A stretch of DNA of 64,000 bases, taken from positions 2,332,310 to 2,396,309 of the forward strand of contig CP070761.1 in NCBI GenBank assembly GCA_020348985.1. The letters run 5' to 3'. The stretch is from Candidatus Thorarchaeota archaeon (GTDB lineage Archaea > Asgardarchaeota > Thorarchaeia > Thorarchaeales > Thorarchaeaceae). The translations under genes were made by a program, and so were the position numbers. This document shows positions 1 through 64,000 of the stretch, in pieces. Each line of letters starts with the position of its first letter. Positions within the stretch are counted from its first letter, which is position 1. The notes under the pieces were generated by a model. The model did not search any database. It was not told the DNA's origin and was given only the letters and a program-made list of their open reading frames with translations.

Positions 1-16
1 GCACTTTGTCCTCTTC

Positions 17-811
17 ATGGCTCTTCCAGGGCTTACTAAACAACAGATAGTTGAAGTAGACAGAATCATGATGGAGGAGCTCCATGTCCCTGTGGAGCTC
101 ATGATGGAGCATGCGGGTCTATGTCTGGCTCGAACAGCGATTATCTTTGGTGGTAACACCTCTCGACATTTCATTGTGATAGCTGGACCCGGCAACAACA
201 GTGGCGGCGGGCTTGTTGCAGCTCGACGTCTGCACGCCTGGGAGCAAAGCGTGACCGTGATTGTCCCAAAAGGTACTGATGGACTACGTCCAGCTTCAAA
301 GCATCAACTGTCTCGGGTGCTGGCCTCTGGCGTAGAAGTGACTAAGAGTGTGCCGACTACCCTCAAACCCGATGTGTCCTCGATTCTACTAGATGCATAT
401 CTAGGATACGGATTCACCGGAAGAGACGACTCTATAAGTGATGCCGTTTTTTGTCTTCTCCGGCGTCATCCATCTGTTATTTCTCTTGATGCTCCCTCTG
501 GTCTAGATGTCTCAACTGGTGAGAATGTCGGCGGTCTGAAGCCGAAGTTGATAGTTACAGTTGCTTTTGTCAAGCAAGGTCTGCTGTCTACTAGTCCTGA
601 GAATGTTGGAGAACTTCTGGTTTGCGACATTGGAGTCCCAACTAGTGTATTTGGCAGTCGGCTAGGAATCGATTGGAGGTCTCCTCTCAAGAAGGAGTCG
701 CTGCGTGACTTGTCTCAGGCCTTCTCAGAGAATCCAATTCAGGAGGTTGAGTCACTAGCTGATGAAGGCGATTGCCTCTGTTGGCTGCCCCGGAGACAGC
801 CAATCTCTTGA
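17..811 (+). CDS. nnrE: NAD(P)H-hydrate epimerase (YjeF N-terminal domain)
   Basis: LMMEHAG, GPGNNSGGG, LLDAYLGYG and SLDAPSGLD motifs typical of YjeF_N. Confidence 0.85.
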   Translation: MALPGLTKQQIVEVDRIMMEELHVPVELMMEHAGLCLARTAIIFGGNTSRHFIVIAGPGNNSGGGLVAARRLHAWEQSVTVIVPKGTDGLRPASKHQLSRVLASGVEVTKSVPTTLKPDVSSILLDAYLGYGFTGRDDSISDAVFCLLRRHPSVISLDAPSGLDVSTGENVGGLKPKLIVTVAFVKQGLLSTSPENVGELLVCDIGVPTSVFGSRLGIDWRSPLKKESLRDLSQAFSENPIQEVESLADEGDCLCWLPRRQPIS

Positions 812-831
812 ATCAAACCGTGTAGGAACAA

Positions 832-1497
832 TCAACGCTCACATTCGAATCTTACAGTCAGATCATCGTAGGATTCGAAACTCATCAGAAACGAATTGAG
901 TTTGAACACAGGTACAATTGGAACTCCATCAGAAAACTCGACGTCTTCCACTAGCCATGTAACAAGAATAGGGCTGAGCGTGAACTTCTTTCGTTCAAGT
1001 CCGTCCAGTTTCGCAGAGAGCCTATCCAACAGTCCACACAGAAGCTCGGTTCTCATCTTCTGCTTCTCTGCAGCGCTTTTGAGTGCAGACGATTTGTATT
1101 TTCTTACTCCCCACATTTTGGCATCAATTGATACAATTCTGTTTCCTCGCAATCCAATAACATCGATCTCCATGCCTTGGATTTCCAAATTTCCTCGACG
1201 TCTAAAGCTCTCTGTACACTTGAAGCCGTGTTCAACCAAAATGCTTGTAACCATACCTTCAAAGTCTTTCCAGTTCATTCGATTTACAACTGACTCGACT
1301 TCTGCTCCCAATGATACTGCTTTCAGAGCTAGCTCGACTCTTTCATTTCTGTGAAGTTTCCATTTCCCTTCTGGCTCCTTCAATGCACCAATCTCATGGA
1401 GGATTCTCTCCTGCAAATCATTTGTAGTGTAGACTGACGAGCCATCGCGTGAACTGTCAAGTAGATTCAGGATTTCTCTCAGTCGGGGTTTCACCAT
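832..1497 (-). CDS. PD-(D/E)xK nuclease-fold protein (Mrr/NERD-like)
   Basis: WKDFEGMV...EIDVIG...SIDAKMW catalytic-like pattern. Confidence 0.7.
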   Translation of the reverse strand: MVKPRLREILNLLDSSRDGSSVYTTNDLQERILHEIGALKEPEGKWKLHRNERVELALKAVSLGAEVESVVNRMNWKDFEGMVTSILVEHGFKCTESFRRRGNLEIQGMEIDVIGLRGNRIVSIDAKMWGVRKYKSSALKSAAEKQKMRTELLCGLLDRLSAKLDGLERKKFTLSPILVTWLVEDVEFSDGVPIVPVFKLNSFLMSFESYDDLTVRFECER

Positions 1498-1540
1498 TTC
1501 ACGATTTTAGTTCTCACTCTACTTTATAACGTTCGCTGCC

Positions 1541-2047
1541 ATGACTGATTGTGAGCGCGACATGTCAGACACAGCTGAAGGTTGGACTCGTGTTCTCAGA
1601 GCTTTCGATGACTGGATCGAATATGAGACCACCGAGTTTGGCCCTTGGACCGGCTACTTCTCATTGGAGAATCTACAAGGCCTCATGGATAAAGAGAGAC
1701 TGAGCTGGATGGGCTCGATGGTTGACGAGATAATCCCTGGGAGAATTGAGAGTTGCAGAAATGCCGGTGTTGCACTTGAGGACTTTCTGCCTTACATGCC
1801 TGATGCTATGGCTATCGAAACCGTTCGTTCAATGATAGATCTTAACCTAGTACTTCAAGATGGTATGTTGAAAATGAGCGATGCAGTAACTAGAATGGCT
1901 GACGAGTACAAAGTTGGCGGGCTCGACGAGATCGGAGGTCATCTCAAGGAGCTAAAGGAGATCGAAGAAGACATTCGACATCATATGAGTCTGTACTCCA
2001 AGGGATTTGCACGTCTGAGGTCTCTGGGCCTTGAGATGCCCGATTGA
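1541..2047 (+). CDS. hypothetical helical protein
   Basis: 168-aa ORF divergent from the previous gene; TTTATAA TATA-like box at about 1523. Confidence 0.65.
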   Translation: MTDCERDMSDTAEGWTRVLRAFDDWIEYETTEFGPWTGYFSLENLQGLMDKERLSWMGSMVDEIIPGRIESCRNAGVALEDFLPYMPDAMAIETVRSMIDLNLVLQDGMLKMSDAVTRMADEYKVGGLDEIGGHLKELKEIEEDIRHHMSLYSKGFARLRSLGLEMPD

Positions 2048-2190
2048 GCACAGAAATACCTGGCGCCACTCCAAAACCTTAAGTACCAATCTAATCGGTT
2101 CTTGTTTGACCCAATATAAAGAGGTGAAAAGCTAAATGGGTACTGAAACATTAATGGACGCCCATCGACGTCGGGTCACGAGAGCAAGAG

Positions 2191-2583
2191 GTGAATATCA
2201 AATCGCCTCGAGAGGTGAGTGTATTCTCTAGTGGGCAAAAGGCCCATACGGAATATGCTGAACCCGTTAACACTCCTCCTTTTGAGAGTCTGGCTTCATC
2301 GTTTTTGTCTCTGGCAGAACATAGGCTAAGTGACATGCAGAAGACTGTTCTTGTGATGAGTGCCAAGGTCCTTGAATATCATGACCTGACAGTGACCGCT
2401 CTTGCAGACCATATGAGCCGAAGAAGCCACGTGCCTTACAGCACACTGAAGTGGAACTTGAGGCTCCTGACGAAGATGGGTCTCTTGGTGGGTGGTGACA
2501 CCAAGAACAGAGGTAGGAAAGCAAGTCTGACAGAGGCTGCCAGATTGCTCATCCACCACTTGGAAGATCGAGCGATCTCCTAG
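2191..2583 (+). CDS. winged-helix DNA-binding protein (ArsR/MarR-like); start uncertain
   Basis: TVTALADHMS...YSTLKWNLRLLTKMGLL...ASLTEAA wHTH pattern. Confidence 0.7.
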   Translation: MNIKSPREVSVFSSGQKAHTEYAEPVNTPPFESLASSFLSLAEHRLSDMQKTVLVMSAKVLEYHDLTVTALADHMSRRSHVPYSTLKWNLRLLTKMGLLVGGDTKNRGRKASLTEAARLLIHHLEDRAIS

Positions 2584-2645
2584 AGGTTTCACTCTGGGCA
2601 ATCCTCTCTTCTTCCTGTTTTTCTCTTCGGCAAGAGCCATTGGGT

Positions 2646-2696
2646 GCATCCCGCACTCGGGAGGAGCAATCGATTTTGCCCGTCCGTCATCGAAGC
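2646..2696 (-). promoter_or_regulatory. candidate eukaryote-type SECIS element
   Basis: RNA GCUUCG-AUGA-C-GGACGGGCAA-AAUCGA-UUGCUCCUCC-C-GA-GUG-CGGGAUGC: AUGA/GA core, 10-bp helix II with one mismatch, loop AA 11 nt after AUGA. Confidence 0.7.
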
Positions 2697-3490
2697 TTCT
2701 TGCCGAAGAGATTCTTTCCTTTTGATAGGCCCTCCAAGACCTTCTCTTTACTTATGCCAGCAGACATCAGAAGCTCAACAGACACTTCTTCTCCGGATCC
2801 CAGATTTCCCAGATTCCATTGGAGCGCAGATGCTATGTCCTTTGGTCCCATCTTCAGGTTTCGTCTGAGGTCGCGACGGGCATCCTCAACTTTCAGCTTT
2901 GCAGGAGGCGAAATCTCCCAACTGTCTGGTTGTTTGATTGAACTCATTCCAACATACAGTGGATTGTCGTCCCAAATCATCATTGTACCAGAGTCTGGGT
3001 CATACTGACCGCGGTCATCCTTGTAGCTTCTTGGACCACCCAGGTCAAAGTCCATGAAGTTGTAGACCTTCATGTCTTCCACTTCCATATCTCCTATGTT
3101 TTTCGTCGTATGTCGAATGATTATTGTTGGCTTGTTATAACTCCAGAGAGCTATGCTGAATCTCAGCATCGGCTTAGAGAAGCCTACAGGAGTCAAGTCA
3201 AGATCGACCCTGAGTGTCTGACCTTTCATCTCGTTCCGTCGAATTCGAATGATTCTCTCCTCTGTCGACTGAACGTGATGAACGAGATCGTCAAGCACAA
3301 AGGAGGCCCAGAACCCGCTCCTGTAGCCCGCTGGATTGCGCAACAACAACCTGTCCAGTCCTTTGGGATCAATCAAGCTGAGTCGCTTCATATAGAAGCC
3401 CTTACGACCTCTTCCTCAAGAAACACAGTTCACTGCATATGTCATGTCAAGTCTTGGAGACCGTCTTCCAGATTCCAAGGTCTCATACAT
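2687..3490 (-). CDS. putative selenoprotein (267 aa, Sec at codon 25 in CxxU), predicted beta-sandwich body
   Basis: The ORF-track protein 2687..3391 extends in frame through one TGA (3418-3416) to ATG 3490, giving MYETLESGRRSPRLDMTYAVNCVSUGRGRKGFYMKRL...; SD-like GGTGTGA and TTTATAT lie upstream; SECIS-like hairpin at the 3' end. Confidence 0.7.
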
Positions 3491-3496
3491 GATCGA

Positions 3497-3539
3497 TCAC
3501 ACCAACTGCCTTCCTTGTCGGGATTCTCGGAGATATAAA
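3497..3539 (-). promoter_or_regulatory. TATA box (TTTATAT 3539-3533) and SD-like GGTGTGA for the putative selenoprotein gene
   Basis: TATA about 45 nt upstream of ATG 3490; SD 6 nt upstream of the ATG. Confidence 0.6.
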
Positions 3540-3667
3540 GTGTACCAAGCAAGACCGCCTGCATGTGTGATGGCTTCGTGGCAATTCATAGTCGTACTCT
3601 CTTATCCTTGTCACAAACTTGATAAATATCACAAAGGACCGATGACGCGCTCAGGTGCGGACAAGCT

Positions 3668-4906
3668 ATGACTACTCTTACACTAGAGCAGCTACAGAAA
3701 TGGTACAGGAAGAGGCTTTCAAACAAGTCCAAGGATTTTACAAAGCTAGCTGAGAGAAGTTACAAGATAGTCGGGCGGACATTGAAAGATGTTGAGGAAG
3801 TCTCACAAGACCTGCTTGAAGCCAGTGATGATGATGACATCGAGCATCAAGGAATCGCCTCTCGATTTGCAATGAAGATTAGTGAAATCGTTGAAGGCTT
3901 TGACGTAGATAAGAAGGTCACCTACTCAAACACAGAGGAAATGCAGGAGGAGATTCAGAGATTCATTCAGGACCTTTGGGGCGCAGGAGCAAGATGGATT
4001 AAGCGGATGGATAAGAAGCACAAGAGCACAATCAAAGTTCTTGATTCCTACATGAAAGAGCTTATGCGCGAGATGAAGAAGATAGGCAAGATCCTGTATG
4101 AGTTTGCATGGATAAAGGACCTTGAACGTATTGACGGACGAATTACTACACTTCGTGATTTGACTTATGGCAAAGAGATCTTCGAGGAGCAAATCCGGCA
4201 GATCCGTCTAAAACTGGACGCTGCGGAGGCAGAATATGAGGCGGCAGAGAAAGCCTACGGTGACTTCAAAGACACATCAAACGTCGCTGAGATACTGAAT
4301 CTTGATCAAGAGTCCGAGCGAGTTGCATCTCTGTTGCGAATGCGGCTCAACACGCTCAGAAAAGCCGTGAAGAAATTCACTCAGCATGACACCGGGGTTC
4401 GGATTGGTCCCGCAGGCCATAGGGCTTTGGCAGATTATTTCGAAGACCCCTTCGAAGCCATCGTTGAGGAGCCTGATGGCACTCCCGGCCTTCTTGAGGG
4501 ACTCGGTGGAATGCAGAAGGCAATTGAAGGCGGACAATTGAAGCTGAAAGACCGGCTGGCCAGGAGAGCGATAGAGGAGATTGAAGAAATTCGAAATGGT
4601 GCCCTTTCGGAACTGCAAAGAACAGCAAAGGATATTGTCCAAAAGAGAAGAACCTACGCCGGATCAGAAGTCTACAAGCAAAGTGAAGAGATGACTTCTC
4701 GCCTTGATGAGGCGACGAAGAACCTAGAATATCATCGCAATGACCTTCTGAGAACAGGTGATGAGATTCAGCGTCAGATTGACAAGGTGGAGGAATTCCG
4801 AGAGAGAATAGAGTCTGAGATTCTCGAAGCGTTTGGCGAGAAGGTCATGATTCAGATTGATGACTTGGGTTTGGAGCCGCTCTTAGCCAAATGTACCGTT
4901 AGCTAG
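3668..4906 (+). CDS. coiled-coil hypothetical protein
   Basis: 412-aa E/K/L-rich helical ORF. Confidence 0.75.
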   Translation: MTTLTLEQLQKWYRKRLSNKSKDFTKLAERSYKIVGRTLKDVEEVSQDLLEASDDDDIEHQGIASRFAMKISEIVEGFDVDKKVTYSNTEEMQEEIQRFIQDLWGAGARWIKRMDKKHKSTIKVLDSYMKELMREMKKIGKILYEFAWIKDLERIDGRITTLRDLTYGKEIFEEQIRQIRLKLDAAEAEYEAAEKAYGDFKDTSNVAEILNLDQESERVASLLRMRLNTLRKAVKKFTQHDTGVRIGPAGHRALADYFEDPFEAIVEEPDGTPGLLEGLGGMQKAIEGGQLKLKDRLARRAIEEIEEIRNGALSELQRTAKDIVQKRRTYAGSEVYKQSEEMTSRLDEATKNLEYHRNDLLRTGDEIQRQIDKVEEFRERIESEILEAFGEKVMIQIDDLGLEPLLAKCTVS

Positions 4907-4924
4907 AGATCGGGTGCAGTTGTC

Positions 4925-5749
4925 TTGAGAGTTCTTGTTACATCTACACAAGACATGGCGAGCATGACAATCAAGCAAGTGTTGAACGAAGAGTTTGATT
5001 TTGTTGAGACCGCAGACTCATTCGAAGGCAATCCAGTTTATGCCAGAGGCGAATCGGCAATCCTGATCACTACAACTCGAGATATGATTGATTGTGAGCA
5101 CCTGGAAGATCACTTCAACGCAGAGGTCTTCATATTCTGTTCGCGACATAGAGCGGCTTCTGGAAAGCCAGCTCTCTTGGTTCATAGTACCGGAAACTTG
5201 GGCTTGGATGCGGAATTCGGAGGTCAACCTCAGCAATTGTCGGTCTCCGCAGGAAGTCTAGTCGCTCGAGCACTGAGAACACTTCAGGATGAGAAGGAGC
5301 GACAAGACCTTGTCGACTTTGATGTGACCATGGAAGTCACTCATCATGGCCCTACGTCGATGAAGACACCGCTCATGTTCATCGAGTTGGGTAGTGAAGA
5401 AGAACACTGGAAGAACGAGAAAGGTGCTAGAGCAGTAGCTACGGCTGCAATGGCCTGCATCGACGAATCCTTCTCGAAGACTGTGTCAATCGGATTCGGT
5501 GGAAATCACTACGCAAGCAAGTTTAACAGACTTGTGCTTGAGAAAGGGGTCTGCATGGGCCACATGGCTCCCAAATATGCTATAGAGGGACTTACTCCAA
5601 ATGTGGTTAGGCAGATGATAACTAGTTCAAAAGAATTGGTTGAGCGTGCTATCATCGATTGGAAAGGTACAAACGCCGAACAGAAGGCACATTTGTTTCC
5701 AATCCTTGAGGAACTCGACATCGAAACCGTCCGTGCGAAGCACCTCTAG
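4925..5749 (+). CDS. dtdA: D-aminoacyl-tRNA deacylase (archaeal DTD2/GEK1 family)
   Basis: SRH, VHSTGN, EVTHHGPT, FIELGS, GFGGNHYA and GHMAPKY motifs. Confidence 0.92.
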   Translation: MRVLVTSTQDMASMTIKQVLNEEFDFVETADSFEGNPVYARGESAILITTTRDMIDCEHLEDHFNAEVFIFCSRHRAASGKPALLVHSTGNLGLDAEFGGQPQQLSVSAGSLVARALRTLQDEKERQDLVDFDVTMEVTHHGPTSMKTPLMFIELGSEEEHWKNEKGARAVATAAMACIDESFSKTVSIGFGGNHYASKFNRLVLEKGVCMGHMAPKYAIEGLTPNVVRQMITSSKELVERAIIDWKGTNAEQKAHLFPILEELDIETVRAKHL

Positions 5750-5867
5750 ATACGACCAGACATTGACACTGTTCCCAGTCAAACAACTTGCTTTCGTTGT
5801 TATGTCTCCGAAAGTCTAATTACTGACTACTACTCTCCGCCAATAAGCGCCACTGGAGTAGGGGAAA

Positions 5868-6821
5868 ATGCCCTCAGATGATACGAAAAAGGCCATTGCC
5901 AATCTGGACGAAAAGATAGAGGCACTCTCAGATTCGGTGAATGATATCGCTGCAGAGATGAAAGCGCTCTCTGAGGTTCCCGAAATAACCAAAGCAGTTG
6001 ACACGCTATCGGCTGAACTGAAGAAGATCAAGAAGGATCTTGAACCAGTGTCGAAACTAGATGAGATAATCAAATCAGTCTCAGGTATCGCATCAGGCAT
6101 AGATGACCTGAAGAAGACCTCCAAGGACGAGGAGCTCGATAAGAAGGCAGACGAGCTAGCCGCTTCAGTCGCTGCTCTACACTCTGCATTCAAGACGTCA
6201 ATAGAGCAGGATGAGCCGCAACTTCTTGTGAAGAAGATAGACGAGCTTCAGCAATACATAGCAGATCTTTCAGGCATCGAAGAGAAGATATCAGAGATAG
6301 CTAGAAGCTTTGAAGAGACCCGTGAGATTGTGAGCATCATCGTTCGGCAGCTAGATGATGTCGAGCGAAAATACAACAAGGCCTTGGAGGAGGTAAGCAA
6401 GGCGCTAGAAGAAATGACAAAGGCCGCCGAGGCAGCTCCCAGAGCAGAACTACCTCCTCGGAGGGAGAAACCGAAGAAGGAGAAGCCAAAGAAGGAGGAG
6501 CCCGAAGAGCCCGAGGAGCCCGAGCCGCTCGGAGTCGAGGGGCTACCTGCCACTGTTGATGATCTCATGGATAAGCTTCTGAAGATGGTGACGGCGCAGA
6601 CAGAAGCCGTGCAGATGGCAACTGCACTCGAAGACACAAGAGACCAACTGACTACTATGATAGAAGAGCACACGCCTGTTATCTACCAATTCGGCAAGCG
6701 AGCACGTGAGTTGAAATCATACCCGCCAACTGCAACTCTGAATGAGAATGACATTGCAAGACTGAACAAGGAAATACGAGAGTGGGCTGTGAAACTCAGG
6801 GAGATAACACGACCGGATTAG
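5868..6821 (+). CDS. coiled-coil protein with Pro/Glu linker and C-terminal four-helix (Vps28-CTD-like) domain
   Basis: Heptad N-terminus, EKPKK/EEPEEPEEPEP linker, helical C-terminal domain similar to that of 48317..49207. Confidence 0.7.
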   Translation: MPSDDTKKAIANLDEKIEALSDSVNDIAAEMKALSEVPEITKAVDTLSAELKKIKKDLEPVSKLDEIIKSVSGIASGIDDLKKTSKDEELDKKADELAASVAALHSAFKTSIEQDEPQLLVKKIDELQQYIADLSGIEEKISEIARSFEETREIVSIIVRQLDDVERKYNKALEEVSKALEEMTKAAEAAPRAELPPRREKPKKEKPKKEEPEEPEEPEPLGVEGLPATVDDLMDKLLKMVTAQTEAVQMATALEDTRDQLTTMIEEHTPVIYQFGKRARELKSYPPTATLNENDIARLNKEIREWAVKLREITRPD

Positions 6822-6909
6822 GTGCTCAACACAAGATTCTCAGTTGTAAGCCCCTTCACGTGGCTAACCTTTATCTCTCAAAACAGAGTCTATCCTGACT
6901 GGATTCCCT

Positions 6910-6956
6910 TGTACGTCTTTTGAGGTCGTACAGAAGTCTGACCTACGAGTCAGACT
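6910..6956 (+). promoter_or_regulatory. tandem inverted repeats in the leader of the 6994-11728 operon
   Basis: TGTACG..CGTACA (6910-6932) and perfect 8-bp AGTCTGAC-N6-GTCAGACT (6935-6956). Confidence 0.45.
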
Positions 6957-6993
6957 AAATCATTGATCATAGACACATCGAGTTGAGATTAGG

Positions 6994-7827
6994 ATGAAAC
7001 TTGAGAAACATAACATCGAACTTGCGGAAAGAATCGAAATGCTCGACAATGCCTCTGACATTGAGTTGGCCAGAGAGCTGATGGAACTGCACTCCGAAAA
7101 GTGCAAGGAGTGTCAAGAAGATCGTCTCAGTTGCACTGTTCGACCGGCGTGCACTGACCGTAACTTCCTGAACGCGTTGATAGAACTAGGAGTAGAAGCA
7201 CAAGATCTTCCGAGCTTCTGCTACAGCAAGTATCTTGAACAGATTGCCAAGTTCGTGCTTTCAGGGAAGGGTAAAGGTATAGCTGACAGACGGATTCCAG
7301 AAAAGGACCTCCTGTCAACTCTCAAAGTGGCGTCAATCCGTCAATTCAACACGAAGTTCGGCAAGATTTGGGACAGATACGCCATGGTTCGTGGTCACAA
7401 TGTCATGTTAGTTGCAGGAGACGAACTGCTTTTTCACTTTGACTTTAGAAGAGGAGTTGTCATTCTCAATCCTTGGAATCTATCGATAGAAGATGTGAAC
7501 ATTTTCGATTTGTACGTTGAAGTCCTTTCCAAGCATTATGGTTTGTCTGCGTCTACTAGAAATCTTACATCCAACTGGTGGTCTATGACAGTTGAGTTGG
7601 GTTGCACACTCACGAAAGAGGAGTCATCTCGTCTCAAGGGGATTCTATCAGACCGATTCGAAGCATACCAGATCGTGGACACGGAAGAAGGCACTGTCGT
7701 TGAGATTGAGGTTGTTCTTGACCAGTCTAGTCCTTCTATAGAGCTGAGGACTATTCTTGCCGGGTTTCGATCGATGTTTGAATTAGTTGCTGGAAGGTCC
7801 GAAGTGCCTCCAGGAGTTGGGCGGTGA
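6994..7827 (+). CDS. hypothetical protein with N-terminal Cys cluster (probable metal binding)
   Basis: HxxxCxxC-x6-C-x5-C and a further FCY; 277 aa. Confidence 0.7.
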   Translation: MKLEKHNIELAERIEMLDNASDIELARELMELHSEKCKECQEDRLSCTVRPACTDRNFLNALIELGVEAQDLPSFCYSKYLEQIAKFVLSGKGKGIADRRIPEKDLLSTLKVASIRQFNTKFGKIWDRYAMVRGHNVMLVAGDELLFHFDFRRGVVILNPWNLSIEDVNIFDLYVEVLSKHYGLSASTRNLTSNWWSMTVELGCTLTKEESSRLKGILSDRFEAYQIVDTEEGTVVEIEVVLDQSSPSIELRTILAGFRSMFELVAGRSEVPPGVGR

Positions 7828-7834
7828 GTTGATC

Positions 7835-10800
7835 ATGAGCGGTACGAAAGTTTCAGAAAACAATGAGGTCTTGATGACCAGTCTTGGAATTACCGAGGTG
7901 GAATTGCGAGTTCTGCTTTCAGTCTATGCAGGCGGTCACATGACGGCTGGTGGAATATCTCTGGTTTCCGGAGAAAAGATACAATCTGTGAGGAAGGCCT
8001 TGGCTCGACTTGAGAAGAAGGGCTTGGTCGTCCCTATTGAAGGGATAATACCTGTTTACAAAGCCATTTCGCCTACGATTGCGTCGGGTGAGATTCTGAC
8101 ATCATTGCTGAACGATCTAGAGGCTGCAGAATCCTCTTCCAGGAAAGAGACTGCGCGGCTCAAAGAGGAAGTCGAAGTTACGTCTAAAGGTCTCGTTGAA
8201 GGACATCTCTCTGCAACGAAGACTTTGTGGGACCTGCTTGAAGATTATGAAGATAAGATGATTGAGACTCTCCAATCATTGATTGCAGCCGTGACGGGAA
8301 GTGCCTCTGGCGTGCTGGGTGGATTGTCAGATGCTGCAATCATCTCTCTTCAGAATGTAGAGAATGATCTGGAAGAGGATTTGGGAACCAAACTCAGAGA
8401 GCTTCAACTAGAGTTGGACAAGAGTCAAAAGGAACTCTCCAAGACGTTAAAGGCCACCCTTGGGAGTTTCAACAAGTGGTTGAAGACCGAAAGAACGACC
8501 ACCGCCAATTCAATAACCGCCTATGATACTCGTGTCGATGCCTTGCTCAAGGAGGTGAGGAAGGCAATTGACTCCGCTCTGACAAATGCTGAATCTGCAA
8601 TCGCAGTGACAAACGTAGAGCTTCTTCAGAGCATGAATTCATCAACATCAGACCTTGCAGTTAAGATTGATGCAATGCTTGAGGAATTGATGACAGATTT
8701 GGCTGACGTTAGATCTGACTTCGACGCTGGATTGTCACAAGCTCTCGACGCCTCGAAAGAGTCAATTCAAGAATACATTGAGAGTGTCAAGGCTCTCTCC
8801 TCAGACGAGGTCGAAAAGGTTCAATCGAGCATGGATGCACCAATAGCAAGAATCGAGAAAGCGTTAGATGAAGTGACAACTTGGAAGCAGGATGCTCTCG
8901 CCTACTTTGTCTCGGCAGAAAGCTCTCTCAACGCTCAACTAGACCAGCTGTCAGCTTCTGACCAGAGCTTGATTGAGATAGTGAAGAACACTCTATTGGG
9001 TCACCTCGACAGAGTAAGCTCACTGGTAACCGACGAGTACGAGACGCTCTCCTCAATCGTGACGGGAATTGAAGGCGAGTATTCTCAGCACCTCGACAAC
9101 ACGAAAGAAAGCATTGTTGCTCTAGTTCGAGAACATCTTTCTAGCGACCAGAAGGCAATGGGCACAAAAGCCGCTGCAATGCGTACTGAGCTCAACAACT
9201 TTGCCAAGAAGGCGTCTCGGAGAATCGGCAGAAGACTGACCCGTGGCACATCTAAGCTAGGAGATGTTGTTGAAGACAGATCCCTGAAACTACAAGCAGT
9301 CGCAGATACAGTGAGCAAGAAGCTCAGGACATCAATGACGGAAATAATTACCAAAACTTCGACAGCAAATGAGTCATTATTGACTGAAATGACGAAGTCT
9401 ACACATCAGCTCGAGACCGGCGTTGGCAATAGTCTTGGAACAGTCTTGAATCAGTTTGCTGCGATAACAGAGCAATACGTCGACGAAGCTGAATCTCTGT
9501 ATGCTGGACTCAATTCGAGGATTGATACTCGTCTCGGTGATACAGTGAAATCTCTCACATCCCACATGGATAGAGCAAGGCACAGCATTGAGATCATGAT
9601 AGATGACCAGATGGAGCGCATCGACAAACAAGCAGCAGGCATCCAGGATGAGTTCCATATGCAGATTGAAGAGATTACTCGTCAGTTTGTGAGTTTGACC
9701 CAGGGTCTGGAGGCTGCTTTCAATGGATTGCTTGCCAGTCAAATCATCGAAACAAGAGATTTCATTTCTTCAACACACACAGAGTTCAACACCGCTGTGA
9801 AGTCTGAAATGAACACTCTGAAGGAGGAGTCAGCAAACCTCCAACAGGAGTATTCAGCCGAACTGGGACAGAAGCTGGACGAGATTAGAGAATCGGCTAG
9901 TTCTCTACGCAAATCACTAGAGGAAGTCACTGCAGATGAGCAGAAGAACATGGCGGAGTCGATTCAGACTACATTGGATTCTCTCGAGACGGCAATACAG
10001 GCTAACCAGGACTCTCTTGTCGAGGTGGACTCCACAACGGTTAAACAAATGAAGGACGAGCTAGTCGAATTGACAAGTGATTTTGGCGCCGCTGCAGCAG
10101 CAGCACGTGTCGGACTAACGGAGAAGGTATCGGCTCTGACAGAGGCTGTGGAAAACGAACTGGAGAAGAGCATCAGGAAAGTCACAACTGTTGCAGAGAC
10201 AAGGTTTGCGGAGCAGGCGGATGTGCATCAACGGACGCTGACTGGAACAAGCAAGGATCTCGATGCCACTTTGACGAAGCTACTCAAAGACCTTACCTCT
10301 AACCTCGAGGCTTTTCAATTGACATTGGCTGAGGCAGAAGCGGAACGTGTCAAGGCCAAGAGCGACGCTCGAGAAGAAGTTGCGGACGCGTTGGATGTTA
10401 GGAAAAACGAAGCCACAATGGCTGTGGGGGCCGCCTCAGCCGCTCTCGAGTCATCAGTTGCAGGAATCGGGGCATCAATTGAAAGCCTTGAGGCACGTCT
10501 AAGCGATGATCTCAGCAGTGCATCTCTGGGTATTTCAGAGGCATCGAAAGCAGCGGTCAAGAGCTTGACGCAGAATTCGCGAAAGAGTATTTCACATATC
10601 TCCCAGACTGGTGAAGACCTTGTTCAGAAGTTCGCTGAGATGTATCAAGGTTATACTGGAGAGCTCGAGTCCAAGAGCATGATTTCGATAAGGGAGATTC
10701 AGGATCACGTTGGCGCCTTTCCAACTGCATTCTCAGTTACCGCGGAGAAATCCCTCCAGGACACAACGACTGACACTCGCAGGGTATTCGGCAAAGTTGT

Positions 10801-11728
10801 GGAGGCTCTTTCAGCCACCCTTACTGAAACGGAGCGGGCTTCTGAGTCTGCATCCGAAGAACTGAGAGGCGTCTCCGATAGGTTGGCATCCAGGGTGACA
10901 TCCGAGTTCGAGAATGCTTTGGAGGAATGCCAGGAAGGGGCAGTGACTTCTAACCAGCATGCTGCAAGGATGTTCGAATCAATTGGACTCTCACTAAAGT
11001 CTAACACAAGCAAGGCTGGCCATGGACTCATCGAGGACTTCCGTGGAGATGCGGCAAACAAGACACAAGAAATCTCCGTTACTGCCTCAGCTGCGAATGC
11101 CACGTTGGCTGACGAGACAGCCAAACTGAAGGAGGCACACACTGAGGTCCTTGAGAAACAGGAAGCAACCGTTGCCCGCAGTTTCAGAAAGTGGTCTACA
11201 AGCCAGAAAAAGTCGCTAGACAAACGCCACAAGGGACTTGTTTCTACCCTGAAAGACGCAAAAGCATCAACACGTTCAACTGTCGAGTCGGTTGAGGCGA
11301 TTCGGGAGGCAATCGAAAAACTCGCTAAAGTCACAACCGAGAAGACTTGGTATGTGTCTGGCGTTGATGAAGTCTTTGCTCACATTCACGACATGGCTTC
11401 ACGCGCAACTGAATCGATTATTATATCGGTCTACGACACAACGAACCTTGACCTGAAGGCTCTATCGCGAGCGAAGTCGGCAGGAATAAGAGTGCTCTTC
11501 GTTCCGTCATCCGATGAACCTGACTCGGCGTTAGAGGGACTATCGGGGTGGAGAGTATGGCAAACCAAGTCGCCGCCTCTATTGGCTGTAGCCGACAACG
11601 ACGAGATTCTGATAGGTGGAACAAGCGAGAGTGATCAATTGGTGTCGCTGATATCATGTGATGAATCCTACATTCATCTGTTTCGTGATGTGATTGGACC
11701 AAGGATTGTGGCATCCCGCATCTCATAG
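7835..11728 (+). CDS. giant TrmB-like protein: N-terminal wHTH, ~1100-aa helical/coiled-coil middle, C-terminal TrmB/PLD-like domain
   Basis: SLGITEVELRVLL...TAGGISLVSG...LARLEKKGLV wHTH; WYVSGVDEV...ATESIIIS...LAVADNDEILIG C-terminal domain; SD GGTGAG before ATG 7835. Confidence 0.75.
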   Translation: MSGTKVSENNEVLMTSLGITEVELRVLLSVYAGGHMTAGGISLVSGEKIQSVRKALARLEKKGLVVPIEGIIPVYKAISPTIASGEILTSLLNDLEAAESSSRKETARLKEEVEVTSKGLVEGHLSATKTLWDLLEDYEDKMIETLQSLIAAVTGSASGVLGGLSDAAIISLQNVENDLEEDLGTKLRELQLELDKSQKELSKTLKATLGSFNKWLKTERTTTANSITAYDTRVDALLKEVRKAIDSALTNAESAIAVTNVELLQSMNSSTSDLAVKIDAMLEELMTDLADVRSDFDAGLSQALDASKESIQEYIESVKALSSDEVEKVQSSMDAPIARIEKALDEVTTWKQDALAYFVSAESSLNAQLDQLSASDQSLIEIVKNTLLGHLDRVSSLVTDEYETLSSIVTGIEGEYSQHLDNTKESIVALVREHLSSDQKAMGTKAAAMRTELNNFAKKASRRIGRRLTRGTSKLGDVVEDRSLKLQAVADTVSKKLRTSMTEIITKTSTANESLLTEMTKSTHQLETGVGNSLGTVLNQFAAITEQYVDEAESLYAGLNSRIDTRLGDTVKSLTSHMDRARHSIEIMIDDQMERIDKQAAGIQDEFHMQIEEITRQFVSLTQGLEAAFNGLLASQIIETRDFISSTHTEFNTAVKSEMNTLKEESANLQQEYSAELGQKLDEIRESASSLRKSLEEVTADEQKNMAESIQTTLDSLETAIQANQDSLVEVDSTTVKQMKDELVELTSDFGAAAAAARVGLTEKVSALTEAVENELEKSIRKVTTVAETRFAEQADVHQRTLTGTSKDLDATLTKLLKDLTSNLEAFQLTLAEAEAERVKAKSDAREEVADALDVRKNEATMAVGAASAALESSVAGIGASIESLEARLSDDLSSASLGISEASKAAVKSLTQNSRKSISHISQTGEDLVQKFAEMYQGYTGELESKSMISIREIQDHVGAFPTAFSVTAEKSLQDTTTDTRRVFGKVVEALSATLTETERASESASEELRGVSDRLASRVTSEFENALEECQEGAVTSNQHAARMFESIGLSLKSNTSKAGHGLIEDFRGDAANKTQEISVTASAANATLADETAKLKEAHTEVLEKQEATVARSFRKWSTSQKKSLDKRHKGLVSTLKDAKASTRSTVESVEAIREAIEKLAKVTTEKTWYVSGVDEVFAHIHDMASRATESIIISVYDTTNLDLKALSRAKSAGIRVLFVPSSDEPDSALEGLSGWRVWQTKSPPLLAVADNDEILIGGTSESDQLVSLISCDESYIHLFRDVIGPRIVASRIS

Positions 11729-11732
11729 GCAA

Positions 11733-12203
11733 CTAGAACCGAATCGAGTAGATATCAGCATCCTCATCGTCGTAGTAGTTCTCTTTCCTATCGACGAGTG
11801 ACATCCCTACGTGCTCGTATAGGTGTTTGGCGGCATCGTTGCTCGTCCGCACCTCTAGGATGCATATGGGGATGTCCACTTTCGCAAGCTCATTGAACAC
11901 GTGACGGAGAAGCAGGCTCCCAATTCCCCTACGACGGCATTCTTCGCGCACGGCAATGTTCATGATGTGCCCTTTCGCTCTATCATTCGGAATCATCCAA
12001 ACAACATATCCTACTACTCGATCGTTCTCGGTCGCTACCCGCATTAAGCCAAGATTCTTTTCTGCTAGCGGCACTTCTCCGTCCCAGCAGGCAAACGTAT
12101 CGAAGATATCCGAATCCCACGGTTCTGGAAAGGACCTCTGTTCAATATCAGTGACGTCGTCCAAATCTTTGAGGCGGATGGGTCTGATTTCAACTGTCAC
12201 CAA
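11733..12203 (-). CDS. rimI: RimI/Ard1-type N-acetyltransferase
   Basis: IEQRSFPEPW, GHIMNIAV..RRRGIG, LEVRTSN, YYDDEDA. Confidence 0.85.
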   Translation of the reverse strand: MVTVEIRPIRLKDLDDVTDIEQRSFPEPWDSDIFDTFACWDGEVPLAEKNLGLMRVATENDRVVGYVVWMIPNDRAKGHIMNIAVREECRRRGIGSLLLRHVFNELAKVDIPICILEVRTSNDAAKHLYEHVGMSLVDRKENYYDDEDADIYSIRF

Positions 12204-12221
12204 TCAGTAAACTCTCCTATC

Positions 12222-12569
12222 CTAATCGTTCCGCCATTTGCCAAAATTGTCTTCAGCAACTGGATTTCCGCAACCAAGACAGTATCTGGCCCTGTTTGGT
12301 AGAATCTCACCGCACTCTCGGCATCTTCTCAAAGTCTCCTGAACCATCCGTAGATCAGTCAGACTACGATATGAAAGTGCGAACATGAAGAGCACGACGG
12401 CCAAGAATCCAAGAAGAATGATGCCCACCAACTCATTCGAACCTCCATAAACGAAGAAAGGGAATATGAAGACAAAGCCTCCCTGTTCAATGCCCGCAAG
12501 TGACATGAGGATAACTCCAACAACCATCAGAATGATTCCAAGAGGAAGAATGAATTCATTTCTTGTCAG
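12222..12569 (-). CDS. membrane protein with C-terminal zinc ribbon (likely CTG start at 12569)
   Basis: Hydrophobic segments with GGFVFIFPF; CRECG...CLGCG; frame open to CTG 12569, preceded by SD-like GGTGTGA. Confidence 0.7.
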   Translation of the reverse strand: MTRNEFILPLGIILMVVGVILMSLAGIEQGGFVFIFPFFVYGGSNELVGIILLGFLAVVLFMFALSYRSLTDLRMVQETLRRCRECGEILPNRARYCLGCGNPVAEDNFGKWRND

Positions 12570-12752
12570 ATTCTCACACCATCCAACTTGTCATTTTGTA
12601 CCAATTCCATATCTATCAATGGGTTGAAACAGATGGATAGACGGCAGCTACCACATCAACTCAACCGTCATAAGACATATCAATAACTGGTATACCGTTG
12701 AAGTTGGCTGTAATGACAGGTCGCGTAATCTGCTGGTTTAGAGGGATTCATA

Positions 12753-13181
12753 ATGACATCTAAGGGCAAGAAGTCACGGTTCTTGTACAAGTTCACAGTC
12801 CTCGGACCCGAGGACATTCTATTGGAGAAAGTCCTCTCGATCTTTGACGAAACGCTTGTGTCCGTTGATGGGATAAGAATCGGGTCATCAGGGGTCGAAA
12901 CAGACGATTCCGATGTCAGTGCGGTCTTTATGTCACCCAGACATTCTGCCTTGGATTTGCTCTTGTCACTCTCATACACCGGAGCCAACGGAGCAATCAT
13001 CGTTATGCGTGAGGCCGATCCAGCGATCGAAACCGTCTACAGGAATGAGATTCGAGAGAAGATTGGCAGTGGTATCCCTACAAGAGTAGTGTGCATTGGG
13101 GATGACGTGGATGAGTTCAAGCGGACCGAAGTTGCCCAGATTCTGGAGGAACTGATTGAAGAGATTCAGAATTCCAATTAG
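12753..13181 (+). CDS. degenerate Rab/Ras-like small GTPase fold lacking the G1/G3/G4 motifs
   Basis: FLYKFTVLG, SYTGANGAIIV and IPTRVV align with Rab strands, but GxxxxGKS, DxxG and NKxD are absent. Confidence 0.6.
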   Translation: MTSKGKKSRFLYKFTVLGPEDILLEKVLSIFDETLVSVDGIRIGSSGVETDDSDVSAVFMSPRHSALDLLLSLSYTGANGAIIVMREADPAIETVYRNEIREKIGSGIPTRVVCIGDDVDEFKRTEVAQILEELIEEIQNSN

Positions 13182-13258
13182 GCATGCGAGTGCAACGCAA
13201 ACGTACATCTTACAAACTCTTTTCTCGTTGTCATCAATTGTCAAAAACGGTGGCATCA

Positions 13259-14221
13259 ATGAGCTCGGATGACAAAGGTGAGAAGTACTGGCTCGGAGTA
13301 AGAGATGCACTTAGAATGGTGGATTCATTTCTGCGTTGGTCGAAGAACAACCCCGAACAAGCCAAGACTTTGGATGCGTTCATCTCTGAAGGCCTGATTG
13401 CAGCGGCAAAGAGATGCGAAGAGTGCTTGAGTAAGGATCTTGGATTGACTTTCAAGCAGAAAGAGGACGGCTCTGTCGAGATGGCCGCAATTGACGAACC
13501 CACCGACGAACCTACTGCTATCATGCCAGACGGTCACGAAACTACACCTGAAACATCTATGCATTTTGAAATCGAAGAAGTTGAATCAGAGGTCGTTGAA
13601 GACCCCGCCGAAACACTAGAACCACTCGAAGAAGATACGATTGAGCCACTGGCGCCTGAGGTCTTTGGAGACCCATCATCTTCACTTGAACTATCCCAGG
13701 AAGAGCTTGGAGCAGTAGAAGAGCCTCCCGCCAGGGACTTCGGCTCAGAGTTCAGCATAGACGAACCAACAGCATTGGTGATTGACTCTGAAGAAGCAGA
13801 AACCGAGGACGAGATTGAAACACCCCCTAGTGACTCGGGGATTACTTGGAGAGAATACGAGGACTTGCTTTCAGAAACCCCATCTATGGAAACCGAACAT
13901 GTTGGTGAAATGGTCGAAGACATTCATGAAGATGGACCTCCGATTCCGCCGCCGTTGGAAACTGAGACAGGTCCCAGTGAGCATGCGACAGTTGAGTCGG
14001 ATCGCTCTGCTCGATGGAGTCCATATGATGAGCCCTCCATCGATTCCGAAGAGATTGAGTTCGAAGAGGAAGAGGATTCAGAACTAATAGAGTTGGACGA
14101 AGCAGAATCTGAATCAGATGTCTCGGAGGGCACTCCTCCTCCACCCCCACCCCCTCCAGAGAGTGACGAAACTGAGGAAGAGCGACGCCGCCGTGCACGA
14201 AGACTCTTCTTTGGCACTTGA
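13259..14221 (+). CDS. acidic, polyproline-containing, largely disordered protein
   Basis: Small folded N-terminus with CEEC, D/E-rich linker, PPPPPPPP, C-terminal RRRRARRLFFGT. Confidence 0.75.
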   Translation: MSSDDKGEKYWLGVRDALRMVDSFLRWSKNNPEQAKTLDAFISEGLIAAAKRCEECLSKDLGLTFKQKEDGSVEMAAIDEPTDEPTAIMPDGHETTPETSMHFEIEEVESEVVEDPAETLEPLEEDTIEPLAPEVFGDPSSSLELSQEELGAVEEPPARDFGSEFSIDEPTALVIDSEEAETEDEIETPPSDSGITWREYEDLLSETPSMETEHVGEMVEDIHEDGPPIPPPLETETGPSEHATVESDRSARWSPYDEPSIDSEEIEFEEEEDSELIELDEAESESDVSEGTPPPPPPPPESDETEEERRRRARRLFFGT

Positions 14222-14224
14222 TTG

Positions 14225-15250
14225 TCAGTAATTCATAATCTCGAGGTACGTCTCAAGTGCCTCTTCTGGTGATTTCACATCTTTGACTACAGCACTCCCC
14301 CTTCTCATGAGGGTGACTGAAGGGCCCGATTCAGTTTCGATTTGGAGAAATCGCTTCCTCCGAGTCACGGTGAATCTTGAGCCAATCCTTTCTGCGATGC
14401 TATCTAGGTCTAACGTCAACATCTCTGTTGGAGTCACGCTGTAGTTGCCTGAACATAGCATAATTACTCTCGGCTTATTCGTTGCTTTTGGTATTTCGGG
14501 AGTCAAAACAGAGCACGTTGGACAAGTTTCGGACTTGGTTATGTCAAAGAAGTCAAAACTGAGATCGTCTATGTCGACTGTCATCAATCGATTCATCAAT
14601 TTCGGTTCTTTTCCTGTGGCCAGGAGCACGGCCTCTCTGACTTCAATAGATGCAGCTATAGAGAGCAACGTAGGGGAGACCCCAACTTGAGCACATGTGT
14701 TGTCTGGATCGTCTGTCGCGTCTCCAACGAGACACTCCAAACATCCCGTTCTTCCAGGGATGAAAGTGCTTAGGTTTGCATAGTATTCTATCGCTCCGGC
14801 AAAGACGTACGGGATTTTCAGCGTAATGCTTGCCTTGTTCAATATACGTCTTGAGTGAAAGGAATCAAGGCCATCAAGAATGAGGTCTGACCCTTTTAGA
14901 ATGTCAATCGCGTTTCCCTCGTCAAGTGACAAGGAGACTGTTTCATATTCTACCTCGGGGTTCATCCGTTCAAGATTCGATGCTGCGGCTTCGGCCTTCG
15001 GAAGTCCAATGTCACTAGTATCAAATACTGTTTGTCTCTGGATATTAGATAACTCTACGATGTCCCTGTCTATGATTCGCAGTTTACCAAACCCAATAGC
15101 GGAGAGCAATCTCAGGGACGGGCTACCGAGTCCACCGGCTCCAACAACCGACACGGTGCTCCTTATTATCGATTCCATGTTCTCTTCTGAGAAGTCCTTT
15201 AGAACTAGCATCCTAGAGTATCGTTCTCGGAGTTCAGGTGTCAAGCTCAT
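14225..15250 (-). CDS. ThiF/MoeB (E1-like) adenylyltransferase
   Basis: RYSR, VGAGGLG, DRDIVELSNIQRQ, CLEC, TCAQVGV, CPTC. Confidence 0.9.
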   Translation of the reverse strand: MSLTPELRERYSRMLVLKDFSEENMESIIRSTVSVVGAGGLGSPSLRLLSAIGFGKLRIIDRDIVELSNIQRQTVFDTSDIGLPKAEAAASNLERMNPEVEYETVSLSLDEGNAIDILKGSDLILDGLDSFHSRRILNKASITLKIPYVFAGAIEYYANLSTFIPGRTGCLECLVGDATDDPDNTCAQVGVSPTLLSIAASIEVREAVLLATGKEPKLMNRLMTVDIDDLSFDFFDITKSETCPTCSVLTPEIPKATNKPRVIMLCSGNYSVTPTEMLTLDLDSIAERIGSRFTVTRRKRFLQIETESGPSVTLMRRGSAVVKDVKSPEEALETYLEIMNY

Positions 15251-15312
15251 GTGTCTCGCCCCAATCATCAGCGAGAGTTCAACTTAAAGCCTTAGACATG
15301 TGCTGTTTGGAC

Positions 15313-16140
15313 ATGGCTTATGGTGCACAGGTCTCGGTTGGTGTTGGCCGAACCGTGAAGAAGTCCCTCGATATTGCCCTTTCCAAGATGACTTCGCCAT
15401 TGTTAGCAACGAAACCTGTTGACCAAGTTATCATAAAACCCTCCATTCTTGACCCGCGATTGCCAGGGAATTCTACCAAGGACATGATACAGGCGGTTGT
15501 ACGGGTCTTTGGCTCTATTGCACCTGTCATCGTCGTTGAAAGCGACAATCCCTTCCGGTCCGCCAGCGAAGCGTTATCCGGAATGGGCCTGGAGAATATT
15601 CAAGGGGCGATAACTAGACTTGTCAACCTCTCGGAAGAAGACATGATTCAAGTAACCATGTCTGAACACGTATTCACGAGGCGCGGTATGCCCAGAATCC
15701 TCACTGAATCTTCTCTATTGGTGAATCTATCAACACTGAAGGTCAATCCTGCACGCTCATCATTGAGTGGAAGTATCAAGAATCTCTTCGGACTTCTTCC
15801 TGAAGTGGACAAGAAGACATACCATGACACATTGGATGGCGTGCTGATGGATATACTTGCCACCTTCCCACCTGATCTATCGATAATGGAGCTGTCAAGT
15901 GTCCTGGTGGGGACCAGAAGAAAGGGGACTTCGATCGAGGTGGGTGGCGTTGTTGTCGGGACTGACCCTGTCGCCACTGATGCGTTCTGTGCCTCCCTTT
16001 TTGGTATGGACCCCCTCAAGATATCAAGTATTCAGAAGGCCTATGACTTAGGTTTGGGAGAGGCCGTTGTGGATAGAATCAAGGTTCTGGCGACAGACAA
16101 CCAGCTTGCTAGACTGAGGGAGCGATGTGCACTAGCTTGA
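15313..16140 (+). CDS. DUF362 domain protein
   Basis: VIIKP, VNLSTLK, SGSIKNLFGLLP, DPVATDA. Confidence 0.8.
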   Translation: MAYGAQVSVGVGRTVKKSLDIALSKMTSPLLATKPVDQVIIKPSILDPRLPGNSTKDMIQAVVRVFGSIAPVIVVESDNPFRSASEALSGMGLENIQGAITRLVNLSEEDMIQVTMSEHVFTRRGMPRILTESSLLVNLSTLKVNPARSSLSGSIKNLFGLLPEVDKKTYHDTLDGVLMDILATFPPDLSIMELSSVLVGTRRKGTSIEVGGVVVGTDPVATDAFCASLFGMDPLKISSIQKAYDLGLGEAVVDRIKVLATDNQLARLRERCALA

Positions 16141-16233
16141 CAATGCCGGAAAGAATATAATCTAACAGAGATGCCGCACAGTCTCTGTCCGCGTTTGAGG
16201 ACCTGTGACAGTCTAGTCAGGTAGTGACGTTTC

Positions 16234-17400
16234 ATGGATTGGACATCTCATCGAATGGCAAATATCCCTCCTTCGGGCACTCTCAAAATGTTTGAGATCG
16301 CTTCGAAGCTCGAGGCTGAAGGAAAGAAGGTATACCATTTTGAAGTGGGTCAACCAGACTTCCCGACTCCTCCCAACATAATCAAGTCCGGAATAGATGC
16401 ATTGAATGATGGGTTCACAAAGTATGTTTCTTCAAGAGGTGTTCCAGCGCTTCTCGATGCCATAGAAGGCTTCTACGGCCGCAGAGGAATCTCTATTGAT
16501 GGGCGCAAGAACCTAATAGTCACCCCTGGGGCAAAGATGGCGCTTTTCCAGGGTTTTCTTTCGGCTATAGACATTGGTGATGACGTTCTTGTGCTGTCAC
16601 CTGCATGGCCCACCTACAGAGTGATGATCCGCACGGCAGGTGCAAAACCTGTGGACGTCCCAACCAGCGTTGTCTACGAATTGGATGAGGAGGCCCTCAA
16701 GTCAGCCGCTACTAAGACAGTTTCGGCTCTGGTCATAAATAGCCCTAACAACCCAACAGGTGGTGTTCTTCAAGAGAGCCAAATGAGACTAATCTACGAC
16801 CTAGCTGTTGACCATGACTTCGCAATCTTCAGTGATGAAATCTATGAAGCGTTAGTATATGACGGGCTTAGCCAGACATCTATGCTGGAGGTCGATCCGT
16901 CAATGGAACAGTCAATTGTGATAAGCGGTTTCTCGAAGACATACTCCATGACGGGCTGGCGACTTGGTTTCGCTGTTGGGAATGAAGAAGTGATTGAAAA
17001 TATGGTACGAATCCAGCAAAATACGACATCATGTGCGCCCTCGTTTGCGCAAATGGCAGGAGTTGAAGCTCTCTGTGGCGACCAGAGTTCCATCAAGAGC
17101 ATGGTCGACTCCTATAGTCAAAGGCGTGACAAGATGGTAGCTGGATTCCGAGATATGCCAGAAGTAACTTGTGAAATCCCCCTCGGTGCTTTCTACTGTT
17201 TTCCAGATTTCTCGAAATACGGGCTAAGCAGCAACACGCTCGCAGAACTCTTGTTGATAAAAACAGGCGTTACAACTGCACCAGGCAAGGTATTCGGTGA
17301 CATGTGGGATGGCCATCTCAGGTTCTCCTATGCAAGTTCACTGTCTGTTATCGAAGAAGGTCTCGCCAAGGTCAAGGAATTCCTCGAAACTCTTGACTAG
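16234..17400 (+). CDS. aspartate/aromatic aminotransferase (class I PLP)
   Basis: GQPDF, NSPNNPTG, SDEIY, SGFSKTYSMTGWRLG. Confidence 0.93.
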   Translation: MDWTSHRMANIPPSGTLKMFEIASKLEAEGKKVYHFEVGQPDFPTPPNIIKSGIDALNDGFTKYVSSRGVPALLDAIEGFYGRRGISIDGRKNLIVTPGAKMALFQGFLSAIDIGDDVLVLSPAWPTYRVMIRTAGAKPVDVPTSVVYELDEEALKSAATKTVSALVINSPNNPTGGVLQESQMRLIYDLAVDHDFAIFSDEIYEALVYDGLSQTSMLEVDPSMEQSIVISGFSKTYSMTGWRLGFAVGNEEVIENMVRIQQNTTSCAPSFAQMAGVEALCGDQSSIKSMVDSYSQRRDKMVAGFRDMPEVTCEIPLGAFYCFPDFSKYGLSSNTLAELLLIKTGVTTAPGKVFGDMWDGHLRFSYASSLSVIEEGLAKVKEFLETLD

Positions 17401-17416
17401 GTTGTAGGTGGCAGCT

Positions 17417-18025
17417 ATGGGGGCTTCTGACCCAGAATCACCTTCTTTGGAAGGTTCAGGAGTGCGTTTTGAGTGCACAAAGTGCGGTGCCTGCTGTAGA
17501 CAAGATGAGCTGCTCGTCACCGTGACTGCATCGGATATCGTCCGATTGGGAGCTGGACTGGGATTGAACGCCATAGAACTGACGCGTGCTCTTGATTTCT
17601 ATGTCCTTGATAGTGAGCCAATCCCACACGGGTTGCGCCACATACCCAGAATCTTGACAGAAAGGGGTTTGGCATATGTCGCGCTCAGGAAGCTCGAGAA
17701 CGGAGACTGTGTATTCCTGAAAGATGACATCTGCATGATTCACTCTATTCGTCCTGCCGTTTGTCGGTCCTTTCCGTTTGTTTTCAGGGCTCAAGATAAA
17801 GATATGAAGTGGGGACTCAGCGCGATGAAGGACATCTGTCCAGGGTTGGGCCAAGGGGAGGAGGTCCCCCTGAACTATCTTCGTGATCTAGGCAGCAGTG
17901 TCCTGTCAGACCTGGCCTCCTACTCGAAGCTCGCGCAAAGGTGGAACAAGACGGGGTCGGAGCTTTCGGCGATTGACTACATAATCTATGCAATAGAGAG
18001 CCTTTCGGAGAAAACTCGACAGTAA
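17417..18025 (+). CDS. YkgJ family cysteine-cluster protein
   Basis: FECTKCGACC...CVFL...CMIHSIRPAVCRSFPF...CPG. Confidence 0.9.
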   Translation: MGASDPESPSLEGSGVRFECTKCGACCRQDELLVTVTASDIVRLGAGLGLNAIELTRALDFYVLDSEPIPHGLRHIPRILTERGLAYVALRKLENGDCVFLKDDICMIHSIRPAVCRSFPFVFRAQDKDMKWGLSAMKDICPGLGQGEEVPLNYLRDLGSSVLSDLASYSKLAQRWNKTGSELSAIDYIIYAIESLSEKTRQ

Positions 18026-18037
18026 GAGAACGCAGAA

Positions 18038-19027
18038 TCACAGCCTGCTCAGAATCTGTAGAATGTTTCCGAAGTTGTGCTCAACGGTCCTGCTCTTCTC
18101 GCTATACGATTCTAGATTCGCGAGTCTAGAGTCCTTTTCTAGTAGCTCACGGAATCTTTCCGAACGAATCTCTGAGTGGATCCGGTCATTGACATCAAGA
18201 ATCTGGTCTGATGTCTTGAGAATGAACTGGAGCATCTTGATCAGGAGGTGAAAGTCGTTGATGTCTCTGAGTTGTAACGTCTGACTGTAGAACTGAAATT
18301 CAAAGCGTGCAAGAAGCTCCCGCATGCCAGCTAGATCCACAAGCCAAATTGGGGATCCTTCTTCTTTTAGCTCCGAGTGGAGATCTGACCAACATGCTTG
18401 TTGTTCCAGCAACTGCACCAGATACCCACGTAAGAAGGCAAAGTGGTCGACACCCTCTTCGATGTCATCTTCAGTACCTATCGGACTCATCATTCCATCT
18501 GTCTGACTGTGTTTCACAGCAATCATCAGTGAGAATTTGTCCACGTAACGTTTGACTTCTTCTGTCTTCTCCTTACGTGACATCAAGTCGGAGAAGGTAT
18601 CCGCAAGAGTGAGAATGAACTTGTAAAGACATTCGGAGCATATCTCTGCACTTGCTGTTAGGTCCTTTGTCGAAAGAAACTGCAGAGCATCCTCGAGGTC
18701 ATTTCCTGGCACGTCATACCCGTGAATACGAAGAACCCACCCTTGAGAGATGCAGTATACCTTGTTATCCGGATAATTGACATAGATAGAGGTGTAGCAC
18801 ACATTGCTATCTTCGGATCTCTCCTCCAACATTCCTTTTCTGTTAGTCCTATAGGAGAAGACCTGAGGATCGACTTCCATCGCCTCAACTTCTAGTATGT
18901 TGTCATCATTGATACATAGCTTCTCATCACCAAAGACCTTGAAGCAGGGGCATCCTCTGACGAGTTTGATTGAGCCTCCTTTGCCGCTGCCATCTTGTGA
19001 TTCAACCAAGATTTCTCGGGATTCCAA
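18038..19027 (-). CDS. Cys-rich hypothetical protein, paralog of 19167..20126
   Basis: LVRGCPCFKVFGDEKLCIND, YCISQG, CSECLYK; helical C-terminus. Confidence 0.8.
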   Translation of the reverse strand: MESREILVESQDGSGKGGSIKLVRGCPCFKVFGDEKLCINDDNILEVEAMEVDPQVFSYRTNRKGMLEERSEDSNVCYTSIYVNYPDNKVYCISQGWVLRIHGYDVPGNDLEDALQFLSTKDLTASAEICSECLYKFILTLADTFSDLMSRKEKTEEVKRYVDKFSLMIAVKHSQTDGMMSPIGTEDDIEEGVDHFAFLRGYLVQLLEQQACWSDLHSELKEEGSPIWLVDLAGMRELLARFEFQFYSQTLQLRDINDFHLLIKMLQFILKTSDQILDVNDRIHSEIRSERFRELLEKDSRLANLESYSEKSRTVEHNFGNILQILSRL

Positions 19028-19166
19028 GCCATCATACCTCTGACAAAGAGTCGACGAAATGCACTAATCTTCTGGAAATCTAGGGATATAGGCATTGTTG
19101 TCAGATATTTGCTACATTTCCTTCACTTGCTTCCTTTCTCCAGATAGTCAGTCTGTGCCTTCTGGA

Positions 19167-20126
19167 CTATACATCGACCTGATTCAAGACCCCGACTAAG
19201 CCGGCGAATCGCTGTTCAGCCTTCCTCCGTCGAAGAGAATAACGCTCAAGGAATGACGCGAAGTCACACGGCTTGGATTCAGATTCCTCTAATCTTCGAA
19301 TTCTCTCTCGTATTGCATCACATAGATTGAGTACTCTTTCTGCGATGTCAACCATGTGCCTCAGTAGTCCAAGTGCAACGATTTCGTCACTAGCATCAAC
19401 CAGAGTTTCGACTTGGAAAAGGAAGATTGACTCGAGCCTTATGAGTTGCTTATGGTAGTCCACTACAGCGGCTGCATCTTCCATCTGATCGTCCAAGCTC
19501 AAAGAGCTCGCATATGTCGCAATCTCTGATCGTTCCTTTAGAGCCACTCCAACGTGGATAGAGATAAGCTCTCTCAGTACGCCATCCTTCTCTTCAGACA
19601 GATCTGCTTCTGCGCCTGAGAAATCCGTCAGAATCTTGATTGCCAGATTCTTGACATAGGTCACTATCATCTCAGCCTTTTCACTATCCGTAATCACGTC
19701 CTCGAAGACATTGCTCAGTGTCACTATGTATTTGTATAGACAGCTTGAGCACTGGGCCCCGTTTGCTGTCGCTCCAGTAATCGTCAGAAATTTGAGCGCG
19801 GCTTCCATATCCGCCGCCTTGATTGGTCTCTGATTGATTCTGAGCTTCCTGCCTTGACTCACACAGTATGTATCGTCTTCGACAGAGTCCAAACCTATCA
19901 AGAGATAGCAGAGTCCCTCCATGCTGCTACAATGCTCAAGCATATGCTCAACTGTATCTACGTGAGTGTAGAACGCCGGGTCGACAGAAATCGCTTTGAT
20001 TGGCAGAACACTATCGTGATTAATACAGACACTCTCGTCTCCAAACTCCTTGTAGCATGGACAACCCCTAACCAGACGAACATCCTTTTGAACGGCTCCT
20101 GATGTGGTTGAGCCGCTATCATTCAT
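19167..20126 (-). CDS. Cys-rich hypothetical protein, paralog of 18038..19027
   Basis: LVRGCPCYKEFGDESVCINH, YCVSQG, CSSCLYK; SD AGGTGT before ATG 20126. Confidence 0.75.
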   Translation of the reverse strand: MNDSGSTTSGAVQKDVRLVRGCPCYKEFGDESVCINHDSVLPIKAISVDPAFYTHVDTVEHMLEHCSSMEGLCYLLIGLDSVEDDTYCVSQGRKLRINQRPIKAADMEAALKFLTITGATANGAQCSSCLYKYIVTLSNVFEDVITDSEKAEMIVTYVKNLAIKILTDFSGAEADLSEEKDGVLRELISIHVGVALKERSEIATYASSLSLDDQMEDAAAVVDYHKQLIRLESIFLFQVETLVDASDEIVALGLLRHMVDIAERVLNLCDAIRERIRRLEESESKPCDFASFLERYSLRRRKAEQRFAGLVGVLNQVDV

Positions 20127-20261
20127 AAGACATACACCTAGTCGCTTTTCGCCGACAAACCCTTTTGCGAGCAAAATGGGGTCAGTCCACGGAATATCTG
20201 TCAGCTCATTTGGCGCTGATATTAACGTTTCTTGATTGGATGGCGACCAGGTGGACCAATT

Positions 20262-20402
20262 CTAGCCCCATAGCTCGCGCTTGAGAAGATCCCGAATAGC
20301 GATTCGAATTGCCTCTGACCTGTTTGGATAGAGCCTTGATTCGACCAGTCTCTCGAGACCCTCGACGTACTGCTCAGGAATATGAAGTGTGACGAGTTTC
20401 AT
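20262..20402 (-). CDS. 46-aa ribbon-helix-helix regulator, CdrS/CopG-like (not in the ORF track)
   Basis: Translated by hand: MKLVTLHIPEQYVEGLERLVESRLYPNRSEAIRIAIRDLLKRELWG; SD AGGTGT upstream. Confidence 0.9.
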   Translation of the reverse strand: MKLVTLHIPEQYVEGLERLVESRLYPNRSEAIRIAIRDLLKRELWG

Positions 20403-20447
20403 GCAGATAACACCTAGGTCACTTCTGGGTCATACGTCAATATGATG

Positions 20448-20466
20448 TTGAGTATTACTCACTCAA
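20448..20466. promoter_or_regulatory. palindromic operator upstream of the RHH gene
   Basis: TGAGTA-T-TACTCA (20449-20461) containing AGTATTA; related GTCATAC at 20429-20435. Confidence 0.55.
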
Positions 20467-20604
20467 AATAGAGCACCTGTTTACTTCTAGCTCTGGGCAA
20501 ATTGCTCAGAAGACAGAAGAGTGGGGAATCGTTGCACGGTGTAACTTATATCACAAGAGGGGTTCGTTGAACACCGTAGACCAATCCAATGGACAGGAAT
20601 TCAA

Positions 20605-21180
20605 ATGCAGTCAAGACAAGTCTTGGGCATTGGGATTGTGCTAATTTTGGTCACAGTAGGTCTGTTAGTGGTGTATCTCGCTACTATGCCGTCCAATGAT
20701 CATGATGATAATGAAGAACAGACCACTCCGAAGGATGTCGACCTCCTAGAATATAACATAACTTTACCAGAGACCCGCTGGGTCATGACTGATGGTCAAG
20801 ACCTCTATCCATCAGACCTACTAGGCAAGTGGACCATAGTTGATTTCATGGCCACCTGGTGTGGGCCTTGTGAAGCTTTCAATTCGGATCTGAAGCAACT
20901 TCACGACACGTATGGGGACTCGATAAACCTAATCTCATTGACGGTCACGATGAGCGAGACCTTAGGTATGTTGGAGGACTATAAGGATGATAACAATATC
21001 ACATGGCGCATTGGTCAGGACTATGGTGAGAATTGGCAAAACACAGCATCAGAATTCATTGGTGTTCGCTACATTCCCACTCCAATCATCATTGATCCTG
21101 ATGGCATACTTAGATGGATGCATGAGGGAATTTGGGCCTTCGTGGACATGAACGAAGTTCTTACAAGCCTAATGGGATAA
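20605..21180 (+). CDS. membrane-anchored TlpA/ResA thiol-disulfide oxidoreductase
   Basis: N-terminal TM segment, DFMATWCGPC, YIPT..IIDPDG. Confidence 0.9.
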   Translation: MQSRQVLGIGIVLILVTVGLLVVYLATMPSNDHDDNEEQTTPKDVDLLEYNITLPETRWVMTDGQDLYPSDLLGKWTIVDFMATWCGPCEAFNSDLKQLHDTYGDSINLISLTVTMSETLGMLEDYKDDNNITWRIGQDYGENWQNTASEFIGVRYIPTPIIIDPDGILRWMHEGIWAFVDMNEVLTSLMG

Positions 21181-21197
21181 AGGTTTGATCGGGCGCG

Positions 21198-21893
21198 ATG
21201 TTCATCGACTATCTGATTGAAGTAGCTGCAAATCTCGGGACTTCTTTCGGAGTTGGCTTCTACCTTGCCACCTCTCCCTGCATCTTTCCTCTCCTACCCC
21301 TCTTCCTGCTCAGAAGTCTGCAATCACAAGAGACTCGCAGAGGTAGTGTAGCAATCACGGGTGCTCTCTGGTTGGGTATCATGACTTCTCTTGGAGTCTT
21401 CGCGGCTGTCTCCGGATTCATCGGTTTGTGGGTAATCAGGCACTATGACACCTTACAAGGGCTTCTTGGCATGATTGTCGCGTTCCTTGGGATAGTCACC
21501 ATGTCTCACACTCTGCGTGAGAAGCTAGGACTTACACGATTGAGCATGACCGAACCCGGTGACCCAAAAAGTCTGATGGGAGTCTATGCGGTTGGATTTG
21601 GCTACGCAATGCTTGCGGCTCCATGTAATATGCCTGTCCTACTTGCTTTCCCCCTTCTTTTTGGCCTGCAGTCCGAGCTCTACGTGATTCTCCTGATGGT
21701 GATCACGCTTGCAATCGGCGTGGCTACACCTTACCTCGCAATAGCGCTGGCTACTGGAGAAGCGAGGAGTAGAATTGCATCCACAATCGCAGACTCGGCC
21801 CGCAAAGTTGAGATAATTGTGGGCCTGCTGCTGATCATTGTTGGCATGTGGTTGGCCTATCCGCTCATTGGGGGCATATTCACAAGCGGCTAG
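21198..21893 (+). CDS. ccdA: CcdA/DsbD-type transmembrane disulfide reductase
   Basis: Six hydrophobic segments; SPCIFPLLP and AAPC cysteines; follows TlpA. Confidence 0.85.
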   Translation: MFIDYLIEVAANLGTSFGVGFYLATSPCIFPLLPLFLLRSLQSQETRRGSVAITGALWLGIMTSLGVFAAVSGFIGLWVIRHYDTLQGLLGMIVAFLGIVTMSHTLREKLGLTRLSMTEPGDPKSLMGVYAVGFGYAMLAAPCNMPVLLAFPLLFGLQSELYVILLMVITLAIGVATPYLAIALATGEARSRIASTIADSARKVEIIVGLLLIIVGMWLAYPLIGGIFTSG

Positions 21894-21979
21894 AGTCCCA
21901 TCACGCAGAAGAGCACAAGTTATATCGGACCAAGTGAATCGCACGAGCTAATCCGTGTGCTCCGATGGAATGATGACAA

Positions 21980-24109
21980 ATGGTGGATAAGCAAGAAGGG
22001 ATTCGCCACCTCTTCAATCCACGCTCTATTGCCGTGATTGGGGCATCTGATACAAAAGGGAAACTCGGGAATTCAGTTGTGAAAAACCTGCTTCAGAGTG
22101 GCTATCCGGGCAAAATCTATCCTATCAACCCCAAGGGAGGCGAGATTCTTGGGCTGAAAGTCCACAAGTCCGTTGGTGACGTGAAAGGCGACGTTGATGT
22201 GGCTGTCATTGTCATTCCCGCACGTTTCGTTCTGCCAGTTGTTGAAGAGTGTGGCAAGAAGGGAGTAAGAGCGCTGGTCGTAATCACGGCAGGATTCAGA
22301 GAAATTGGACACGAAGGTCAACAAGCGGAACAGAAAATGGTTGAACTAGCTAACAAATACGGAATGGTTCTACAAGGACCTAATGTTTTAGGCATGGTCA
22401 ACAACAGCGAGCCGTTTCCCTACAACGCATCCTTCGCTGCAGGTACTCCTGACAAGGGGCCGATAGCATTCGCATCTCAATCTGGAGCACTGATGACTGG
22501 AATTCTGGATTGGAGCCTTACAGAGAAGATTGGTTTCTCCAAGTTCGTGAGCCTTGGTAACAAGAGCCAATTGGATGAGGCAGACTTTGTCGAGGCTTTT
22601 GGCAAGGATCCAGACTCGAAATTCATTCTCCTCTACATCGAGTCTGTAATCGAGGGCCGTAGGTTCATGAAAGTGTGCCGCGAGGTGACTCCTCACAAGC
22701 CAGTTTTCGTTGTCAAATCAGGGGTCAGCCAGGCAGGTGCCCGAGCCGCGTCATCTCACACGGGTTCTCTGGCAGGAAGTGACATGGCCTACGAGGTTGC
22801 ATTCAAACAGTCTGGAGTGATTCGTGCAGATAACATGGCTGAGCTCTTTGAAGTGGCCAATGTCTACGATGACATGGGTCTTCCTCCGGGGAATCGTGTT
22901 GCGATCATAACAAATGCGGGAGGGCCCGGTATACTCACGACTGACGCTTGTGAGCTGATGGGCTTGAAGATTGCCCAGTTATCATCAGACACTATTGCCT
23001 ACTTGAAAGAAAAAATGCCGCCAGCAGCATCAGTGTACAATCCAATCGATGCATTGGGAACTGCGCAGCCTGAGCACTATTCATCGTGTCTAGAGGCCGT
23101 CATGAGAGATGAGAATGTAGACTCAGTTCTGATTCTCCTGACTCCACAAGCAATGACGAAACCCATTGAGACCGCTGAGGTTTTGGTGGAATCGTACAGG
23201 AAGTACCCAGACAAACCTCTCCTTGCAGTCTTCATGGGCGGATCAACGATGGACCGACCCAGAATCATACTAAATGAGGGAGGAATACCAGAATTCGATT
23301 TTCCCGAGAGAGCGGTCAACGCCCTCGCAGAGCTCTACAGATACACCGTTGTACGAGATCGAATGACCGATGAAGCGACTCCTTCGTTTTCAGTTGACAA
23401 GAAAAAGGTCAATGAGATTATTGCGAAGGTTCGAGAAGATGGCCGTCGTGTCATGTTGGGCAGTGAAGCACATTCGATTGCCGAGGCCTACGGCATCCCT
23501 GTCGCGAAGATAAGATTGGCAACAAGTTCAGAAGAAGCAAAGAGAATCGCCAATGACCTCGGGTACCCCTTGGTCATGAAGATTTCAAGTCCGGACATAA
23601 TTCACAAGACAGACATTGGTGGCATTATGCTCGGTCTAGAAACAGAAGAGGAGGTTGAGGCGGCCTTCCTCGAGATTCTTGGTAATGCTCGAACTCATGC
23701 TCCAAGAGCTGTGATCTACGGAGTCGATGTCCAGCAGATGGTACCAAAGGGAAAGGAGCTGATAATCGGATGTTCTCGAGACGTCCAGTTTGGACCCCTC
23801 GTTATGTTTGGAGCAGGTGGCATCTTCGTGAACTATCTGAAGGATGTGGCGTTCAGGCTGGCACCATTGACACGTACGCATGCTGCTGACCTAATGGATG
23901 AGACAAAGATGAGTACCATCTTGAAGGGCGTTCGTGGAGAAGCTCCAAGTGACTTGGCAGCGCTAGAGGATACAATACTTCGAATCAGTCAACTTGTGAC
24001 AGACTTTGAGGACGTCGTCGAGTTGGACATAAACCCCGTCTTCTGTTATGAGAAAGGTCAAGGGATTTCAGCAGTCGACGTGAAGATTACGATAAGTGGT
24101 GAACGTTAA
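21980..24109 (+). CDS. ADP-forming acyl-CoA synthetase (fused AcdA-AcdB)
   Basis: PRSIAVIGAS, GPNVLG, SQSGAL, SSHTGSLAG, NPID, HKTDIGG, ELDINP. Confidence 0.93.
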   Translation: MVDKQEGIRHLFNPRSIAVIGASDTKGKLGNSVVKNLLQSGYPGKIYPINPKGGEILGLKVHKSVGDVKGDVDVAVIVIPARFVLPVVEECGKKGVRALVVITAGFREIGHEGQQAEQKMVELANKYGMVLQGPNVLGMVNNSEPFPYNASFAAGTPDKGPIAFASQSGALMTGILDWSLTEKIGFSKFVSLGNKSQLDEADFVEAFGKDPDSKFILLYIESVIEGRRFMKVCREVTPHKPVFVVKSGVSQAGARAASSHTGSLAGSDMAYEVAFKQSGVIRADNMAELFEVANVYDDMGLPPGNRVAIITNAGGPGILTTDACELMGLKIAQLSSDTIAYLKEKMPPAASVYNPIDALGTAQPEHYSSCLEAVMRDENVDSVLILLTPQAMTKPIETAEVLVESYRKYPDKPLLAVFMGGSTMDRPRIILNEGGIPEFDFPERAVNALAELYRYTVVRDRMTDEATPSFSVDKKKVNEIIAKVREDGRRVMLGSEAHSIAEAYGIPVAKIRLATSSEEAKRIANDLGYPLVMKISSPDIIHKTDIGGIMLGLETEEEVEAAFLEILGNARTHAPRAVIYGVDVQQMVPKGKELIIGCSRDVQFGPLVMFGAGGIFVNYLKDVAFRLAPLTRTHAADLMDETKMSTILKGVRGEAPSDLAALEDTILRISQLVTDFEDVVELDINPVFCYEKGQGISAVDVKITISGER

Positions 24110-25170
24110 TGGCTAGGAATATTGTAGTAACCGGGGAGGCGGGCACAGGAAAGACCATGGTGGCCCTAGCGATTGCCATGGGACTTCGTGCCAAAGGAAA
24201 GAAAGTGGGTTACTTCAAGCCTGCTGGAGAGAAAAGCTTCAAACGTAGCAAGGACGGAATGTCGATTGACGAGGACGCTGCAATAATGAAAGATGTCCTC
24301 GGCTTGGAGGCAGATGCTGGGTCTATCTGCCCGATACCTCAGTCTCATACATCGTTTGATGAGCTCGCAAAGATTGGCACCGCTGACCTGAAGGCCAAGA
24401 TCCAGGAGTCTTATGATGAAGTATCCAGGGGCATGGATGTTGTTATCATCGAAGGTACAAGAGATCCCTGGCAGCTTCTACACGTGAATCTCTCAACCCC
24501 TCAGATAGCTCAGATGATGGAGGCCCGTGTTCTCTGCCTTGTCAATTTCACCGAGCTATCTGCGACCGACAATATCCTCCATCTGAAGAGTTTCTTCAAT
24601 CAGCACGGCATCGCCTCTATGGGCGTTGTGCTGACTATGGTACCCCCGATGCTCAAGAACACGATTCAGAATGAGATACCGAAGTTCATGGAGGAACATG
24701 AAATTGGCTTCTGCGGAGCGATATATCATCGAAGAGAGCTATTCAATCCCACAATACGAGATATCCTGCGTGCTCTGGATGGAGAAATGATAGTGGGGGA
24801 CGACAAGCTGGATCATCTTATCGATCAATTCCTAATTGGAAGCATGCTGCCGGAAAATGCGCTGAAGTGGTTCCGCAGAGCTAGGGACAGTGCTGTCATC
24901 ACAGGCGGCGACCGTGCTGATCTTTGTCTTGCTGCAATGGAAACAGATGTAGCTTTGTTGATTCTGACTGGGGGTCTAGGTCCTGACATCCGAACAATCT
25001 CTAGGGCAAAGGAGACTGGTGTTCCCATTCTGATGACGGCTCACGACACGTATGCAACGGGGCGAATTGTTGACGGACTCATAGGGACAGTTTCTGCAGA
25101 GAATAAGAGGAAGATAAAGACCATAGAGAAGATTGTTGGTGAAGCACTGGACTTTGCATGCCTCAGTTAG
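24109..25170 (+). CDS. phosphotransacetylase N-terminal-like protein (BioD-like plus DRTGG)
   Basis: GTGKT, VGYFKP, IIEG, ITGGDRAD, LILTGG. Confidence 0.88.
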   Translation: MARNIVVTGEAGTGKTMVALAIAMGLRAKGKKVGYFKPAGEKSFKRSKDGMSIDEDAAIMKDVLGLEADAGSICPIPQSHTSFDELAKIGTADLKAKIQESYDEVSRGMDVVIIEGTRDPWQLLHVNLSTPQIAQMMEARVLCLVNFTELSATDNILHLKSFFNQHGIASMGVVLTMVPPMLKNTIQNEIPKFMEEHEIGFCGAIYHRRELFNPTIRDILRALDGEMIVGDDKLDHLIDQFLIGSMLPENALKWFRRARDSAVITGGDRADLCLAAMETDVALLILTGGLGPDIRTISRAKETGVPILMTAHDTYATGRIVDGLIGTVSAENKRKIKTIEKIVGEALDFACLS

Positions 25171-25178
25171 AATCCACA

Positions 25179-25444
25179 ACCGTCCGAAGAGGGTGGTGAG
25201 AAGGAGCGGAATCGCTCCAACTCAGAAACAACGAGAGCGTTGGACTCGCCGGGAGGAGTCCAATACGCAAGATGTTGGCTTGAAGACAAGGATAAGTCAC
25301 TGTGTGTAGTTCAGCAAATACCGGCTCTTTGCTCTAGTAATACCCTGAACAAGTGACAAGTATAGCTAATCTCAAGAGAAGTGGATAGCCAACGCTAGGT
25401 GACACGGACAGCTATTCTCAGCGGATGAGAAGTCTCGTTTTTCT
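25179..25444 (+). ncRNA. candidate structured RNA of unknown class
   Basis: At least seven nested or adjacent helices plus complementary loops (see findings); G-U pairs favour the + strand. Confidence 0.5.
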
Positions 25445-25503
25445 GGTTGCTTCTGCTTCTCGCAAAGGATTTATGACAGCGTCTTCCGTTGCCAATGCGC
25501 GAC

Positions 25504-25516
25504 TTTACTAAGTAAA
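25504..25516. promoter_or_regulatory. perfect palindrome TTTACT-A-AGTAAA next to the SD of the nitroreductase/beta-oxidation operon
   Basis: 6-bp arms immediately 5' of GAGGT (25518). Confidence 0.45.
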
Positions 25517-25529
25517 CGAGGTATGTTAA

Positions 25530-26297
25530 TTGGCAGGAAGTGCTGCAGAAACAACACCGGATTCGGCTGAAAGGGCTGAGGCTGGTTCGGAGACAGCTGG
25601 TGAGCTGAAATCTCTTGAACTAGTCAGGTCTCGGAGGTCAATCCGAGAATTCACAGGCGAACGCATTCCCGATGAGCACATCGAGCTCATCTTGGAGGCT
25701 GCTCGGCATGCTCCAAGTCCGGAGAACATGCTGATGATTCGTTTCATTGTGATTCGCGACGATCAAGAAACCAAGGAATTCCTCGCAGACATTGCTCAGG
25801 AAATGGCTGAAACCGCGTTTGGTGGTGCGCCGTTTGAGCTCACTTCTGGACGAAACTGGTTCATATCGGACCCGTATCGTGCGGCAGTCTACGCGAGGTT
25901 AAGGGATGGAAAGCTATTCAGATATCCCGAGAAGAGCGATGCTGTAATCCTAGTTTGTGCAAGTGAAACATGGCATGATGCCGGCTATCTGTATCCCAAT
26001 GATCTCTTCGGTTCTGTTGTGTCAGGAATGGCAATTCAGAACATGTGGCTTGTAGCCACAGAGCTGGGATACGGATGTGGGTACGAGGCATTGGTCTGTT
26101 CAGACCCCCGACATGCAATGCTAATCAGAGACCGAGTTGGAATCCCGCCAACTTGGACACCTTTGACAGCATTCTGTATTGGAGTCAGAGTGTCGCCAAG
26201 AGCATTAGGACCTAGCAGACCTCCAATCGAGGGTCTCATGTACGAGGAGCGTTGGGGTCTTCCGTACAAGCGTATGGCATTCAGGAAGAAGGGGTGA
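25530..26297 (+). CDS. nitroreductase family flavoprotein
   Basis: SRRSIREF, LEAARHAPSPEN, IQNMWLVATELGYG. Confidence 0.88.
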   Translation: MAGSAAETTPDSAERAEAGSETAGELKSLELVRSRRSIREFTGERIPDEHIELILEAARHAPSPENMLMIRFIVIRDDQETKEFLADIAQEMAETAFGGAPFELTSGRNWFISDPYRAAVYARLRDGKLFRYPEKSDAVILVCASETWHDAGYLYPNDLFGSVVSGMAIQNMWLVATELGYGCGYEALVCSDPRHAMLIRDRVGIPPTWTPLTAFCIGVRVSPRALGPSRPPIEGLMYEERWGLPYKRMAFRKKG

Positions 26298-26302
26298 ATC
26301 AA

Positions 26303-26560
26303 ATGGACGTAAGTTTCGACGAAAAGACCATGGAGAAGCTCACCGAGCTAGCAACTGAAGCAAACCTGAGCGTGCCCGGTCTCATCGAAGTAGTGATGCA
26401 TCAGTTTGCCAACAATGTCGGTGCACGATGCTACACTGGCAGATGGTCAAAGGGCGAAGTCGATGACGTCAAGGGATTTCGCTATTGTGTGCAATGGCCT
26501 TTCAAACCTGGATTCCTTGAGGCAGAAGGGGACAAGGTCAAGAAGTGGAGGTTGGAATAG
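26303..26560 (+). CDS. small protein with N-terminal RHH-like domain and QWPF motif
   Basis: MDVSFDEKTMEKLTELATEANLSVPGLIE; SD GGGTGA. Confidence 0.7.
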   Translation: MDVSFDEKTMEKLTELATEANLSVPGLIEVVMHQFANNVGARCYTGRWSKGEVDDVKGFRYCVQWPFKPGFLEAEGDKVKKWRLE

Positions 26561-26833
26561 ATGGCTAAATTTAGAAAACACCCAACAGGTCAATGGCCCT
26601 TCTATCCAAGATTGAAAGAAGGCGACATTGAACATGAGTACTGGTCCAGCAAGAAGATGTATCACAAGGCGTTTCTCACGGACCGGATGGGCCGTATCGT
26701 TGTCACAATGGACGGTGATTCCTATGATGAGTTCTTGGATGCTGTAAGAAAGAAGAAAGGAAACATCTGGGCATCATCAATCGATGAGGCAATGCGAGAG
26801 GCAATGGCGGCTTGGGTTGCAAAGGAGGACTGA
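26561..26833 (+). CDS. small protein with QWPF motif and C-terminal RHH-like domain
   Basis: GRIVVTMDGDSYDEF...SSIDEAMREAMAAWV; abuts the previous gene. Confidence 0.7.
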   Translation: MAKFRKHPTGQWPFYPRLKEGDIEHEYWSSKKMYHKAFLTDRMGRIVVTMDGDSYDEFLDAVRKKKGNIWASSIDEAMREAMAAWVAKED

Positions 26834-26835
26834 AG

Positions 26836-27198
26836 ATGAGTCAGTTACAGGAATTCTTCCAATTCTTGGTTTCAAAGGTCAAAGAGAAAGAAGACCTTCA
26901 GAAACTTGTTGTTGAGTGGGTCGGTCCATTCGATGGTAAGATCCTTCAGGTAACTACTGAAGATGGGCCGCAGTACATGATAGTCCAAAAGGAGCCTCCT
27001 TGGATGACAGTCCATCAGGGCACATATCCAAGTCCTGATGTCATATATCGATCAACGTCAGAAGTTCTTCTGGGAATCTTCACCGGCGAAGTACCGTTCA
27101 AGGACACTATGGCTGATGGGCGCCTGGACGTCATTGGGAACGCAAATGAGAGCGACCCTCTGGCCAATCTCATCTTGGCTGCCATGATGGGAATGTAG
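26836..27198 (+). CDS. SCP2 sterol/lipid-binding domain protein
   Basis: PDVIYRSTSEVLLGIFTGE...MADGRLDVIGN. Confidence 0.75.
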   Translation: MSQLQEFFQFLVSKVKEKEDLQKLVVEWVGPFDGKILQVTTEDGPQYMIVQKEPPWMTVHQGTYPSPDVIYRSTSEVLLGIFTGEVPFKDTMADGRLDVIGNANESDPLANLILAAMMGM

Positions 27199-27210
27199 GA
27201 GGTACACATC

Positions 27211-28335
27211 ATGGATGTGAAGAAGATTGCAGTGATTGGTTCGGGCTTGATGGGCGCTGGGATTGCTTATGTGTCTGCATGGAATGGCTTTGAGGTTCAT
27301 ATGACAGATATCAGCCAAGAATTAGTTGAGGCTGGTATGGAGAGAATCCGCAACGATGTCATGACTGGCATCGACAAGGGTAAGATGTCAATGACCGAGG
27401 CGGAAGGTCTCATGAGTCGCCTCAAGTATGGAACAAGCGCGGAGGAGGCCGCCAAGGACGCTGATCTGGTTATAGAAGCGATTTTCGAGAACATGGAGGT
27501 CAAAAAGGAAGTCTTCGCCAAGATTGACGCTGCCGCTCCTGAGCATACCATCTTGGCCACAAACACATCGTCTCTTTCGATCGATGAGCTCGCTAGTGCC
27601 ACCAATAGACCAGAACGGTTTGTTGGTATGCATTACTTTTCGCCCGTTGCAGCAATGAAGCTTCTAGAAATCGTGTTGGGCGAGAAGACAAGTGAGGGGA
27701 CTCTGGCAGTTGCCAAAGCTGTTGGTGAGAAACAGAAGAAGACATGTGTGACAGCCAAGAACAGTCCAGGATTCATCGTAAACAGAATCCTCATGCCTAC
27801 GATGCGAGAGGCCATCATGCTATATGAACGAGGTGTGGCCACCAAGGAAGAGATTGACACGGCAATGACATCGATAGCTGGAATGCCTGCCGGGCCCTTC
27901 ACTCTTGGTGACTTCGTTGGCCTAGACATTGCATTTAATGCAATGAGTACGCTCTACAGAGAGATTGGCGACTGTTTCACTCCTCCCGACACGCTCAAGA
28001 ACCTAGTAGAATCTGGTGCAATTGGCACGAAGGCTAAGAAGGGATTCTACCTTTACGGGGGCGAAGAGGAAGAACCTGAGCCTCCAAAGGGTGCAGATCT
28101 TGAGGAAGTCGCTCAAACGATTTCAATCATGGGAATCCGCGAAGCCATGTTGCTAGTAGATGAAGGGATTGCAGACAGAGAGGACATCGATTTGGCGATG
28201 AAGTTGGGTGCTGCCTTCCCACAGGGTCCGTTTGAGCAAGCAGAAAAGATTGGAATGGACAAGTGTCGCGAAATCATCACCAAGCTCTATGAAGAGCACG
28301 GTGAGTGCTATAGCGTTCCAAAGATGCTTCAATAG
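27211..28335 (+). CDS. 3-hydroxyacyl-CoA dehydrogenase with duplicated C-terminal domain
   Basis: GSGLMGAGIA, EAIFEN, TNTSS, GMHYFSP, PGFIVNR; second DIDLAMKLG..PQGPF. Confidence 0.93.
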   Translation: MDVKKIAVIGSGLMGAGIAYVSAWNGFEVHMTDISQELVEAGMERIRNDVMTGIDKGKMSMTEAEGLMSRLKYGTSAEEAAKDADLVIEAIFENMEVKKEVFAKIDAAAPEHTILATNTSSLSIDELASATNRPERFVGMHYFSPVAAMKLLEIVLGEKTSEGTLAVAKAVGEKQKKTCVTAKNSPGFIVNRILMPTMREAIMLYERGVATKEEIDTAMTSIAGMPAGPFTLGDFVGLDIAFNAMSTLYREIGDCFTPPDTLKNLVESGAIGTKAKKGFYLYGGEEEEPEPPKGADLEEVAQTISIMGIREAMLLVDEGIADREDIDLAMKLGAAFPQGPFEQAEKIGMDKCREIITKLYEEHGECYSVPKMLQ

Positions 28336-28478
28336 CAGGTGAATGTGGGCAACCATCATTGGTTGTCCAATTCATCTCTTTTTCTTGCGTTCGACGTGTC
28401 AGTTTCAAACTGTAAACTTGAGGAACGCAGTTTATAAGCAGGCGTCATTCCACCTTCACAGCATTTCAATAAGAAGGG

Positions 28479-29297
28479 ATGACAATGCCAGAATACGAAA
28501 CAATGTTGTACAGCAAGGAGGGTTCGTTTCTCTCGCCTGTTAAGAACGTGGCAGTTATCAAGCTCAATCGCCCAGACGCATTGAACGCGATTAATGATCA
28601 ATTCATCACAGATTTGGATGCTGCGTTGACAGAGGCCGAAAACGATCCTGACGTTCGTTCTATTGTGATAGGAACTGCCCACCCGAAGGTCTACAGTACG
28701 GGCGCAGACCTGAAGGCGGCTCAAGCCCTGCTGAACAGTCCTGAAGAAGTGAAGGAGCTCACAATTCAAGGACAAGCTGTCATTGATAGGATTGCTAAGC
28801 TAAGCAAGCCAACCATTGCTGCCGTACATGGTCTTGCTTTAGGCGGCGGATTCGAGATCGCGCTTGCCTGTGACATTCGCATAGCTGATGAGGAGGCGAA
28901 GTTTGGCTCAGTCGAGGTTGCCGTTGGCCTACTTCCTGGCTGGGGTGGTTGCGTCAGACTGCCAAGAATCGTGGGCCTTGGAAAGGCAATGGAAATGATT
29001 CTCACAGGCTCCCAGATCACGGCTGCGGAGGCCCTTGAGATGGGATTGATTAGCAAAGTGACATCTGTTGATGAGCTTATGAGTCAGGCAATGTGGTATG
29101 GCGCAAAGCTCGGAGGCAATGCACCTGTTGCGATGAGATTGGCCAAGCAGGCAACTCACATGGCGTTTGAGGAAGAATACAAAGACAACCTGAAGTTCGA
29201 AGCTGAAGCAATATACGAGTGCTTCAAAACGAAGGATCTTGGCGAGGGAATTGCATCAGTCTTCGAGAAGCGTCGTGCCAAGTTTACTGGAGAATAG
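28479..29297 (+). CDS. enoyl-CoA hydratase/isomerase
   Basis: LNRPDALNA, GADL, ALGGGFEIALACD, EVAVGLLPGWGG. Confidence 0.93.
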   Translation: MTMPEYETMLYSKEGSFLSPVKNVAVIKLNRPDALNAINDQFITDLDAALTEAENDPDVRSIVIGTAHPKVYSTGADLKAAQALLNSPEEVKELTIQGQAVIDRIAKLSKPTIAAVHGLALGGGFEIALACDIRIADEEAKFGSVEVAVGLLPGWGGCVRLPRIVGLGKAMEMILTGSQITAAEALEMGLISKVTSVDELMSQAMWYGAKLGGNAPVAMRLAKQATHMAFEEEYKDNLKFEAEAIYECFKTKDLGEGIASVFEKRRAKFTGE

Positions 29298-29308
29298 AAC
29301 ATCGATAT

Positions 29309-29345
29309 GGAGGCCTCTATGGCCTCCCTCACCATTTCTTCTGTC
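29309..29345 (+). terminator. hairpin plus pyrimidine tract
   Basis: GGAGGCC-TCTAT-GGCCTCC followed by a T/C-rich run after stop 29297. Confidence 0.5.
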
Positions 29346-29520
29346 TTCACATGTTGTATCATCAAGGTTCAATAGCCTCATTTTGCCACAATCAACAACC
29401 AAATACTGGTTCTGGAGAGACTCAATGTATTCCGTCAACCTTAAGACCACGTTGGAAAAGGTTGAGTATTGCGAGTAATGGTACCATTGGGAGAAAGACA
29501 CTCCCGTGGAGGATAATCAA

Positions 29521-30687
29521 ATGGGTAGAAATGTTGCTGTAGTGGCTGGTGGCCACAGCAAGTTTGGGAAGCGATACGACGCAACCATGAGAGAGCTTTG
29601 TGCCGAGGCGTACAAGCCAATCTACGATGAAGGTATAACACAAGACAGAATCGACGCAAGTGTTCTCTCGTATGCAGCATCGCAGTTCAGTGGTCAGGGA
29701 GCAGGCTCTGCACTCATTGCTGACTATCTGGGAATCCAGGATAAGCCTCACATGAGGGTGGAATCAGCATGTACAACGGGTACTGCATCTCTGAGAGCCG
29801 CCTGGGGAATGGTGGCTGCTGGTCTCTATGACGTCATGCTAGTTCTAGGTGTTGAACAGATGAATAGAGTATCTTCAGCCACAGCAACCGAGTACATGTC
29901 ACAGGCTGGAGACATGCGTTGGGAGTATCCATTTGGCATCTCCTTCCCCGCGTTCTATGCCCTTATGGCATCACGATACATGGCAGACTACGGTATTCCT
30001 CATGAAGTTTTGTCTAGGATTTCTGTGAAGTCACACCATTATGGTGCACAGAATCCAAAGGCCCATCTGCCTAAGGAAGTCTCTCTGGAAGAAGCAGACA
30101 ATGCAGTACCTATCTGTAGGCCCTTGAATCTGTATGATTGCAGTCTTATCACGGACGGTGCAGCCGCAGTTGTCATAGCCGCGGAAGAGAGAGTTAAGGA
30201 GTTCACTGATCGCCCGATGTGGATCAGAGGTATCGGGGCCGGAGCATCAGAGATGATGATTCAAGATCGCAAGAGCTTGACAAGCATACCTGGTGCGAAG
30301 AGAGCTGGAAAGGCAGCCTACGAGATGGCAGGTATCGGACCAGATGACATTGACATGGCTCAGGTTCATGATTGTTTCAGCATCGCAGAACTGATTGCAT
30401 ACGAGGATCTTGGTTTTGCCGAGCCTGGCAAAGGTCGTGAAATCGTTGAGAACAAGGAGAACTACCACGAGGGCAGGATTCCTGTCAATTGTGACGGTGG
30501 TCTGAAGAGCAAAGGCCATCCACTTGGTGCCACCGGAATCTCAATGACGTACGAGATTCTCAAGCAGATGAGAGGTGAAGCAGAGCAGCCGTCCAGGCAG
30601 ATTAAAGATGTTAAGTACGGACTTGCTCACAACGTCGGCCAGAGTGGTCAGTTTGTTAATGTCTTCATCTTTGAGAGGGGATTCTAA
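29521..30687 (+). CDS. archaeal/SCP-x-type thiolase
   Basis: RVESAC, DCSLITDGAAA, HDCF, GHPLGATG. Confidence 0.93.
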   Translation: MGRNVAVVAGGHSKFGKRYDATMRELCAEAYKPIYDEGITQDRIDASVLSYAASQFSGQGAGSALIADYLGIQDKPHMRVESACTTGTASLRAAWGMVAAGLYDVMLVLGVEQMNRVSSATATEYMSQAGDMRWEYPFGISFPAFYALMASRYMADYGIPHEVLSRISVKSHHYGAQNPKAHLPKEVSLEEADNAVPICRPLNLYDCSLITDGAAAVVIAAEERVKEFTDRPMWIRGIGAGASEMMIQDRKSLTSIPGAKRAGKAAYEMAGIGPDDIDMAQVHDCFSIAELIAYEDLGFAEPGKGREIVENKENYHEGRIPVNCDGGLKSKGHPLGATGISMTYEILKQMRGEAEQPSRQIKDVKYGLAHNVGQSGQFVNVFIFERGF

Positions 30688-31103
30688 TGGCAGAGGAAAA
30701 GGAGCTCTACCTTGGGTACGCTACTGACAAAGCGGTCACGCCCTTCATGGCTGATTGGCTCAGGAATCTGGAGCAGGAAAAACTCATGAAGAGCAAGTGC
30801 ACTTCATGTGGTACAGAGTATCTCCCTCCAAGGCAGCACTGTCAGAAGTGTCTCAGCATATGTGAGTTAACTGAATTCACTGAGAGAGAGGCAAAACTGT
30901 ACTCGTATGTCATAGTTGACTTTGGACCTGAAAGCCTCTCAGACAAAGCACCATATGTGGTTGCAATTGGTGAATTTCCATCGGGTCTCCGGTTGACGGC
31001 TCACATTACAAACCTGATGTCCCCTCCTGAGGTCGGAATGCCTCTAAAGCTTGCTTTCGAGAAAATTGATGATAAGAAGATCAGCTACAAGTGGCTAGTC
31101 TGA
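30687..31103 (+). CDS. DUF35 Zn-ribbon/OB-fold thiolase partner
   Basis: CTSCG..YLPPRQHCQKC; coupled to the thiolase. Confidence 0.9.
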   Translation: MAEEKELYLGYATDKAVTPFMADWLRNLEQEKLMKSKCTSCGTEYLPPRQHCQKCLSICELTEFTEREAKLYSYVIVDFGPESLSDKAPYVVAIGEFPSGLRLTAHITNLMSPPEVGMPLKLAFEKIDDKKISYKWLV

Positions 31104-31109
31104 ATAACG

Positions 31110-31142
31110 AGAGGGCCAAGGCGCCCTCTTACGATTTCTTTC
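31110..31142 (+). terminator. hairpin between convergent genes
   Basis: AGAGGGC-CAAGGC-GCCCTCT then a T-rich tract. Confidence 0.5.
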
Positions 31143-31489
31143 TAAGAACTGAATCTGCCGGCAGATGACTCCAGAACTTTTGCCCACTTGGTTAGAAACG
31201 CTACTTCTCTAAGAGTTTCAACATAGATTGCTGAGGCAGTCACAGGATCACTCTTGTCGATCTTCTTCATTGCATGGTCTATTAGTTCCATGATGTCCTG
31301 AAGCCGTCTTCTGCCCTCATTCCTACGATAGTCACTAAAAACGACATAGTCTTCTAGTTCTGTGTTCCATGCACTCATGAATTGCTCTTGCTCTAAGACT
31401 GCCGTACCCAATTCGTAAGTGCTTACCAGAGACTCCCTCATCGCGGTTAGCGAATCCTTCCACGCCTGTCTATTATTTGGTATGCTCAT
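31142..31489 (-). CDS. hypothetical helical protein
   Basis: SD AGGTGT before ATG 31489; 115 aa. Confidence 0.65.
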   Translation of the reverse strand: MSIPNNRQAWKDSLTAMRESLVSTYELGTAVLEQEQFMSAWNTELEDYVVFSDYRRNEGRRRLQDIMELIDHAMKKIDKSDPVTASAIYVETLREVAFLTKWAKVLESSAGRFSS

Positions 31490-31634
31490 AGCTGCACACC
31501 TGGGTTGCAAAGGGGTTTGCGGCGTCTCAGAGCCCTCCAAACGGGTACATAAGTATTGACGAAAAACTGTCGCGTACTCCCAATGCTTATTACTGACCAC
31601 TTACGGCTTCGCTTAGTCTACGAGGAGCGATGTT

Positions 31635-32423
31635 ATGATGTCCGAAGAAGTAGTTCTCCTTGACATGTCTAATGGAATAGCCACAATCACAATCAATCGA
31701 CCAGACAAGTACAACGCTTTGAACTCGGAAGTTGTGACCAAGATTCGGGAGTTCATGCAGAAAGCTGAGGAAGACGAAGCAATAAGAGTCGTTGTCCTAA
31801 CCGGCGTAGGCGAAAAGGCCTTTGCATCCGGGGCCGACATAAACGAATTCAAGGGCAGAGACTCCAAGAGTGTAAGGCCAAGGGTTGAGCGCGGTCAAGA
31901 GCTTTGCACGTACATGGAGTCGATGTCAAAGCCTACTATCGCAGCAATTAACGGATATGCTCTTGGCGGAGGGTGCGAGTTTGCCATGGCGTGTGACATT
32001 CGTTATGCCTCATCTAATGCCAGGCTTGGTCAACCCGAGATACTTCTTGGTATCATACCTGGATATGGTGGTACTGTCAGATTACCAAGACATGTGGGAC
32101 TTGGACGTGCAAAGGAGATGGTGTTTACTGGAGATCAGATCTCAGCTGAGGAGGCACACAGAATTGGACTAGTGAATCGAGTCTTTGAGACAGTTGACGA
32201 TTTGCGTGCCGGGGTTGACGAACTGGCGGCGAAACTCGTAAAGAAGCCAGGGGTCGCAATCAAATTAGCGAAGCAGTCACTGAACGGTGCGTGGTCTATG
32301 TCCTTGGAAGATAATCTTGTTTTTGAGATTGATGCATTCTGCGAGACTTTCGATACTGAGGACAAAGACATCGGAGTCGAGGCATTCCTTAGCAAGGGTA
32401 AACCAGAATTCAAGCACAAATAG
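31635..32423 (+). CDS. enoyl-CoA hydratase (crotonase)
   Basis: INRPDKYNALN, FASGADI, ALGGGCE, GQPEILLGIIPGYGG. Confidence 0.93.
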   Translation: MMSEEVVLLDMSNGIATITINRPDKYNALNSEVVTKIREFMQKAEEDEAIRVVVLTGVGEKAFASGADINEFKGRDSKSVRPRVERGQELCTYMESMSKPTIAAINGYALGGGCEFAMACDIRYASSNARLGQPEILLGIIPGYGGTVRLPRHVGLGRAKEMVFTGDQISAEEAHRIGLVNRVFETVDDLRAGVDELAAKLVKKPGVAIKLAKQSLNGAWSMSLEDNLVFEIDAFCETFDTEDKDIGVEAFLSKGKPEFKHK

Positions 32424-32455
32424 AAGGTGGGGCTCAGGCCCCTCCTTCCCTTTTT
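32423..32455 (+). terminator. hairpin plus T tract at a convergent junction
   Basis: GAAGG-T-GGGGC-TCAG-GCCCC-T-CCTTC then CCTTTTT. Confidence 0.5.
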
Positions 32456-33378
32456 GGAATGATTAGACCTCCCTCCAGCTCGACTCTTCCGTCTTCGACA
32501 AGTATGTCCAAGTGCTTCTCAACCATCAGTTCCTCGAAGAAGTAGAATGCATCAATTGGGATTCTCGGGTAGATGGTTGGCACCTTGACAAGCTTTGAGA
32601 CCGTGTTGTATCCCTGCGCAACAAGCTTTAGCAAACGCTCCTCTCGAACGTCGATGACGTGTAGATAGTCTTCGAGTCGTTGTCGCAGACCTTCAGTGAC
32701 TGGATTTATGAGATGGCTACTGATACCAACTTTCGGGTCAAGGTCCAAGACTCTTCTTATTGAGTTCTTGAAGAATCGAACGTCGCTGGTCACATTGCCA
32801 TACCAGGGCCCAAAGTTGGTTAGGTCGATATCAACTAGAAAGATAGTATCATTTCCGTTTATCCCAAAGCATGTATGGTCTGCTGAGTGCCCCGGAGAGT
32901 GAATTGGAAGGAGCGTGGTCTCCCCACATGATATTGGGCTGCAATCATGAAAGGTCCCGCTGACTTCATAGCTCATTTTTACGTGGGGGACCACAGCCTC
33001 GACATACTCAATCCAATCATTGTGGAAATGGTGATCACCTATACCAATGAGGTCTACCAGTCCGCGAAATGACCGTACTCCTGCTTCTGCCAATGTATGA
33101 CACAGAACCTCACACTCGGATTCTTTCTGAATGAAGGCTGCATATCCCTTGTGGTCAATATGAAAATGAGTAAGGACTATTCTGTCCAAGTCACGTATCT
33201 CGTGTCCAAGGTCCTTCATAGTCTTCCTTACATGATCTATGTTGGAACCCGCGTCCACTAGGGTTAGTATTTCATCATCAATAAAGAGGCAGTTCGCCTC
33301 AGGAAATCTGGCATTGTTTGAACCACGAATCAAGTGGACTTTTGGCTGGATCTCACTATGGATCGGATAGTCACTCAT
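32434..33378 (-). CDS. metallo-beta-lactamase fold hydrolase
   Basis: THFHIDH, SPGHSADH, SSH. Confidence 0.9.
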   Translation of the reverse strand: MSDYPIHSEIQPKVHLIRGSNNARFPEANCLFIDDEILTLVDAGSNIDHVRKTMKDLGHEIRDLDRIVLTHFHIDHKGYAAFIQKESECEVLCHTLAEAGVRSFRGLVDLIGIGDHHFHNDWIEYVEAVVPHVKMSYEVSGTFHDCSPISCGETTLLPIHSPGHSADHTCFGINGNDTIFLVDIDLTNFGPWYGNVTSDVRFFKNSIRRVLDLDPKVGISSHLINPVTEGLRQRLEDYLHVIDVREERLLKLVAQGYNTVSKLVKVPTIYPRIPIDAFYFFEELMVEKHLDILVEDGRVELEGGLIIPKREGGA

Positions 33379-33485
33379 TTCTTCTCGCAGCTTGTGAGAT
33401 GCAATCTGGGTCTAGTTAAAGCTAGCTCTATTCATGAAATACCTAGAATTCATATGAAGGAAGGTAATCACAGCTTGGCCTGAGA

Positions 33486-34961
33486 GTGAATGCGGTGAGC
33501 GGGAAGAGCCAGCGTCTTTTTGCTGTGTTTGATATCGGCACTACAGGCACACGATCAGTACTTGTAGATGAAGAAGGACGCGAGATTGGGAAGGCCTACG
33601 AGGAGTATCCAACGGCACCAAGGGAACTTGGCATCCACGAGCAACTTACAGAGACGTACTGGAGGACTTCCTCAGTCACAATGCAGAGAGCCTTGGCCAA
33701 GGCCAATCAGTCTCAAGAAGATGTTGTTGCAGTCATTGCTACAACGACAAGAGATTGCCTTACACTTGTCGACAAGGATGTGAATCCTTTGGCTCCAACT
33801 GTAACATGGCAAGACAATCGGACAACCGAGAAAGCCGAGGAATTGGCCGAGGAGCTCGGCCCTAGAAGAAGCATCAAGAGGCTGCTTTGGTTTCAACAGG
33901 AGCGACCCGAGATATTTGAGAAGGCTGCCAAATTCATCTACCTAGACGCCTACATCAATTACAGACTATGTGGTGCGTTGGTGAGCGATCCATCGAATGC
34001 TCGCTTTGGGCCTGTTGATCATAAGACTCTAAGATGGTCGGAAGAACTATGTGATGTCACTGGAATTCCAATTGACAAATTGGCGACAATAGAGTCTCCA
34101 GGTGTCATGATCGGGGAGGTCTCAGGAGAGTCTTCGAAAGCCACAGGTCTTAGAAAGGGCACACCTGTGATTATGGGGAGCGGTGATCAGCAGTGTTCTG
34201 CCCTAGGAACGGGCACAATCGAGAATGGGCGTGTCAAGGCGACCACTGGTACCGGTACATTTGTCATAACACAGACTGATGAGTTCATAGAGGATTCCTA
34301 CATCATGTTCAGTAATCCTGCAGCAATTCCAGGAAGGTGGATTTTGGAAGGAGTCATACCAGGAACAGGAATGGCTTACAAGTGGTATCGAGATAACTTC
34401 TATAGTGCAATGTCCGTCGCAGCGGTTTCAGCTAACGAAAACATCTATGGAATAATGGAGTCATCTGCTGCGGAAGTTCCTGCAGGTAGTGATGGCCTAG
34501 TCGTTTTCCCATTCATGCCATACAACAAGGGAATCATCTACAACCTCGGCTTTGATCATTCTCGAGCACACTTGGCAAGGGCGATCATGGAGGCAAATGG
34601 CTATGGTATACAGATGTATATCGAGATGATGGAAGGGACACTTGACATTGAATTCGAAGAAATCGTGATTGACGGAGGGGCTGCCAATTCGACCCTGTGG
34701 CGGCAGATACAGGCCGACTGCACAAACAAGACTGTTGCAGTTCCCGAAGTGAAGGATTCAACAGTCATAGGGGCCGCCATTTTGGGCACTGTAGGGTCAG
34801 GGATTTACAGCACATATGAAGAGGCGGTTTCGAACATGGTAAGCATCGAAGAAAGACGACAGCCCATTCCTGAACACGTCAGAATCTACAAAGAGAGATA
34901 CGAAGTCTTCAACAAGCTCTTGATTGCCGAAATGGCCCACTTAGTTGGAGAATCCTCTTAG
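33486..34961 (+). CDS. FGGY family carbohydrate kinase
   Basis: DIGTTGTR, WQDNR, GDQQ, GTG, DGGAANS. Confidence 0.92.
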   Translation: MNAVSGKSQRLFAVFDIGTTGTRSVLVDEEGREIGKAYEEYPTAPRELGIHEQLTETYWRTSSVTMQRALAKANQSQEDVVAVIATTTRDCLTLVDKDVNPLAPTVTWQDNRTTEKAEELAEELGPRRSIKRLLWFQQERPEIFEKAAKFIYLDAYINYRLCGALVSDPSNARFGPVDHKTLRWSEELCDVTGIPIDKLATIESPGVMIGEVSGESSKATGLRKGTPVIMGSGDQQCSALGTGTIENGRVKATTGTGTFVITQTDEFIEDSYIMFSNPAAIPGRWILEGVIPGTGMAYKWYRDNFYSAMSVAAVSANENIYGIMESSAAEVPAGSDGLVVFPFMPYNKGIIYNLGFDHSRAHLARAIMEANGYGIQMYIEMMEGTLDIEFEEIVIDGGAANSTLWRQIQADCTNKTVAVPEVKDSTVIGAAILGTVGSGIYSTYEEAVSNMVSIEERRQPIPEHVRIYKERYEVFNKLLIAEMAHLVGESS

Positions 34962-35176
34962 TCTGTTTTGACAGCGCAAATCAGGAATGCAGATGTGAAA
35001 GACCTGCCCCACTTGTCTAATCCTGCCGAAGTCCATCTGTTCTTGGTTCCGTTTCTTCTTCCTCACGGCTCTTTGCTTTCATCCGAAACTCTTGTATTGA
35101 CAGTCTGTATCCGCCTATGCGCAAGTTGCAGGAACCACACAACTCCAAAAAATCTTGAAAGGAGGACCGAAAAGCC

Positions 35177-36829
35177 ATGACCAAGTCTGACGTAGTTGTC
35201 GTTGGTGGAGGTAGCACTGGTACGGCTGTTGCAAGAGATTGCGCCCTGCGAGGGCTGAAGACATTGATGTTGGAACGAGACGACATAGCTTCCGCCACAG
35301 TTGGAACATGTGCAGGAATGATCTCTTCAGGTCTCAAGTATATGGACGAACCTCACATCGTTGACATGTGTTCGCAAGAGGTTGTCCATCTGAATAGAAT
35401 CGCTCGTCATATCGTGATGAAGAACCCGATTCTTACGCCAATGTTGGAATTGAGCGATCTTTCGTCCGGAGGAAGTTTCGCCGAGGAGTATTCAAAACGA
35501 GCTGCAAAGAGAGAAGTCCCTCCAGTTCTCTTTCTGACACCCGAAGATTCTCTCAAGATCGAGCCGAAGCTCAACCCCAACATAATCGCTAGTATGTACT
35601 TCGAGGAGTTCTTCATCGATCCATTTCGGCTTTGCATGCTGCAGGCAATAGATGCTCAGAGGGCAGGCGCGCTGATTCGCACATACTGCGAGGTCATTGA
35701 CATCACGGTGAAAGACGACTCAGTCGATGAAGTACTGTTTTACGACCGCGTCAAAGGGGATATTGAGCGGGTGAAAACGAAGACGGTCGTAAATGCCGGA
35801 GGTCCTTGGGCGCCGGGAATTGCCAAGATGGCAGAATCAAATGTCGAGATTCGTCCAAACAAGGGCGCACATGTTATCCTAGACCGCAGAGTTGTAAACG
35901 TGGGCATCATTGCCAAGGCTGTCGACGGTCGAATGATCTACCTCTTCCCCCATGAGAACACAGTCCTTCTCGGGACGACCGCGTTGGACACATGGGAAGA
36001 TCCAGATACTCTCGTGGCGTCACACGACGAAATCGAGTACTTGCTACAAAGCATGGAGTGGGTAGTGCCATCTATTCGAGAGGCAAGGATTATCCGAACA
36101 ATGGCGGGCGTTCGCCCTCTAGTTGCGAACTGGAAGGTTCCTGAAGACAAAGTCACAAGAGGTTACGAAACCATTGACCATGAATTCGAAGACGTCAGAG
36201 GCTTGTTCAGCTTCACAGGCGGCAAGCTTGTCATGTGCCGTCACATGGCCGAAACTGTCACGGACCTGGTCTGCGAAAAGCTAGGAGTGAAACACAAGTG
36301 TACTACTCATGAAATTCCGCTTCCGGGAATGGAGGCCGATGTAGACATTCTTGCTTTTTCTGCTGATTATGGGATAAGTCAACACGCGGTTGAGAGACTG
36401 AGAGCAAGAAGAGGGACCGAGATGACTCGTGTTCTCGAGCTCACTAGAGAGAACCCAGACTGGCGAACCACGATTTGTGCTTGCGAACCAGTGCTAGAGG
36501 CCGAAATCCGCTATTCAATACGAGAGGAGTTCCCACAGAACTTGAATGATTTGAGGCGAAGAGTTCGACTCGGCACCGGTCCATGCCAAGGCACTTTCTG
36601 CACATACAAGGCGTCTGCAATTCTGATGGAAGAACTGGATCTTTCGGGTGAGGGCTTCAAAGTTGACATTCTGGATTTCTTGGCTGAACGGTGGAAAGGT
36701 AAGCGTCAGTCATTCAGAAGAGAACAGCTCGTTCAGGAGGAGGTGACCCAAGGCATGTACACATGCGTGGCGAACCTCGACCAATCCGAAATTGAATATG
36801 ACCCAAAGCCATGGGAGGGATCGATCTGA
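35177..36829 (+). CDS. glpA: anaerobic glycerol-3-phosphate dehydrogenase subunit A-like
   Basis: GGGSTG..ARDCALRG, AGVRPL, GGKL, ICACE...RLGTGPCQGTFC. Confidence 0.88.
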   Translation: MTKSDVVVVGGGSTGTAVARDCALRGLKTLMLERDDIASATVGTCAGMISSGLKYMDEPHIVDMCSQEVVHLNRIARHIVMKNPILTPMLELSDLSSGGSFAEEYSKRAAKREVPPVLFLTPEDSLKIEPKLNPNIIASMYFEEFFIDPFRLCMLQAIDAQRAGALIRTYCEVIDITVKDDSVDEVLFYDRVKGDIERVKTKTVVNAGGPWAPGIAKMAESNVEIRPNKGAHVILDRRVVNVGIIAKAVDGRMIYLFPHENTVLLGTTALDTWEDPDTLVASHDEIEYLLQSMEWVVPSIREARIIRTMAGVRPLVANWKVPEDKVTRGYETIDHEFEDVRGLFSFTGGKLVMCRHMAETVTDLVCEKLGVKHKCTTHEIPLPGMEADVDILAFSADYGISQHAVERLRARRGTEMTRVLELTRENPDWRTTICACEPVLEAEIRYSIREEFPQNLNDLRRRVRLGTGPCQGTFCTYKASAILMEELDLSGEGFKVDILDFLAERWKGKRQSFRREQLVQEEVTQGMYTCVANLDQSEIEYDPKPWEGSI

Positions 36830-38196
36830 TGAACCTTGAAGCAGACATAGTCATTGTCGGTGGAGGAATGGCGGGTCTTGTCGCAGGGACCATTGCTAGC
36901 GAGGGCGGCCTTAGTTCGATTGTTCTCCGAAAGGGCGAAAGCGCAACATCAATGTCTTCAGGTGCAATCGATGTTGTCGGCTATCTTCCCGACGGAACAA
37001 TCCCTTTTGAGTCGCCAAAGGAGGGGCTTGTTGCCCTGGCAAGTCTTTATCCATTTCATCCATACAGCATTCTCGGTTTCGGAGAAGGCAAACCAGCCTT
37101 TGCCGAGAAGGTAATCACTGGAGTAGAAGCAGCTGTTGGATGGTTGAAGGACAAACTCAAAGATTCAGTGGCCAAGATTGTTGGTGGCCTAGATTCAAAC
37201 ATCCTATCACTCAGCATCCTTGGAACCACCAAACCAACTTGTCTGATTCAGGAAACAATGGTCTCTGATGGATTTGCTAACGAATTTGATTCTACTCTGT
37301 TGTTTTTGGGAGTCAAGGGTTATCCCGACTTCTTCGCATCCGCCGCAGCCAAGTCATTCCTAGAGCAATCAGAGATTGAGCAGGAAGGGCCGCGCAAGGT
37401 TGCCCACTCTACAGTCAGAATCTCTCCATTTGGCAACACCTGCAACATATCCGCTTCCGAAATCGCTAGACATCTTGATCACGATGACGCGCTCGGAGAG
37501 CTGCTTCCACAGATCAAAAAGACCGTGGATACTTTGGGCGCGACACATGTTGCACTGCCCCCCATACTTGGAATCAAAAATGCGCGAGGTAACAGACAGA
37601 GGATCGAAGAGGAGGTAGGAGCAATTGTCTTCGAGCTGCTGGCCTTTCCACCCTCGATACCTGGTCTAAGACTTCAGAGGGCGTTGGAGGAAACGTACAG
37701 AAAGTCTGGGGGACAGCTTCTTCTAGGTCACGAGGCCCTGTCAGCATACAAAGAGAAGAACCGATATGTCAGTGTCCAAGCGGGCGCCCCACGACGTTCA
37801 ATTCGCATTTCAACAAAGGCAGTTGTCAGCGCAACTGGGAAGTTCATTGGGGGTGGTCTCAGAGGCGCTGAAGACGGTTTGACCGAAACTGTGTTCAACC
37901 TTATGACAGTGACTGGAAATCTCATTCAAGCTGACAACATAAGGCCGTACGATTACACAAGTCCCTTCGCAGTAGACACTGGCGGACATTCGATCTTCTC
38001 ATGTGGTCTTACTGTGGACCCCCAATTTCGTCCCGTAATGCCAGATGGACAACCGGATGCTGACAATCTGTTCGCTGCAGGAAGCACATTGGCTGGCTAT
38101 GACTATCTTGTCGAGAAAAGTGGTCTCGGTGTTGCCCTTGTCTCAGGGTTCTATGCAGGGAAGAATGCAGCCGATGCCGCAAAGGAGGTTGACTGA
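36829..38196 (+). CDS. glpB: glycerol-3-phosphate dehydrogenase subunit B-like
   Basis: GGGMAG, SSGAIDV, PPSIPGLRL, ATGKFIGGGL, SGLGVAL. Confidence 0.88.
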   Translation: MNLEADIVIVGGGMAGLVAGTIASEGGLSSIVLRKGESATSMSSGAIDVVGYLPDGTIPFESPKEGLVALASLYPFHPYSILGFGEGKPAFAEKVITGVEAAVGWLKDKLKDSVAKIVGGLDSNILSLSILGTTKPTCLIQETMVSDGFANEFDSTLLFLGVKGYPDFFASAAAKSFLEQSEIEQEGPRKVAHSTVRISPFGNTCNISASEIARHLDHDDALGELLPQIKKTVDTLGATHVALPPILGIKNARGNRQRIEEEVGAIVFELLAFPPSIPGLRLQRALEETYRKSGGQLLLGHEALSAYKEKNRYVSVQAGAPRRSIRISTKAVVSATGKFIGGGLRGAEDGLTETVFNLMTVTGNLIQADNIRPYDYTSPFAVDTGGHSIFSCGLTVDPQFRPVMPDGQPDADNLFAAGSTLAGYDYLVEKSGLGVALVSGFYAGKNAADAAKEVD

Positions 38197-38198
38197 GT

Positions 38199-39437
38199 AT
38201 GGGCGAGGAAGAGGCCTACGAATTCGTCACTTCAACATTAGAGAAGGAAAGAATAGAACCCTATACTCGAGAAGAGAGTGAAGTAGTTCACTCAGTGCAG
38301 CAATGCATCAATTGTGGAATATGTCTCAGTCACTGTCCAGTCGTCGCTGCAGTTGGCATATATCGGTTCAGCGGGCCGCGTAGTATTGCAGTAGAGCTGA
38401 GTCGATCACCTCCAGAGTTCTGGGCCACAGGAGATACCATATACCTCTGCACTGGTTGCGGTACATGCATGGAGGTGTGTCCCAAAAACGTCAACATCCC
38501 TGAGATTGTCAACATGATGAGATCTAGGATATTGCGGTTCCGTCCAGACTTGGTGCCCAAAGGATTGCATGTTGTGAGAGAGACAATTCTTGAACACAAT
38601 CTCGCTTTTGTACCTCTGGAGGACGTTGAGGATAAGACAGAGAGTCGCGACATGAGGCTAGAGCACTACGGACTTCCTCTGATCGAGACCCCTGAAGAAG
38701 CCAAGAGTGAGGTCCTATATTATCCGGGTTGTCAAGCAGAAGAACGATCTCAAGAGGTCAGAGAAGCTGCCAAGATCATCCTTGACAGGTTTGAAGTTGG
38801 CTTCACGATGCTTGAAGACATGTGTTGCTGCGGACTTCCATCCCGTCTCATGGGAGACAAGGACACAGCTGAGAAACTTGCTTCAAGACTGAAACAAAGG
38901 ATCGATGAACTTGATATCAAGAAGATTGTGACAACGTGCGCTGGCTGCACTTCTAACATTGGAGATGCAAGCTTCGCCTACGACTGGAATGTGCCGGTTC
39001 TCCATTTGGTTGAGTTTCTGACCGATGAAGTCGGAACCGACAAACTGGCAAAAGCGTTCACAAAACCTCGGGGCAAAGAAAAAGTTAAGGTCACTGTTCA
39101 TGACCCATGTCATCTTATTAGACACACTTCACGTCAGCTCATGGACAAGGCGCTTCTTCTTCTCGATTTGATTCCTGACGTGAAGGTTGAAGTATCTACG
39201 GCAGCTGACTCCTGTTGCGGTGGCGGTGGACTCGTGGCTTATCACTCGAAGGATGTTTCCAAGGCAGTTGTTAAAGAGAATCTGGAGGCCATTAGATTGC
39301 TGGAAGCACAACGGGTTGTTACTCCATGTCCCCTTTGCACAGCACAGTTAGAAGACAATCTCTTCCAAAGTGGCAGTTCCATTGAAGTGGATGATCTGAC
39401 CGTTTTCATTGCTCAACGGCTATCAAACAAGGGATGA
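38199..39437 (+). CDS. glpC: GlpC/HdrD-like Fe-S oxidoreductase (2x[4Fe-4S] plus 2x CCG)
   Basis: CINCGICLSHCP, CTGCGTCMEVCP, CCCG, HDPCH, CCGGGG. Confidence 0.8.
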   Translation: MGEEEAYEFVTSTLEKERIEPYTREESEVVHSVQQCINCGICLSHCPVVAAVGIYRFSGPRSIAVELSRSPPEFWATGDTIYLCTGCGTCMEVCPKNVNIPEIVNMMRSRILRFRPDLVPKGLHVVRETILEHNLAFVPLEDVEDKTESRDMRLEHYGLPLIETPEEAKSEVLYYPGCQAEERSQEVREAAKIILDRFEVGFTMLEDMCCCGLPSRLMGDKDTAEKLASRLKQRIDELDIKKIVTTCAGCTSNIGDASFAYDWNVPVLHLVEFLTDEVGTDKLAKAFTKPRGKEKVKVTVHDPCHLIRHTSRQLMDKALLLLDLIPDVKVEVSTAADSCCGGGGLVAYHSKDVSKAVVKENLEAIRLLEAQRVVTPCPLCTAQLEDNLFQSGSSIEVDDLTVFIAQRLSNKG

Positions 39438-39444
39438 GTTCAAT

Positions 39445-40872
39445 ATGTTAGACGGAAAGACAAAGAGCGGAATGGCAGAAAGACTCGCGAGTATTGTTGG
39501 TTCTGACAATGTTACCTTGCTAGAGACAGATGCAGTATTGAACGCACATGACGCCTGGCCTTTGAGTGAAGCGAAGATACGAACAGGGGAACTGTTGCCG
39601 ATAGCAGACGTAATAGTCTTCCCTGAAACTGCCCAAGAGGTTGCCGAGATTCTTGCTGTTGCTTCGGAAATGGAAGTTCCCGTAGTTCCTGTTGGTGGAG
39701 GTGCTGGAACATGCGGTGGGACTCTGCCAATCTACGGAGGAATCCAGCTCGATCTAAAACGAATGGACAAGATTCTGCACATAGATGAGAAGTCAATGCT
39801 TGTCCGAGTTCAGGCTGGTGTCATTGGAATTGAACTCGAAGAGGAAGTGAACCGTTTAGGATACACTACCGGTCATACCCCGACGTCACTTCGTGCATCA
39901 AATGTAGGGGGTTTCATAGCCACAAGATCTGGAGGTTCGATGTCTTCGCTCTATGGAAAGATCGAGGATTTGACTCTCGGGCTTGAAGTCGTTCTACCCA
40001 ACAGTAAGATTATCAGAATGAAACCCATGCCACGTCATTCTGTGGGACCGGACCTTAGACAGTTGTTCATAGGTTCTGAAGGAACCCTTGGAGTCATAAC
40101 TGAGGCAACACTCAGACTCTTTCCGAGACCTGAACTGCGTCGTTTTCGAAGCATGGCTTTTCCTGACGTTCACAGAGGTCTAGAAGCTATCCGCAGAATC
40201 TTCAGAGACGGAATCACACCTTCGGTTGTGAGGCTCTATGACCCTGAGGACACGGCCATCAGTATGAGCAATCATTTTGAGATTCAAGATGGAGATTGTA
40301 TGCTCCTCCTGGCATTCGATGGTCTGAGGGAGATTGTTGCATTAGATGAGGAGAAGGCAGTAAAGATCTGCCTCGAACATGGTGCAAAGGACTATGGCGA
40401 GGGCCCATCAAAACGTTGGTGGGAACATCGGTATGACATGTACTATCCCACAGAACTGACAACATCTGGCTTCTCAATAGGAGATACCATAGACATTGTC
40501 GCACCTTACGACAAGCTTGAGACGGTGTACTATTCAATGAAGGCAGCTATGGAGAAACATGATGCTTTTGTGATGTCACATTTCTCTCACATGTATCAAA
40601 ATGGTGGGAGCATCTACATGATCTTCTTCACTTCTCAGCGAGATGCCAAGACTGCTTGGGAAGTCTACAAAAGAATCTGGGATGATGGAGTTGCTGCTTG
40701 TCTCAGAGAGGGCGGCACGATGAGTCATCAACATGGAGTAGGTCTCTCCAGAAGCACCTACACGGAAGATGAATTGGGCTCTGCATTTCTTGTGCTGAAG
40801 ATGATCAAGGCGATTCTCGATCCAATTGGAATCATGAATCCCGGGAAGTTAGGTCTGGGGGTTAAAGAATGA
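39445..40872 (+). CDS. FAD-linked oxidoreductase, alkyl-dihydroxyacetonephosphate synthase-like
   Basis: GGG..GG, GHTP, YGKIED, GPDL..LFIGSEGTLGVIT, RLYD, SHFSHMY, SHQHGVG, NPGKL. Confidence 0.85.
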   Translation: MLDGKTKSGMAERLASIVGSDNVTLLETDAVLNAHDAWPLSEAKIRTGELLPIADVIVFPETAQEVAEILAVASEMEVPVVPVGGGAGTCGGTLPIYGGIQLDLKRMDKILHIDEKSMLVRVQAGVIGIELEEEVNRLGYTTGHTPTSLRASNVGGFIATRSGGSMSSLYGKIEDLTLGLEVVLPNSKIIRMKPMPRHSVGPDLRQLFIGSEGTLGVITEATLRLFPRPELRRFRSMAFPDVHRGLEAIRRIFRDGITPSVVRLYDPEDTAISMSNHFEIQDGDCMLLLAFDGLREIVALDEEKAVKICLEHGAKDYGEGPSKRWWEHRYDMYYPTELTTSGFSIGDTIDIVAPYDKLETVYYSMKAAMEKHDAFVMSHFSHMYQNGGSIYMIFFTSQRDAKTAWEVYKRIWDDGVAACLREGGTMSHQHGVGLSRSTYTEDELGSAFLVLKMIKAILDPIGIMNPGKLGLGVKE

Positions 40873-41978
40873 CAGACTCGGAAAAGACTGCACAACAGGT
40901 GCGGATGTGTGCGGCATGTCCTAAGATGTGCAGACATGTATGCCCCACATTCTTTGCATGGCGGTCAGATTCTCCGACACCCCATGGGCGGGCTCTTCTC
41001 CTTCACCATGACAATCTTGGACTCAGACAGCTTGATGAGCGAGCAGTTGAGGTAATCTACCAGTGTTTGGAATGTAGCCACTGTCTGACTTGGTGTCTGC
41101 CTGAGATAGATATCGCAACCATTGTTGAAGATGCTCGCAGGATATTGGTTTCTCAGGATCGATTTCCAAAAGGCTTGGAAACCATTCGCTCTTCCGTCCT
41201 GTCAAATCACAATCCGTTTTGTGAACCACACGAGAAGCGAGTTGCCAAGATCAGATTCAAGAAGACTAAATCGGCTGACGTAATCTACTTCACAGGTTGT
41301 ACTGCAGCCTACCGAGAACACGGAATTGCCAATGCCAGTATCGAGGCTCTTAAGGAGTTCGGGTTCAACGTTTCAATCCCTGATGACGAGTGGTGCTGTG
41401 GGTCTCCGTTGCTAAGGACTGGCTTCACTTCCGAAGCTCTCGAACAGGCTCGACACAACGTTGAGATTCTCAACGAAATGAGTGGAGAGACTATCCTTAC
41501 AACTTGTCCTGGCTGCTACCGTGTTCTAACACAAGATTACCCCGTCAATGATTTGAGGATTGAGAAGCCAGTCATGCATCTAAGCCAGTTTCTTGCAAAA
41601 CACATTGACAAGGTGCCAAAAGGCAATCTCGCCGGTGGAGTGACCTTCCACGATCCATGCCATCTGGGGAGACACTGCGGTGTCTACGAAGAGCCAAGAT
41701 TAGTCATCGAGCGAATCACAGGTGAGTCCGTGAAAGAGATGGAGCGTAGTCGCGACAATGCAATGTGCTGTGGTAACGGAGCGGGTTTCAGGACACTATT
41801 CAGCTCTCAGGCCAAGAAGATTGGTGGTGAGCGAGTCAGACAGGCTGCATTGACAGGATCACGTTACTTAATCACTGCATGTCCATTTTGCAGGAACCTC
41901 CTGGCCTCTGAGGCAGGAGAAACACTCGAAGTCCTAGATCTCCCAGAGCTAGTGATGACTGTTTTGAGAAAGAGATGA
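40869..41978 (+). CDS. Fe-S/CCG-domain oxidoreductase (GlcF/HdrD-like)
   Basis: CAACPKMCRHVCP, CLECSHC, CCG, HDPCHLGR, CCGNG. Confidence 0.88.
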   Translation: MTDSEKTAQQVRMCAACPKMCRHVCPTFFAWRSDSPTPHGRALLLHHDNLGLRQLDERAVEVIYQCLECSHCLTWCLPEIDIATIVEDARRILVSQDRFPKGLETIRSSVLSNHNPFCEPHEKRVAKIRFKKTKSADVIYFTGCTAAYREHGIANASIEALKEFGFNVSIPDDEWCCGSPLLRTGFTSEALEQARHNVEILNEMSGETILTTCPGCYRVLTQDYPVNDLRIEKPVMHLSQFLAKHIDKVPKGNLAGGVTFHDPCHLGRHCGVYEEPRLVIERITGESVKEMERSRDNAMCCGNGAGFRTLFSSQAKKIGGERVRQAALTGSRYLITACPFCRNLLASEAGETLEVLDLPELVMTVLRKR

Positions 41979-42034
41979 AACTGGCCGTAACCGAAGATAG
42001 ATTAAGCCGCCATTCAGCTGAATCTCTGAGTTTC

Positions 42035-43147
42035 ATGGACACTGAAGACATGCTCCGTTTGAAGGTTAAGTTGCTGACAGCGGGAGCGCGGCTACCTGAA
42101 GGTGTATCGAGTGGACGAAGAGGCGGCGCTGGTCCTGTCAGAGGACGCTACTTTGTTCTCCCCAGTGGCCGCTCTTGCGGAATCCCGATCCGACGTGGAG
42201 CAGAAGCAGAACGCTTCGGTTCCGCACCCTTGGAGCCAACTGAAGATCCGACAATCTGGCTCTATGACAGCTCCGTAGAACTACGCATGATTGAGAAACC
42301 TGATTTTCTTGGTCTCACAACTGAGGACGGTCTTCCATACTCGCAGATTGCACTTCTTCACTGCACCGATTGCTTGGCAACAACAGTCTACCAGAGCTGC
42401 AGGTATTGGGATGAAGGCACTCAATGTGCTTTCTGTACTATCCCAACATCGCTAGAGGGAGGAGATACGATACTCGACAAGAGCCCTTCCCATATAGCGG
42501 AAGTAGTAGACTCCGCAGAGAAGAGGGGCATCATTAGACATGTTCTTCTCACAACTGGCACTCCTGAAGGAGAAGATATGGGGACTACCAGAATGGTGAA
42601 CATCATTCGGGAAATCCGGAAATCAAGTGAGATTCCTATTGGTGTCCAGTTCGAAGCACCACACGACATTTCGCTCATCGACGAAGTCGTCCAAGCAGGT
42701 GCAAGTGCCATCGGCATTCACATAGAAAGTGCTGATGAAGCTGTTCGCGAAAAGATGTGTCCAGGAAAGCATCAACATGCATCCAGAGACCTGTACATCA
42801 GAGCATGGAAACATGCTGTAGGTCTCTTGGGCAGAGGGAATGTCAGCACCTTCCTCTTGCATGGTCTAGGTGAAGACACTCAGCTTACGATGAACTTCAT
42901 CGATGAGATTGCCGAAATCGGTGTCATGCCCATTCTTGCACCAGTTAGACCTGCACCCGGCAGTCATCTGGCCAACTACATTCCATCTTATGTCGGTGAC
43001 CTGGATGGGTCTCTGAGAACCTACAAGAATCTTGGAAACGCTCTCTACAAGTGGGGTCTCAACCCGGACTCTTCGGTGGCAGGTTGTCAGAGTTGTGGTG
43101 GCTGTACACCTATTCATGAAGCCTACGACTGGGCTGCTTCTCTATAG
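42035..43147 (+). CDS. radical SAM protein (MSMEG_0568/NitD-like)
   Basis: RRGGAGP, IALLH..LATTV.Q.C-x8-CAFC, C-terminal CQSCGGC. Confidence 0.8.
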   Translation: MDTEDMLRLKVKLLTAGARLPEGVSSGRRGGAGPVRGRYFVLPSGRSCGIPIRRGAEAERFGSAPLEPTEDPTIWLYDSSVELRMIEKPDFLGLTTEDGLPYSQIALLHCTDCLATTVYQSCRYWDEGTQCAFCTIPTSLEGGDTILDKSPSHIAEVVDSAEKRGIIRHVLLTTGTPEGEDMGTTRMVNIIREIRKSSEIPIGVQFEAPHDISLIDEVVQAGASAIGIHIESADEAVREKMCPGKHQHASRDLYIRAWKHAVGLLGRGNVSTFLLHGLGEDTQLTMNFIDEIAEIGVMPILAPVRPAPGSHLANYIPSYVGDLDGSLRTYKNLGNALYKWGLNPDSSVAGCQSCGGCTPIHEAYDWAASL

Positions 43148-43215
43148 ATAGTGTCGATATGGGGTCTTAACCAGAAACTTATGTATCATCGTCGTTAATT
43201 GCGTTGAGACGGTTC

Positions 43216-43704
43216 ATGTCAGACCTATCAGCCGAAGAGATTCGGATTGTCGAGTTCGGAGAGGAAGACGCAGAGGAGCTTTCCGAGTTGTTCAGAGCCG
43301 TCTGGCTCTTGGCTACGGATTACCCTGAAGCTTGGCGCAAGAAGAGAATGTATACAAGGGACCAGGTTGTTTCCGACATGCGAAATGGCTACCACTATTT
43401 TGGGAGCCGACTTCAAGGGAAGATAGTTGGTGTGTACAAGGCCAAGATCACTGAGAAGGGACTGATTGGTGAGCAACAGACAGTGGCTCCTGTCTGCAGG
43501 GGCACGGGTATGGCATCTGCCATGTACATTCAGTTCATTGAATACGGTAGGAAACACGGATGCCAGCGAGTCTATTGCAACATTCTGGCCGGGCAGGATG
43601 CTGGGGAGCGGCTAATGCAGAAATTCCAATTCCGTCCTTGGGGAGAGCCATATGAGCAACATCCAGGTATGTTAGTCCAACTCTACGAAAGGCCACTTGA
43701 ATAA
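43216..43704 (+). CDS. GNAT family N-acetyltransferase
   Basis: TVAPVCRGTGMAS acetyl-CoA-binding motif. Confidence 0.85.
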   Translation: MSDLSAEEIRIVEFGEEDAEELSELFRAVWLLATDYPEAWRKKRMYTRDQVVSDMRNGYHYFGSRLQGKIVGVYKAKITEKGLIGEQQTVAPVCRGTGMASAMYIQFIEYGRKHGCQRVYCNILAGQDAGERLMQKFQFRPWGEPYEQHPGMLVQLYERPLE

Positions 43705-43795
43705 CCACACTCCTTTTTACTCCCACCCTGGTTTCATCCGGACGGCAATATCCTGACCAGAAGGTGCGCCCTTCTCAAAGAAACGAGGTTCACAA

Positions 43796-45463
43796 ATGCA
43801 GACTGCTCCTATTCTAGTTGATGGCGAAGAACGAGATACAGGGGACTACGTACTGTTTCCTGACATGGACAAAGTGATTGCAGAACCTGGTTTAGCTATT
43901 GCTCTTCAGATGCAAAGCGCAGCCCATACGCACCGGCTTGTCTTCTCATATCTTCCTCAGCTTATTCCATCCAGCTCTGCAGAAATGATGTACCTTAGGG
44001 ATTACAGAAAGCATCATGGAACACCGAAGTATACGAAGGACGAACTCGACGACATAGTCTACGCCAAGATTTCCCAAGCTCGCGAGATCGATATCGCAGA
44101 AGCCATCCGGGCAGGCTCAAGAGACCATCTCAAGTTGTTCAATCCTTTCAGCCTTGATGGTCAAGGGGTAACGTTGGATAATAGGATCGATGCTCTGTTT
44201 GAGGCACTAACTGCGGTCAGAAATAGGTCCCAAGAGGTACGCGACATAACAGTTCGTGAGGGCACTCCTGCTAGCACTTTCGACTGGACATGGGATATGT
44301 TCACGGAATACTTGGAGAAGCATACATTCGAGCTTTGGGGCGAGGAGCTAGATGTTAGAGAAGCGCCTGGAAGGGATGGAGGCAGGAATTACCAACTGAG
44401 AGAACCGTTCGGTGTTTCGTGCTTGTTTACTCCCTACAATGCACCGTTGGCCCTAGGCATTCTCAGCATTACATCGTCAATATTGGCCGGAAATGCAACA
44501 ATCCTAAAACCTCCTTCCAAGGTCCCACTCAGCACTATCCTCTTGGGCCGCTCATTCATGAGAACCTTTCTTGACATGGATCTCCCTGCAGGTATGCTTC
44601 AATTGCTTAATGGCGGTGGTAAACCGCTGATGAGGCGATTCATGCATGATGATGGAGTCAACGCCATTGTGTGGTATGGCGATAGTGACAGAGGTTTCGA
44701 TATCTGGGCTGATGCAGTAAACAGAAGAGTGCAGATGGCTCCGGAGCTTGCGGGAAGTGATGCTTGTTTGGTATGGGGCAATGATCTTGATCTGGAGTCA
44801 GTTGCCAAGCTAGTGGTTAGAGGACGGTTTCTTGGCAGTGGGCAGGCATGCTTAGCGATCAAGCGCCTTTTGGTTCAGAATACACTCTTCCATGATCTGC
44901 TGAGGTTACTCATCGAGGAGGCTGAGAAACTCAATGTTGGTCGTCCATCTGATCCCAGTACTGATCTTCCTCCTGTGGGTCTGACTGCACTTTATCTGCT
45001 GCTAGATCAGATGAGGGATGCTTTGGCTAAAGGAGCTGAAGTGCGGACAGGGGGTTCTCGTTGTAACTACTTGGACGAGGATGACCCGGCAGGGTTGTTC
45101 TACAGGCCTACGATCCTGACTAATGTAAACCTCGATATGCGGATTATGAATGAAGAGGTCTTTGCCCCGGCCCTGCCTATACTCACAGTAGATAGAGTGG
45201 AGACCGCGATTGCAATTGCCAATTCTACACGTTTTGGTTTGAGGTCCTCCTTGTTTACCAATGAGATTGAATTAAAACGAAAGTGGGCTAAGGAGATACA
45301 AGCAGGGGGCGTGACCATAATGCAGGATCACCTATACTTCGATCCCCATATGCCACACCTAGGGGGCTACAAGGATTCAGGGATAATTGGTGCCAAGTAC
45401 TTTCCTGTGATGCTCACGAGAATGAAGTATATTCACACTGGTCCTGGCTCTGAGCTTGTTTGA
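43796..45463 (+). CDS. divergent aldehyde dehydrogenase family protein
   Basis: REPFGV, PYNAP, LKP, PELAG, SGQAC, EEVFAP, ANSTRFGL. Confidence 0.88.
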   Translation: MQTAPILVDGEERDTGDYVLFPDMDKVIAEPGLAIALQMQSAAHTHRLVFSYLPQLIPSSSAEMMYLRDYRKHHGTPKYTKDELDDIVYAKISQAREIDIAEAIRAGSRDHLKLFNPFSLDGQGVTLDNRIDALFEALTAVRNRSQEVRDITVREGTPASTFDWTWDMFTEYLEKHTFELWGEELDVREAPGRDGGRNYQLREPFGVSCLFTPYNAPLALGILSITSSILAGNATILKPPSKVPLSTILLGRSFMRTFLDMDLPAGMLQLLNGGGKPLMRRFMHDDGVNAIVWYGDSDRGFDIWADAVNRRVQMAPELAGSDACLVWGNDLDLESVAKLVVRGRFLGSGQACLAIKRLLVQNTLFHDLLRLLIEEAEKLNVGRPSDPSTDLPPVGLTALYLLLDQMRDALAKGAEVRTGGSRCNYLDEDDPAGLFYRPTILTNVNLDMRIMNEEVFAPALPILTVDRVETAIAIANSTRFGLRSSLFTNEIELKRKWAKEIQAGGVTIMQDHLYFDPHMPHLGGYKDSGIIGAKYFPVMLTRMKYIHTGPGSELV

Positions 45464-45476
45464 ATGGGACTCAAAG

Positions 45477-46820
45477 ATGGACGAACAAATGGACAGAATC
45501 GACGGGCTATCTAAGAAGATCTGGCTAGAGGCCTTGAGAGTCCTGTCTGAGCATAGGGCCACGCGAATTTCGATGCGTGCGCACCTTAGAAAATGGACTG
45601 CAACCATGGGGTACGACAAGAGGACACGATCTCTGGTTGAGACCCTAGTAATGGGCACAACAAGATACCGGAACACGATTGATTTCATTATCGCAAGAGT
45701 ATCACATGTCACCGGCAAAGCACGTTTCAATACGTGGGAACATGGTGTGCTTCGACTTGTCCTATTCACTTGTCGGTGGTTGGGTCAAGATTTCAACAAG
45801 ATTCTCGGATTTCTGGAGGGCGACTATCTACATGTTCAAAAACTGGCAAAGTTGGCAGTGACTTTCGATCTTGAACGAGCAGCATCTCGACTAGATGAGA
45901 TAAGTATGTACAGCATTCTTCTCTCGCATCCAAGCTTCATTGTCGAGACACTGTTCGAGAACCTTTCAAAAGAAGATGCGATATCGTTGATGAAAGCCAA
46001 CAATGAATCTCGAATCGTCTATCTGAGACCAAACATGCTATCACCTGACCGTCTCGCAGTTGAAGACCTCGCCAAAGAGACCTCTCTTGAAATCTCCAAG
46101 GATAGTGACATTACGGGTCTCTACAGAATTGAGGGAAGTGCTGAACGCATCGTAACTTCAGAAGCATATACCAAAGGGCTAGTCATTCTACAGGACAAGA
46201 CTAGCGTTATTGCTGTGAAGGCATTGTCGCCCTTGCATGGTGCGACAGTATGGGACGCTTGTGCAGCTCCAGGAATGAAGACTCAGCTCATAGAGGAATC
46301 AATGGACGAAACGAGTCGAGTTGTCGCTTCTGATGTCCACGTTGATCGTCTAAGAACAGCGCTGGATCAAGCGAAGCTCTATGGTATGAGAGGCGTTTCT
46401 TGGCTCTTATCAGATAGCATCACTTGCCCAGTTGTAGGGGCATCCCGAATCCTCATCGATGCGCCATGCTCTTCAACAGGTATGCTACGTAGCCATCCAT
46501 CTCTCAAGTGGCGTTTGAACAAGGAAATGCTTCTGTCTCTCATGACGATACAGAATCGGATCTTGGACGGAGTAATCAGTGGATATGCGGAGAGACCGGG
46601 AACTGAAATTGTCTACGCGACGTGTTCCATACTCCCTCACGAAGGCGAATCACAAATAGACTCAACCATGGATCGACACAATGTAGAACTGCTGGATGCA
46701 TCTCCCTACGGTAGACCAGGATACTCGGGATTCAAGTGTTCTAGCAAAGTCCGCAGATTCTTTCCTCATACTGACGGAACGAACGGGTTCTTCCTCGCGC
46801 GACTGCGGATTACTGGCTGA
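45477..46820 (+). CDS. RsmB/NOP2-family RNA m5C methyltransferase with NusB-like N-terminus
   Basis: LQD, DACAAPGMKT, IDAPCSSTG, VYATCS, GTNGFF. Confidence 0.9.
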   Translation: MDEQMDRIDGLSKKIWLEALRVLSEHRATRISMRAHLRKWTATMGYDKRTRSLVETLVMGTTRYRNTIDFIIARVSHVTGKARFNTWEHGVLRLVLFTCRWLGQDFNKILGFLEGDYLHVQKLAKLAVTFDLERAASRLDEISMYSILLSHPSFIVETLFENLSKEDAISLMKANNESRIVYLRPNMLSPDRLAVEDLAKETSLEISKDSDITGLYRIEGSAERIVTSEAYTKGLVILQDKTSVIAVKALSPLHGATVWDACAAPGMKTQLIEESMDETSRVVASDVHVDRLRTALDQAKLYGMRGVSWLLSDSITCPVVGASRILIDAPCSSTGMLRSHPSLKWRLNKEMLLSLMTIQNRILDGVISGYAERPGTEIVYATCSILPHEGESQIDSTMDRHNVELLDASPYGRPGYSGFKCSSKVRRFFPHTDGTNGFFLARLRITG

Positions 46821-47754
46821 TTCTTCGTTGGACAGAGTCCATGACCCTTCGAGCAAATTCCCGGTCGTCCTTGAAGCTCCATGGAATGTCAAAGAACCGT
46901 TTCTGAGCACTATCTATTGCTTCAACTTCTCTACTCACGAGAGCTCGGAATACAAGCTTCGTCCAAGTGAAGCAGGCGCTCTCTTGGAAAGACTTTGCGT
47001 GTCCAGACTCTGACACGAAGCTTGTTAGATATACAAGGCCGGCCTTCGGATTTCCTAGCATTAGATCTGCGAGAGCGGCCATACAAGCAAATGTGATTGC
47101 GTTCTCGAGCATGCCCGAGTTCAGATAGGTCTCAGCTCCCTCTCTGTATTCAGTTGCTTTTTTCGAATACAACTGCCTACCATCTACTACCACGAGGTCT
47201 CCTTGCTCTTCTCTCTCAGCCTTCCTGAGCTTGACTCCCCCAAGAATACTTGCTTTGAGTTCTGCCTGCATGTCCACAATGTCTGATCTCTCAATGGACT
47301 CCCTCATTGCCTTAACGAAATCGGTACCAGCCTGAGCCAAAGCTCGCTTGATGATTGGGTTCTTGAGCGAAGCATCACCGGCTGCAACTCCTTCCTCGAA
47401 GATGTTTCTGGCGTAACGAAACAGGTCGTATGCTTTTTCGTTGAGATGAATCTTCACAGCGAAATCGATGGCTTTTACGTAGGCCATTATCGCATTGTCA
47501 GTTTCGCCCAGATTTTCAAAGTGGGTTGCCGAGTCGATTAGCCATGGAAAGGCGTCAGTGCTCTCTGTTCTGATTGAATCCTGACCCCTGGAAAGAGATC
47601 TATAGGCATCGACGCATATCACAGAAAGGTCCTGATTAGAGCACTTTGCTGTCATTTCACCGACAGGAAGCACGACGTTTCTTAGGCGGCAAGTATAGCC
47701 CGCCTTCGAAACCTCAAGCCAATCGCACCTCTCGTCCGCGGTCACCCTTTGCAT
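46810..47754 (-). CDS. TPR/SNAP-like helical repeat protein with N-terminal Cys cluster
   Basis: Start reassigned to ATG 47754 to avoid the PDCD5 overlap; ATHFENLGETDNAIMAYVKA and AETYLNSGMLENA repeats. Confidence 0.65.
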   Translation of the reverse strand: MQRVTADERCDWLEVSKAGYTCRLRNVVLPVGEMTAKCSNQDLSVICVDAYRSLSRGQDSIRTESTDAFPWLIDSATHFENLGETDNAIMAYVKAIDFAVKIHLNEKAYDLFRYARNIFEEGVAAGDASLKNPIIKRALAQAGTDFVKAMRESIERSDIVDMQAELKASILGGVKLRKAEREEQGDLVVVDGRQLYSKKATEYREGAETYLNSGMLENAITFACMAALADLMLGNPKAGLVYLTSFVSESGHAKSFQESACFTWTKLVFRALVSREVEAIDSAQKRFFDIPWSFKDDREFARRVMDSVQRRISQ

Positions 47755-47883
47755 CCCATTCGACTTGTTGCGAATCCCAAATTGATGGTCGTTCGCTTGC
47801 AGGATAATCGTGATATCCGCTAAAAAAGGAATCCTTGCTGCATTTGACCAAGCGGTATCCTTAACTACACAATATCTGGCGAC

Positions 47884-48306
47884 ATGTTCGAGGTTCTCAC
47901 CCTGAGTGACGATGATTCGGAGCTTGCCATTATAAGAAGGAAGAAGATGGCAAAGATAGTGGCAAGAGAAAAGCAACTCCAGGCAACAAAGGAAAAGGAA
48001 GAGAAGATTGAAGCCGAGCGCTCCAATCTTCTGAAGAGATACCTTGCGTCGGATGCATATGAATACCTCAAACGTCTGAAGAAGAATCAACCTGGAATAG
48101 GCAATCGTGTTGAAGAAATCATCTTGTATCTCATAGTCTACAGGGGGTTGAGACAGACCATAAGTCAGCTTGATGTGAGGTACATTGAGCGACAGATAAG
48201 GGGAGAAGGTCCCAAGATTAGAGTTCAAAGGAATGGCGAAACATCCGATTTCGGCGCCTATGTTAAAGAAGCGATAAGAAAGGGGACGAACAAACCGTCT
48301 GACTGA
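47884..48306 (+). CDS. PDCD5/TFAR19-like DNA-binding protein
   Basis: DSELAIIRRKKMA...LASDAYEYLKRLK...VEEIILYL pattern. Confidence 0.8.
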   Translation: MFEVLTLSDDDSELAIIRRKKMAKIVAREKQLQATKEKEEKIEAERSNLLKRYLASDAYEYLKRLKKNQPGIGNRVEEIILYLIVYRGLRQTISQLDVRYIERQIRGEGPKIRVQRNGETSDFGAYVKEAIRKGTNKPSD

Positions 48307-48316
48307 GTTCAGGAGG

Positions 48317-49207
48317 CTAAAGGGCTCTCGACTTCCAGTCTCTGATTCTGTACTGCAATTCCTCTACGTCACCTGGCTTGTTCTTCCACGTTCCTGCTGT
48401 CCTACGCATTTCGAAGACAAGTGAACCTCCTCGGCTCAGTTTCTGCTCTAGAATATCGACTGCAGTCTCGAGAGCTTCCACGATACCTTCTCTGCCCTCT
48501 GCTTTGCCCACAATGTCAACAAGCGAATCGAAGATTGCGGGAGGGTCCAAGGAGCGCCACTCTTCCCTCGGAATCTTGACCTCTCGATGACGAGCAGCTG
48601 GAACCACAGTATGTTCATCATCCAATTCAACTTCTCCGGCAGCCTGTAGTGCATCAACAATCTCGTAGGCCTGATGTACGTCGGTGACTAAGACGGATGC
48701 AATCTCTTCAAGTCTTATACTCCGTTTTGCCAGAACTAGATTCAAGACCTTGCATTGAGGGTCGCCCACTTCTAATAGAACCTCCCTCAAGGCATTGAGA
48801 GACTCTGGTTTTTCATTCAGGACTGCTGTTGCTGCTTGTGAAAGCACTTTGAGTCCATGTTCGAGCGAAGAGACAGATGTTCTCAAAGAAGTCAACTCCT
48901 CTTCCTTACTGGTATCTTCGGAGGGCTCATGCTTATGCGACAGCGCTTTGGTCTGGGCCGCTCTCATGTCTCGCATGTCATGGCCTACCTTCTCCAATGC
49001 TGCCTTGTACCGATTGGCATCCCCTCTCAGAGTTTGAATCTCCAGATCCTTGGAGGCAAGAAGATCTTCGAAGCGTTTTGCGTCTTCTGCCAGCTCATGT
49101 GCCCGTCTCTGAGCGCCACTCAACTGTGCTTGTAGAACCTCTATCTTCTGGTTCAAGCTCTGGATCGTGATTAGCTGGTCTCTCAATCTCGCTTCAAGCT
49201 CAGACAA
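48317..49207 (-). CDS. coiled-coil plus winged-helix plus C-terminal four-helix domain protein
   Basis: TTG start after SD AGGTGA; heptads; IRLEEIASVL..AYEIVDALQAAGEV wHTH. Confidence 0.72.
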   Translation of the reverse strand: MSELEARLRDQLITIQSLNQKIEVLQAQLSGAQRRAHELAEDAKRFEDLLASKDLEIQTLRGDANRYKAALEKVGHDMRDMRAAQTKALSHKHEPSEDTSKEEELTSLRTSVSSLEHGLKVLSQAATAVLNEKPESLNALREVLLEVGDPQCKVLNLVLAKRSIRLEEIASVLVTDVHQAYEIVDALQAAGEVELDDEHTVVPAARHREVKIPREEWRSLDPPAIFDSLVDIVGKAEGREGIVEALETAVDILEQKLSRGGSLVFEMRRTAGTWKNKPGDVEELQYRIRDWKSRAL

Positions 49208-49313
49208 TAAACATTCACCTTTACATAGGCTCAGATGCCAACTATTATGTAACTCAAGATAAGGTGATTTATGCTGGAGTACAAACGTCGAGATAACAGG
49301 AGACAGTCTTTCC

Positions 49314-50066
49314 ATGGAGCTTTTTGACGCGCACACGCATCTAGACATGAAGCACTTCAAAAACGACCTTCATAGAGTTCTAGAGAGAGCACGTGCTGCA
49401 GGTGTACAAGGGCTTGTGAATTCCTCGATAGGTCCTGGATCATTTCGACGAACATTGGGCATAGTCAAGAAATATCCGGATTATGTGTATCATTCCCCGG
49501 GATGTTCAGTCTCCCAATTGACCGAGGACGATGCTGACGCCATAGACATCCTAATTAGAAAGTACAAGGACCAGATTGTGGCCATTGGAGAAGTCGGTCT
49601 CGACTATCACTGGGTTCGTGACAGTGAAGGCAGAAAGGCCCAAGAACCCCTTTTTGTGAGATTCATTGATCTTGCTGACGAACTAAACCTCCCCCTTGTA
49701 GTTCACTCACGGAAGGCCGAAGCAGAGGCCCTCAGAATACTCGAGAGACAGTTTCAGGGTGATGTTCTGATGCACTGCTTCGATGGAACCTCTGATTCGG
49801 CCAAGAAGATACGAGACCTGGGGTGGAAAATCACGCTCCCCACCAACTTCAGGAAGTATCGGAATCGCGTTGAGGCGACAGCAATCCTCCCCCTTGAACA
49901 GATTCTCTTGGAGACTGACGGTCCTTATCTCTCACCCACCGAAGGCCGAAACGAACCGGCTAATCTTAGCATAGGTTGCACAGACCTGGCCGATCTTCTT
50001 GGACAACCAGTCGAAGATGTGGCAAAATCAACCACACAGAACTCAAGGCGCTTCTATGGTGTCTAG
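49314..50066 (+). CDS. tatD: TatD family nuclease
   Basis: DAHTHL, AIGEVGLD, VHSR, MHCF, LLETDGPY. Confidence 0.93.
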   Translation: MELFDAHTHLDMKHFKNDLHRVLERARAAGVQGLVNSSIGPGSFRRTLGIVKKYPDYVYHSPGCSVSQLTEDDADAIDILIRKYKDQIVAIGEVGLDYHWVRDSEGRKAQEPLFVRFIDLADELNLPLVVHSRKAEAEALRILERQFQGDVLMHCFDGTSDSAKKIRDLGWKITLPTNFRKYRNRVEATAILPLEQILLETDGPYLSPTEGRNEPANLSIGCTDLADLLGQPVEDVAKSTTQNSRRFYGV

Positions 50067-50130
50067 GACGCCCTCATGCAAAGGACCATATGAGAAGTAT
50101 GAGTATTCACAATGTTGGAAGAGACGAACG

Positions 50131-50922
50131 ATGTACAAACGAAAGTTCATTGATGTTGACGAATCAACTCTGAAAAAACCGGTCGCTATAGTTGGCCTTC
50201 CTGGAATCGCTAACGTCGGAAGAGTAGCGGTTGAATCATTAGTTGAATCTCTTGATGCGGTTCATTTCATGGATTTCTTTAGTGATGACTTTCCGCCTAG
50301 AGTCATAGTAAAGGATGGAATCTCGGAGTTTCCCACTTCGTCAATGTATCTCTATCGTGCGGCACCTGATGAGCCCAACGATGTTATCCTTCTCACCGCT
50401 GAATACCAGCCATCGTCAGGACAAGGAGTATTCGCATATGCAGACTTTGTCGCCCAGGAATTCGCGAAGATTGGGGTTTTGGAAGTCTTTGCAGTTGCTG
50501 CTTATGAACAAGGATACGAAGACTTTCTTGGCACATTTCCTGCGGGTCCGCGAGTCTATGTTTCTGCATCTTCCCAAGATCTTCTTAGAAGGATTACGGC
50601 CATTGATGGCTTTGCTGTGGCGATGAACGGTGTCATTAATGGTGCCAATGGTGTTATTCCGGCGTGGGCCGCTAGTATGTACAACATGGAGAGCGCATGT
50701 CTTCTCGGAGAGACTATGGGTGTCATCAAGATGGACTTCAGGGCTGCAAAGGCCGTGCTAGATAAGCTAGGTCAGCTTATTGGACTCAAGACCGATTTCG
50801 CATTCCTTGATGAACGTGTCCTGAAGGTTATTCAGTTCATTGAATGGGCTAGAGATGAAGTATCTCAGAAAGGAAGCCGGTCTGACACAAGCGAAAGCCC
50901 ACCCGACAGGTACATTGGCTAG
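50131..50922 (+). CDS. PAC2 family proteasome assembly chaperone-like protein
   Basis: IVGLPGIANVG, FPPRV, YQP, CLLGET, C-terminal YIG. Confidence 0.88.
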   Translation: MYKRKFIDVDESTLKKPVAIVGLPGIANVGRVAVESLVESLDAVHFMDFFSDDFPPRVIVKDGISEFPTSSMYLYRAAPDEPNDVILLTAEYQPSSGQGVFAYADFVAQEFAKIGVLEVFAVAAYEQGYEDFLGTFPAGPRVYVSASSQDLLRRITAIDGFAVAMNGVINGANGVIPAWAASMYNMESACLLGETMGVIKMDFRAAKAVLDKLGQLIGLKTDFAFLDERVLKVIQFIEWARDEVSQKGSRSDTSESPPDRYIG

Positions 50923-50924
50923 AC

Positions 50925-51122
50925 TCACTCTACAAGCTCTGGATGCAGAATATCTGTGATCCAGGCGCGACTATCTAGGTTGATATAGAAGTAATGGTCG
51001 TCGTGGACCACTTTCACCTGAAATGGGAACCTCTTCGCATGTTTGAGGACACCCTCAGATACTTTGATTGCTGTTCGTTTATCGCAAACTGGACATTTCG
51101 CGTATCTCTCGATCAAATCCAT
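50925..51122 (-). CDS. small CPxC..H..H putative zinc-binding protein
   Basis: KCPVC...VVHDDHYFYINLD; co-oriented with the upstream gene. Confidence 0.7.
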   Translation of the reverse strand: MDLIERYAKCPVCDKRTAIKVSEGVLKHAKRFPFQVKVVHDDHYFYINLDSRAWITDILHPELVE

Positions 51123-51127
51123 TCCCT

Positions 51128-51592
51128 CTATGTCTTTACCTTCGAATCGGAACTCATGACAAGCGATGCGTCACAATCACCTGGCTTGCTCAGGGCTTTC
51201 GCAAAGATCGCCATAATACTCTCAGGATCAAGTGAGGCGAAAGCGTCACTATCGGTTCCTACAATTCGCAAATTCTCGTAAACACCAGATTCCACTAGAA
51301 CTTGAACCCGTTCACCTTCGTGATTCAACGCGACAATGAGGAATTTGGCGAAGTCTTTGAACTCGCCTTTAGGTCCTCTCAACGATGCTTTGATACGTTC
51401 GATTCGGTTGTTATCTATGCATGAAGCTAGGAGATAGGAACGAATAATCCTGTTTCCTACCTTCCTTCGGATGTCCATGAAAGAAAGTGGACTCTCGCCA
51501 TCGATTTTCAGTGTCCAAGAACGATTCAAGCCTAATGGGCCACCCATCATCCATTTGCTATGTGCAATATAGAAGTTACTTGGCTGAACCAT
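51128..51592 (-). CDS. hypothetical protein
   Basis: ATG 51592 after AGGAG; 154 aa. Confidence 0.65.
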   Translation of the reverse strand: MVQPSNFYIAHSKWMMGGPLGLNRSWTLKIDGESPLSFMDIRRKVGNRIIRSYLLASCIDNNRIERIKASLRGPKGEFKDFAKFLIVALNHEGERVQVLVESGVYENLRIVGTDSDAFASLDPESIMAIFAKALSKPGDCDASLVMSSDSKVKT

Positions 51593-51709
51593 TTGGGCAG
51601 CTCCTTGCATGCCCCTGTGGTCATTTCGCCGTAAGTCATCGTGTCCCACGAATCTTTATTTGATGGTAAGCTTACCAAAGTTCCATAAGGTACGTCAGGA
51701 GCGGGTTTC

Positions 51710-52420
51710 ATGCTGCAGACAATCGATATGATTATTCGCGAAGTCCATGTGGGCTTGTGGTTCCTTGTAGTGGGGTACTACTTCTTCATCTTCATATTCC
51801 TTTTAGCTTTCCGATGGCGCAAGAGCCGAAATCCCTTCCAGCTTGCAATGGCATTGTTCTTCCTGTTCCTGGCTGTAGGCCGGTGTTTCTTCTTCATAGG
51901 CGACTTCTACGCAGATGCCACCTCTCTCTATGGCACATTGCCTAGCTACACAGGTCCGTTTCTCCCAGCAACTGATGTTTGGCTTAGAGCAGGTGGATTC
52001 TTCCAATGGATGGCCCTTGGTATTCTCGCTGCAACGGCCGGCTTCATGATTTTCGGGAAGCGCTGGGCTGAGATTGGATTCGCTAGTGTTGCAATTGCCA
52101 TCGGTATTGGTCTTGCCGTTCTACCCTACGCTTCCGTTCGCGACATATCAGGACTATTCGGAATCGGATATGCCCTTTTCATTCCTTTGCTATTCTGGTA
52201 CCTTGCGTGGCAGTCCGGAGGTATTCTGAGACGTTCCAATTTCGTCCTTGGTTTCGGTTTCCTTATTCTTTTCGCAGGACGGGTTGTGCATGCTGCCCGC
52301 CACGTCCTTGCGGACGTGGTGTTTATGAGCGAGACAATCCCTGGGGTCTTGGCACCTGGACTGATCATCATAGGACTAATCCTAATTGCGATAGCAAATG
52401 AATGGGCTCAGACCCAATAG
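51710..52420 (+). CDS. multi-pass (about 7 TM) membrane protein
   Basis: Seven hydrophobic segments. Confidence 0.8.
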   Translation: MLQTIDMIIREVHVGLWFLVVGYYFFIFIFLLAFRWRKSRNPFQLAMALFFLFLAVGRCFFFIGDFYADATSLYGTLPSYTGPFLPATDVWLRAGGFFQWMALGILAATAGFMIFGKRWAEIGFASVAIAIGIGLAVLPYASVRDISGLFGIGYALFIPLLFWYLAWQSGGILRRSNFVLGFGFLILFAGRVVHAARHVLADVVFMSETIPGVLAPGLIIIGLILIAIANEWAQTQ

Positions 52421-52493
52421 CCTCACGAGCTTCGTTTGAGGTTATGAGAATTCATGTGTTGTCAGAAAATGCTTAAGAACTGTACGTGATTGA

Positions 52494-53105
52494 CTAGCCT
52501 ATCTCCTTCCACTCAAGCATCTTCATGTCCTCGAGTGTGTGCAGCGACTTATTCACTTCCTTTTCTGGAAGCCCAAGCTGATCTGCAATGTCTCTTGCTG
52601 TCAACTTGCCTTTGCACATCTTTGCGACATCAAACACCCGCTGAGAGATCTGTCCAAGTCGAACCGACATTGGTGATACTTTCCCCTTGAGAAGGGGCAC
52701 AATGATCTTCTGTTCAGATGCTCGGCCCATGTCAGTAAGGTTGTCTACTACTGCCTTGAACTTCTCGAAAGGCTCCAAGTTCCCGTCCCAGTTCTCGAGT
52801 ACACTGGTGTATTCCTTGACGAATTCGTTGTTGACCTCTGCGAGGACTGCCATCGCAGCATTTCCGTCGTCGGTCTTGTCGATTGTTCCGGCAACGATTA
52901 TGTTCTCCTTCAAAGAGAGACAAATGTTGAATTCACCAAACTCGATGACATGCACTCTGTTTCCGGAGCTCAACTCTCTTCCAAACTGAATTAGGGCTGT
53001 AAGAAAGCCAGCAATTAGGTTGGGGTCCAGTTCAGCCTGCCCGTATTTTCTGTCAAGTACGCATAATCCGCTGTCGGCAATCAAGACATAGAGCGCTTGG
53101 ATCAA
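52494..53105 (-). CDS. longin-like domain fused to a C-terminal winged helix
   Basis: LYVLIADSGLCV..DPNLIAGFLTALIQFGRE longin pattern; TARDIADQLG..SLHTLEDMKML HTH. Confidence 0.75.
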   Translation of the reverse strand: MIQALYVLIADSGLCVLDRKYGQAELDPNLIAGFLTALIQFGRELSSGNRVHVIEFGEFNICLSLKENIIVAGTIDKTDDGNAAMAVLAEVNNEFVKEYTSVLENWDGNLEPFEKFKAVVDNLTDMGRASEQKIIVPLLKGKVSPMSVRLGQISQRVFDVAKMCKGKLTARDIADQLGLPEKEVNKSLHTLEDMKMLEWKEIG

Positions 53106-53238
53106 AGTGACTCACTCCCAACCGGGGAATCTGCTTGAGGACTTCACATCTTTGTTTATATCAATATTCATGGCATCTTCGTTTTTGCTCCGTCTGGTTT
53201 ATCAGTAGTCACATCTCGGTGTTTCAGGGAGATCAATC

Positions 53239-53937
53239 ATGGACACAGCCAAGGATGCACGAATTCTAGTCCTAGAAGACGCGCTTAGACGTCTTAGCGA
53301 ACTTGTGAGCAATAGGAAGCTGAAGTTCCATATTGACTATGCCAAGCTGTCCAAAACCATTCAAAAAGCCGGAACTCTCATCTATGAAGTGAAATACTCC
53401 TATCTGGACGCAAAACTGCTTGCTGACCATTCCGCGGTAGGCGGAATTGCTGAAGAGATTGGGGCTTTTGCAGGAACCTATCATGCTGCAGTGAGTGCGA
53501 TTTCCTTTAGGCCACAGTCATCGAAGGAGACTCTTATCACGGCAGAGGTTGATTACTGCCTCAGAATCGTCGATGGCTTTCGAAGAAGGCTTCTAGATCA
53601 TGAAGAGGATCCTGGCTTTGCTGTCGACATGATTGTTGTAGAAGTAAGTCAAGTACAGCCACTGGAAGGGTCCAAGAATCTGAAATTGTGCAGGTGCACA
53701 GATGGCACCAGAATCTGGCAGATCGTTACTAATCTCGAGGGAATCAGCCCGTCATCGCGTTTGGCTTGCGCACTCCTTCCTCCGGTTGAGATGATGGGAG
53801 TAGTCAGTGAGGCGATGTTTCTTGGAGGTGATACGCTGCCTGAATCCATAGGGCTCGGTCCCCTGAAGAATCCATCTTCAAAACTCCTTAATCAGTCACG
53901 GGCCCAAGTTGCGCAAATAGCAAAGAGGATGACCTAG
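53239..53937 (+). CDS. archaeal tRNA-binding (EMAP/Trbp OB-fold) protein
   Basis: L..CRCTDG..IVTNL..ALLPPVEMMGVVSEAMF. Confidence 0.85.
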   Translation: MDTAKDARILVLEDALRRLSELVSNRKLKFHIDYAKLSKTIQKAGTLIYEVKYSYLDAKLLADHSAVGGIAEEIGAFAGTYHAAVSAISFRPQSSKETLITAEVDYCLRIVDGFRRRLLDHEEDPGFAVDMIVVEVSQVQPLEGSKNLKLCRCTDGTRIWQIVTNLEGISPSSRLACALLPPVEMMGVVSEAMFLGGDTLPESIGLGPLKNPSSKLLNQSRAQVAQIAKRMT

Positions 53938-53938
53938 C

Positions 53939-54277
53939 ATGAACCTAAAGCTAATCCAGGAGAGATCAAGACAGTTTGAGGAAGCACGCGGGTGGGACAA
54001 GTTTCCTGCGTCTCAGGTTTTCGCTCATTTAATCGAAGAGCTCGGAGAGATTTCCCGGCATATTACTGTAAAAGAGGGATACAAAGTCATTGGACTAGGA
54101 CACGAACTGCCGGATGATTCCTCCCTCCCGCGTGAGTTTGCTCAAGTCTTCTCGTTGTTCATACAACTGGCAAATCACTTTGGTGTAGATTTGGAGGATT
54201 CAATAATCTCAGAGATGGATCGGATGAACTCTCGCTTCCCGGAAAAGGAATGGAAAGATTACATGAGTGAGAAGTGA
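53939..54277 (+). CDS. MazG-like NTP pyrophosphohydrolase
   Basis: RGWD..LIEELGEI..EFAQV..LANHFGVDLE. Confidence 0.85.
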   Translation: MNLKLIQERSRQFEEARGWDKFPASQVFAHLIEELGEISRHITVKEGYKVIGLGHELPDDSSLPREFAQVFSLFIQLANHFGVDLEDSIISEMDRMNSRFPEKEWKDYMSEK

Positions 54278-54283
54278 GCCCTT

Positions 54284-54715
54284 CTACTTCAGTCTTAGTC
54301 GCGCATCAAGTGCACTTCTTGCCATGTCTTCGAGATCCTGTGTGGCCGCCAAGAGACCCAGGGCTTTGTTGTGCACTACTTTGATGTTCTTCTCTTGCGC
54401 CCATTGAGCGAGCCCGGAAACAAGCGGCCCCAGTGCTGTTCTTGCAGCTTCAACTGTGCCGACAGCCTTTCCAAGCAGCTCGACACCTTGGTCTTTGCGC
54501 ATACCAGCCTCCGCAACACGTAACCAGACCAGCGCGTGGATCATGTACAATGCATCAAGCATCAATGTGGGCGATTTCGGATTATCTTGGACCTTACGGA
54601 TCAGTCTATCTTTCCTGCTCTCAAACACTTCCTTGAAGTGACTAAACGCTTTCTTGTCATTTCCTTTGTCGAGCTCGATGATTCCTTTCTGAAGCTTTTC
54701 GTCGCTTTCTGACAC
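54284..54715 (-). CDS. hypothetical helical protein
   Basis: 143-aa ORF with GTG start after GGGTG. Confidence 0.65.
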   Translation of the reverse strand: MSESDEKLQKGIIELDKGNDKKAFSHFKEVFESRKDRLIRKVQDNPKSPTLMLDALYMIHALVWLRVAEAGMRKDQGVELLGKAVGTVEAARTALGPLVSGLAQWAQEKNIKVVHNKALGLLAATQDLEDMARSALDARLRLK

Positions 54716-54891
54716 GATTCAACACCCCGTTCCGGTCTCATGGATTTCTGATTCGACACTATTATGGGTTTCTCCTTTCAACTCTTGAAAAGACGATGTA
54801 TTACTTCGAGACAGTATGTCTGAGTTCTCGGAAGCTTATTATGAAGCCTTAGGCAAACCAGCGACCTCAATACTGCTTATGAGGTCTTCCC

Positions 54892-56484
54892 ATGGTCCGC
54901 ACAACGTTCACATACCAAGAGCTGAAGCGCACTAATCACCGTGAGATAAAGCGGCTTCAAGATCAGAAGTTCAGAGCCTTCATACGATATCAGGTGTGGC
55001 CTAACCACCCCTACTACCGCCGTCTTTTCAAAGAGCTAGACATCGACCCGTTCAACATTGTTTGCGTGGAAGATTGGGCGAAGTACAACATACCTTTGGT
55101 GAGAAAGAGTGAGTACAAGGACCATCTCAGAGAATTCGTTCTTAACCCAACAGAAGTCGATGGAAGCCCTCGTGATCCAGCCGATGTTGTCAAGAATCTT
55201 ATGGAGTATTCCAAAGAGGCCGGACACTCGGACCTTGCTAAGTTCATTCGGAACAACGGAGCTCGTGTCAAGCTGAAGATAGGTGCAGGAGCCGCGATGG
55301 AGCGACTTAAAGAACGTCTTGCACACCAGTACGCACCTTTGCAGTTTTGGCTCAGTTCGGGACGGGCATCAGGCTTGCCGTCCCCTGTCTTTCTTACAAG
55401 ATATGATAATGAGCTCCTCTACAGCAACTGTGTCAAAGTTGGACAGATGGCTATTGACCCATGGGTGGACAGTGGATGGGAACTGATCAGCATGAATCTC
55501 TTTCCTTATGCTCCGCACCTAGGTTGGCATGCAGTCAACTTGGGCCTCAAACAGATGTCAAAGTTCTACGTCGCCACGAGTGCGGGGGGTGCGATTCCAA
55601 GTGAGAAGCTGGTCGAATTGGCCGGTGTCTTCAAAGTCAACGGCTTCGCAGGGATGCCCAGTTACATGAGAAACAGATTCTTCCGTGCAATGGCTGAAGC
55701 AGACTATGAAGCTCCTGAAAGAGTGGTTGTTGTTTTGGCAGGTGAGAAGATCTATGGTCCAGTCGTGGAAGATATCAAGACAATTCTAGTTGCTAAGGGT
55801 GCAAGAGAGGTCCGCGTGGTGGGAGGATATGCTTCTTCGGAGAGCAAGATCTCTTTTGCAGTCCAGTGTGACCTAAGTGGTCCCTATCACAATGTATCCC
55901 CTTTGATGCTTGCATTTGAGTCGGTCAAGCTAAACGATGACGGAACCTATGATTTCGTTGGGGAAGACGAATCAGGATATGCGGCATTGTTTCATCTCGA
56001 TGGTACTGGAACTGTAGTTGAGGGTTTCCTCCTGGGTGACGTGATTTCGAAGCAGGAGCGGGGCAGATGTCCCGTTTGCGGAATGGACGGACCATTCTTC
56101 TGGGACGTCGGAAGGACAAATGATGCTGAAGCGCAGATTCAGGTGATAGGTCTGACTGAAAAGACCATCAAGGGTGCCACGGTCAACTTGACTGCTTTGC
56201 GGAGTGACCTTCTCGCAATCTCGGGGGTCGAGGAAGTTCAGATAGAAGTCGCCAAGGAAGACATGCAAGATCCTTACAGCATGGACGTACTGAATCTCTA
56301 TGTGGCATTCAGAGGTTCCGTTAGCTCTAACCAAGCCGCCTTGATTGAAGAACTGAAGAAGATTACAAAGATATCCGCTGAGGTCACTCCCGTTGTTCAT
56401 GTCATTTCCTTTGAAGAACTTCTTGAACGGGCCGGTGGCATGAAGTTCATGGAGGTAGTAGACTCTAGACCTAAACCTTCATAG
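54892..56484 (+). CDS. divergent phenylacetate-CoA ligase-like adenylate-forming enzyme
   Basis: PYYRRLF, SSGRASG P-loop variant, AGMPSY, LAGE, GYASSE, LGD, GR. Confidence 0.75.
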   Translation: MVRTTFTYQELKRTNHREIKRLQDQKFRAFIRYQVWPNHPYYRRLFKELDIDPFNIVCVEDWAKYNIPLVRKSEYKDHLREFVLNPTEVDGSPRDPADVVKNLMEYSKEAGHSDLAKFIRNNGARVKLKIGAGAAMERLKERLAHQYAPLQFWLSSGRASGLPSPVFLTRYDNELLYSNCVKVGQMAIDPWVDSGWELISMNLFPYAPHLGWHAVNLGLKQMSKFYVATSAGGAIPSEKLVELAGVFKVNGFAGMPSYMRNRFFRAMAEADYEAPERVVVVLAGEKIYGPVVEDIKTILVAKGAREVRVVGGYASSESKISFAVQCDLSGPYHNVSPLMLAFESVKLNDDGTYDFVGEDESGYAALFHLDGTGTVVEGFLLGDVISKQERGRCPVCGMDGPFFWDVGRTNDAEAQIQVIGLTEKTIKGATVNLTALRSDLLAISGVEEVQIEVAKEDMQDPYSMDVLNLYVAFRGSVSSNQAALIEELKKITKISAEVTPVVHVISFEELLERAGGMKFMEVVDSRPKPS

Positions 56485-56500
56485 AACCGAGCAAAACCTT

Positions 56501-56543
56501 GGAAGAAAAAGAGGAGGTACCTGGGTCAAGAGACCCATGTACC
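56501..56543 (-). terminator. hairpin plus T tract between convergent genes
   Basis: GGTAC-C-TGGGTC-AAGA-GACCCA-T-GTACC; minus strand continues TCCTCTTTTTCTTCC. Confidence 0.55.
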
Positions 56544-56567
56544 GTCGAATTCGTTTTGACTTCTGGT

Positions 56568-56951
56568 CTACCTAAACCTGCGCTTGATATCGGGCTGATT
56601 GAGGTATAGAACGATGATTATCGCAATCGCCAGACTGACGTAATCCAGAGGTGGGATGATTCCTACGATAATGTTCAAGATGTTGACAATGATAGCCCAT
56701 GTCCATGCCCATGACTTGAGAGACCACAGTCCCCAGCCAACAATCAATGATATGAAACCAAGGATTACCATTATCATGCCGAAAACTGCTAACAGTATGA
56801 AGAGCATGCCGGCGAGTGTCGCCAATATCCCTGTGACGAGCATAAACGCTCCTCCAAGGAATTGTAGCAGCGCAAGTATAGTCACGCCCAGTGGTCGTTC
56901 ATCGCTGACGCCATAACCCGCTCCCGGGTCGGCAACTGGTATTTCCGCCAA
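56568..56951 (-). CDS. small four-TM membrane protein
   Basis: RPLGVTILA...GWGLW.LKSWAW...YL.QPDIK.RF. Confidence 0.8.
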   Translation of the reverse strand: MAEIPVADPGAGYGVSDERPLGVTILALLQFLGGAFMLVTGILATLAGMLFILLAVFGMIMVILGFISLIVGWGLWSLKSWAWTWAIIVNILNIIVGIIPPLDYVSLAIAIIIVLYLNQPDIKRRFR

Positions 56952-57048
56952 ATGTATTCCTCCTTACACAACATGAATTGTAGAAAGACAACTATTATAC
57001 AGACTTATAACTCGTTCGCGGATTTGCCCGAAATGAATGAAAAACGCG

Positions 57049-58389
57049 CTACAGAGTAGTCACAAGATTGTGTTTCTTCACGAACTCGCACAGTACATCT
57101 TCGAGATTCGGACGACCTATTTCCTGTAGATCATACCTGACTCTCACACTAGGTTTGTTGATCTTCATTAGTTTTCCAAGGTCTATCGGTGTCCCAATCA
57201 CAACTGCATCAACGTCGGCTTTGTTGATTGTCTCCTGTAGCTCTTTCATCTGTGTCTTTCCGTAACCCATTGCAGGTAGCACATTCTCGAGATGGTAGTA
57301 CTTCTCGAATGTATCTTTGATGCTGCCAACTGCATAGGGTCGCGGGTCGACTATTCTGGCGCCTGCTTTCCTAGCTGCAATGTATCCTGCGCCATATGGC
57401 ATATCGCCATGTGTGACCGTTGGACCGTCCTCTACAATAATCACACTCTTGCCTTTGATCTTCTCTATATCATCAATCAAAAGCGGTGAAGCAGCCTCGA
57501 TTATTACCGCTTCTGGATTTGTTGCGAGAATGTTCTCTCTGACCTCTTCTATGTCGTCGTAGTCGGCTGTGGTAACCTTGTTGATGATTACAACGTCGGC
57601 CATACGTAAATTGGTTTCTCCTGGATAGTATGAAATCTCGTGACCGGGTCTGTGTGGGTCAACGATTGTAATCATAAGATCGGGTTCAAAGAATGGAAAG
57701 TCGTTGTTTCCTCCGTCCCAAGTTATTACATCAGCCTCTTGCTCAGCTTGTTCGATTATCCTGTCGTAGTCAATACCCGCATAGAGGGTCACTCCCAGAT
57801 TGATCATTGGCTCGTATTCTTCTCGCTCTTCGATTGTGCATCTGTACTTGTCCAAGTCCTCAAGCACTTCATATCGCTGAGCAATCTGAGTGGTCAAGTC
57901 CGGGTCATATGGCATTGGATGACGAATGTTAACCGGCTTCAGCCCGATGTCTAGCAGTATCTTGTTCACTCTTCTTGATGTCTGACTTTTTCCGCAACCA
58001 GTTCTAACAGCGCAGACAGCAATGACCGGTTTTTTGCTCTTTAGCATCGTGGTCCTAGGTCCCATCATTCGAATGTCGGGGCCGAGGCTGTTGACCCATG
58101 CAATCTTGTGACCTACGGTGTCATAAGATAGATCTGAATATGCAAGAATGCATTGTTCCACATCGAACTTGTCAACCAACTCCGGCAACATCTTTTCGGG
58201 ATAGATTCGGATTCCTTCAGGGTATAGGTCTCCTGACAATTCCGGAGGATACTTTCTATCTCCTATTCCCGGAATCTGCTCGGCGGTGAAAGCAACTACT
58301 TCATATCTATCGTTGTCCCGAAAATGAACATTGAATACGTGAAAGTCGCGACCCGCTGCTCCTAAAATCACCACTCTCGTTCTGGTCAT
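57049..58389 (-). CDS. COG2403 P-loop enzyme (cyclic 2,3-DPG synthetase family; arginine synthetase ArcE-like)
   Basis: ILGAAGRDFH, QIPGI..RKYPPEL, AVRTGCGKSQT, RHPMPY, TIEEREEYE, WDGGNND, EDGPT. Confidence 0.85.
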   Translation of the reverse strand: MTRTRVVILGAAGRDFHVFNVHFRDNDRYEVVAFTAEQIPGIGDRKYPPELSGDLYPEGIRIYPEKMLPELVDKFDVEQCILAYSDLSYDTVGHKIAWVNSLGPDIRMMGPRTTMLKSKKPVIAVCAVRTGCGKSQTSRRVNKILLDIGLKPVNIRHPMPYDPDLTTQIAQRYEVLEDLDKYRCTIEEREEYEPMINLGVTLYAGIDYDRIIEQAEQEADVITWDGGNNDFPFFEPDLMITIVDPHRPGHEISYYPGETNLRMADVVIINKVTTADYDDIEEVRENILATNPEAVIIEAASPLLIDDIEKIKGKSVIIVEDGPTVTHGDMPYGAGYIAARKAGARIVDPRPYAVGSIKDTFEKYYHLENVLPAMGYGKTQMKELQETINKADVDAVVIGTPIDLGKLMKINKPSVRVRYDLQEIGRPNLEDVLCEFVKKHNLVTTL

Positions 58390-58602
58390 GTCAATGCTAG
58401 CCTCTTTGTGAGTCTTCGATACAATTGAGAGAGGCTTCATGTGGTCGTTAAGATATTATCGGTTCAACGATTAATCCCGTGAGCTTCGATGTTTGACCAA
58501 GTCGGCTCAAAGCAAATCAATCGAAAAGGAAGGTACATTCAGGACAGGGCGGAGAGTCGGGGCAAATCTGATTCCAGAGTAGGCAATGCTTCACCCGCTT
58601 TC

Positions 58603-59232
58603 TCATAAAAGACCAGTGGGAAGATGTACTGCATGTGTACAACGATCATCTCCTTTAAGGAGTGATTCAGTCAATTCGACCTCCACTGGTTGTTCCAGTA
58701 TGCCCTCCCAAAGCTGCTTTACCCATCCTCCAGAACAGCAACAGAAGGTTGGCGATATCTGCTCCTTGCTCCTTTTCACGAGAGAGCAATGGCAATAAGC
58801 CAGACGTCTCTCCTCGTCAGTGGTAGCTTTCTCAAAGGCCTTTGGATCATAGGGGACCTTCGTTACATAGACTATATTGCCTTCTCGGGTTGGATAATCA
58901 TAGAACGAGCCTCCGCCCCAAGATTTGTCTTTGCGCATCACTTCAATTAGGTCGTCAAGATTTCCAGTTCGTTTGAACTCGGCCCTCATCTTCTTTATTC
59001 GCGTCTTTGGATATGTATGCGGACAAGTTTCAACCATTATTTCATTTCTGGTCTTGTCGTCACATAGACTATCTAGTCTATCCATGGCCGATTTTATCCA
59101 AATAGTGCGCTGCTCTTTCGCGCTCTTGCCTGCGCCCGATGGTAATTGATCCCACCCCTTCGCTATGCTTGATCTCACTTCCATGTTTGTATGGCGGTCC
59201 AACCTTTCAACGAATCTACGAAACCATTTCAT
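58603..59232 (-). CDS. DUF6144/V4R-like Cys-containing protein
   Basis: YCHC..TFCCCSGGW..VEVELTESLLKGDDRC. Confidence 0.7.
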   Translation of the reverse strand: MKWFRRFVERLDRHTNMEVRSSIAKGWDQLPSGAGKSAKEQRTIWIKSAMDRLDSLCDDKTRNEIMVETCPHTYPKTRIKKMRAEFKRTGNLDDLIEVMRKDKSWGGGSFYDYPTREGNIVYVTKVPYDPKAFEKATTDEERRLAYCHCSLVKRSKEQISPTFCCCSGGWVKQLWEGILEQPVEVELTESLLKGDDRCTHAVHLPTGLL

Positions 59233-59586
59233 TCTCCTAGCCTCGATAGACAGGTAGTGGTTTACAGGTGATGAGGATGTGTGATGTAGATCCGAGAGGA
59301 TGTTTTTGTCTTTATAGCTCGTTCCTTCCGAGCACGACTGTCCTCACTTATCGGAAGTATCGTCCATGCTTCTTTGAATTCTATACCACGGACTGATGTT
59401 GGATCCTCCGTTTGCGAATTCGTGGACATTTTGCTGACTAAACCCTTCGATATTTCGAAGAACACTTCGGTTAATGGTAATCTCGAATAATGTGCTAATA
59501 TTATCGGAAAATCGCACTGATAACACATAGGTATATATGTAACCTACAGGAATGAATCTGGAAGCGACCCGAGAGGGGGCTAGAGC

Positions 59587-60138
59587 GTGAAGCTGGTTGA
59601 TCTGAGCCGGGAACTAATTAGAGTACTGAAGGAGACTTACCCGGCAGGCAAGCGCAGTGATGTCATTGCCAAAGATCTAGGCGTGCCCAAGCGAAGGGTG
59701 TACGATGTCATTGCAGTATTGAAATCCCTCGACATGGTAAGAACCAGTCGAAGGTACGATGGTACAACCGTTACCTGGATTGACCGCTCAGAGGATTTTG
59801 TAAGTCGAGCTGATTATGACGCAATAAGAATGAATCTTGATGAGGTCAATGTAGCCAGAAAGGACTTGCAGGTCCAGGTAGCGGAGCTCAAAGAATCCCT
59901 CCGCGTAACCAAGACCAAGCTTCGGACAGATGTGCCAACTGTTGAGGCATCCGATCGTATGGTATTTCACACGACTCAGCTTCGAATTAGACCACTCTCC
60001 TCCAACGGGATAAAGCGAGTTCGCGACTCAGGAATGGAAGTGCTAGTTGAGACTAACGAGGCCGGAATGCTTGTCGATCCTGCAGAGACTGAATCGGATG
60101 AAAAAGAGTCTCTCATCAAGAGCCTTCAACGAGTCTAG
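59587..60138 (+). CDS. E2F/DP-like winged-helix transcription factor with coiled coil
   Basis: IAKDLGVPKRRVYDVIAVLKSLDMV...VTWID matches the E2F/DP RRxYD signature; heptad region follows. Confidence 0.8.
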   Translation: MKLVDLSRELIRVLKETYPAGKRSDVIAKDLGVPKRRVYDVIAVLKSLDMVRTSRRYDGTTVTWIDRSEDFVSRADYDAIRMNLDEVNVARKDLQVQVAELKESLRVTKTKLRTDVPTVEASDRMVFHTTQLRIRPLSSNGIKRVRDSGMEVLVETNEAGMLVDPAETESDEKESLIKSLQRV

Positions 60139-60147
60139 ATTGGATGA

Positions 60148-60525
60148 CTATTCTGCAAGCCTTAGAGAAGCATTGCTACCACGCCGTATAGTTTCAAGCT
60201 CATCTAGAGCGTCCTCATTCTCAATCCTTCCTATGATGTTCACAGGGCTGAACGTCTGCATGTCTCTTGTATAGATACAGAGTGAATCACCTAGCGGCAT
60301 GTAGGCGATATCAGCTCGCTTGACGTCCTTTGTCGGTTTCTGGTTTCCCTTTCCAATGGTAAGGATGATCTTCATTTCGCCCTTTAGCATTGCCGCTCGT
60401 CCTTCAAATGGCAAGCGAAACTTGATCTCCTCAACTATTCCTGGTGCCAACACTCTGTCAATGGTTCCACGAAGAATCAAGCCGCCTTCGAACTCTAGTT
60501 CGATGGGTACGTCACTTTCTTCCAT
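60148..60525 (-). CDS. cyclophilin-like fold protein (TM1367/COG2164 family)
   Basis: LAP..LPF, DIAYMPLGDSLCIY, SPVNIIGRI. Confidence 0.85.
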   Translation of the reverse strand: MEESDVPIELEFEGGLILRGTIDRVLAPGIVEEIKFRLPFEGRAAMLKGEMKIILTIGKGNQKPTKDVKRADIAYMPLGDSLCIYTRDMQTFSPVNIIGRIENEDALDELETIRRGSNASLRLAE

Positions 60526-60662
60526 TGTGACATCATTACTTGTTGATGAGAAGTGGTTCATAAAACCTACGATGATTCTGCTGGCGAGGTTCCTCAATTG
60601 CAAGAGACTAATTGGCTCTTCAGATTCTATATTGTATAGACAGGTTCAGTAATGGTAATCAA

Positions 60663-61019
60663 ATGGCGGGGCAGATGGATTTTCAACTACTAGCCTTCTT
60701 CATGAGTCTCCTCGGCATTCTGTTTCTTCTCATCGTTGAAAGAAGTAAAGTCAGTAGCGAACCGAGTGGTTTCCTTCGAGGACTGGCTTCGTCACCCCGA
60801 ATCATTGGTCTCCTATACATGCTGTTCATCGTTACTCTGCATCTTTGGGTGGCATTCATCGCTGCAGTGATTCGCTATCTGGCTTTGGCGTCGGACCCTA
60901 TGGTCGATCATTTCTATCGCAATTTGGCTATTGTGGCTGTTAGATCGGACATTCTCTTGGCAGCTGTCTCCTTGAGTGCGAATGAGGCCGCTGGAGTCGG
61001 ACTAGTGCGGAGTGTGTGA
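60663..61019 (+). CDS. small membrane protein
   Basis: Two to three hydrophobic segments; start uncertain. Confidence 0.5.
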   Translation: MAGQMDFQLLAFFMSLLGILFLLIVERSKVSSEPSGFLRGLASSPRIIGLLYMLFIVTLHLWVAFIAAVIRYLALASDPMVDHFYRNLAIVAVRSDILLAAVSLSANEAAGVGLVRSV

Positions 61020-61061
61020 AAACGCAATCATCAGTCGAGAAGCGTCACTGAAAATACTTAA

Positions 61062-62240
61062 TTGGCTACGAGCAAAGCAGACTGTTGGAGCGGACAAGGA
61101 CTGGATACCTCGAACCTTGATGTGGCATTTGTCATTGACACTACCGGCTCGATGCGCGATGACATTGATGCTGTGAGAGACAGTTTGTTTGAGATTGTTG
61201 ACACGATAACAAGAAGAACCGAAGACCTCGCTATTCGTTTTGGGCTCGTATCATATCGGGACCATCCGCCTCAGGACAAAAGCTATGTTACGAAGGTCTA
61301 TGACTTCACGTTCGACATCAAGAAGATCCACAAGCAGATATCCAGATTGAAGCCGTCTGAGGGCGGAGACATCCCAGAGGCTGTAGCTGATGGGATCTAT
61401 GATGCGCGCACGAAGCTTTCATGGTCAGATAGCTCCTACAAAGTACTGGTCCTCATGGGGGATGCACCACCGCATGGACGAGAATACAACAACCTTACCG
61501 ACGACTACTTTCCAGATGGCTGTCCAATGGGTCATGATCCAAAGGAAGAGATGCAGGCTCTCAAGGGCATGTTCGGCAGCACGGTATTCGTCTTTGTGTG
61601 CGGCTGCAATCCACTAGTTGAGGACTCATTTCGTTCTATAGCAGAATCAGTGGATGATGGACGCTACTATAGTCTTCACGAGGCCGATCTTATTCCAAGA
61701 GCCATCCTTCAGATTCTTGAAGATGTTGGAGATCTTATCGAGGCGGACCGAAGAGTCCTCGCTCACTACGAGAGTCATGATGGATCGTTTAGCCTGCCTG
61801 AGGCAGCATCTGAGTTGGACCTGGAACTACGTGATCTAAAGACCTCCTTATCACGTCTACTCGAATTGGGTCACATTCCGAGGTGGCCCAGAGGCCGGCC
61901 GTTGTCACCATCTCAAATGGGACTGATCGTTCAGCTGGGCAAAGTACCCGACGCCCTGTTAGCAGGACGTCCATTCAAGTATCGGTTGAAAGTGCGAAAT
62001 CCAAGTTCTGCAGTGATTGGGATTAGGCTTGTTGTATCGCTCATCACTGATGAAGGGGTTTCTGAGGTAACGAATGAACCTCATGAAATAGGTCCTCGCG
62101 CCGACCAGTATCTTGATCTTGAGTTGGTGCCTATGACTGAGGTTGAAGGTAAAGCAACTCTGCGAGTCGAAGTGTTCTATGGCTCGACTTCAATTGCCAG
62201 TGGTGCACATAAAGTACGCCTCTATTTGCAACAGGGTTAG
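61062..62240 (+). CDS. vWA domain plus wHTH plus Ig-like C-terminal domain protein
   Basis: DVAFVIDTTGSM MIDAS, YRDHPPQD, GGDIPEA, GDAPPHG; SLPEAASELDL..LSRLLELG; beta-rich C-terminus. Confidence 0.85.
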   Translation: MATSKADCWSGQGLDTSNLDVAFVIDTTGSMRDDIDAVRDSLFEIVDTITRRTEDLAIRFGLVSYRDHPPQDKSYVTKVYDFTFDIKKIHKQISRLKPSEGGDIPEAVADGIYDARTKLSWSDSSYKVLVLMGDAPPHGREYNNLTDDYFPDGCPMGHDPKEEMQALKGMFGSTVFVFVCGCNPLVEDSFRSIAESVDDGRYYSLHEADLIPRAILQILEDVGDLIEADRRVLAHYESHDGSFSLPEAASELDLELRDLKTSLSRLLELGHIPRWPRGRPLSPSQMGLIVQLGKVPDALLAGRPFKYRLKVRNPSSAVIGIRLVVSLITDEGVSEVTNEPHEIGPRADQYLDLELVPMTEVEGKATLRVEVFYGSTSIASGAHKVRLYLQQG

Positions 62241-62273
62241 GTCCTGGGTCCCAATTGCATGTCAGAAGTGTAG

Positions 62274-64000
62274 TCAGGATGTAATATCCTTAATCGATGA
62301 AAGAAGATAGCTCTCGAACAGACTTGCCGAGAATAGCTCTATTGGGACCACTCGTGTATTGGTCAATTCAAGAGTATCAAAGAGTCTCTCGGCATCACTG
62401 TCTGATTCAAATCCGATGAAATCAAGTCGAATGGCGTCGGTCCTTCTGATGGATCTCAAGAACGGTCGAAGATTCTCTTCCTCTTCATCTGGTGCAGTTG
62501 TTATTACGATTGCGAGAGTTGGTTTCTCTTCGCCAAAGTCCTCCACAAGCTCTGCGATTGTCCTGAGAGCTTCGCTCATCTTTCCTCCTGAGGAGGTCTC
62601 TTCAGCAATGTCCATAGTGAAGAAGACCAACGACTGAAGCACCTCTTCAGACTGCATGTCTTCCTCGAATTCCAGGTGTGTTTGAATCTCATGTCCTCTC
62701 TGAATTGTGAACTTTGTCGCCTTGTCTCCGATTGAGACTACGGCTAGCCGACCACCTGAACGGTTTACCGACAAACTCTGGATTGCCACCAACGACATGA
62801 TTGTGGCCAATTCCTGCCTCGTTATCATGTCGCCTAGATTGTTGAGAAACTCATCTACTCCATGTACTCTACTGATCAGAGATGAGAGCATGTGTCTCAG
62901 ATAGAATGGAGTCTTCAGAGGAACGTCTCTGTGTTGCATCCCCTCACTATGGATGATTGCCAGAATGAGGTTGAATTCCTTGAAGGACTCCGCTGGCCAT
63001 ATTGACATCCCATCAACAGAAAGCTTGGCGATACGTCCAGGATCTAGTTGTGGAGATGACTTGACCAGCGTCAACGAGATCATATGACTGTCTCTTCCTA
63101 TCCATACTTTGGCTCCCTTCCCCACCAACCGTCCGTCCAGTCTTCTCTGAATGTCTTCTTCGTTCATTCTGAGATATGAATACGTTTCTCCAGAAGCAGA
63201 AGGCGCAGACTCTTCGAATGCAAACATCGCATTACTGATTTCATCTGCCTTGCCAGTGATTCTTACCAAGTCAACGGTTGTCGGATCCCTCAGACCTATC
63301 AGATCCGCATCATCACGAGAAATCGCAACTTTCTTCGGGGGACACCAAGACGCGACCTCCATCTTGCCGACTCCCCAGTTATTGGTTCCAGGCTCAAGGG
63401 CAACTACAATGTCTCCTCCTGAGGCCCCTATAGCACGCATATCCTCTTCACAAAGCATAAACACTCCTGGCTCCGTGTCTCTGAAGACTACGCCGAAAGT
63501 AAGGGACGACACTACTTCGTTCAGGTAGCTTACTTGCAGGCACTTAAGTAGCTCATAGTGAAAGCGACTTAGATGCGCAGGTGAAGTCAGAATTGGGCCC
63601 TCAGACTTCGTTGAAGCACGGACCAGAGTATTGTGGATTCCAACGCTTCTTGAACGCAGATTCTCTGAGAATGAAGACCTCCATCCAGCAACTCTCAAGG
63701 TGTCGTCACGTTCAATCAGGAGTGCCAAACTCATTGCTGAAGGAGAGGAAGGATCCTTTACAGTTAGAACATAGCTATTCAGATCGACACGACCGCCGTT
63801 CTCAGAGATCATGTTGTCAATGGAGACAATCCCATGAAGGCGCTGTGTTGCCATAATCTCAAGTATACGGGAGAGTTCGTCCATTGAGGTCTTCCCCAAT
63901 CTACCCTCAGCAACAACTGACATACAGTTTTCAACATAGTCTAGAAACGGTGGCCTGGGGGGTAGCAAAGCAAGAACATTTCCGCCGAGTATCCGTTGAA
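62274..64000 (-). CDS. partial gene (5' end outside window): double-psi-barrel/CDC48-N-like region plus degenerate vWA-like C-terminus
   Basis: Frame is open to the window edge; MLCEEDMRAIGASGGDIVV and VAISRDDADLIGL repeats; NLILAIIHSEGM, LAVVSIG, LAIVITT strands. Confidence 0.65.
   Translation of the reverse strand, partial: QRILGGNVLALLPPRPPFLDYVENCMSVVAEGRLGKTSMDELSRILEIMATQRLHGIVSIDNMISENGGRVDLNSYVLTVKDPSSPSAMSLALLIERDDTLRVAGWRSSFSENLRSRSVGIHNTLVRASTKSEGPILTSPAHLSRFHYELLKCLQVSYLNEVVSSLTFGVVFRDTEPGVFMLCEEDMRAIGASGGDIVVALEPGTNNWGVGKMEVASWCPPKKVAISRDDADLIGLRDPTTVDLVRITGKADEISNAMFAFEESAPSASGETYSYLRMNEEDIQRRLDGRLVGKGAKVWIGRDSHMISLTLVKSSPQLDPGRIAKLSVDGMSIWPAESFKEFNLILAIIHSEGMQHRDVPLKTPFYLRHMLSSLISRVHGVDEFLNNLGDMITRQELATIMSLVAIQSLSVNRSGGRLAVVSIGDKATKFTIQRGHEIQTHLEFEEDMQSEEVLQSLVFFTMDIAEETSSGGKMSEALRTIAELVEDFGEEKPTLAIVITTAPDEEEENLRPFLRSIRRTDAIRLDFIGFESDSDAERLFDTLELTNTRVVPIELFSASLFESYLLSSIKDITS

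What the first reader, a model, noticed from the sequence alone, without database searches (positions are those of the whole stretch)
2687..3490. Hidden selenoprotein: in-frame UGA in a CxxU motif on a non-thioredoxin scaffold
Seen: the predicted ORF (ATG 3391) has no obvious SD. The same frame continues upstream through exactly one TGA (3418-3416) to ATG 3490, which has an SD-like GGTGTGA 6 nt upstream and a TTTATAT box about 45 nt upstream. Reading UGA as Sec gives ...AVNC-V-S-U-GRG..., with Cys22 and Sec25, and Cys22 is the only Cys in the protein. Known: CxxU/UxxC is the hallmark redox motif of selenoproteins, and Asgard archaea encode Sec machinery. Inference: the body (YNFMDFDLGG, YDPDSG, ALQWNLGNL) looks like a beta-supersandwich rather than a thioredoxin, Hdr, Fdh or SelD fold. 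This may be a selenoprotein family that standard gene callers truncate.
Basis: partly seen in the sequence, partly recalled or inferred. Interest (0 to 1): 0.92.

Follow-up and report, generated by a model that had tools for sequence, protein, structure and literature searches.

The report
Overlooked Asgard selenoprotein on sugar-enzyme fold
This gene almost certainly reads an internal UGA "stop" as selenocysteine, giving a 267-residue protein of a widespread Asgard archaeal family that gene callers cut short and that the selenoprotein surveys I could read do not list; what it does chemically is not yet shown.

Summary
Confirmed; the genome is a Thorarchaeon.
- The TGA at 3418-3416 is kept at codon 25 in 29 of 29 Thorarchaeial genes read. 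Codons 2-24 are as conserved as those after it, and Met34 is Met only here.
- A eukaryote-like SECIS sits on the gene's own stop codon; 8 of 8 stem pairs covary.
- Orthologues occur in about 184 of 400 Asgard genomes. Lokiarchaeia-type lineages also have the TGA and a SECIS. Natural Cys versions exist, including in P. syntrophicum MK-D1, and the four Loki Cys genes read lack the SECIS.
- The genome has SepSecS, EFSec and Sec-SelD. tRNA-Sec and PSTK were not found; an assembly gap lies where relatives carry them.
- A natural Cys orthologue folds as a stand-alone GH15/GH94-type N-terminal beta-supersandwich (Z 23) with the motif on a poorly ordered hairpin tip.
- The family is absent from Pfam, NCBIfam and the 2024 and 2026 selenoprotein lists I read.
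Sec insertion: about 0.96. A redox-active selenol is the best guess for function (about 0.5); the substrate is unknown. This scan noted the same family before in at least eight other genomes (AI notes, not independent evidence).

The parts
2687..3490 (-). Selenoprotein gene, 267 aa, ATG 3490 to stop TGA 2689-2687
3416..3418 (-). In-frame UGA, codon 25, inferred selenocysteine
   Evidence: same codon in 29/29 Thorarchaeial genes; TGA in Lokiarchaeia-type families f9, f16, f30; Cys in G365 and f29
3425..3427 (-). Cys22 codon of the CxxU motif
   Evidence: 28/29 Thorarchaeial genes; absent in L027 and in most f9 genes read
3392..3490 (-). N-terminal 33 codons that gene callers omit; first beta-strands of the fold and the CxxU hairpin
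   Evidence: coding-type conservation; in the natural Cys orthologue strands 12-21 and 28-39 are ordered and residues 22-26 have pLDDT under 50
2656..2690 (-). SECIS core and upper stem: AUGA (includes the stop codon) 2690-2687, stem 2685-2678 with 2667-2660, A-rich loop, GAG 2658-2656
   Evidence: 8/8 pairs with changes on both sides, 90% of cells paired, covariation score 0.94 against 0.12-0.20 for slid controls
2642..2652 (-). Conserved extra hairpin 3' of the SECIS core (GGG, 5-nt loop, CCC)
   Evidence: covariation not counted
2623..2710 (-). Whole SECIS region; lower stem pairs the end of the CDS (2710-2694) with 2637-2623
   Evidence: fold z -3.7; mean z -2.2 in 27 orthologues against -0.5 for coding windows
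3495..3500 (-). Shine-Dalgarno-like GTGATC
   Evidence: GTGA/GTGG at the same place in most of 26 orthologues
3533..3539 (-). TATA-box-like TTTATAT
   Evidence: T/A box at about -55 to -40 in the orthologues; promoter function not tested

Best explanation
A monocistronic gene is translated from ATG 3490. UGA25 is recoded to selenocysteine by EFSec and Sec-tRNA, directed by a eukaryote-like SECIS whose AUGA core is the gene's own stop codon (strongly supported by sequence comparison, about 0.96; not shown biochemically). The product is a soluble, stand-alone GH15/GH94-type N-terminal beta-supersandwich with a C-terminal helix, and Sec25 sits on the mobile tip of the first beta-hairpin (predicted). 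Most likely the selenolate is a redox-active nucleophile that attacks an oxidised sulfur target (disulfide, persulfide or peroxide) on a ligand or partner held by the sandwich, and is resolved by Cys22 in Thorarchaeia, by a C-terminal Cys in Lokiarchaeia, or by an outside reductant (inferred). The confidence figure is for the whole statement, including the redox role.
For: Recoding: TGA at the same codon with synonymous change around it; covarying SECIS; SECIS-like elements in all Sec-type lineages read (10 f9 loci and 2 f16 loci by pattern; f30 read by eye as an elongated form, clearest in L046 and L047) and none in 4 of 4 Loki CxxC genes; Sec/Cys pairs; Sec machinery. A genome-wide scan for read-through frames with a redox-type context and a SECIS at the stop gave 4 hits: SelD, this gene and two short frames. 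Fold: the full-length Cys orthologue has pLDDT 90 against 85 for the truncated ORF, whose first 20 residues score 39-51, and matches 1ULV over residues 1-266 (Z 23.2, rmsd 2.4, 226 aligned). Redox role: Sec or Cys is fixed at this position while the first Cys is lost in some lineages; a near-terminal Cys is invariant in 19 Loki sequences, including those without the first Cys; CxxU is the usual redox motif of selenoproteins (PMC13188914).
Against: No protein-level evidence. tRNA-Sec and PSTK are not found in this 86%-complete assembly. No substrate, partner or operon clue in Thorarchaeia. The structural relatives are non-catalytic domains of glycoside enzymes, with no redox precedent known to me. 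CxxCG on a hairpin also resembles a zinc knuckle, and CxxCxxC variants exist. The distance between Sec and the conserved acidic DFD/DD cluster could not be measured.
Confidence: 0.5

Rival explanations
1. It is a selenoprotein, but CxxU/CxxC is a metal-binding knuckle (Zn or Fe-S), with the ligand set completed by a second subunit, a partner or the Loki C-terminal Cys.
For: CxxU-G and CxxC-G lie at a beta-hairpin tip; some Promethearchaeota homologues have CxxCxxC; the loop is poorly ordered in a model without metal.
Against: The first Cys is lost in most f9 genes read and in L027, which has no Cys at all; this genome's protein has only two S/Se ligands.
Confidence: 0.18
2. It is a selenoprotein acting as a redox sensor or regulator of a partner, in Lokiarchaeia the roadblock-small GTPase encoded just upstream.
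For: A roadblock/Ras-like GTPase fusion lies directly upstream on the same strand in 14 of 14 f9 and f29 loci read.
Against: That neighbour is absent beside the gene in Thorarchaeia, f16 and f30; adjacency may be plain synteny among kin.
Confidence: 0.14
3. It is a selenoprotein of selenium or sulfur traffic itself, a carrier or store serving the Sec pathway.
For: Found only in Asgard families with Sec machinery, Cys versions included; in f16 it is followed by a GcvH-like gene and a convergent SepSecS; one CxxCxxC homologue follows a weak DsrE hit.
Against: Not found in the Sec-positive families f7, f13, f26 and f27; kin are not independent, so the profile may only reflect Thor/Loki ancestry; the SepSecS neighbourhood is seen in one family.
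Confidence: 0.13
4. UGA25 is a real stop (a 24-aa leader peptide and a separately started body), or is read as Trp or another residue without Sec.
For: All full-body database proteins found for the query start after the TGA; this assembly shows no tRNA-Sec or PSTK.
Against: Residue 34 is Met in 1 of 26; the upstream part completes the fold; homologues have Cys there; the SECIS tracks the TGA; the gene's own terminal stop is TGA, so UGA is not reassigned genome-wide; an N gap lies at the expected place of the missing genes.
Confidence: 0.04

Closest known systems
Asgard selenoprotein genes with eukaryote-like SECIS (SelD, VhuU/FrhA, HdrA, VhuD/FrhD, Prx-like, AhpF-N-like, DsbA-like; PMC4989117, PMC11227280)
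   Same: In-frame UGA, RUGA..AAA..GA SECIS at the 3' end overlapping the stop codon, Cys-containing homologues, same lineages. The Thorarchaeial SelD genes have the same SECIS layout.
   Different: Not one of the seven families of PMC11227280, nor recognisable among the 11 archaeal or 119 prokaryotic families tabulated in PMC13188914. No Pfam or NCBIfam hit. Those surveys mostly started from known families.
N-terminal beta-supersandwich plus linker helix of GH15 glucodextranase/glucoamylase (1ULV, 1LF6) and GH94 phosphorylases; galactose mutarotase-like fold
   Same: Z 23.2 and 22.9, rmsd 2.4-2.5, 226-227 residues aligned over the whole model; Atlas TM about 0.8 to GH15 N domains.
   Different: Stand-alone, 12-13% identity, no catalytic (alpha/alpha)6 barrel, no GH15 found in this genome, and a Sec/Cys hairpin added.
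CxxU thioredoxin-fold selenoproteins (SELENOW/Rdx-like, AhpD-like)
   Same: CxxU motif; probably selenol/thiol chemistry.
   Different: All-beta scaffold; motif on a hairpin tip and not at a helix start; first Cys dispensable.
Unnamed supersandwich domain of secreted bacterial and archaeal proteins (T9SS, S8-peptidase-associated and other large surface proteins)
   Same: Weak profile matches over the C-terminal two thirds (E 1e-13 to 1e-3); TM about 0.8.
   Different: Those are parts of larger, apparently exported proteins without the N-terminal CxxU/CxxC; the Asgard family starts with a beta-strand and shows no signal-peptide-like start.

Membership tests
Selenoprotein (archaeal/eukaryotic-type Sec recoding) | In-frame UGA conserved across orthologues with coding-type conservation on both sides | tested here: met
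Selenoprotein (archaeal/eukaryotic-type Sec recoding) | Homologues with Cys aligned to the UGA | tested here: met
   G365 (TGT), MK-D1 QEE16515.1 and other f29 proteins
Selenoprotein (archaeal/eukaryotic-type Sec recoding) | 3' SECIS that fits the type I eSECIS-like model (GA_GA core, 7-15 bp stem, 8-20 nt loop with adenines) | tested here: met
   8-bp stem with one mismatch and a 10-nt loop; covariation; model from PMC11227280
Selenoprotein (archaeal/eukaryotic-type Sec recoding) | SepSecS, EFSec and SelD in the genome | tested here: met
   SelD itself has an in-frame TGA and a SECIS
Selenoprotein (archaeal/eukaryotic-type Sec recoding) | tRNA-Sec and PSTK in the genome | tested here: inconclusive
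   Not found in G000. A 100-N gap at C1:947613-947712 cuts the gene after SepSecS; in G001 tRNA-Sec and PSTK follow that gene. Both same-genus genomes and 12 of 15 family genomes have them
Selenoprotein (archaeal/eukaryotic-type Sec recoding) | Selenium in the protein | not testable with these tools
   needs proteomics or 75Se labelling
Known Asgard selenoprotein families (SelD, VhuU, VhuD, HdrA, Prx-like, AhpF-N, DsbA-like) | Sequence homology to one of these families | tested here: not met
   no Pfam or NCBIfam match at E up to 1
Thioredoxin-fold CxxU/UxxC proteins | Thioredoxin fold | tested here: not met
   confident model (pLDDT 90, pTM 0.90) of about 19 strands and a C-terminal helix that matches supersandwich domains at Z above 20
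GH15/GH94 glycoside enzymes | N-terminal beta-supersandwich fold | tested here: met
GH15/GH94 glycoside enzymes | Catalytic (alpha/alpha)6 barrel | tested here: not met
   the protein ends after the linker helix, at a conserved stop and SECIS; no GH15 found elsewhere in G000 (86% complete)
Zinc-knuckle metal site | Four S/N ligands and bound metal | tested here: inconclusive
   only two ligands in the chain and the first is dispensable; binding not testable here

The most novel reading that the evidence does not exclude
An archaea-specific selenoprotein family, not listed before, that goes back to the Thorarchaeia-Lokiarchaeia ancestor and has grafted a catalytic selenol onto a carbohydrate-enzyme beta-supersandwich: a selenium-dependent redox enzyme or sensor of a new structural class, acting on a sugar-like ligand or on roadblock-GTPase signalling.
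Probability: 0.45. Interest if true: 0.88.

Novelty: new variant of a known kind. Interest (0 to 1): 0.75.

Why it matters
The 2026 review counts 11 archaeal selenoprotein families, and its table marks the archaeal ones as shared with bacteria. This family is found in about 184 of 400 Asgard genomes and uses a fold that I found in none of the listed families. It shows that surveys seeded with known families miss common selenoproteins, and it corrects hundreds of truncated gene calls. [quoted passage not shown] Because the cultured P. syntrophicum carries a natural Cys version, the chemistry can be tested without Sec expression.

Tried and rejected
- Pfam and NCBIfam: no family. Rfam: chance hits only. 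The search for related loci: nothing confirmed.
- tRNA-Sec and PSTK were not found in G000 by Rfam, ARAGORN, pattern, blastn, nhmmer or tblastn; an N gap lies at the expected place.
I folded the unaltered table-11 ORF and a natural Cys orthologue instead; the full-length protein of this window was not folded.
- Complex prediction of the MK-D1 orthologue with its upstream roadblock-GTPase: no answer.
- Sequencing runs: no RNA holder listed.
- Split-GH15 idea: no GH15 found in G000; a GH15-like neighbour (judged from its N-terminal sequence only) in 1 of 21 loci.
- Trp at position 25 (P0064) is a TGA read under another code.
- The weak matches read in f24 and f25 lie in frames of 617-1475 aa and are not counted as orthologues.
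- The idea that the Cys-type Thorarchaeon G365 has lost Sec is not supported: SepSecS was not found, but it keeps a TGA-containing SelD and a SECIS-like stem.
- The SECIS model found only its own locus in G000. The bare SECIS pattern is not specific (64 hits in the genome, 31 after an energy filter), so position and covariation carry the argument.
- The tree's outgroup is on a very long branch, so the root is not established.
- Paper searches for the MK-D1 accessions and for selenoprotein plus supersandwich found nothing.

Full report
Observation. The minus-strand frame from ATG 3490 to TGA 2689-2687 has one internal TGA, at 3418-3416 (codon 25). It gives a 267-aa protein whose only Cys is Cys22. 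The standard ORF starts at ATG 3391. Database homologues are named Candidatus Thorarchaeota hypothetical proteins, and the full-body ones are 220-239 aa long, lacking the first 33 or more residues.

The TGA is selected, not a defect. All 29 Thorarchaeial genes read have one TGA at the same codon, 28 of them in CxxU. In a wider search, 60 of 61 near-complete Thorarchaeial matches have an upstream stop at that distance (open frame 241-246 aa; codon type not shown), and the exception has Cys. Across 26 orthologues, codons 2-24 show 61% amino-acid identity with third-position bias (0.35/0.19/0.62), like codons 26-48 and unlike the UTR. The start is ATG or GTG in all, and residue 34 is Met only in this genome. 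A contig from another study repeats the TGA, and a diverged strain keeps it while neighbouring third positions change.

SECIS. The stop codon is part of an AUGA motif, followed by an 8-bp stem, an A-rich loop and GAG (2690-2656), then a second small hairpin and a lower stem that pairs with the end of the CDS (fold z -3.7). In 26 orthologues all 8 stem pairs show changes on both sides, 90% of cells pair, and the covariation score is 0.94 against 0.12-0.20 for slid controls. This fits the type I eSECIS-like model of Huang et al. 2024 (PMC11227280), who note that Lokiarchaeial stop codons often overlap the AUGA. The genome's own SelD has the same layout. A genome-wide scan for read-through frames with a SECIS at the stop returned SelD, this gene and two short frames.

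Machinery. SepSecS (E 2e-115), EFSec (over the cut-off) and SelD with an in-frame TGA are present. tRNA-Sec and PSTK were not found. The assembly has 131 gaps of 100 N, and one (C1:947613-947712) cuts the gene after SepSecS, just where the same-genus genome G001 continues with tRNA-Sec and PSTK. The absence is therefore not informative.

Family. A profile finds about 184 orthologues in 400 Asgard genomes: Thorarchaeia 67 of 86, f9 98 of 135, f29 10 of 14, f30 3 of 4, f16 5 of 5, f28 1 of 1. All are in families with Sec machinery, and none was found in the families without SepSecS; kin are not independent, and some Sec-positive families lack a match. The equivalent position is TGA in f9 (mostly xxxU; CxxU in one genus), f16 and f30 (CxxU), and Cys in f29, including P. 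syntrophicum DSAG12_02345, and in one Thorarchaeon. SECIS-like elements accompany the TGA genes and are absent from the four Loki CxxC genes read. In a tree the Thorarchaeial Cys version is nested among Sec versions, and CxxU occurs in four lineages, which suggests ancestral Sec with later changes to Cys; the root is not established.

Structure. The truncated ORF folds with a poorly ordered start. The natural full-length Cys orthologue from G365 folds well (pLDDT 90): strands 12-21 and 28-39 are ordered and the CxxC lies on the low-confidence loop between them. The whole chain matches the N-terminal supersandwich and linker helix of glucodextranase and bacterial glucoamylase (Z 23.2, rmsd 2.4, 226 residues), better than the truncated form does (Z 20.2). 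The part before the UGA is thus needed to complete the fold. There is no catalytic barrel, and no GH15 was found in this genome. A conserved acidic cluster (D147, D149, D158, D159) may form a ligand or metal site; its distance from Sec could not be measured.

Mechanism. Shown by sequence comparison: read-through position, SECIS, Sec/Cys pairs, most of the machinery. Predicted: fold and loop position. Inferred: function. The Sec/Cys position is fixed while the first Cys is dispensable, and Loki proteins carry an invariant near-terminal Cys. That pattern suits a nucleophilic selenol with alternative resolving thiols, so a redox role is my best reading (0.5). Rivals are a metal knuckle (0.18), a redox regulator of the roadblock-GTPase that precedes it in 14 of 14 Loki f9/f29 loci (0.14), a selenium or sulfur carrier (0.13; next to SepSecS in f16), and no Sec at all (0.04).

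Comparison with what is known. Published Asgard selenoproteomes hold seven families. Mariotti 2016 found no further candidate with a SECIS-first search. The 2026 review lists 11 archaeal and 119 prokaryotic families, none of which I could match to this one. Pfam and NCBIfam give no hit, and paper searches found no mention; subscription literature was not searchable. It works like known Asgard selenoprotein genes at the level of recoding but belongs to none of their families. Earlier notes of this scan reached the same reading on at least eight other genomes; I consulted them after forming mine, and they are not independent evidence.

Verdict. A real and overlooked selenoprotein family on an unexpected scaffold: new variant of a known kind, interest 0.75, limited by the unknown chemistry and the lack of protein-level proof.

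Noticed in passing
window 2710-2623 (-); L035, L069, L070 3' ends; L030, L053-L055 3' ends: The Thorarchaeial SECIS looks like a three-way junction: an extra small hairpin lies between the GA core and the lower stem, both here and in SelD genes, and a similar hairpin follows the Loki elements. The text of the model in PMC11227280 does not mention it; I could not see the figures.
   Followed up: partly
L030, L053-L055, L058-L060 (Lokiarchaeia f9), 14 codons before the TGA: These orthologues appear to start at AUA after a GGAGG SD; in L054 and L058 an in-frame TAA lies just upstream, leaving no ATG, GTG or TTG start. The f16 genes may start at ATT or at a downstream ATG.
   Followed up: partly
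G000 C1:947613-947712: The single 'contig' is a scaffold with 131 gaps of exactly 100 N; one lies where tRNA-Sec and PSTK are expected.
   Followed up: yes
L042 3048-5675: In family f16 the selenoprotein gene is followed by a GcvH-like gene (by sequence look only) and a convergent SepSecS; its SECIS begins in the last five codons of the CDS.
   Followed up: partly
L045-L047: The f30 orthologues follow a gene with a gelsolin-like motif (by eye) and have an elongated SECIS-like stem across the end of the CDS; L045 has AUGU in place of AUGA.
   Followed up: partly
L056 (G264) and L029 (G007): These two copies are interrupted (a frame change near the N-terminus; a match over residues 1-79 only): assembly errors or pseudogenes.
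   Followed up: no
L062, L063, L065 (P0073, P0116, P0082): A separate clade of homologues has CxxCxxC; two lie in one assembly (GCA_963986185.1), one of them after a gene with a weak DsrE hit.
   Followed up: partly
window 3668-4906, 4925-5749, 5868-6821 (+): A divergent cluster of a 412-aa coiled-coil-like gene and a D-aminoacyl-tRNA deacylase (PF04414) is syntenic with G365; no Pfam hit for the 412-aa protein.
   Followed up: partly
window 2191-2583 (+): A small convergent gene that looks like a helix-turn-helix regulator ends just beyond the SECIS; no Pfam hit at E 0.01.
   Followed up: no
G000 C1:1018942 and C1:888108 (-): Two short frames with an in-frame TGA in a Cys context and a SECIS-like pattern came out of the genome-wide scan; probably chance, not checked in relatives.
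   Followed up: no

Follow-up and report, generated by a model that had tools for sequence, protein, structure and literature searches.

A probable three-armed SECIS element built around the stop codon of a Thorarchaeota selenoprotein gene

The window, by which we mean the whole 64,000-nucleotide stretch of Candidatus Thorarchaeota DNA analysed here, carries on its minus strand a gene of 267 codons (coding sequence 2690..3490; 3490-2687 with the stop codon) that contains an in-frame UGA close to its start. The stop codon, UGA 2689-2687, is the first in-frame stop of a 234-residue open reading frame and upstream of that frame the reading continues through a single TGA (3418-3416) to an ATG at 3490. 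Counted from this ATG the internal UGA is codon 25 (3416..3418), lies 729 nt upstream of the stop codon and, read as selenocysteine (Sec), gives the motif C22-V-S-U25. The nucleotides GGUGUGAUC (3495..3503) before the ATG read as a Shine-Dalgarno-like sequence and presumably function as one; the UGAUC ahead of the ATG is kept in orthologs, where it is seen as 'U-S' two codons upstream of M. The divergent neighbor at 3668-4906 (plus strand) encodes a 412-residue coiled-coil protein with a weak match to Pfam VPS28 (E = 0.012, residues 5-191). This neighbor is kept beside the selenoprotein gene in the relative L058 and may be ESCRT-I-like.

Homologs of the gene product were found only in Thorarchaeota and Promethearchaeota MAGs, and every one is annotated as a protein of about 234 residues. 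We retrieved 46 loci and read the upstream DNA for 44. In all 44 the frame runs on upstream through one invariant TGA and the N-terminal extension is kept, with the consensus peptide MSEILETGNRxPRLDxxYxxECxxUGxGRxGFY. The annotated start, Met34, is Ile in most orthologs and hence cannot be the start. In 32 aligned sequences UGA25 is invariant, there is no further stop, and coding-type variation flanks the codon on both sides, the entropy before/after the TGA being 1.34/0.87 at third codon positions versus 0.37/0.44 at second positions. Within the same GTDB family the protein was matched at E ≤ 1e-10 in 34 of 41 sampled genomes, which represent 14 of 16 genera. Each of the matches reaching across codon 25, of which 32 are near full-length and two are N-terminal fragments, contains exactly one TGA. 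Distant homologs of 21-25% identity align a CxxC with the CxxU of the family, the preceding LD..(Y/F).V motif aligning as well, and the two motifs form the classical Sec/Cys pair. A conserved local recoding hairpin at UGA25 was not found in the orthologs. Judged by these alignments, the gene at 3490-2687 is a genuine selenoprotein gene. In a related genome in which no selD was found (G005), the gene occurs only as fragments encoding residues 1-82, with the TGA, and 218-262 (C8:20132-20515), which may be a decaying copy.

A search of Pfam and NCBIfam with the selenoprotein gave no family match. The AlphaFold model (pLDDT 91, pTM 0.90) has an all-beta fold, and as modelled it resembles the beta-supersandwich N-domains of GH15, GH94 and GH116 enzymes, glucoamylases among them (TM 0.6-0.67). 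Two of the modelled strands come from the N-terminal extension and turn at the CxxU, and block-mean pLDDT is 76-93 over residues 1-40.

The RNA element, to which we give the name SECIS on the grounds set out below, occupies 2619..2713 of the minus strand and therefore straddles the end of the coding sequence. Its three arms, helix I, the SECIS arm and a second hairpin, are given by the minimum free energy fold together with a model built from orthologs (R2, below). The fold of 2716-2616 is a three-way junction with z = -4.6 and a helix I of 17 bp (2711-2694/2638-2622). The 5' strand of this helix (2694..2711) lies inside the coding sequence, over the last 8 codons, with the A at 2697 bulged out; the 3' strand is 2622..2638. 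An earlier note on this DNA had proposed a weak helix I of UUCG/CGGG, which finds no support: the CGGG is part of the second hairpin and the true helix I is the 17-bp outer stem. Next come the AUGA core (2687..2690), which together with the GA is kink-turn-like and whose UGA doubles as the stop codon, as that note had pointed out, and, read from the sequence, a C at 2686. The 5' strand of helix II, GGACGGGC (2678..2685), pairs with its 3' strand, GCUCCUCC (2660..2667), to give 8 bp including one C.C mismatch (2682/2663) and one G-U. The apical loop AAAAUCGAUU (2668..2677, 10 nt) opens with AAAA and has the conserved unpaired A run on its 5' side. C-GA-G (2656..2659; C 2659, GA 2658-2657, G 2656) is the 3' side of the non-Watson-Crick quartet, whose pairs are U.G, G.A, A.G and C.C. 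From AUGA 2690-2687 through G 2656 the sequence is exactly that quoted in the earlier note. The note had also given helix II as 10 bp with one C-C mismatch; the mismatch stands but the length does not, as the comparative data give 8 bp and a 10-nt rather than a 6-nt loop, and the two extra A-U pairs of the longer helix are private to the window sequence.

The second hairpin, GGG-AUGCA-CCC (2642..2652), follows the SECIS arm and precedes the 3' strand of helix I. Its conserved form is GGGnAGCACCC, and RNAfold on the window copy favors an overlapping GUGC/GCAC pairing at this place. A 107-residue open reading frame (2326-2649, minus strand) starts at the AUG in the loop of this hairpin and runs antisense to an HTH gene (2191-2583, plus strand); it is probably spurious, and relatives call the HTH gene alone there. 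Over the 3' element the window sequence is identical in contigs from two other studies, which show no differences at the element or at UGA25 where these are covered. Hence, the C.C mismatch is not an assembly error.

The arrangement is conserved. The stop codon is the core UGA in 43 of 44 ortholog 3' ends, and the base before it is A (38) or G (5). After the UGA and a single base, these 3' ends share a helix of 8 bp that closes a loop (mostly GUAAAGCnnnGCA); past the return strand come another single base and then GAG. Among 39 aligned orthologs the core U (T in the DNA), G and A never change, the GAG is invariant in the 33 sequences of the core alignment, and the loop adenines do not vary either. 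Helix II shows compensatory changes at 8/8 pairs with 94.9% of cells paired (39 sequences); the observed level of covariation was reached by none of 500 shuffles, and sliding the partner strand by 1-3 columns left only about 45% of cells paired. In the same 39 sequences both sides have changed at nine of the 12 aligned pairs of helix I and at five of the six pairs of the second hairpin. The 5' consensus of helix I over the last codons is UUCgaCAAGAAGAU, and its partner lies about 60 nt downstream. The AUGA, the GA and the loop adenines are kept where the TGA is kept. The RNA element is absent from two Cys-type homologs, one of which ends in TAA and the other in TGA-TAA followed by a T run. Both results agree with the earlier proposal that the element is a SECIS serving the distant UGA25, which is supported by the invariance of the TGA in orthologs and the lack of the structure in the Cys homologs.

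The apical loops read GAAAGAGAAU and GAAAGAAAAGAA in close relatives of the window copy and GUAAAGCnnnGCA in more distant orthologs. The nearest relative, at 90% identity, preserves both the geometry and the C.C mismatch, and its loop opens with GAAA; in L058 (82% identity) helix II is down to about 4-5 pairs. The sub-lineage of the window copy thus has a weaker upper helix. The ortholog L051 (3180-3276) has a GUGA core that is out of frame; the frame stops at the UAA of the apical loop (GUAAAGC), so that the coding sequence extends through half of helix II. As L051 terminates at the loop UAA, the core UGA is not indispensable as a stop codon.

Detection of the element depends on how much of it is searched for. 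The 51-nt stretch that holds the core hairpin folds no better than shuffled sequences (z = -0.14), and a descriptor of equal quality gave 28 matches in the genome versus 13-22 in shuffled genomes. A core-only model (R1), built from 33 orthologs with the window left out, scored the window copy at only 12.6 bits (E = 0.75), which was still the top match in the window (2694-2654) and fell exactly at the stop codon. The apical loop of the window copy, AAAAUCGAUU, departs from the family consensus. Over the genome R1 recovered no other SECIS, that of selD included, and is too family-specific. The whole-junction model R2 drew on 27 orthologs (one counted twice) whose protein identity was 54% at most, again with the window left out. 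It gave the window copy 47.2 bits, part of which is owed to conserved codons and not to structure; E was 1.4e-9 in the window and 6.9e-8 in the genome, where this was the sole match; it also recovered 10 of 10 held-out orthologs at E ≤ 2.5e-8. Hence, the core hairpin alone is at chance level whereas the element in its context is far above chance. The Rfam SECIS models gave no match at the gathering threshold in the window, none at E ≤ 10 over 2300-3700 and, for RF00031, none genome-wide, and the control genomes were without positives too. The failure of Rfam does not refute a SECIS, as the same failure is reported in the literature: published tools miss all Asgard SECIS elements (Mariotti 2016, PMC4989117).

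One published relative of the element is the lokiSECIS of Lokiarchaeota, in particular that of VhuU.1 (Mariotti 2016, PMC4989117). The likenesses are an AUGA before the stem, a GA after it, adenines that open the loop, a location where the coding sequence ends and, if the C.C at the base is counted, a stem of about nine pairs. However, the lokiSECIS has a fixed geometry (9-bp stem, 11-nt loop and an 'ultraconserved' G at the last loop position) from which the window element departs with its 8 bp and a 10-nt loop ending in U, and the loops of the family orthologs are 13 nt long and end in A. Unlike the lokiSECIS, the window element has a long lower helix and an inserted hairpin, of which we found no mention in the accessible text of PMC4989117, and its host gene is not VhuU, VhuD, HdrA, PrxL or SPS and has its Sec codon 729 nt away.

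In core, stem, loop and location the element fits the eukaryote-like type I SECIS described for Asgard archaea (Huang, Xiao and Zhang 2024, PMC11227280). The type I core GA_[G/A]A, usually AUGA_GA, corresponds to AUGA 2690-2687 plus GA 2658-2657. The upper stem of 8 bp with one C.C lies within the published range of 7-15 bp and at most two mismatches, from which the L058 copy would fall out. The published loop is of 8-20 nt with adenines first and no ministem; the 10-nt loop of the window copy agrees, although it would shrink to 6 nt and fall short if the private A-U pairs form. Type I elements also lie at the 3' end, or directly behind it, of genes that contain an in-frame Sec UGA; the window element does so with overlap of the stop codon. 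Family orthologs also carry the GUAAA loop, G[U/G]AAA apical loops being those reported for Thorarchaeia (Huang 2024, PMC11227280). The element differs from type I in its host family, which lies outside the seven Asgard families of Huang 2024 (SelD, FrhA, HdrA, FrhD, Prx-like, AhpF-N and DsbA-like; PMC11227280), and in its three-way junction, which is absent from the accessible text of that paper, figures aside. The earlier description of a eukaryote-like SECIS is upheld, as an Asgard type.

A second element of similar architecture is found in the window's own genome. The selD gene there (G000:C1:2570150-2570320, minus strand, in L001) ends in CUA-UGA inside the core of its own type II SECIS. 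In thorarchaeial selD the stop UGA lies inside an [A/G]UGA core that is then followed by GAGGA, the lower helix GAGACCG/CGGUCUC is made with the last codons, and an extra hairpin precedes the 3' strand of that helix. The stop-in-core layout with a coding lower helix and inserted hairpin is present in 21 of 21 Sec-type selD genes from the 41 sampled genomes. The selD SECIS differs from the window element in having an apical ministem (type II), a helix II that begins directly after AUGA and an inserted hairpin with a GNRA-type tetraloop (GCAA in the window's genome), and R2 does not match it. Eukaryotic SECIS form 1 (RF00031) follows the AUGA_AA_GA scheme of the window element and likewise has a non-Watson-Crick quartet, a helix I, a helix II and a distant UGA; it differs in that its model gives no match, the window helix II is shorter, and the window element overlaps coding sequence and stop. 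The methanococcal SECIS resembles the element only in its place at the 3' end of an archaeal selenoprotein mRNA. The window element has no GAA_A bulge or upper-stem G-C run and its core is AUGA/GA, which bears out the earlier distinction from the methanococcal GAA/A type. The overlap of stop and core, which the earlier note had called unusual, is not: in addition to the 21 selD genes, the stop of Loki VhuU.1 overlaps the SECIS core, its closeness to the SECIS being argued to preclude recoding of the stop (Mariotti 2016, PMC4989117), and stop/AUGA overlaps are frequent in Asgard archaea (Huang, Xiao and Zhang 2024, PMC11227280).

We conclude, with a probability that we put at nearly nine in ten, that the element serves a Thorarchaeota selenoprotein gene as its SECIS, that it belongs to the published eukaryote-like Asgard type I without ministem, and that as a three-way junction it would direct recoding of UGA25. 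The structure, its conservation and its context are shown by the analysis; the following account of factor binding, Sec insertion and termination is the most likely one and is inferred. The folded junction (2713-2619) would recruit archaeal SelB with Sec-tRNA(Sec), directly or via a kink-turn-binding protein, and UGA25, 729 nt upstream, would then be decoded as selenocysteine in the CxxU motif. A ribosome near the end of the gene, within the last dozen codons, would have to open helix I, then the core and one half of helix II, and the SECIS would be gone once the terminal UGA is in the A site. In this mechanism, whose last step the earlier note had proposed, the terminal UGA would be read as stop because the ribosome has unwound the SECIS.

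The element may be a true SECIS whose overlap of stop and core is a frozen arrangement with no role in termination fidelity, a possibility that we take seriously while leaning against it. By this logic the obligatory UGA of the core, once in frame, would block any downstream shift of the stop codon, and an upstream shift would cut off codons that also serve as helix I. The overlap occurs throughout two unrelated gene families of the lineage, as is expected from inheritance combined with constraint; an upstream UAA or UAG would terminate equally well, and L051, which stops at its apical-loop UAA, shows that the core UGA is not strictly required. The data are as compatible with this account as with termination by melting. 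However, a frozen arrangement leaves unexplained the independent origin of the overlap in several families (selD here; vhuU and vhuD in the literature). It agrees with our preferred reading on what the element is and differs only in the purpose of the overlap.

Two further accounts deny that the element is a SECIS. The first takes the element for a conserved 3' structure that acts in mRNA stability, in forming the transcript 3' end or as a regulatory kink-turn of the L7Ae type, with UGA25 read through by other means; it could be argued from the second hairpin and the long lower helix, both of which lie outside the published SECIS models. We consider it improbable: the AUGA, GA and A-run hallmarks are invariant, selD with its certain Sec codon has the same design, the element is missing from the Cys homologs, UGA25 has no alternative recoding signal, and no T-run terminator follows the element. 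That the hairpin is a chance structure beside an ordinary 234-residue gene starting at ATG 3391, with the upstream TGA ending non-coding sequence or a separate small frame, is hardly credible. It has in its favor that all gene callers give 234 residues and that the core alone is at chance level, but most orthologs have Ile in place of Met34, the 33 codons before it are kept as protein with one invariant TGA and form two strands in the predicted fold, and neither the covariation nor the R2 score would be expected.

The SECIS type and the overlap of stop and core are already known, and the layout is textbook for Asgard archaea and involves no new principle. The host family, in contrast, is absent from the seven families of Huang 2024, which a 2026 review repeats, and from NCBIfam, and no description of the three-armed shape was found in the accessible literature text, figures aside. 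The element certifies a selenoprotein family outside the Asgard selenoproteome surveys, present in 34 of the 41 sampled genomes and always with Sec. As no close Cys form exists, the family would be missed by searches based on homology to known families and on Sec/Cys pairs. Also of interest is the strict retention, in two unrelated genes, of a stop in the core, a coding lower helix and an extra hairpin. More speculatively, and in our view rather unlikely as a whole, the three-way junction with the stop and the last codons built into it, as here and in selD, might be obligate for every SECIS of Thorarchaeia, with termination not just tolerated but coupled mechanistically to the unfolding or resetting of the SECIS and its bound factors, and the element might mark a lineage-wide Sec-only family with a CxxU hairpin on a beta-supersandwich that is missing from the published lists of Asgard selenoproteins. 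According to Mariotti 2016 (PMC4989117) no SBP2 is known in archaea, and the element offers a defined RNA with which to study the recognition of a 3' SECIS by archaeal SelB in the absence of SBP2.

The window's genome encodes much of the Sec machinery. Its selD has an in-frame TGA at the catalytic site (HG-U-SCK), and SepSecS, SelB and a Sel_Asgard homolog are clustered. Profiles for FlpD, NiFeSe hydrogenase and AhpC revealed no in-frame TGA that would indicate further selenoproteins in the genome. In the window's assembly tRNA-Sec was not found by ARAGORN (with and without introns), by RF01852 or by a hand-written pattern, and PSTK was not found with two profiles. A tRNA-Sec candidate from a relaxed ARAGORN search (C1:690224-690314) was dropped for its poor acceptor stem and lack of Rfam support. 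Both same-genus genomes have tRNA-Sec and PSTK side by side, and in one of them (G011) the pair adjoins the Sec gene cluster. The 'single contig' of the window's genome consists of 132 pieces joined by 100-N spacers and is not a closed chromosome, and one spacer (C1:947613-947712) abuts the selB-SepSecS-Sel_Asgard cluster exactly where G011 has tRNA-Sec and PSTK. As the same-genus genomes have both genes and the spacer sits at the expected place, tRNA-Sec and PSTK were probably lost to an assembly gap. The gene after SepSecS (L006:851-1459, minus strand; G000:C1:947577-948185) is the Sel_Asgard candidate and scores 130.5 bits with NCBIfam NF045535 against a cut-off of 132. Its product, which corresponds to the family named 'Sel_Asgard, putative selenocysteine system protein', may be the missing SECIS-binding factor.

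Follow-up and report, generated by a model that had tools for sequence, protein, structure and literature searches.

An autonomous, single-copy small RNA gene is probably present on the minus strand of an intergenic gap in this Thorarchaeota genome, and would encode a non-coding RNA of ~80 nt with two hairpins that belongs to one Thorarchaeota family. From the sequence, the gene is most likely located at ~25197-25268 (minus strand), where it would be antisense to the plus-strand gene blocks on either side. The element is conserved, its helices covary and show a strand bias, and it is present as a single copy. The RNA family is new: it is matched by no Rfam family and was previously undescribed. 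Positions refer to the window, which is the whole stretch of DNA that was analysed (64,000 nt).

Locus and layout of the element

The element is located in a gap of 359 nt between a DRTGG/AAA_26 gene and a nitroreductase-family gene. The features of the locus are as follows.

21980-24109, plus strand: ADP-forming acyl-CoA synthetase (ACD) gene, preceding the DRTGG gene
24109-25170, plus strand: DRTGG/AAA_26 (PtaN-like) gene, upstream of the gap
25197-25200 with 25221-25224, minus strand: P0' (UGAG/CUCA), extending P1'; forms in ~70% of sequences
25203-25218, minus strand: 3' hairpin P1' (GGAGCG-N4-CGCUCC), with a nearly invariant core
25225-25236, minus strand: single-stranded pyrimidine/U-rich linker (GUUGUUUCU here), from a list of 51 homologues and alignment A7
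25237-25268, minus strand: 5' hairpin P2', with an 11-bp stem formed by 25237-25247 and 25256-25268 that has a 2-nt bulge in this genome
25248-25255, minus strand: apical loop with invariant CUCCCGG (plus strand GCCGGGAG); the CCGGGA columns are invariant in 51 sequences
25269-25289, minus strand: spacer from the box to the base of P2', variable in sequence and constant in length
25290-25297, minus strand: candidate TATA box for the RNA gene, reading ACTTATCC in this genome and ACTTATGG in most relatives
25298-25371, minus strand: conserved upstream block (ATACAAG, AGTATTGGC, the palindrome AATAYT-N5-AGTATT, and GTATTGYC), covered by model R1
25415-25444, plus strand: TTCTCA/TGAGAA hairpin followed by a T5 tract, outside the conserved RNA and just upstream of the nitroreductase promoter
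25459-25476, plus strand: conserved BRE/TATA-like box before the nitroreductase operon, reading CTCGCAAAGGATTTATGA in this genome and CTCGSAATACATTTATG in relatives
25530-26297, plus strand: nitroreductase-family gene, downstream of the gap and heading an operon

The predicted RNA would be composed of a 5' hairpin with the invariant CUCCCGG loop (core UCCC), a U-rich single-stranded linker, and a GC-rich 3' hairpin. A UCCC tetraloop with C-G and Y-G as closing pairs is one way of drawing the apical loop, and the linker of relatives reads UUCUUUCUUG, CCUUUUUGG, or AUUUUUGA. A C/U-rich tail follows P1'/P0', with no clean oligo-U run after P1' in this genome. When viewed on the plus strand, the region begins with P1 (GGAGC/GCUCC), often with P0 (UGAG/CUCA), and continues with an A-rich linker and P2, a long hairpin whose stem is free to vary and whose loop keeps CCGGGAG. 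Approximately 22 variable nt are then followed by the conserved series AUAAGU.A.CUUGURU - GCCAAUAC...AGUAUU - GACAAUAC, a T-rich sequence, and the conserved CTCGSAATACATTTATG before the nitroreductase gene.

The nitroreductase operon also contains two small ORFs, an SCP2-like gene, and a gene for 3-hydroxyacyl-CoA dehydrogenase (HCDH). Its first gene starts with TTG at 25530, with a ribosome-binding site (GAGGT) 8 nt before the start codon, and the BRE/TATA-like box is located ~55 nt upstream of this TTG. Orthologues of the nitroreductase-family protein are 75-86% identical across the family, which is unusually high compared with the neighbouring DRTGG protein (50-63%), and a second paralogue (68-79% identity) is found in many genomes, including this one (G000) at C1:1677205. 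Neither the neighbouring small ORFs nor the Cys-rich paralogues described below matched any Pfam family. The TTCTCA/TGAGAA hairpin and T5 tract, with T-rich tracts at the equivalent position in many relatives, probably represent a terminator of plus-strand ACD-DRTGG transcripts. If this is true, the 3' UTR of the ACD-DRTGG mRNA would be fully antisense to the RNA gene wherever this gene arrangement is present.

Conserved helices, covariation, and strand

The gap had been read in the preliminary description as a highly structured candidate RNA of ~270 nt with a possible kissing loop. All of the complementary segments listed there were found at their positions when the sequence was read, and the 12-bp closing helix (25224-25236/25433-25444) pairs as 7 bp, one bulged C, and 5 bp. 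The gap did not prove to be unusually structured, as its plus-strand minimum free energy was -107 kcal/mol vs -100.2 kcal/mol for shuffled sequences (z -1.15; 14 of 100 shuffles were as good). On the minus strand, the ~360-nt gap had a folding z of -2.28 vs shuffles. Only two elements in the gap were both above chance and conserved, namely the GGAGCG/CGCTCC hairpin (25203-25218, with flanks TGAG/CTCA) and the hairpin around TTGGACTC/GAGTCCAA (25237-25268), and for these the earlier reading was correct. The 81-nt core of this genome, in contrast, folded with z -5.38 (minus strand) and -4.91 (plus strand), and 0/200 shuffles were as good.

Homologues were collected from the region downstream of DRTGG orthologues in 30 family genomes and from 47 named Thorarchaeota records, and the conserved element was found in nearly all of the DRTGG-downstream regions gathered. 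A blastn search for copies returned a single 31-nt match, which was syntenic and came from a same-genus genome, and no further copy in the genome itself. P0/P1 and P2 alone were recovered in consensus folds of the homologues (RNAalifold gave an empty structure on alignment A3, due to a gap-rich block). The 12-bp closing helix and the nested arm (GTTGGCT>GTCACT>GTTCAG) were absent from the consensus folds of 29-60 homologues and are confined to this genome, as is the ACCGTCC/GGGTGGT hairpin; TTCTCA/TGAGAA was not recovered in these folds as part of a conserved structure. The exact GCAAA/TTTGC pairing at the tip of the arm was also lost, although a register-shifted counterpart of it exists as a largely invariant palindrome. 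The proposed kissing loop lacks its partner in relatives, which carry CUGGGUU, CUCACCC, and similar sequences at the position equivalent to CCGGC (25321). The attractive 270-nt fold derived from one sequence was mostly chance.

Covariation was assessed for three helices in a MAFFT alignment (n=51), in which 84.4% of cells were paired vs 77.3% in shuffles and double-sided changes were present at 18/26 pairs. None of 500 shuffles reached any observed measure, and slid-partner controls were 34-57% paired. In an alignment of 61 distinct sequences, which was fitted to the model and with which the MAFFT alignment agreed, the lower stem of P2' was 92.4% paired and had double-sided changes at all 9 of its 9 pairs. 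The closing and outer pairs of the 3' hairpin covary, with double-sided changes at 8/11 pairs. Two further candidate helices were rejected: P3 (UUGURU with RUAYRR) was 64.7% paired vs 62.3% in shuffles and scored equally when slid by +2, and the variation in an AUAAG/CUUGU mini-hairpin was uncompensated. No consistent or conserved reading frame was found across the motif on either strand.

It is very likely that the RNA is encoded on the minus strand, opposite to the strand first implied. This placement is based on the asymmetry between G·U and A·C pairs, the pairing of the base before the loop, and the stability of the minus strand. Counted on a fixed structure and in sequences that are not phylogenetically independent, minus-strand G·U exceeded A·C in P2 (51 vs 10), the AAUAYU/AGUAUU palindrome (45 vs 10), and the P1 core (25 vs 5); the outer P0 pairs, which are poorly conserved, had the opposite bias (9 vs 28). 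Several lineages have tandem C·A/A·C mismatches in the middle of plus-strand P2, and these read as tandem G·U on the minus strand. CUCCCGG is preceded by a C or a U, whose pairing with G is possible on the minus strand only (alignment A7). Of the 51 sequences, 35 gave a P1-P2 region of higher stability when read as the minus strand, and the RNAalifold consensus energy was -37.6 for the minus strand vs -36.0 for the plus strand.

Distribution, promoter, and extent of the transcript

Two models were used for genome searches, R1 with 185 positions and R2, which covers the core only, with 84 positions. Each matched this genome once on the minus strand, R1 at 25189-25371 (91.8 bits) and R2 at 25193-25274. 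Copies of R1, nearly always single, were found in 69 of the 86 family genomes and in 14 of 16 genera, and full-length matches across the family scored 90-166 bits. In a phylum-wide sample, R2 matched 19/26 family genomes and 0/125 genomes from 26 other families. Duplications were seen in two genomes. The whole RNA unit is present as a tandem duplicate in G016 (C4:26580-27038; L101:3081-3539), where the 3' hairpin of the second copy is remodelled, and G050 has two copies ~2 kb apart (C3:823750-825953; L095). Four fairly complete genomes that contain the nitroreductase gene (G001, G006, G014, and G015) had no clear copy upstream of it; G006 retained just a CUCCUCCCGGC word, located and oriented as expected for a copy. 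A mobile-element relic, as which the gap had also been interpreted, was rejected: blastn and both models found one copy in the 3.16-Mb genome, and the position is syntenic across 14 genera.

In every locus examined, the nitroreductase operon lies on the other strand and 5' of the RNA, so that their relative orientation is constant, and the distance between them is usually 110-160 nt, rising to ~1-1.7 kb with one extra gene in genera g8 and g9. The 3' neighbour differs by genus, being a convergent DRTGG gene, ACD alone, or a cdrS-like gene; because of this variation, the unit appears to be autonomous and independent of the transcript of any single neighbour. In 28 loci, the element begins 3-38 nt past the DRTGG stop codon. 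In genera g5 and g6, a co-oriented cdrS-like RHH gene and then two Cys-rich paralogues of ~330 aa are found 3' of the RNA. The corresponding cdrS-like and Cys-rich genes of the window are located at 18038-20402 (minus strand), 5 kb from the RNA (those of a relative at L097:3354-5724), and a block of ~4.8 kb (two ORFs, ACD, and DRTGG) separates them from the RNA in this genome. Compared with the window copies, the Cys-rich paralogues of genera without an adjacent DRTGG gene have 38% and 67% identity.

The close spacing to the DRTGG stop codon, the constant orientation to the downstream plus-strand operon, and the hairpin and T-tract that follow the element on the plus strand would all suit a cis-acting plus-strand RNA, either as the 3' UTR of ACD-DRTGG or as a long 5' leader or attenuator of nitroreductase-SCP2-HCDH. 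Such an RNA is nevertheless improbable, as A·C mismatches would exceed G·U pairs ~5-fold in the plus-strand helices, no DRTGG gene adjoins the element in several genera, and the extra gene of g8 and g9 intervenes before the nitroreductase gene. The large plus-strand fold is no better than shuffles and is not conserved. Downstream of the element, a conserved BRE/TATA-like box separates it from the nitroreductase start, and this box, together with the mismatch asymmetry that favours the opposite strand, argues against a riboswitch or other cis-acting 5' leader; the riboswitch-like element of the preliminary description is disfavoured on the same grounds.

For the minus-strand gene, a candidate promoter was identified upstream of P2'. 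In 51 sequences from ~14 genera, the spacer from the TTATG box to P2' was 21-24 nt in length (23 nt in 27 sequences, 22 nt in 17, 21 nt in 4, and 24 nt in 3), and the A and T of the box were invariant. This arrangement fits archaeal TATA-to-start geometry, and the box is thus a predicted promoter element. For comparison, TTAATG is found ~29 nt upstream of the RNase P RNA gene in this genome, YTTWAWA boxes precede the tRNA genes at -28 to -40, and ATTTATG occurs upstream of the nitroreductase gene. If the box and the constant-length spacer correspond to TATA-to-start spacing, the 5' end would lie at the base of P2'. Transcription would therefore start at or just before ~25268 and end in the pyrimidine-rich tail at ~25190-25197, giving a predicted RNA of ~75-85 nt.

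The block upstream of the box is conserved in sequence and lacks covariation, with double-sided changes at 2/6 pairs of the palindrome (2 cells each). It is favoured as promoter or operator DNA over a 5' domain of a longer RNA, because it contains repeated GTATTGSC/AGTATT words and no covariation. A minus-strand RNA of ~150-185 nt, in which the block (AGUAUUGGC, AUACAAG..ACUUAUG, and the AAUAYU/AGUAUU hairpin) would form this 5' domain, is rather unlikely. The ~70-nt block is indeed more conserved than a typical promoter, the full-length R1 matches extend through it across the family, the palindrome can be folded as a 6-bp hairpin with the G·U bias given above, and a weaker A/T-rich box is found farther upstream. 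Against a longer RNA, the double-sided changes in the palindrome are as few as stated, no other helix of the block survived the controls or appeared in consensus folds, and the spacer keeps its length while its sequence varies, the pattern that TATA-to-start spacing would produce.

The SCAATAC/GTATTGSC words occur three times at the locus (25298-25371 and 25459-25476): in the palindrome, ~37 nt farther from the RNA, and abutting the nitroreductase TATA-like box. The promoter of the cdrS-like gene has a GAGTAATACTC palindrome at ~20455-20465. These words may be operator sites for RHH-like proteins encoded nearby. Such operator-like repeats, the position of the element between transcription units, and the pyrimidine/U-rich sequence after each hairpin on the minus strand could also be accounted for without a functional RNA, the hairpins being terminators or insulators between units or DNA palindromes bound by protein. 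This explanation is very unlikely, since no upstream minus-strand gene needs termination, the CUCCCGG loop is invariant over 14 genera, which is not required of terminators, and the stems vary freely with pairing kept, unlike DNA operators.

Relationship to known RNA classes and possible function

A search of the whole window against Rfam 15 at gathering thresholds gave 0 matches, and relaxing the threshold to E up to 10 for positions 25100-25600 gave just two chance-level matches of 14-15 bits. The idea of an unknown non-coding RNA is supported by this result together with conservation and covariation; the size, architecture, and implied strand first assigned to it are not upheld. The preliminary description had noted no hallmarks of RNase P RNA or SRP RNA, and both identities were rejected. 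Archaeal RNase P RNA (RF00373) has no match here even at E 10, and the copy of this genome is found elsewhere (C1:992421-992761, 160 bits). Archaeal SRP RNA (RF01857) likewise has no match here at E 10, and in G002 and other relatives that also carry the element it is located on other contigs. The likeness to these two RNAs was limited to the size originally proposed (~270-300 nt) and the intergenic location. SRP RNA was found in 29/31 relatives. In this genome there was neither a match to RF01857 nor a blastn match to the SRP RNA of G001, which belongs to the same genus; the missing SRP RNA is probably an assembly gap, and ARAGORN detected 21 tRNA genes in the single 3.16-Mb contig, which is rated 86% complete.

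Archaeal C/D-box and H/ACA sRNAs resemble the element in their small size and in having a hairpin with an internal or apical loop. A C/D-box assignment was rejected, as no RUGAUGA/CUGA boxes are conserved in alignments A5 and A7 and the CUGA within AAGCUGAC is free to vary. H/ACA was rejected because P2' is followed by AUU, AUC, or ACU and not by ACA, and because the apical region of 15-18 nt is too short for a pseudouridylation pocket and K-loop. Readings as hammerhead or K-turn RNAs were discarded on the basis that their defining motifs are not conserved.

Based on analogy with known systems, the element is probably a putative regulatory RNA of Lsm type. The archaeal Lsm/SmAP-associated sRNAs and the Sm sites of eukaryotic snRNAs share a layout in which a U-rich single strand is located between two stem-loops. 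The Thorarchaeota RNA is similar in having a U-rich stretch that ends in UG(A/G) and a second flanking stem-loop that is 3'-terminal; most homologues have this single-stranded site between stem-loops, and in a few it is weak or missing. It differs from Sm-site RNAs in that many lineages have a C or A interrupting the U-tract and a few loci (L083, L084, and L094) lack the tract, and from snRNAs in showing no sequence similarity, in line with the negative Rfam scan.

A second likeness is to C-rich seed-loop sRNAs, which have a conserved unpaired C-rich word; here CUCCCGG is invariant in the apical loop. In Staphylococcus aureus, unpaired UCCC loops of the Rsa RNAs and RNAIII bind Shine-Dalgarno sequences and block initiation (PMC2790875). 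These and the other UCCC-loop sRNAs of Firmicutes (such as RsaE/RoxS) likewise have 5' and 3' hairpins and a conserved unpaired UCCC word, which is in their most conserved part, as it is in the Thorarchaeota RNA. There is no sequence homology to the Firmicutes sRNAs, however; they belong to a different domain of life, the word is longer here (CUCCCGG), and its complement is not enriched at ORF starts.

It is conceivable, if somewhat doubtful, that the RNA acts in trans, with the unpaired C-rich loop pairing with G-rich Shine-Dalgarno-like sites (GGGAG/CCGGGAG) of target mRNAs and an archaeal Sm-like protein (SmAP/Lsm) binding the RNA at the U-rich linker that separates its stem-loops. This proposal was made because of the sRNA-like layout, the UCCC likeness, and the GAGGT ribosome-binding site of the nitroreductase gene. 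Its simple loop-pairing version is weakened by two results. CCGGGAG was located upstream of ORF starts at 16 of 230 sites in this genome, a fraction below that of control words and thus no enrichment, and in an RNAduplex comparison the RNA and the 5' region of the nitroreductase gene did not co-vary (cognate rank 24.0 vs 23.5 expected), although this test is crude, its energies being dominated by very long spurious duplexes. Within the neighbouring operon in the window, no CCGGGAG or GTATTGSC sites were found. A protein-recognition hairpin, as part of an RNP scaffold, would explain the seven invariant loop nt at least as well. A scaffold of the Sm class, in which a 5' stem-loop with an invariant recognition loop, an Sm-site-like ...UUUUG-R stretch, and a 3'-terminal stem-loop would be assembled with an Asgard Lsm/SmAP ring, is an unlikely outcome; if true, the snRNA body plan would have a counterpart in prokaryotes, and the RNA would not be an ordinary base-pairing sRNA.

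Thorarchaeota are uncultured and, to our knowledge, almost nothing is known about Asgard non-coding RNAs beyond rRNA, tRNA, SRP RNA, and RNase P RNA. The element provides a covariation-supported RNA family confined to one Thorarchaeota family, with a defined gene unit that can be searched for in metatranscriptomes using R1 and R2. Its neighbours are an acetyl-CoA synthetase block, an operon of the beta-oxidation type, and, in some genera, a cdrS-like regulator of cell division, and it gives a concrete starting point for studies of post-transcriptional regulation in this Thorarchaeota lineage.
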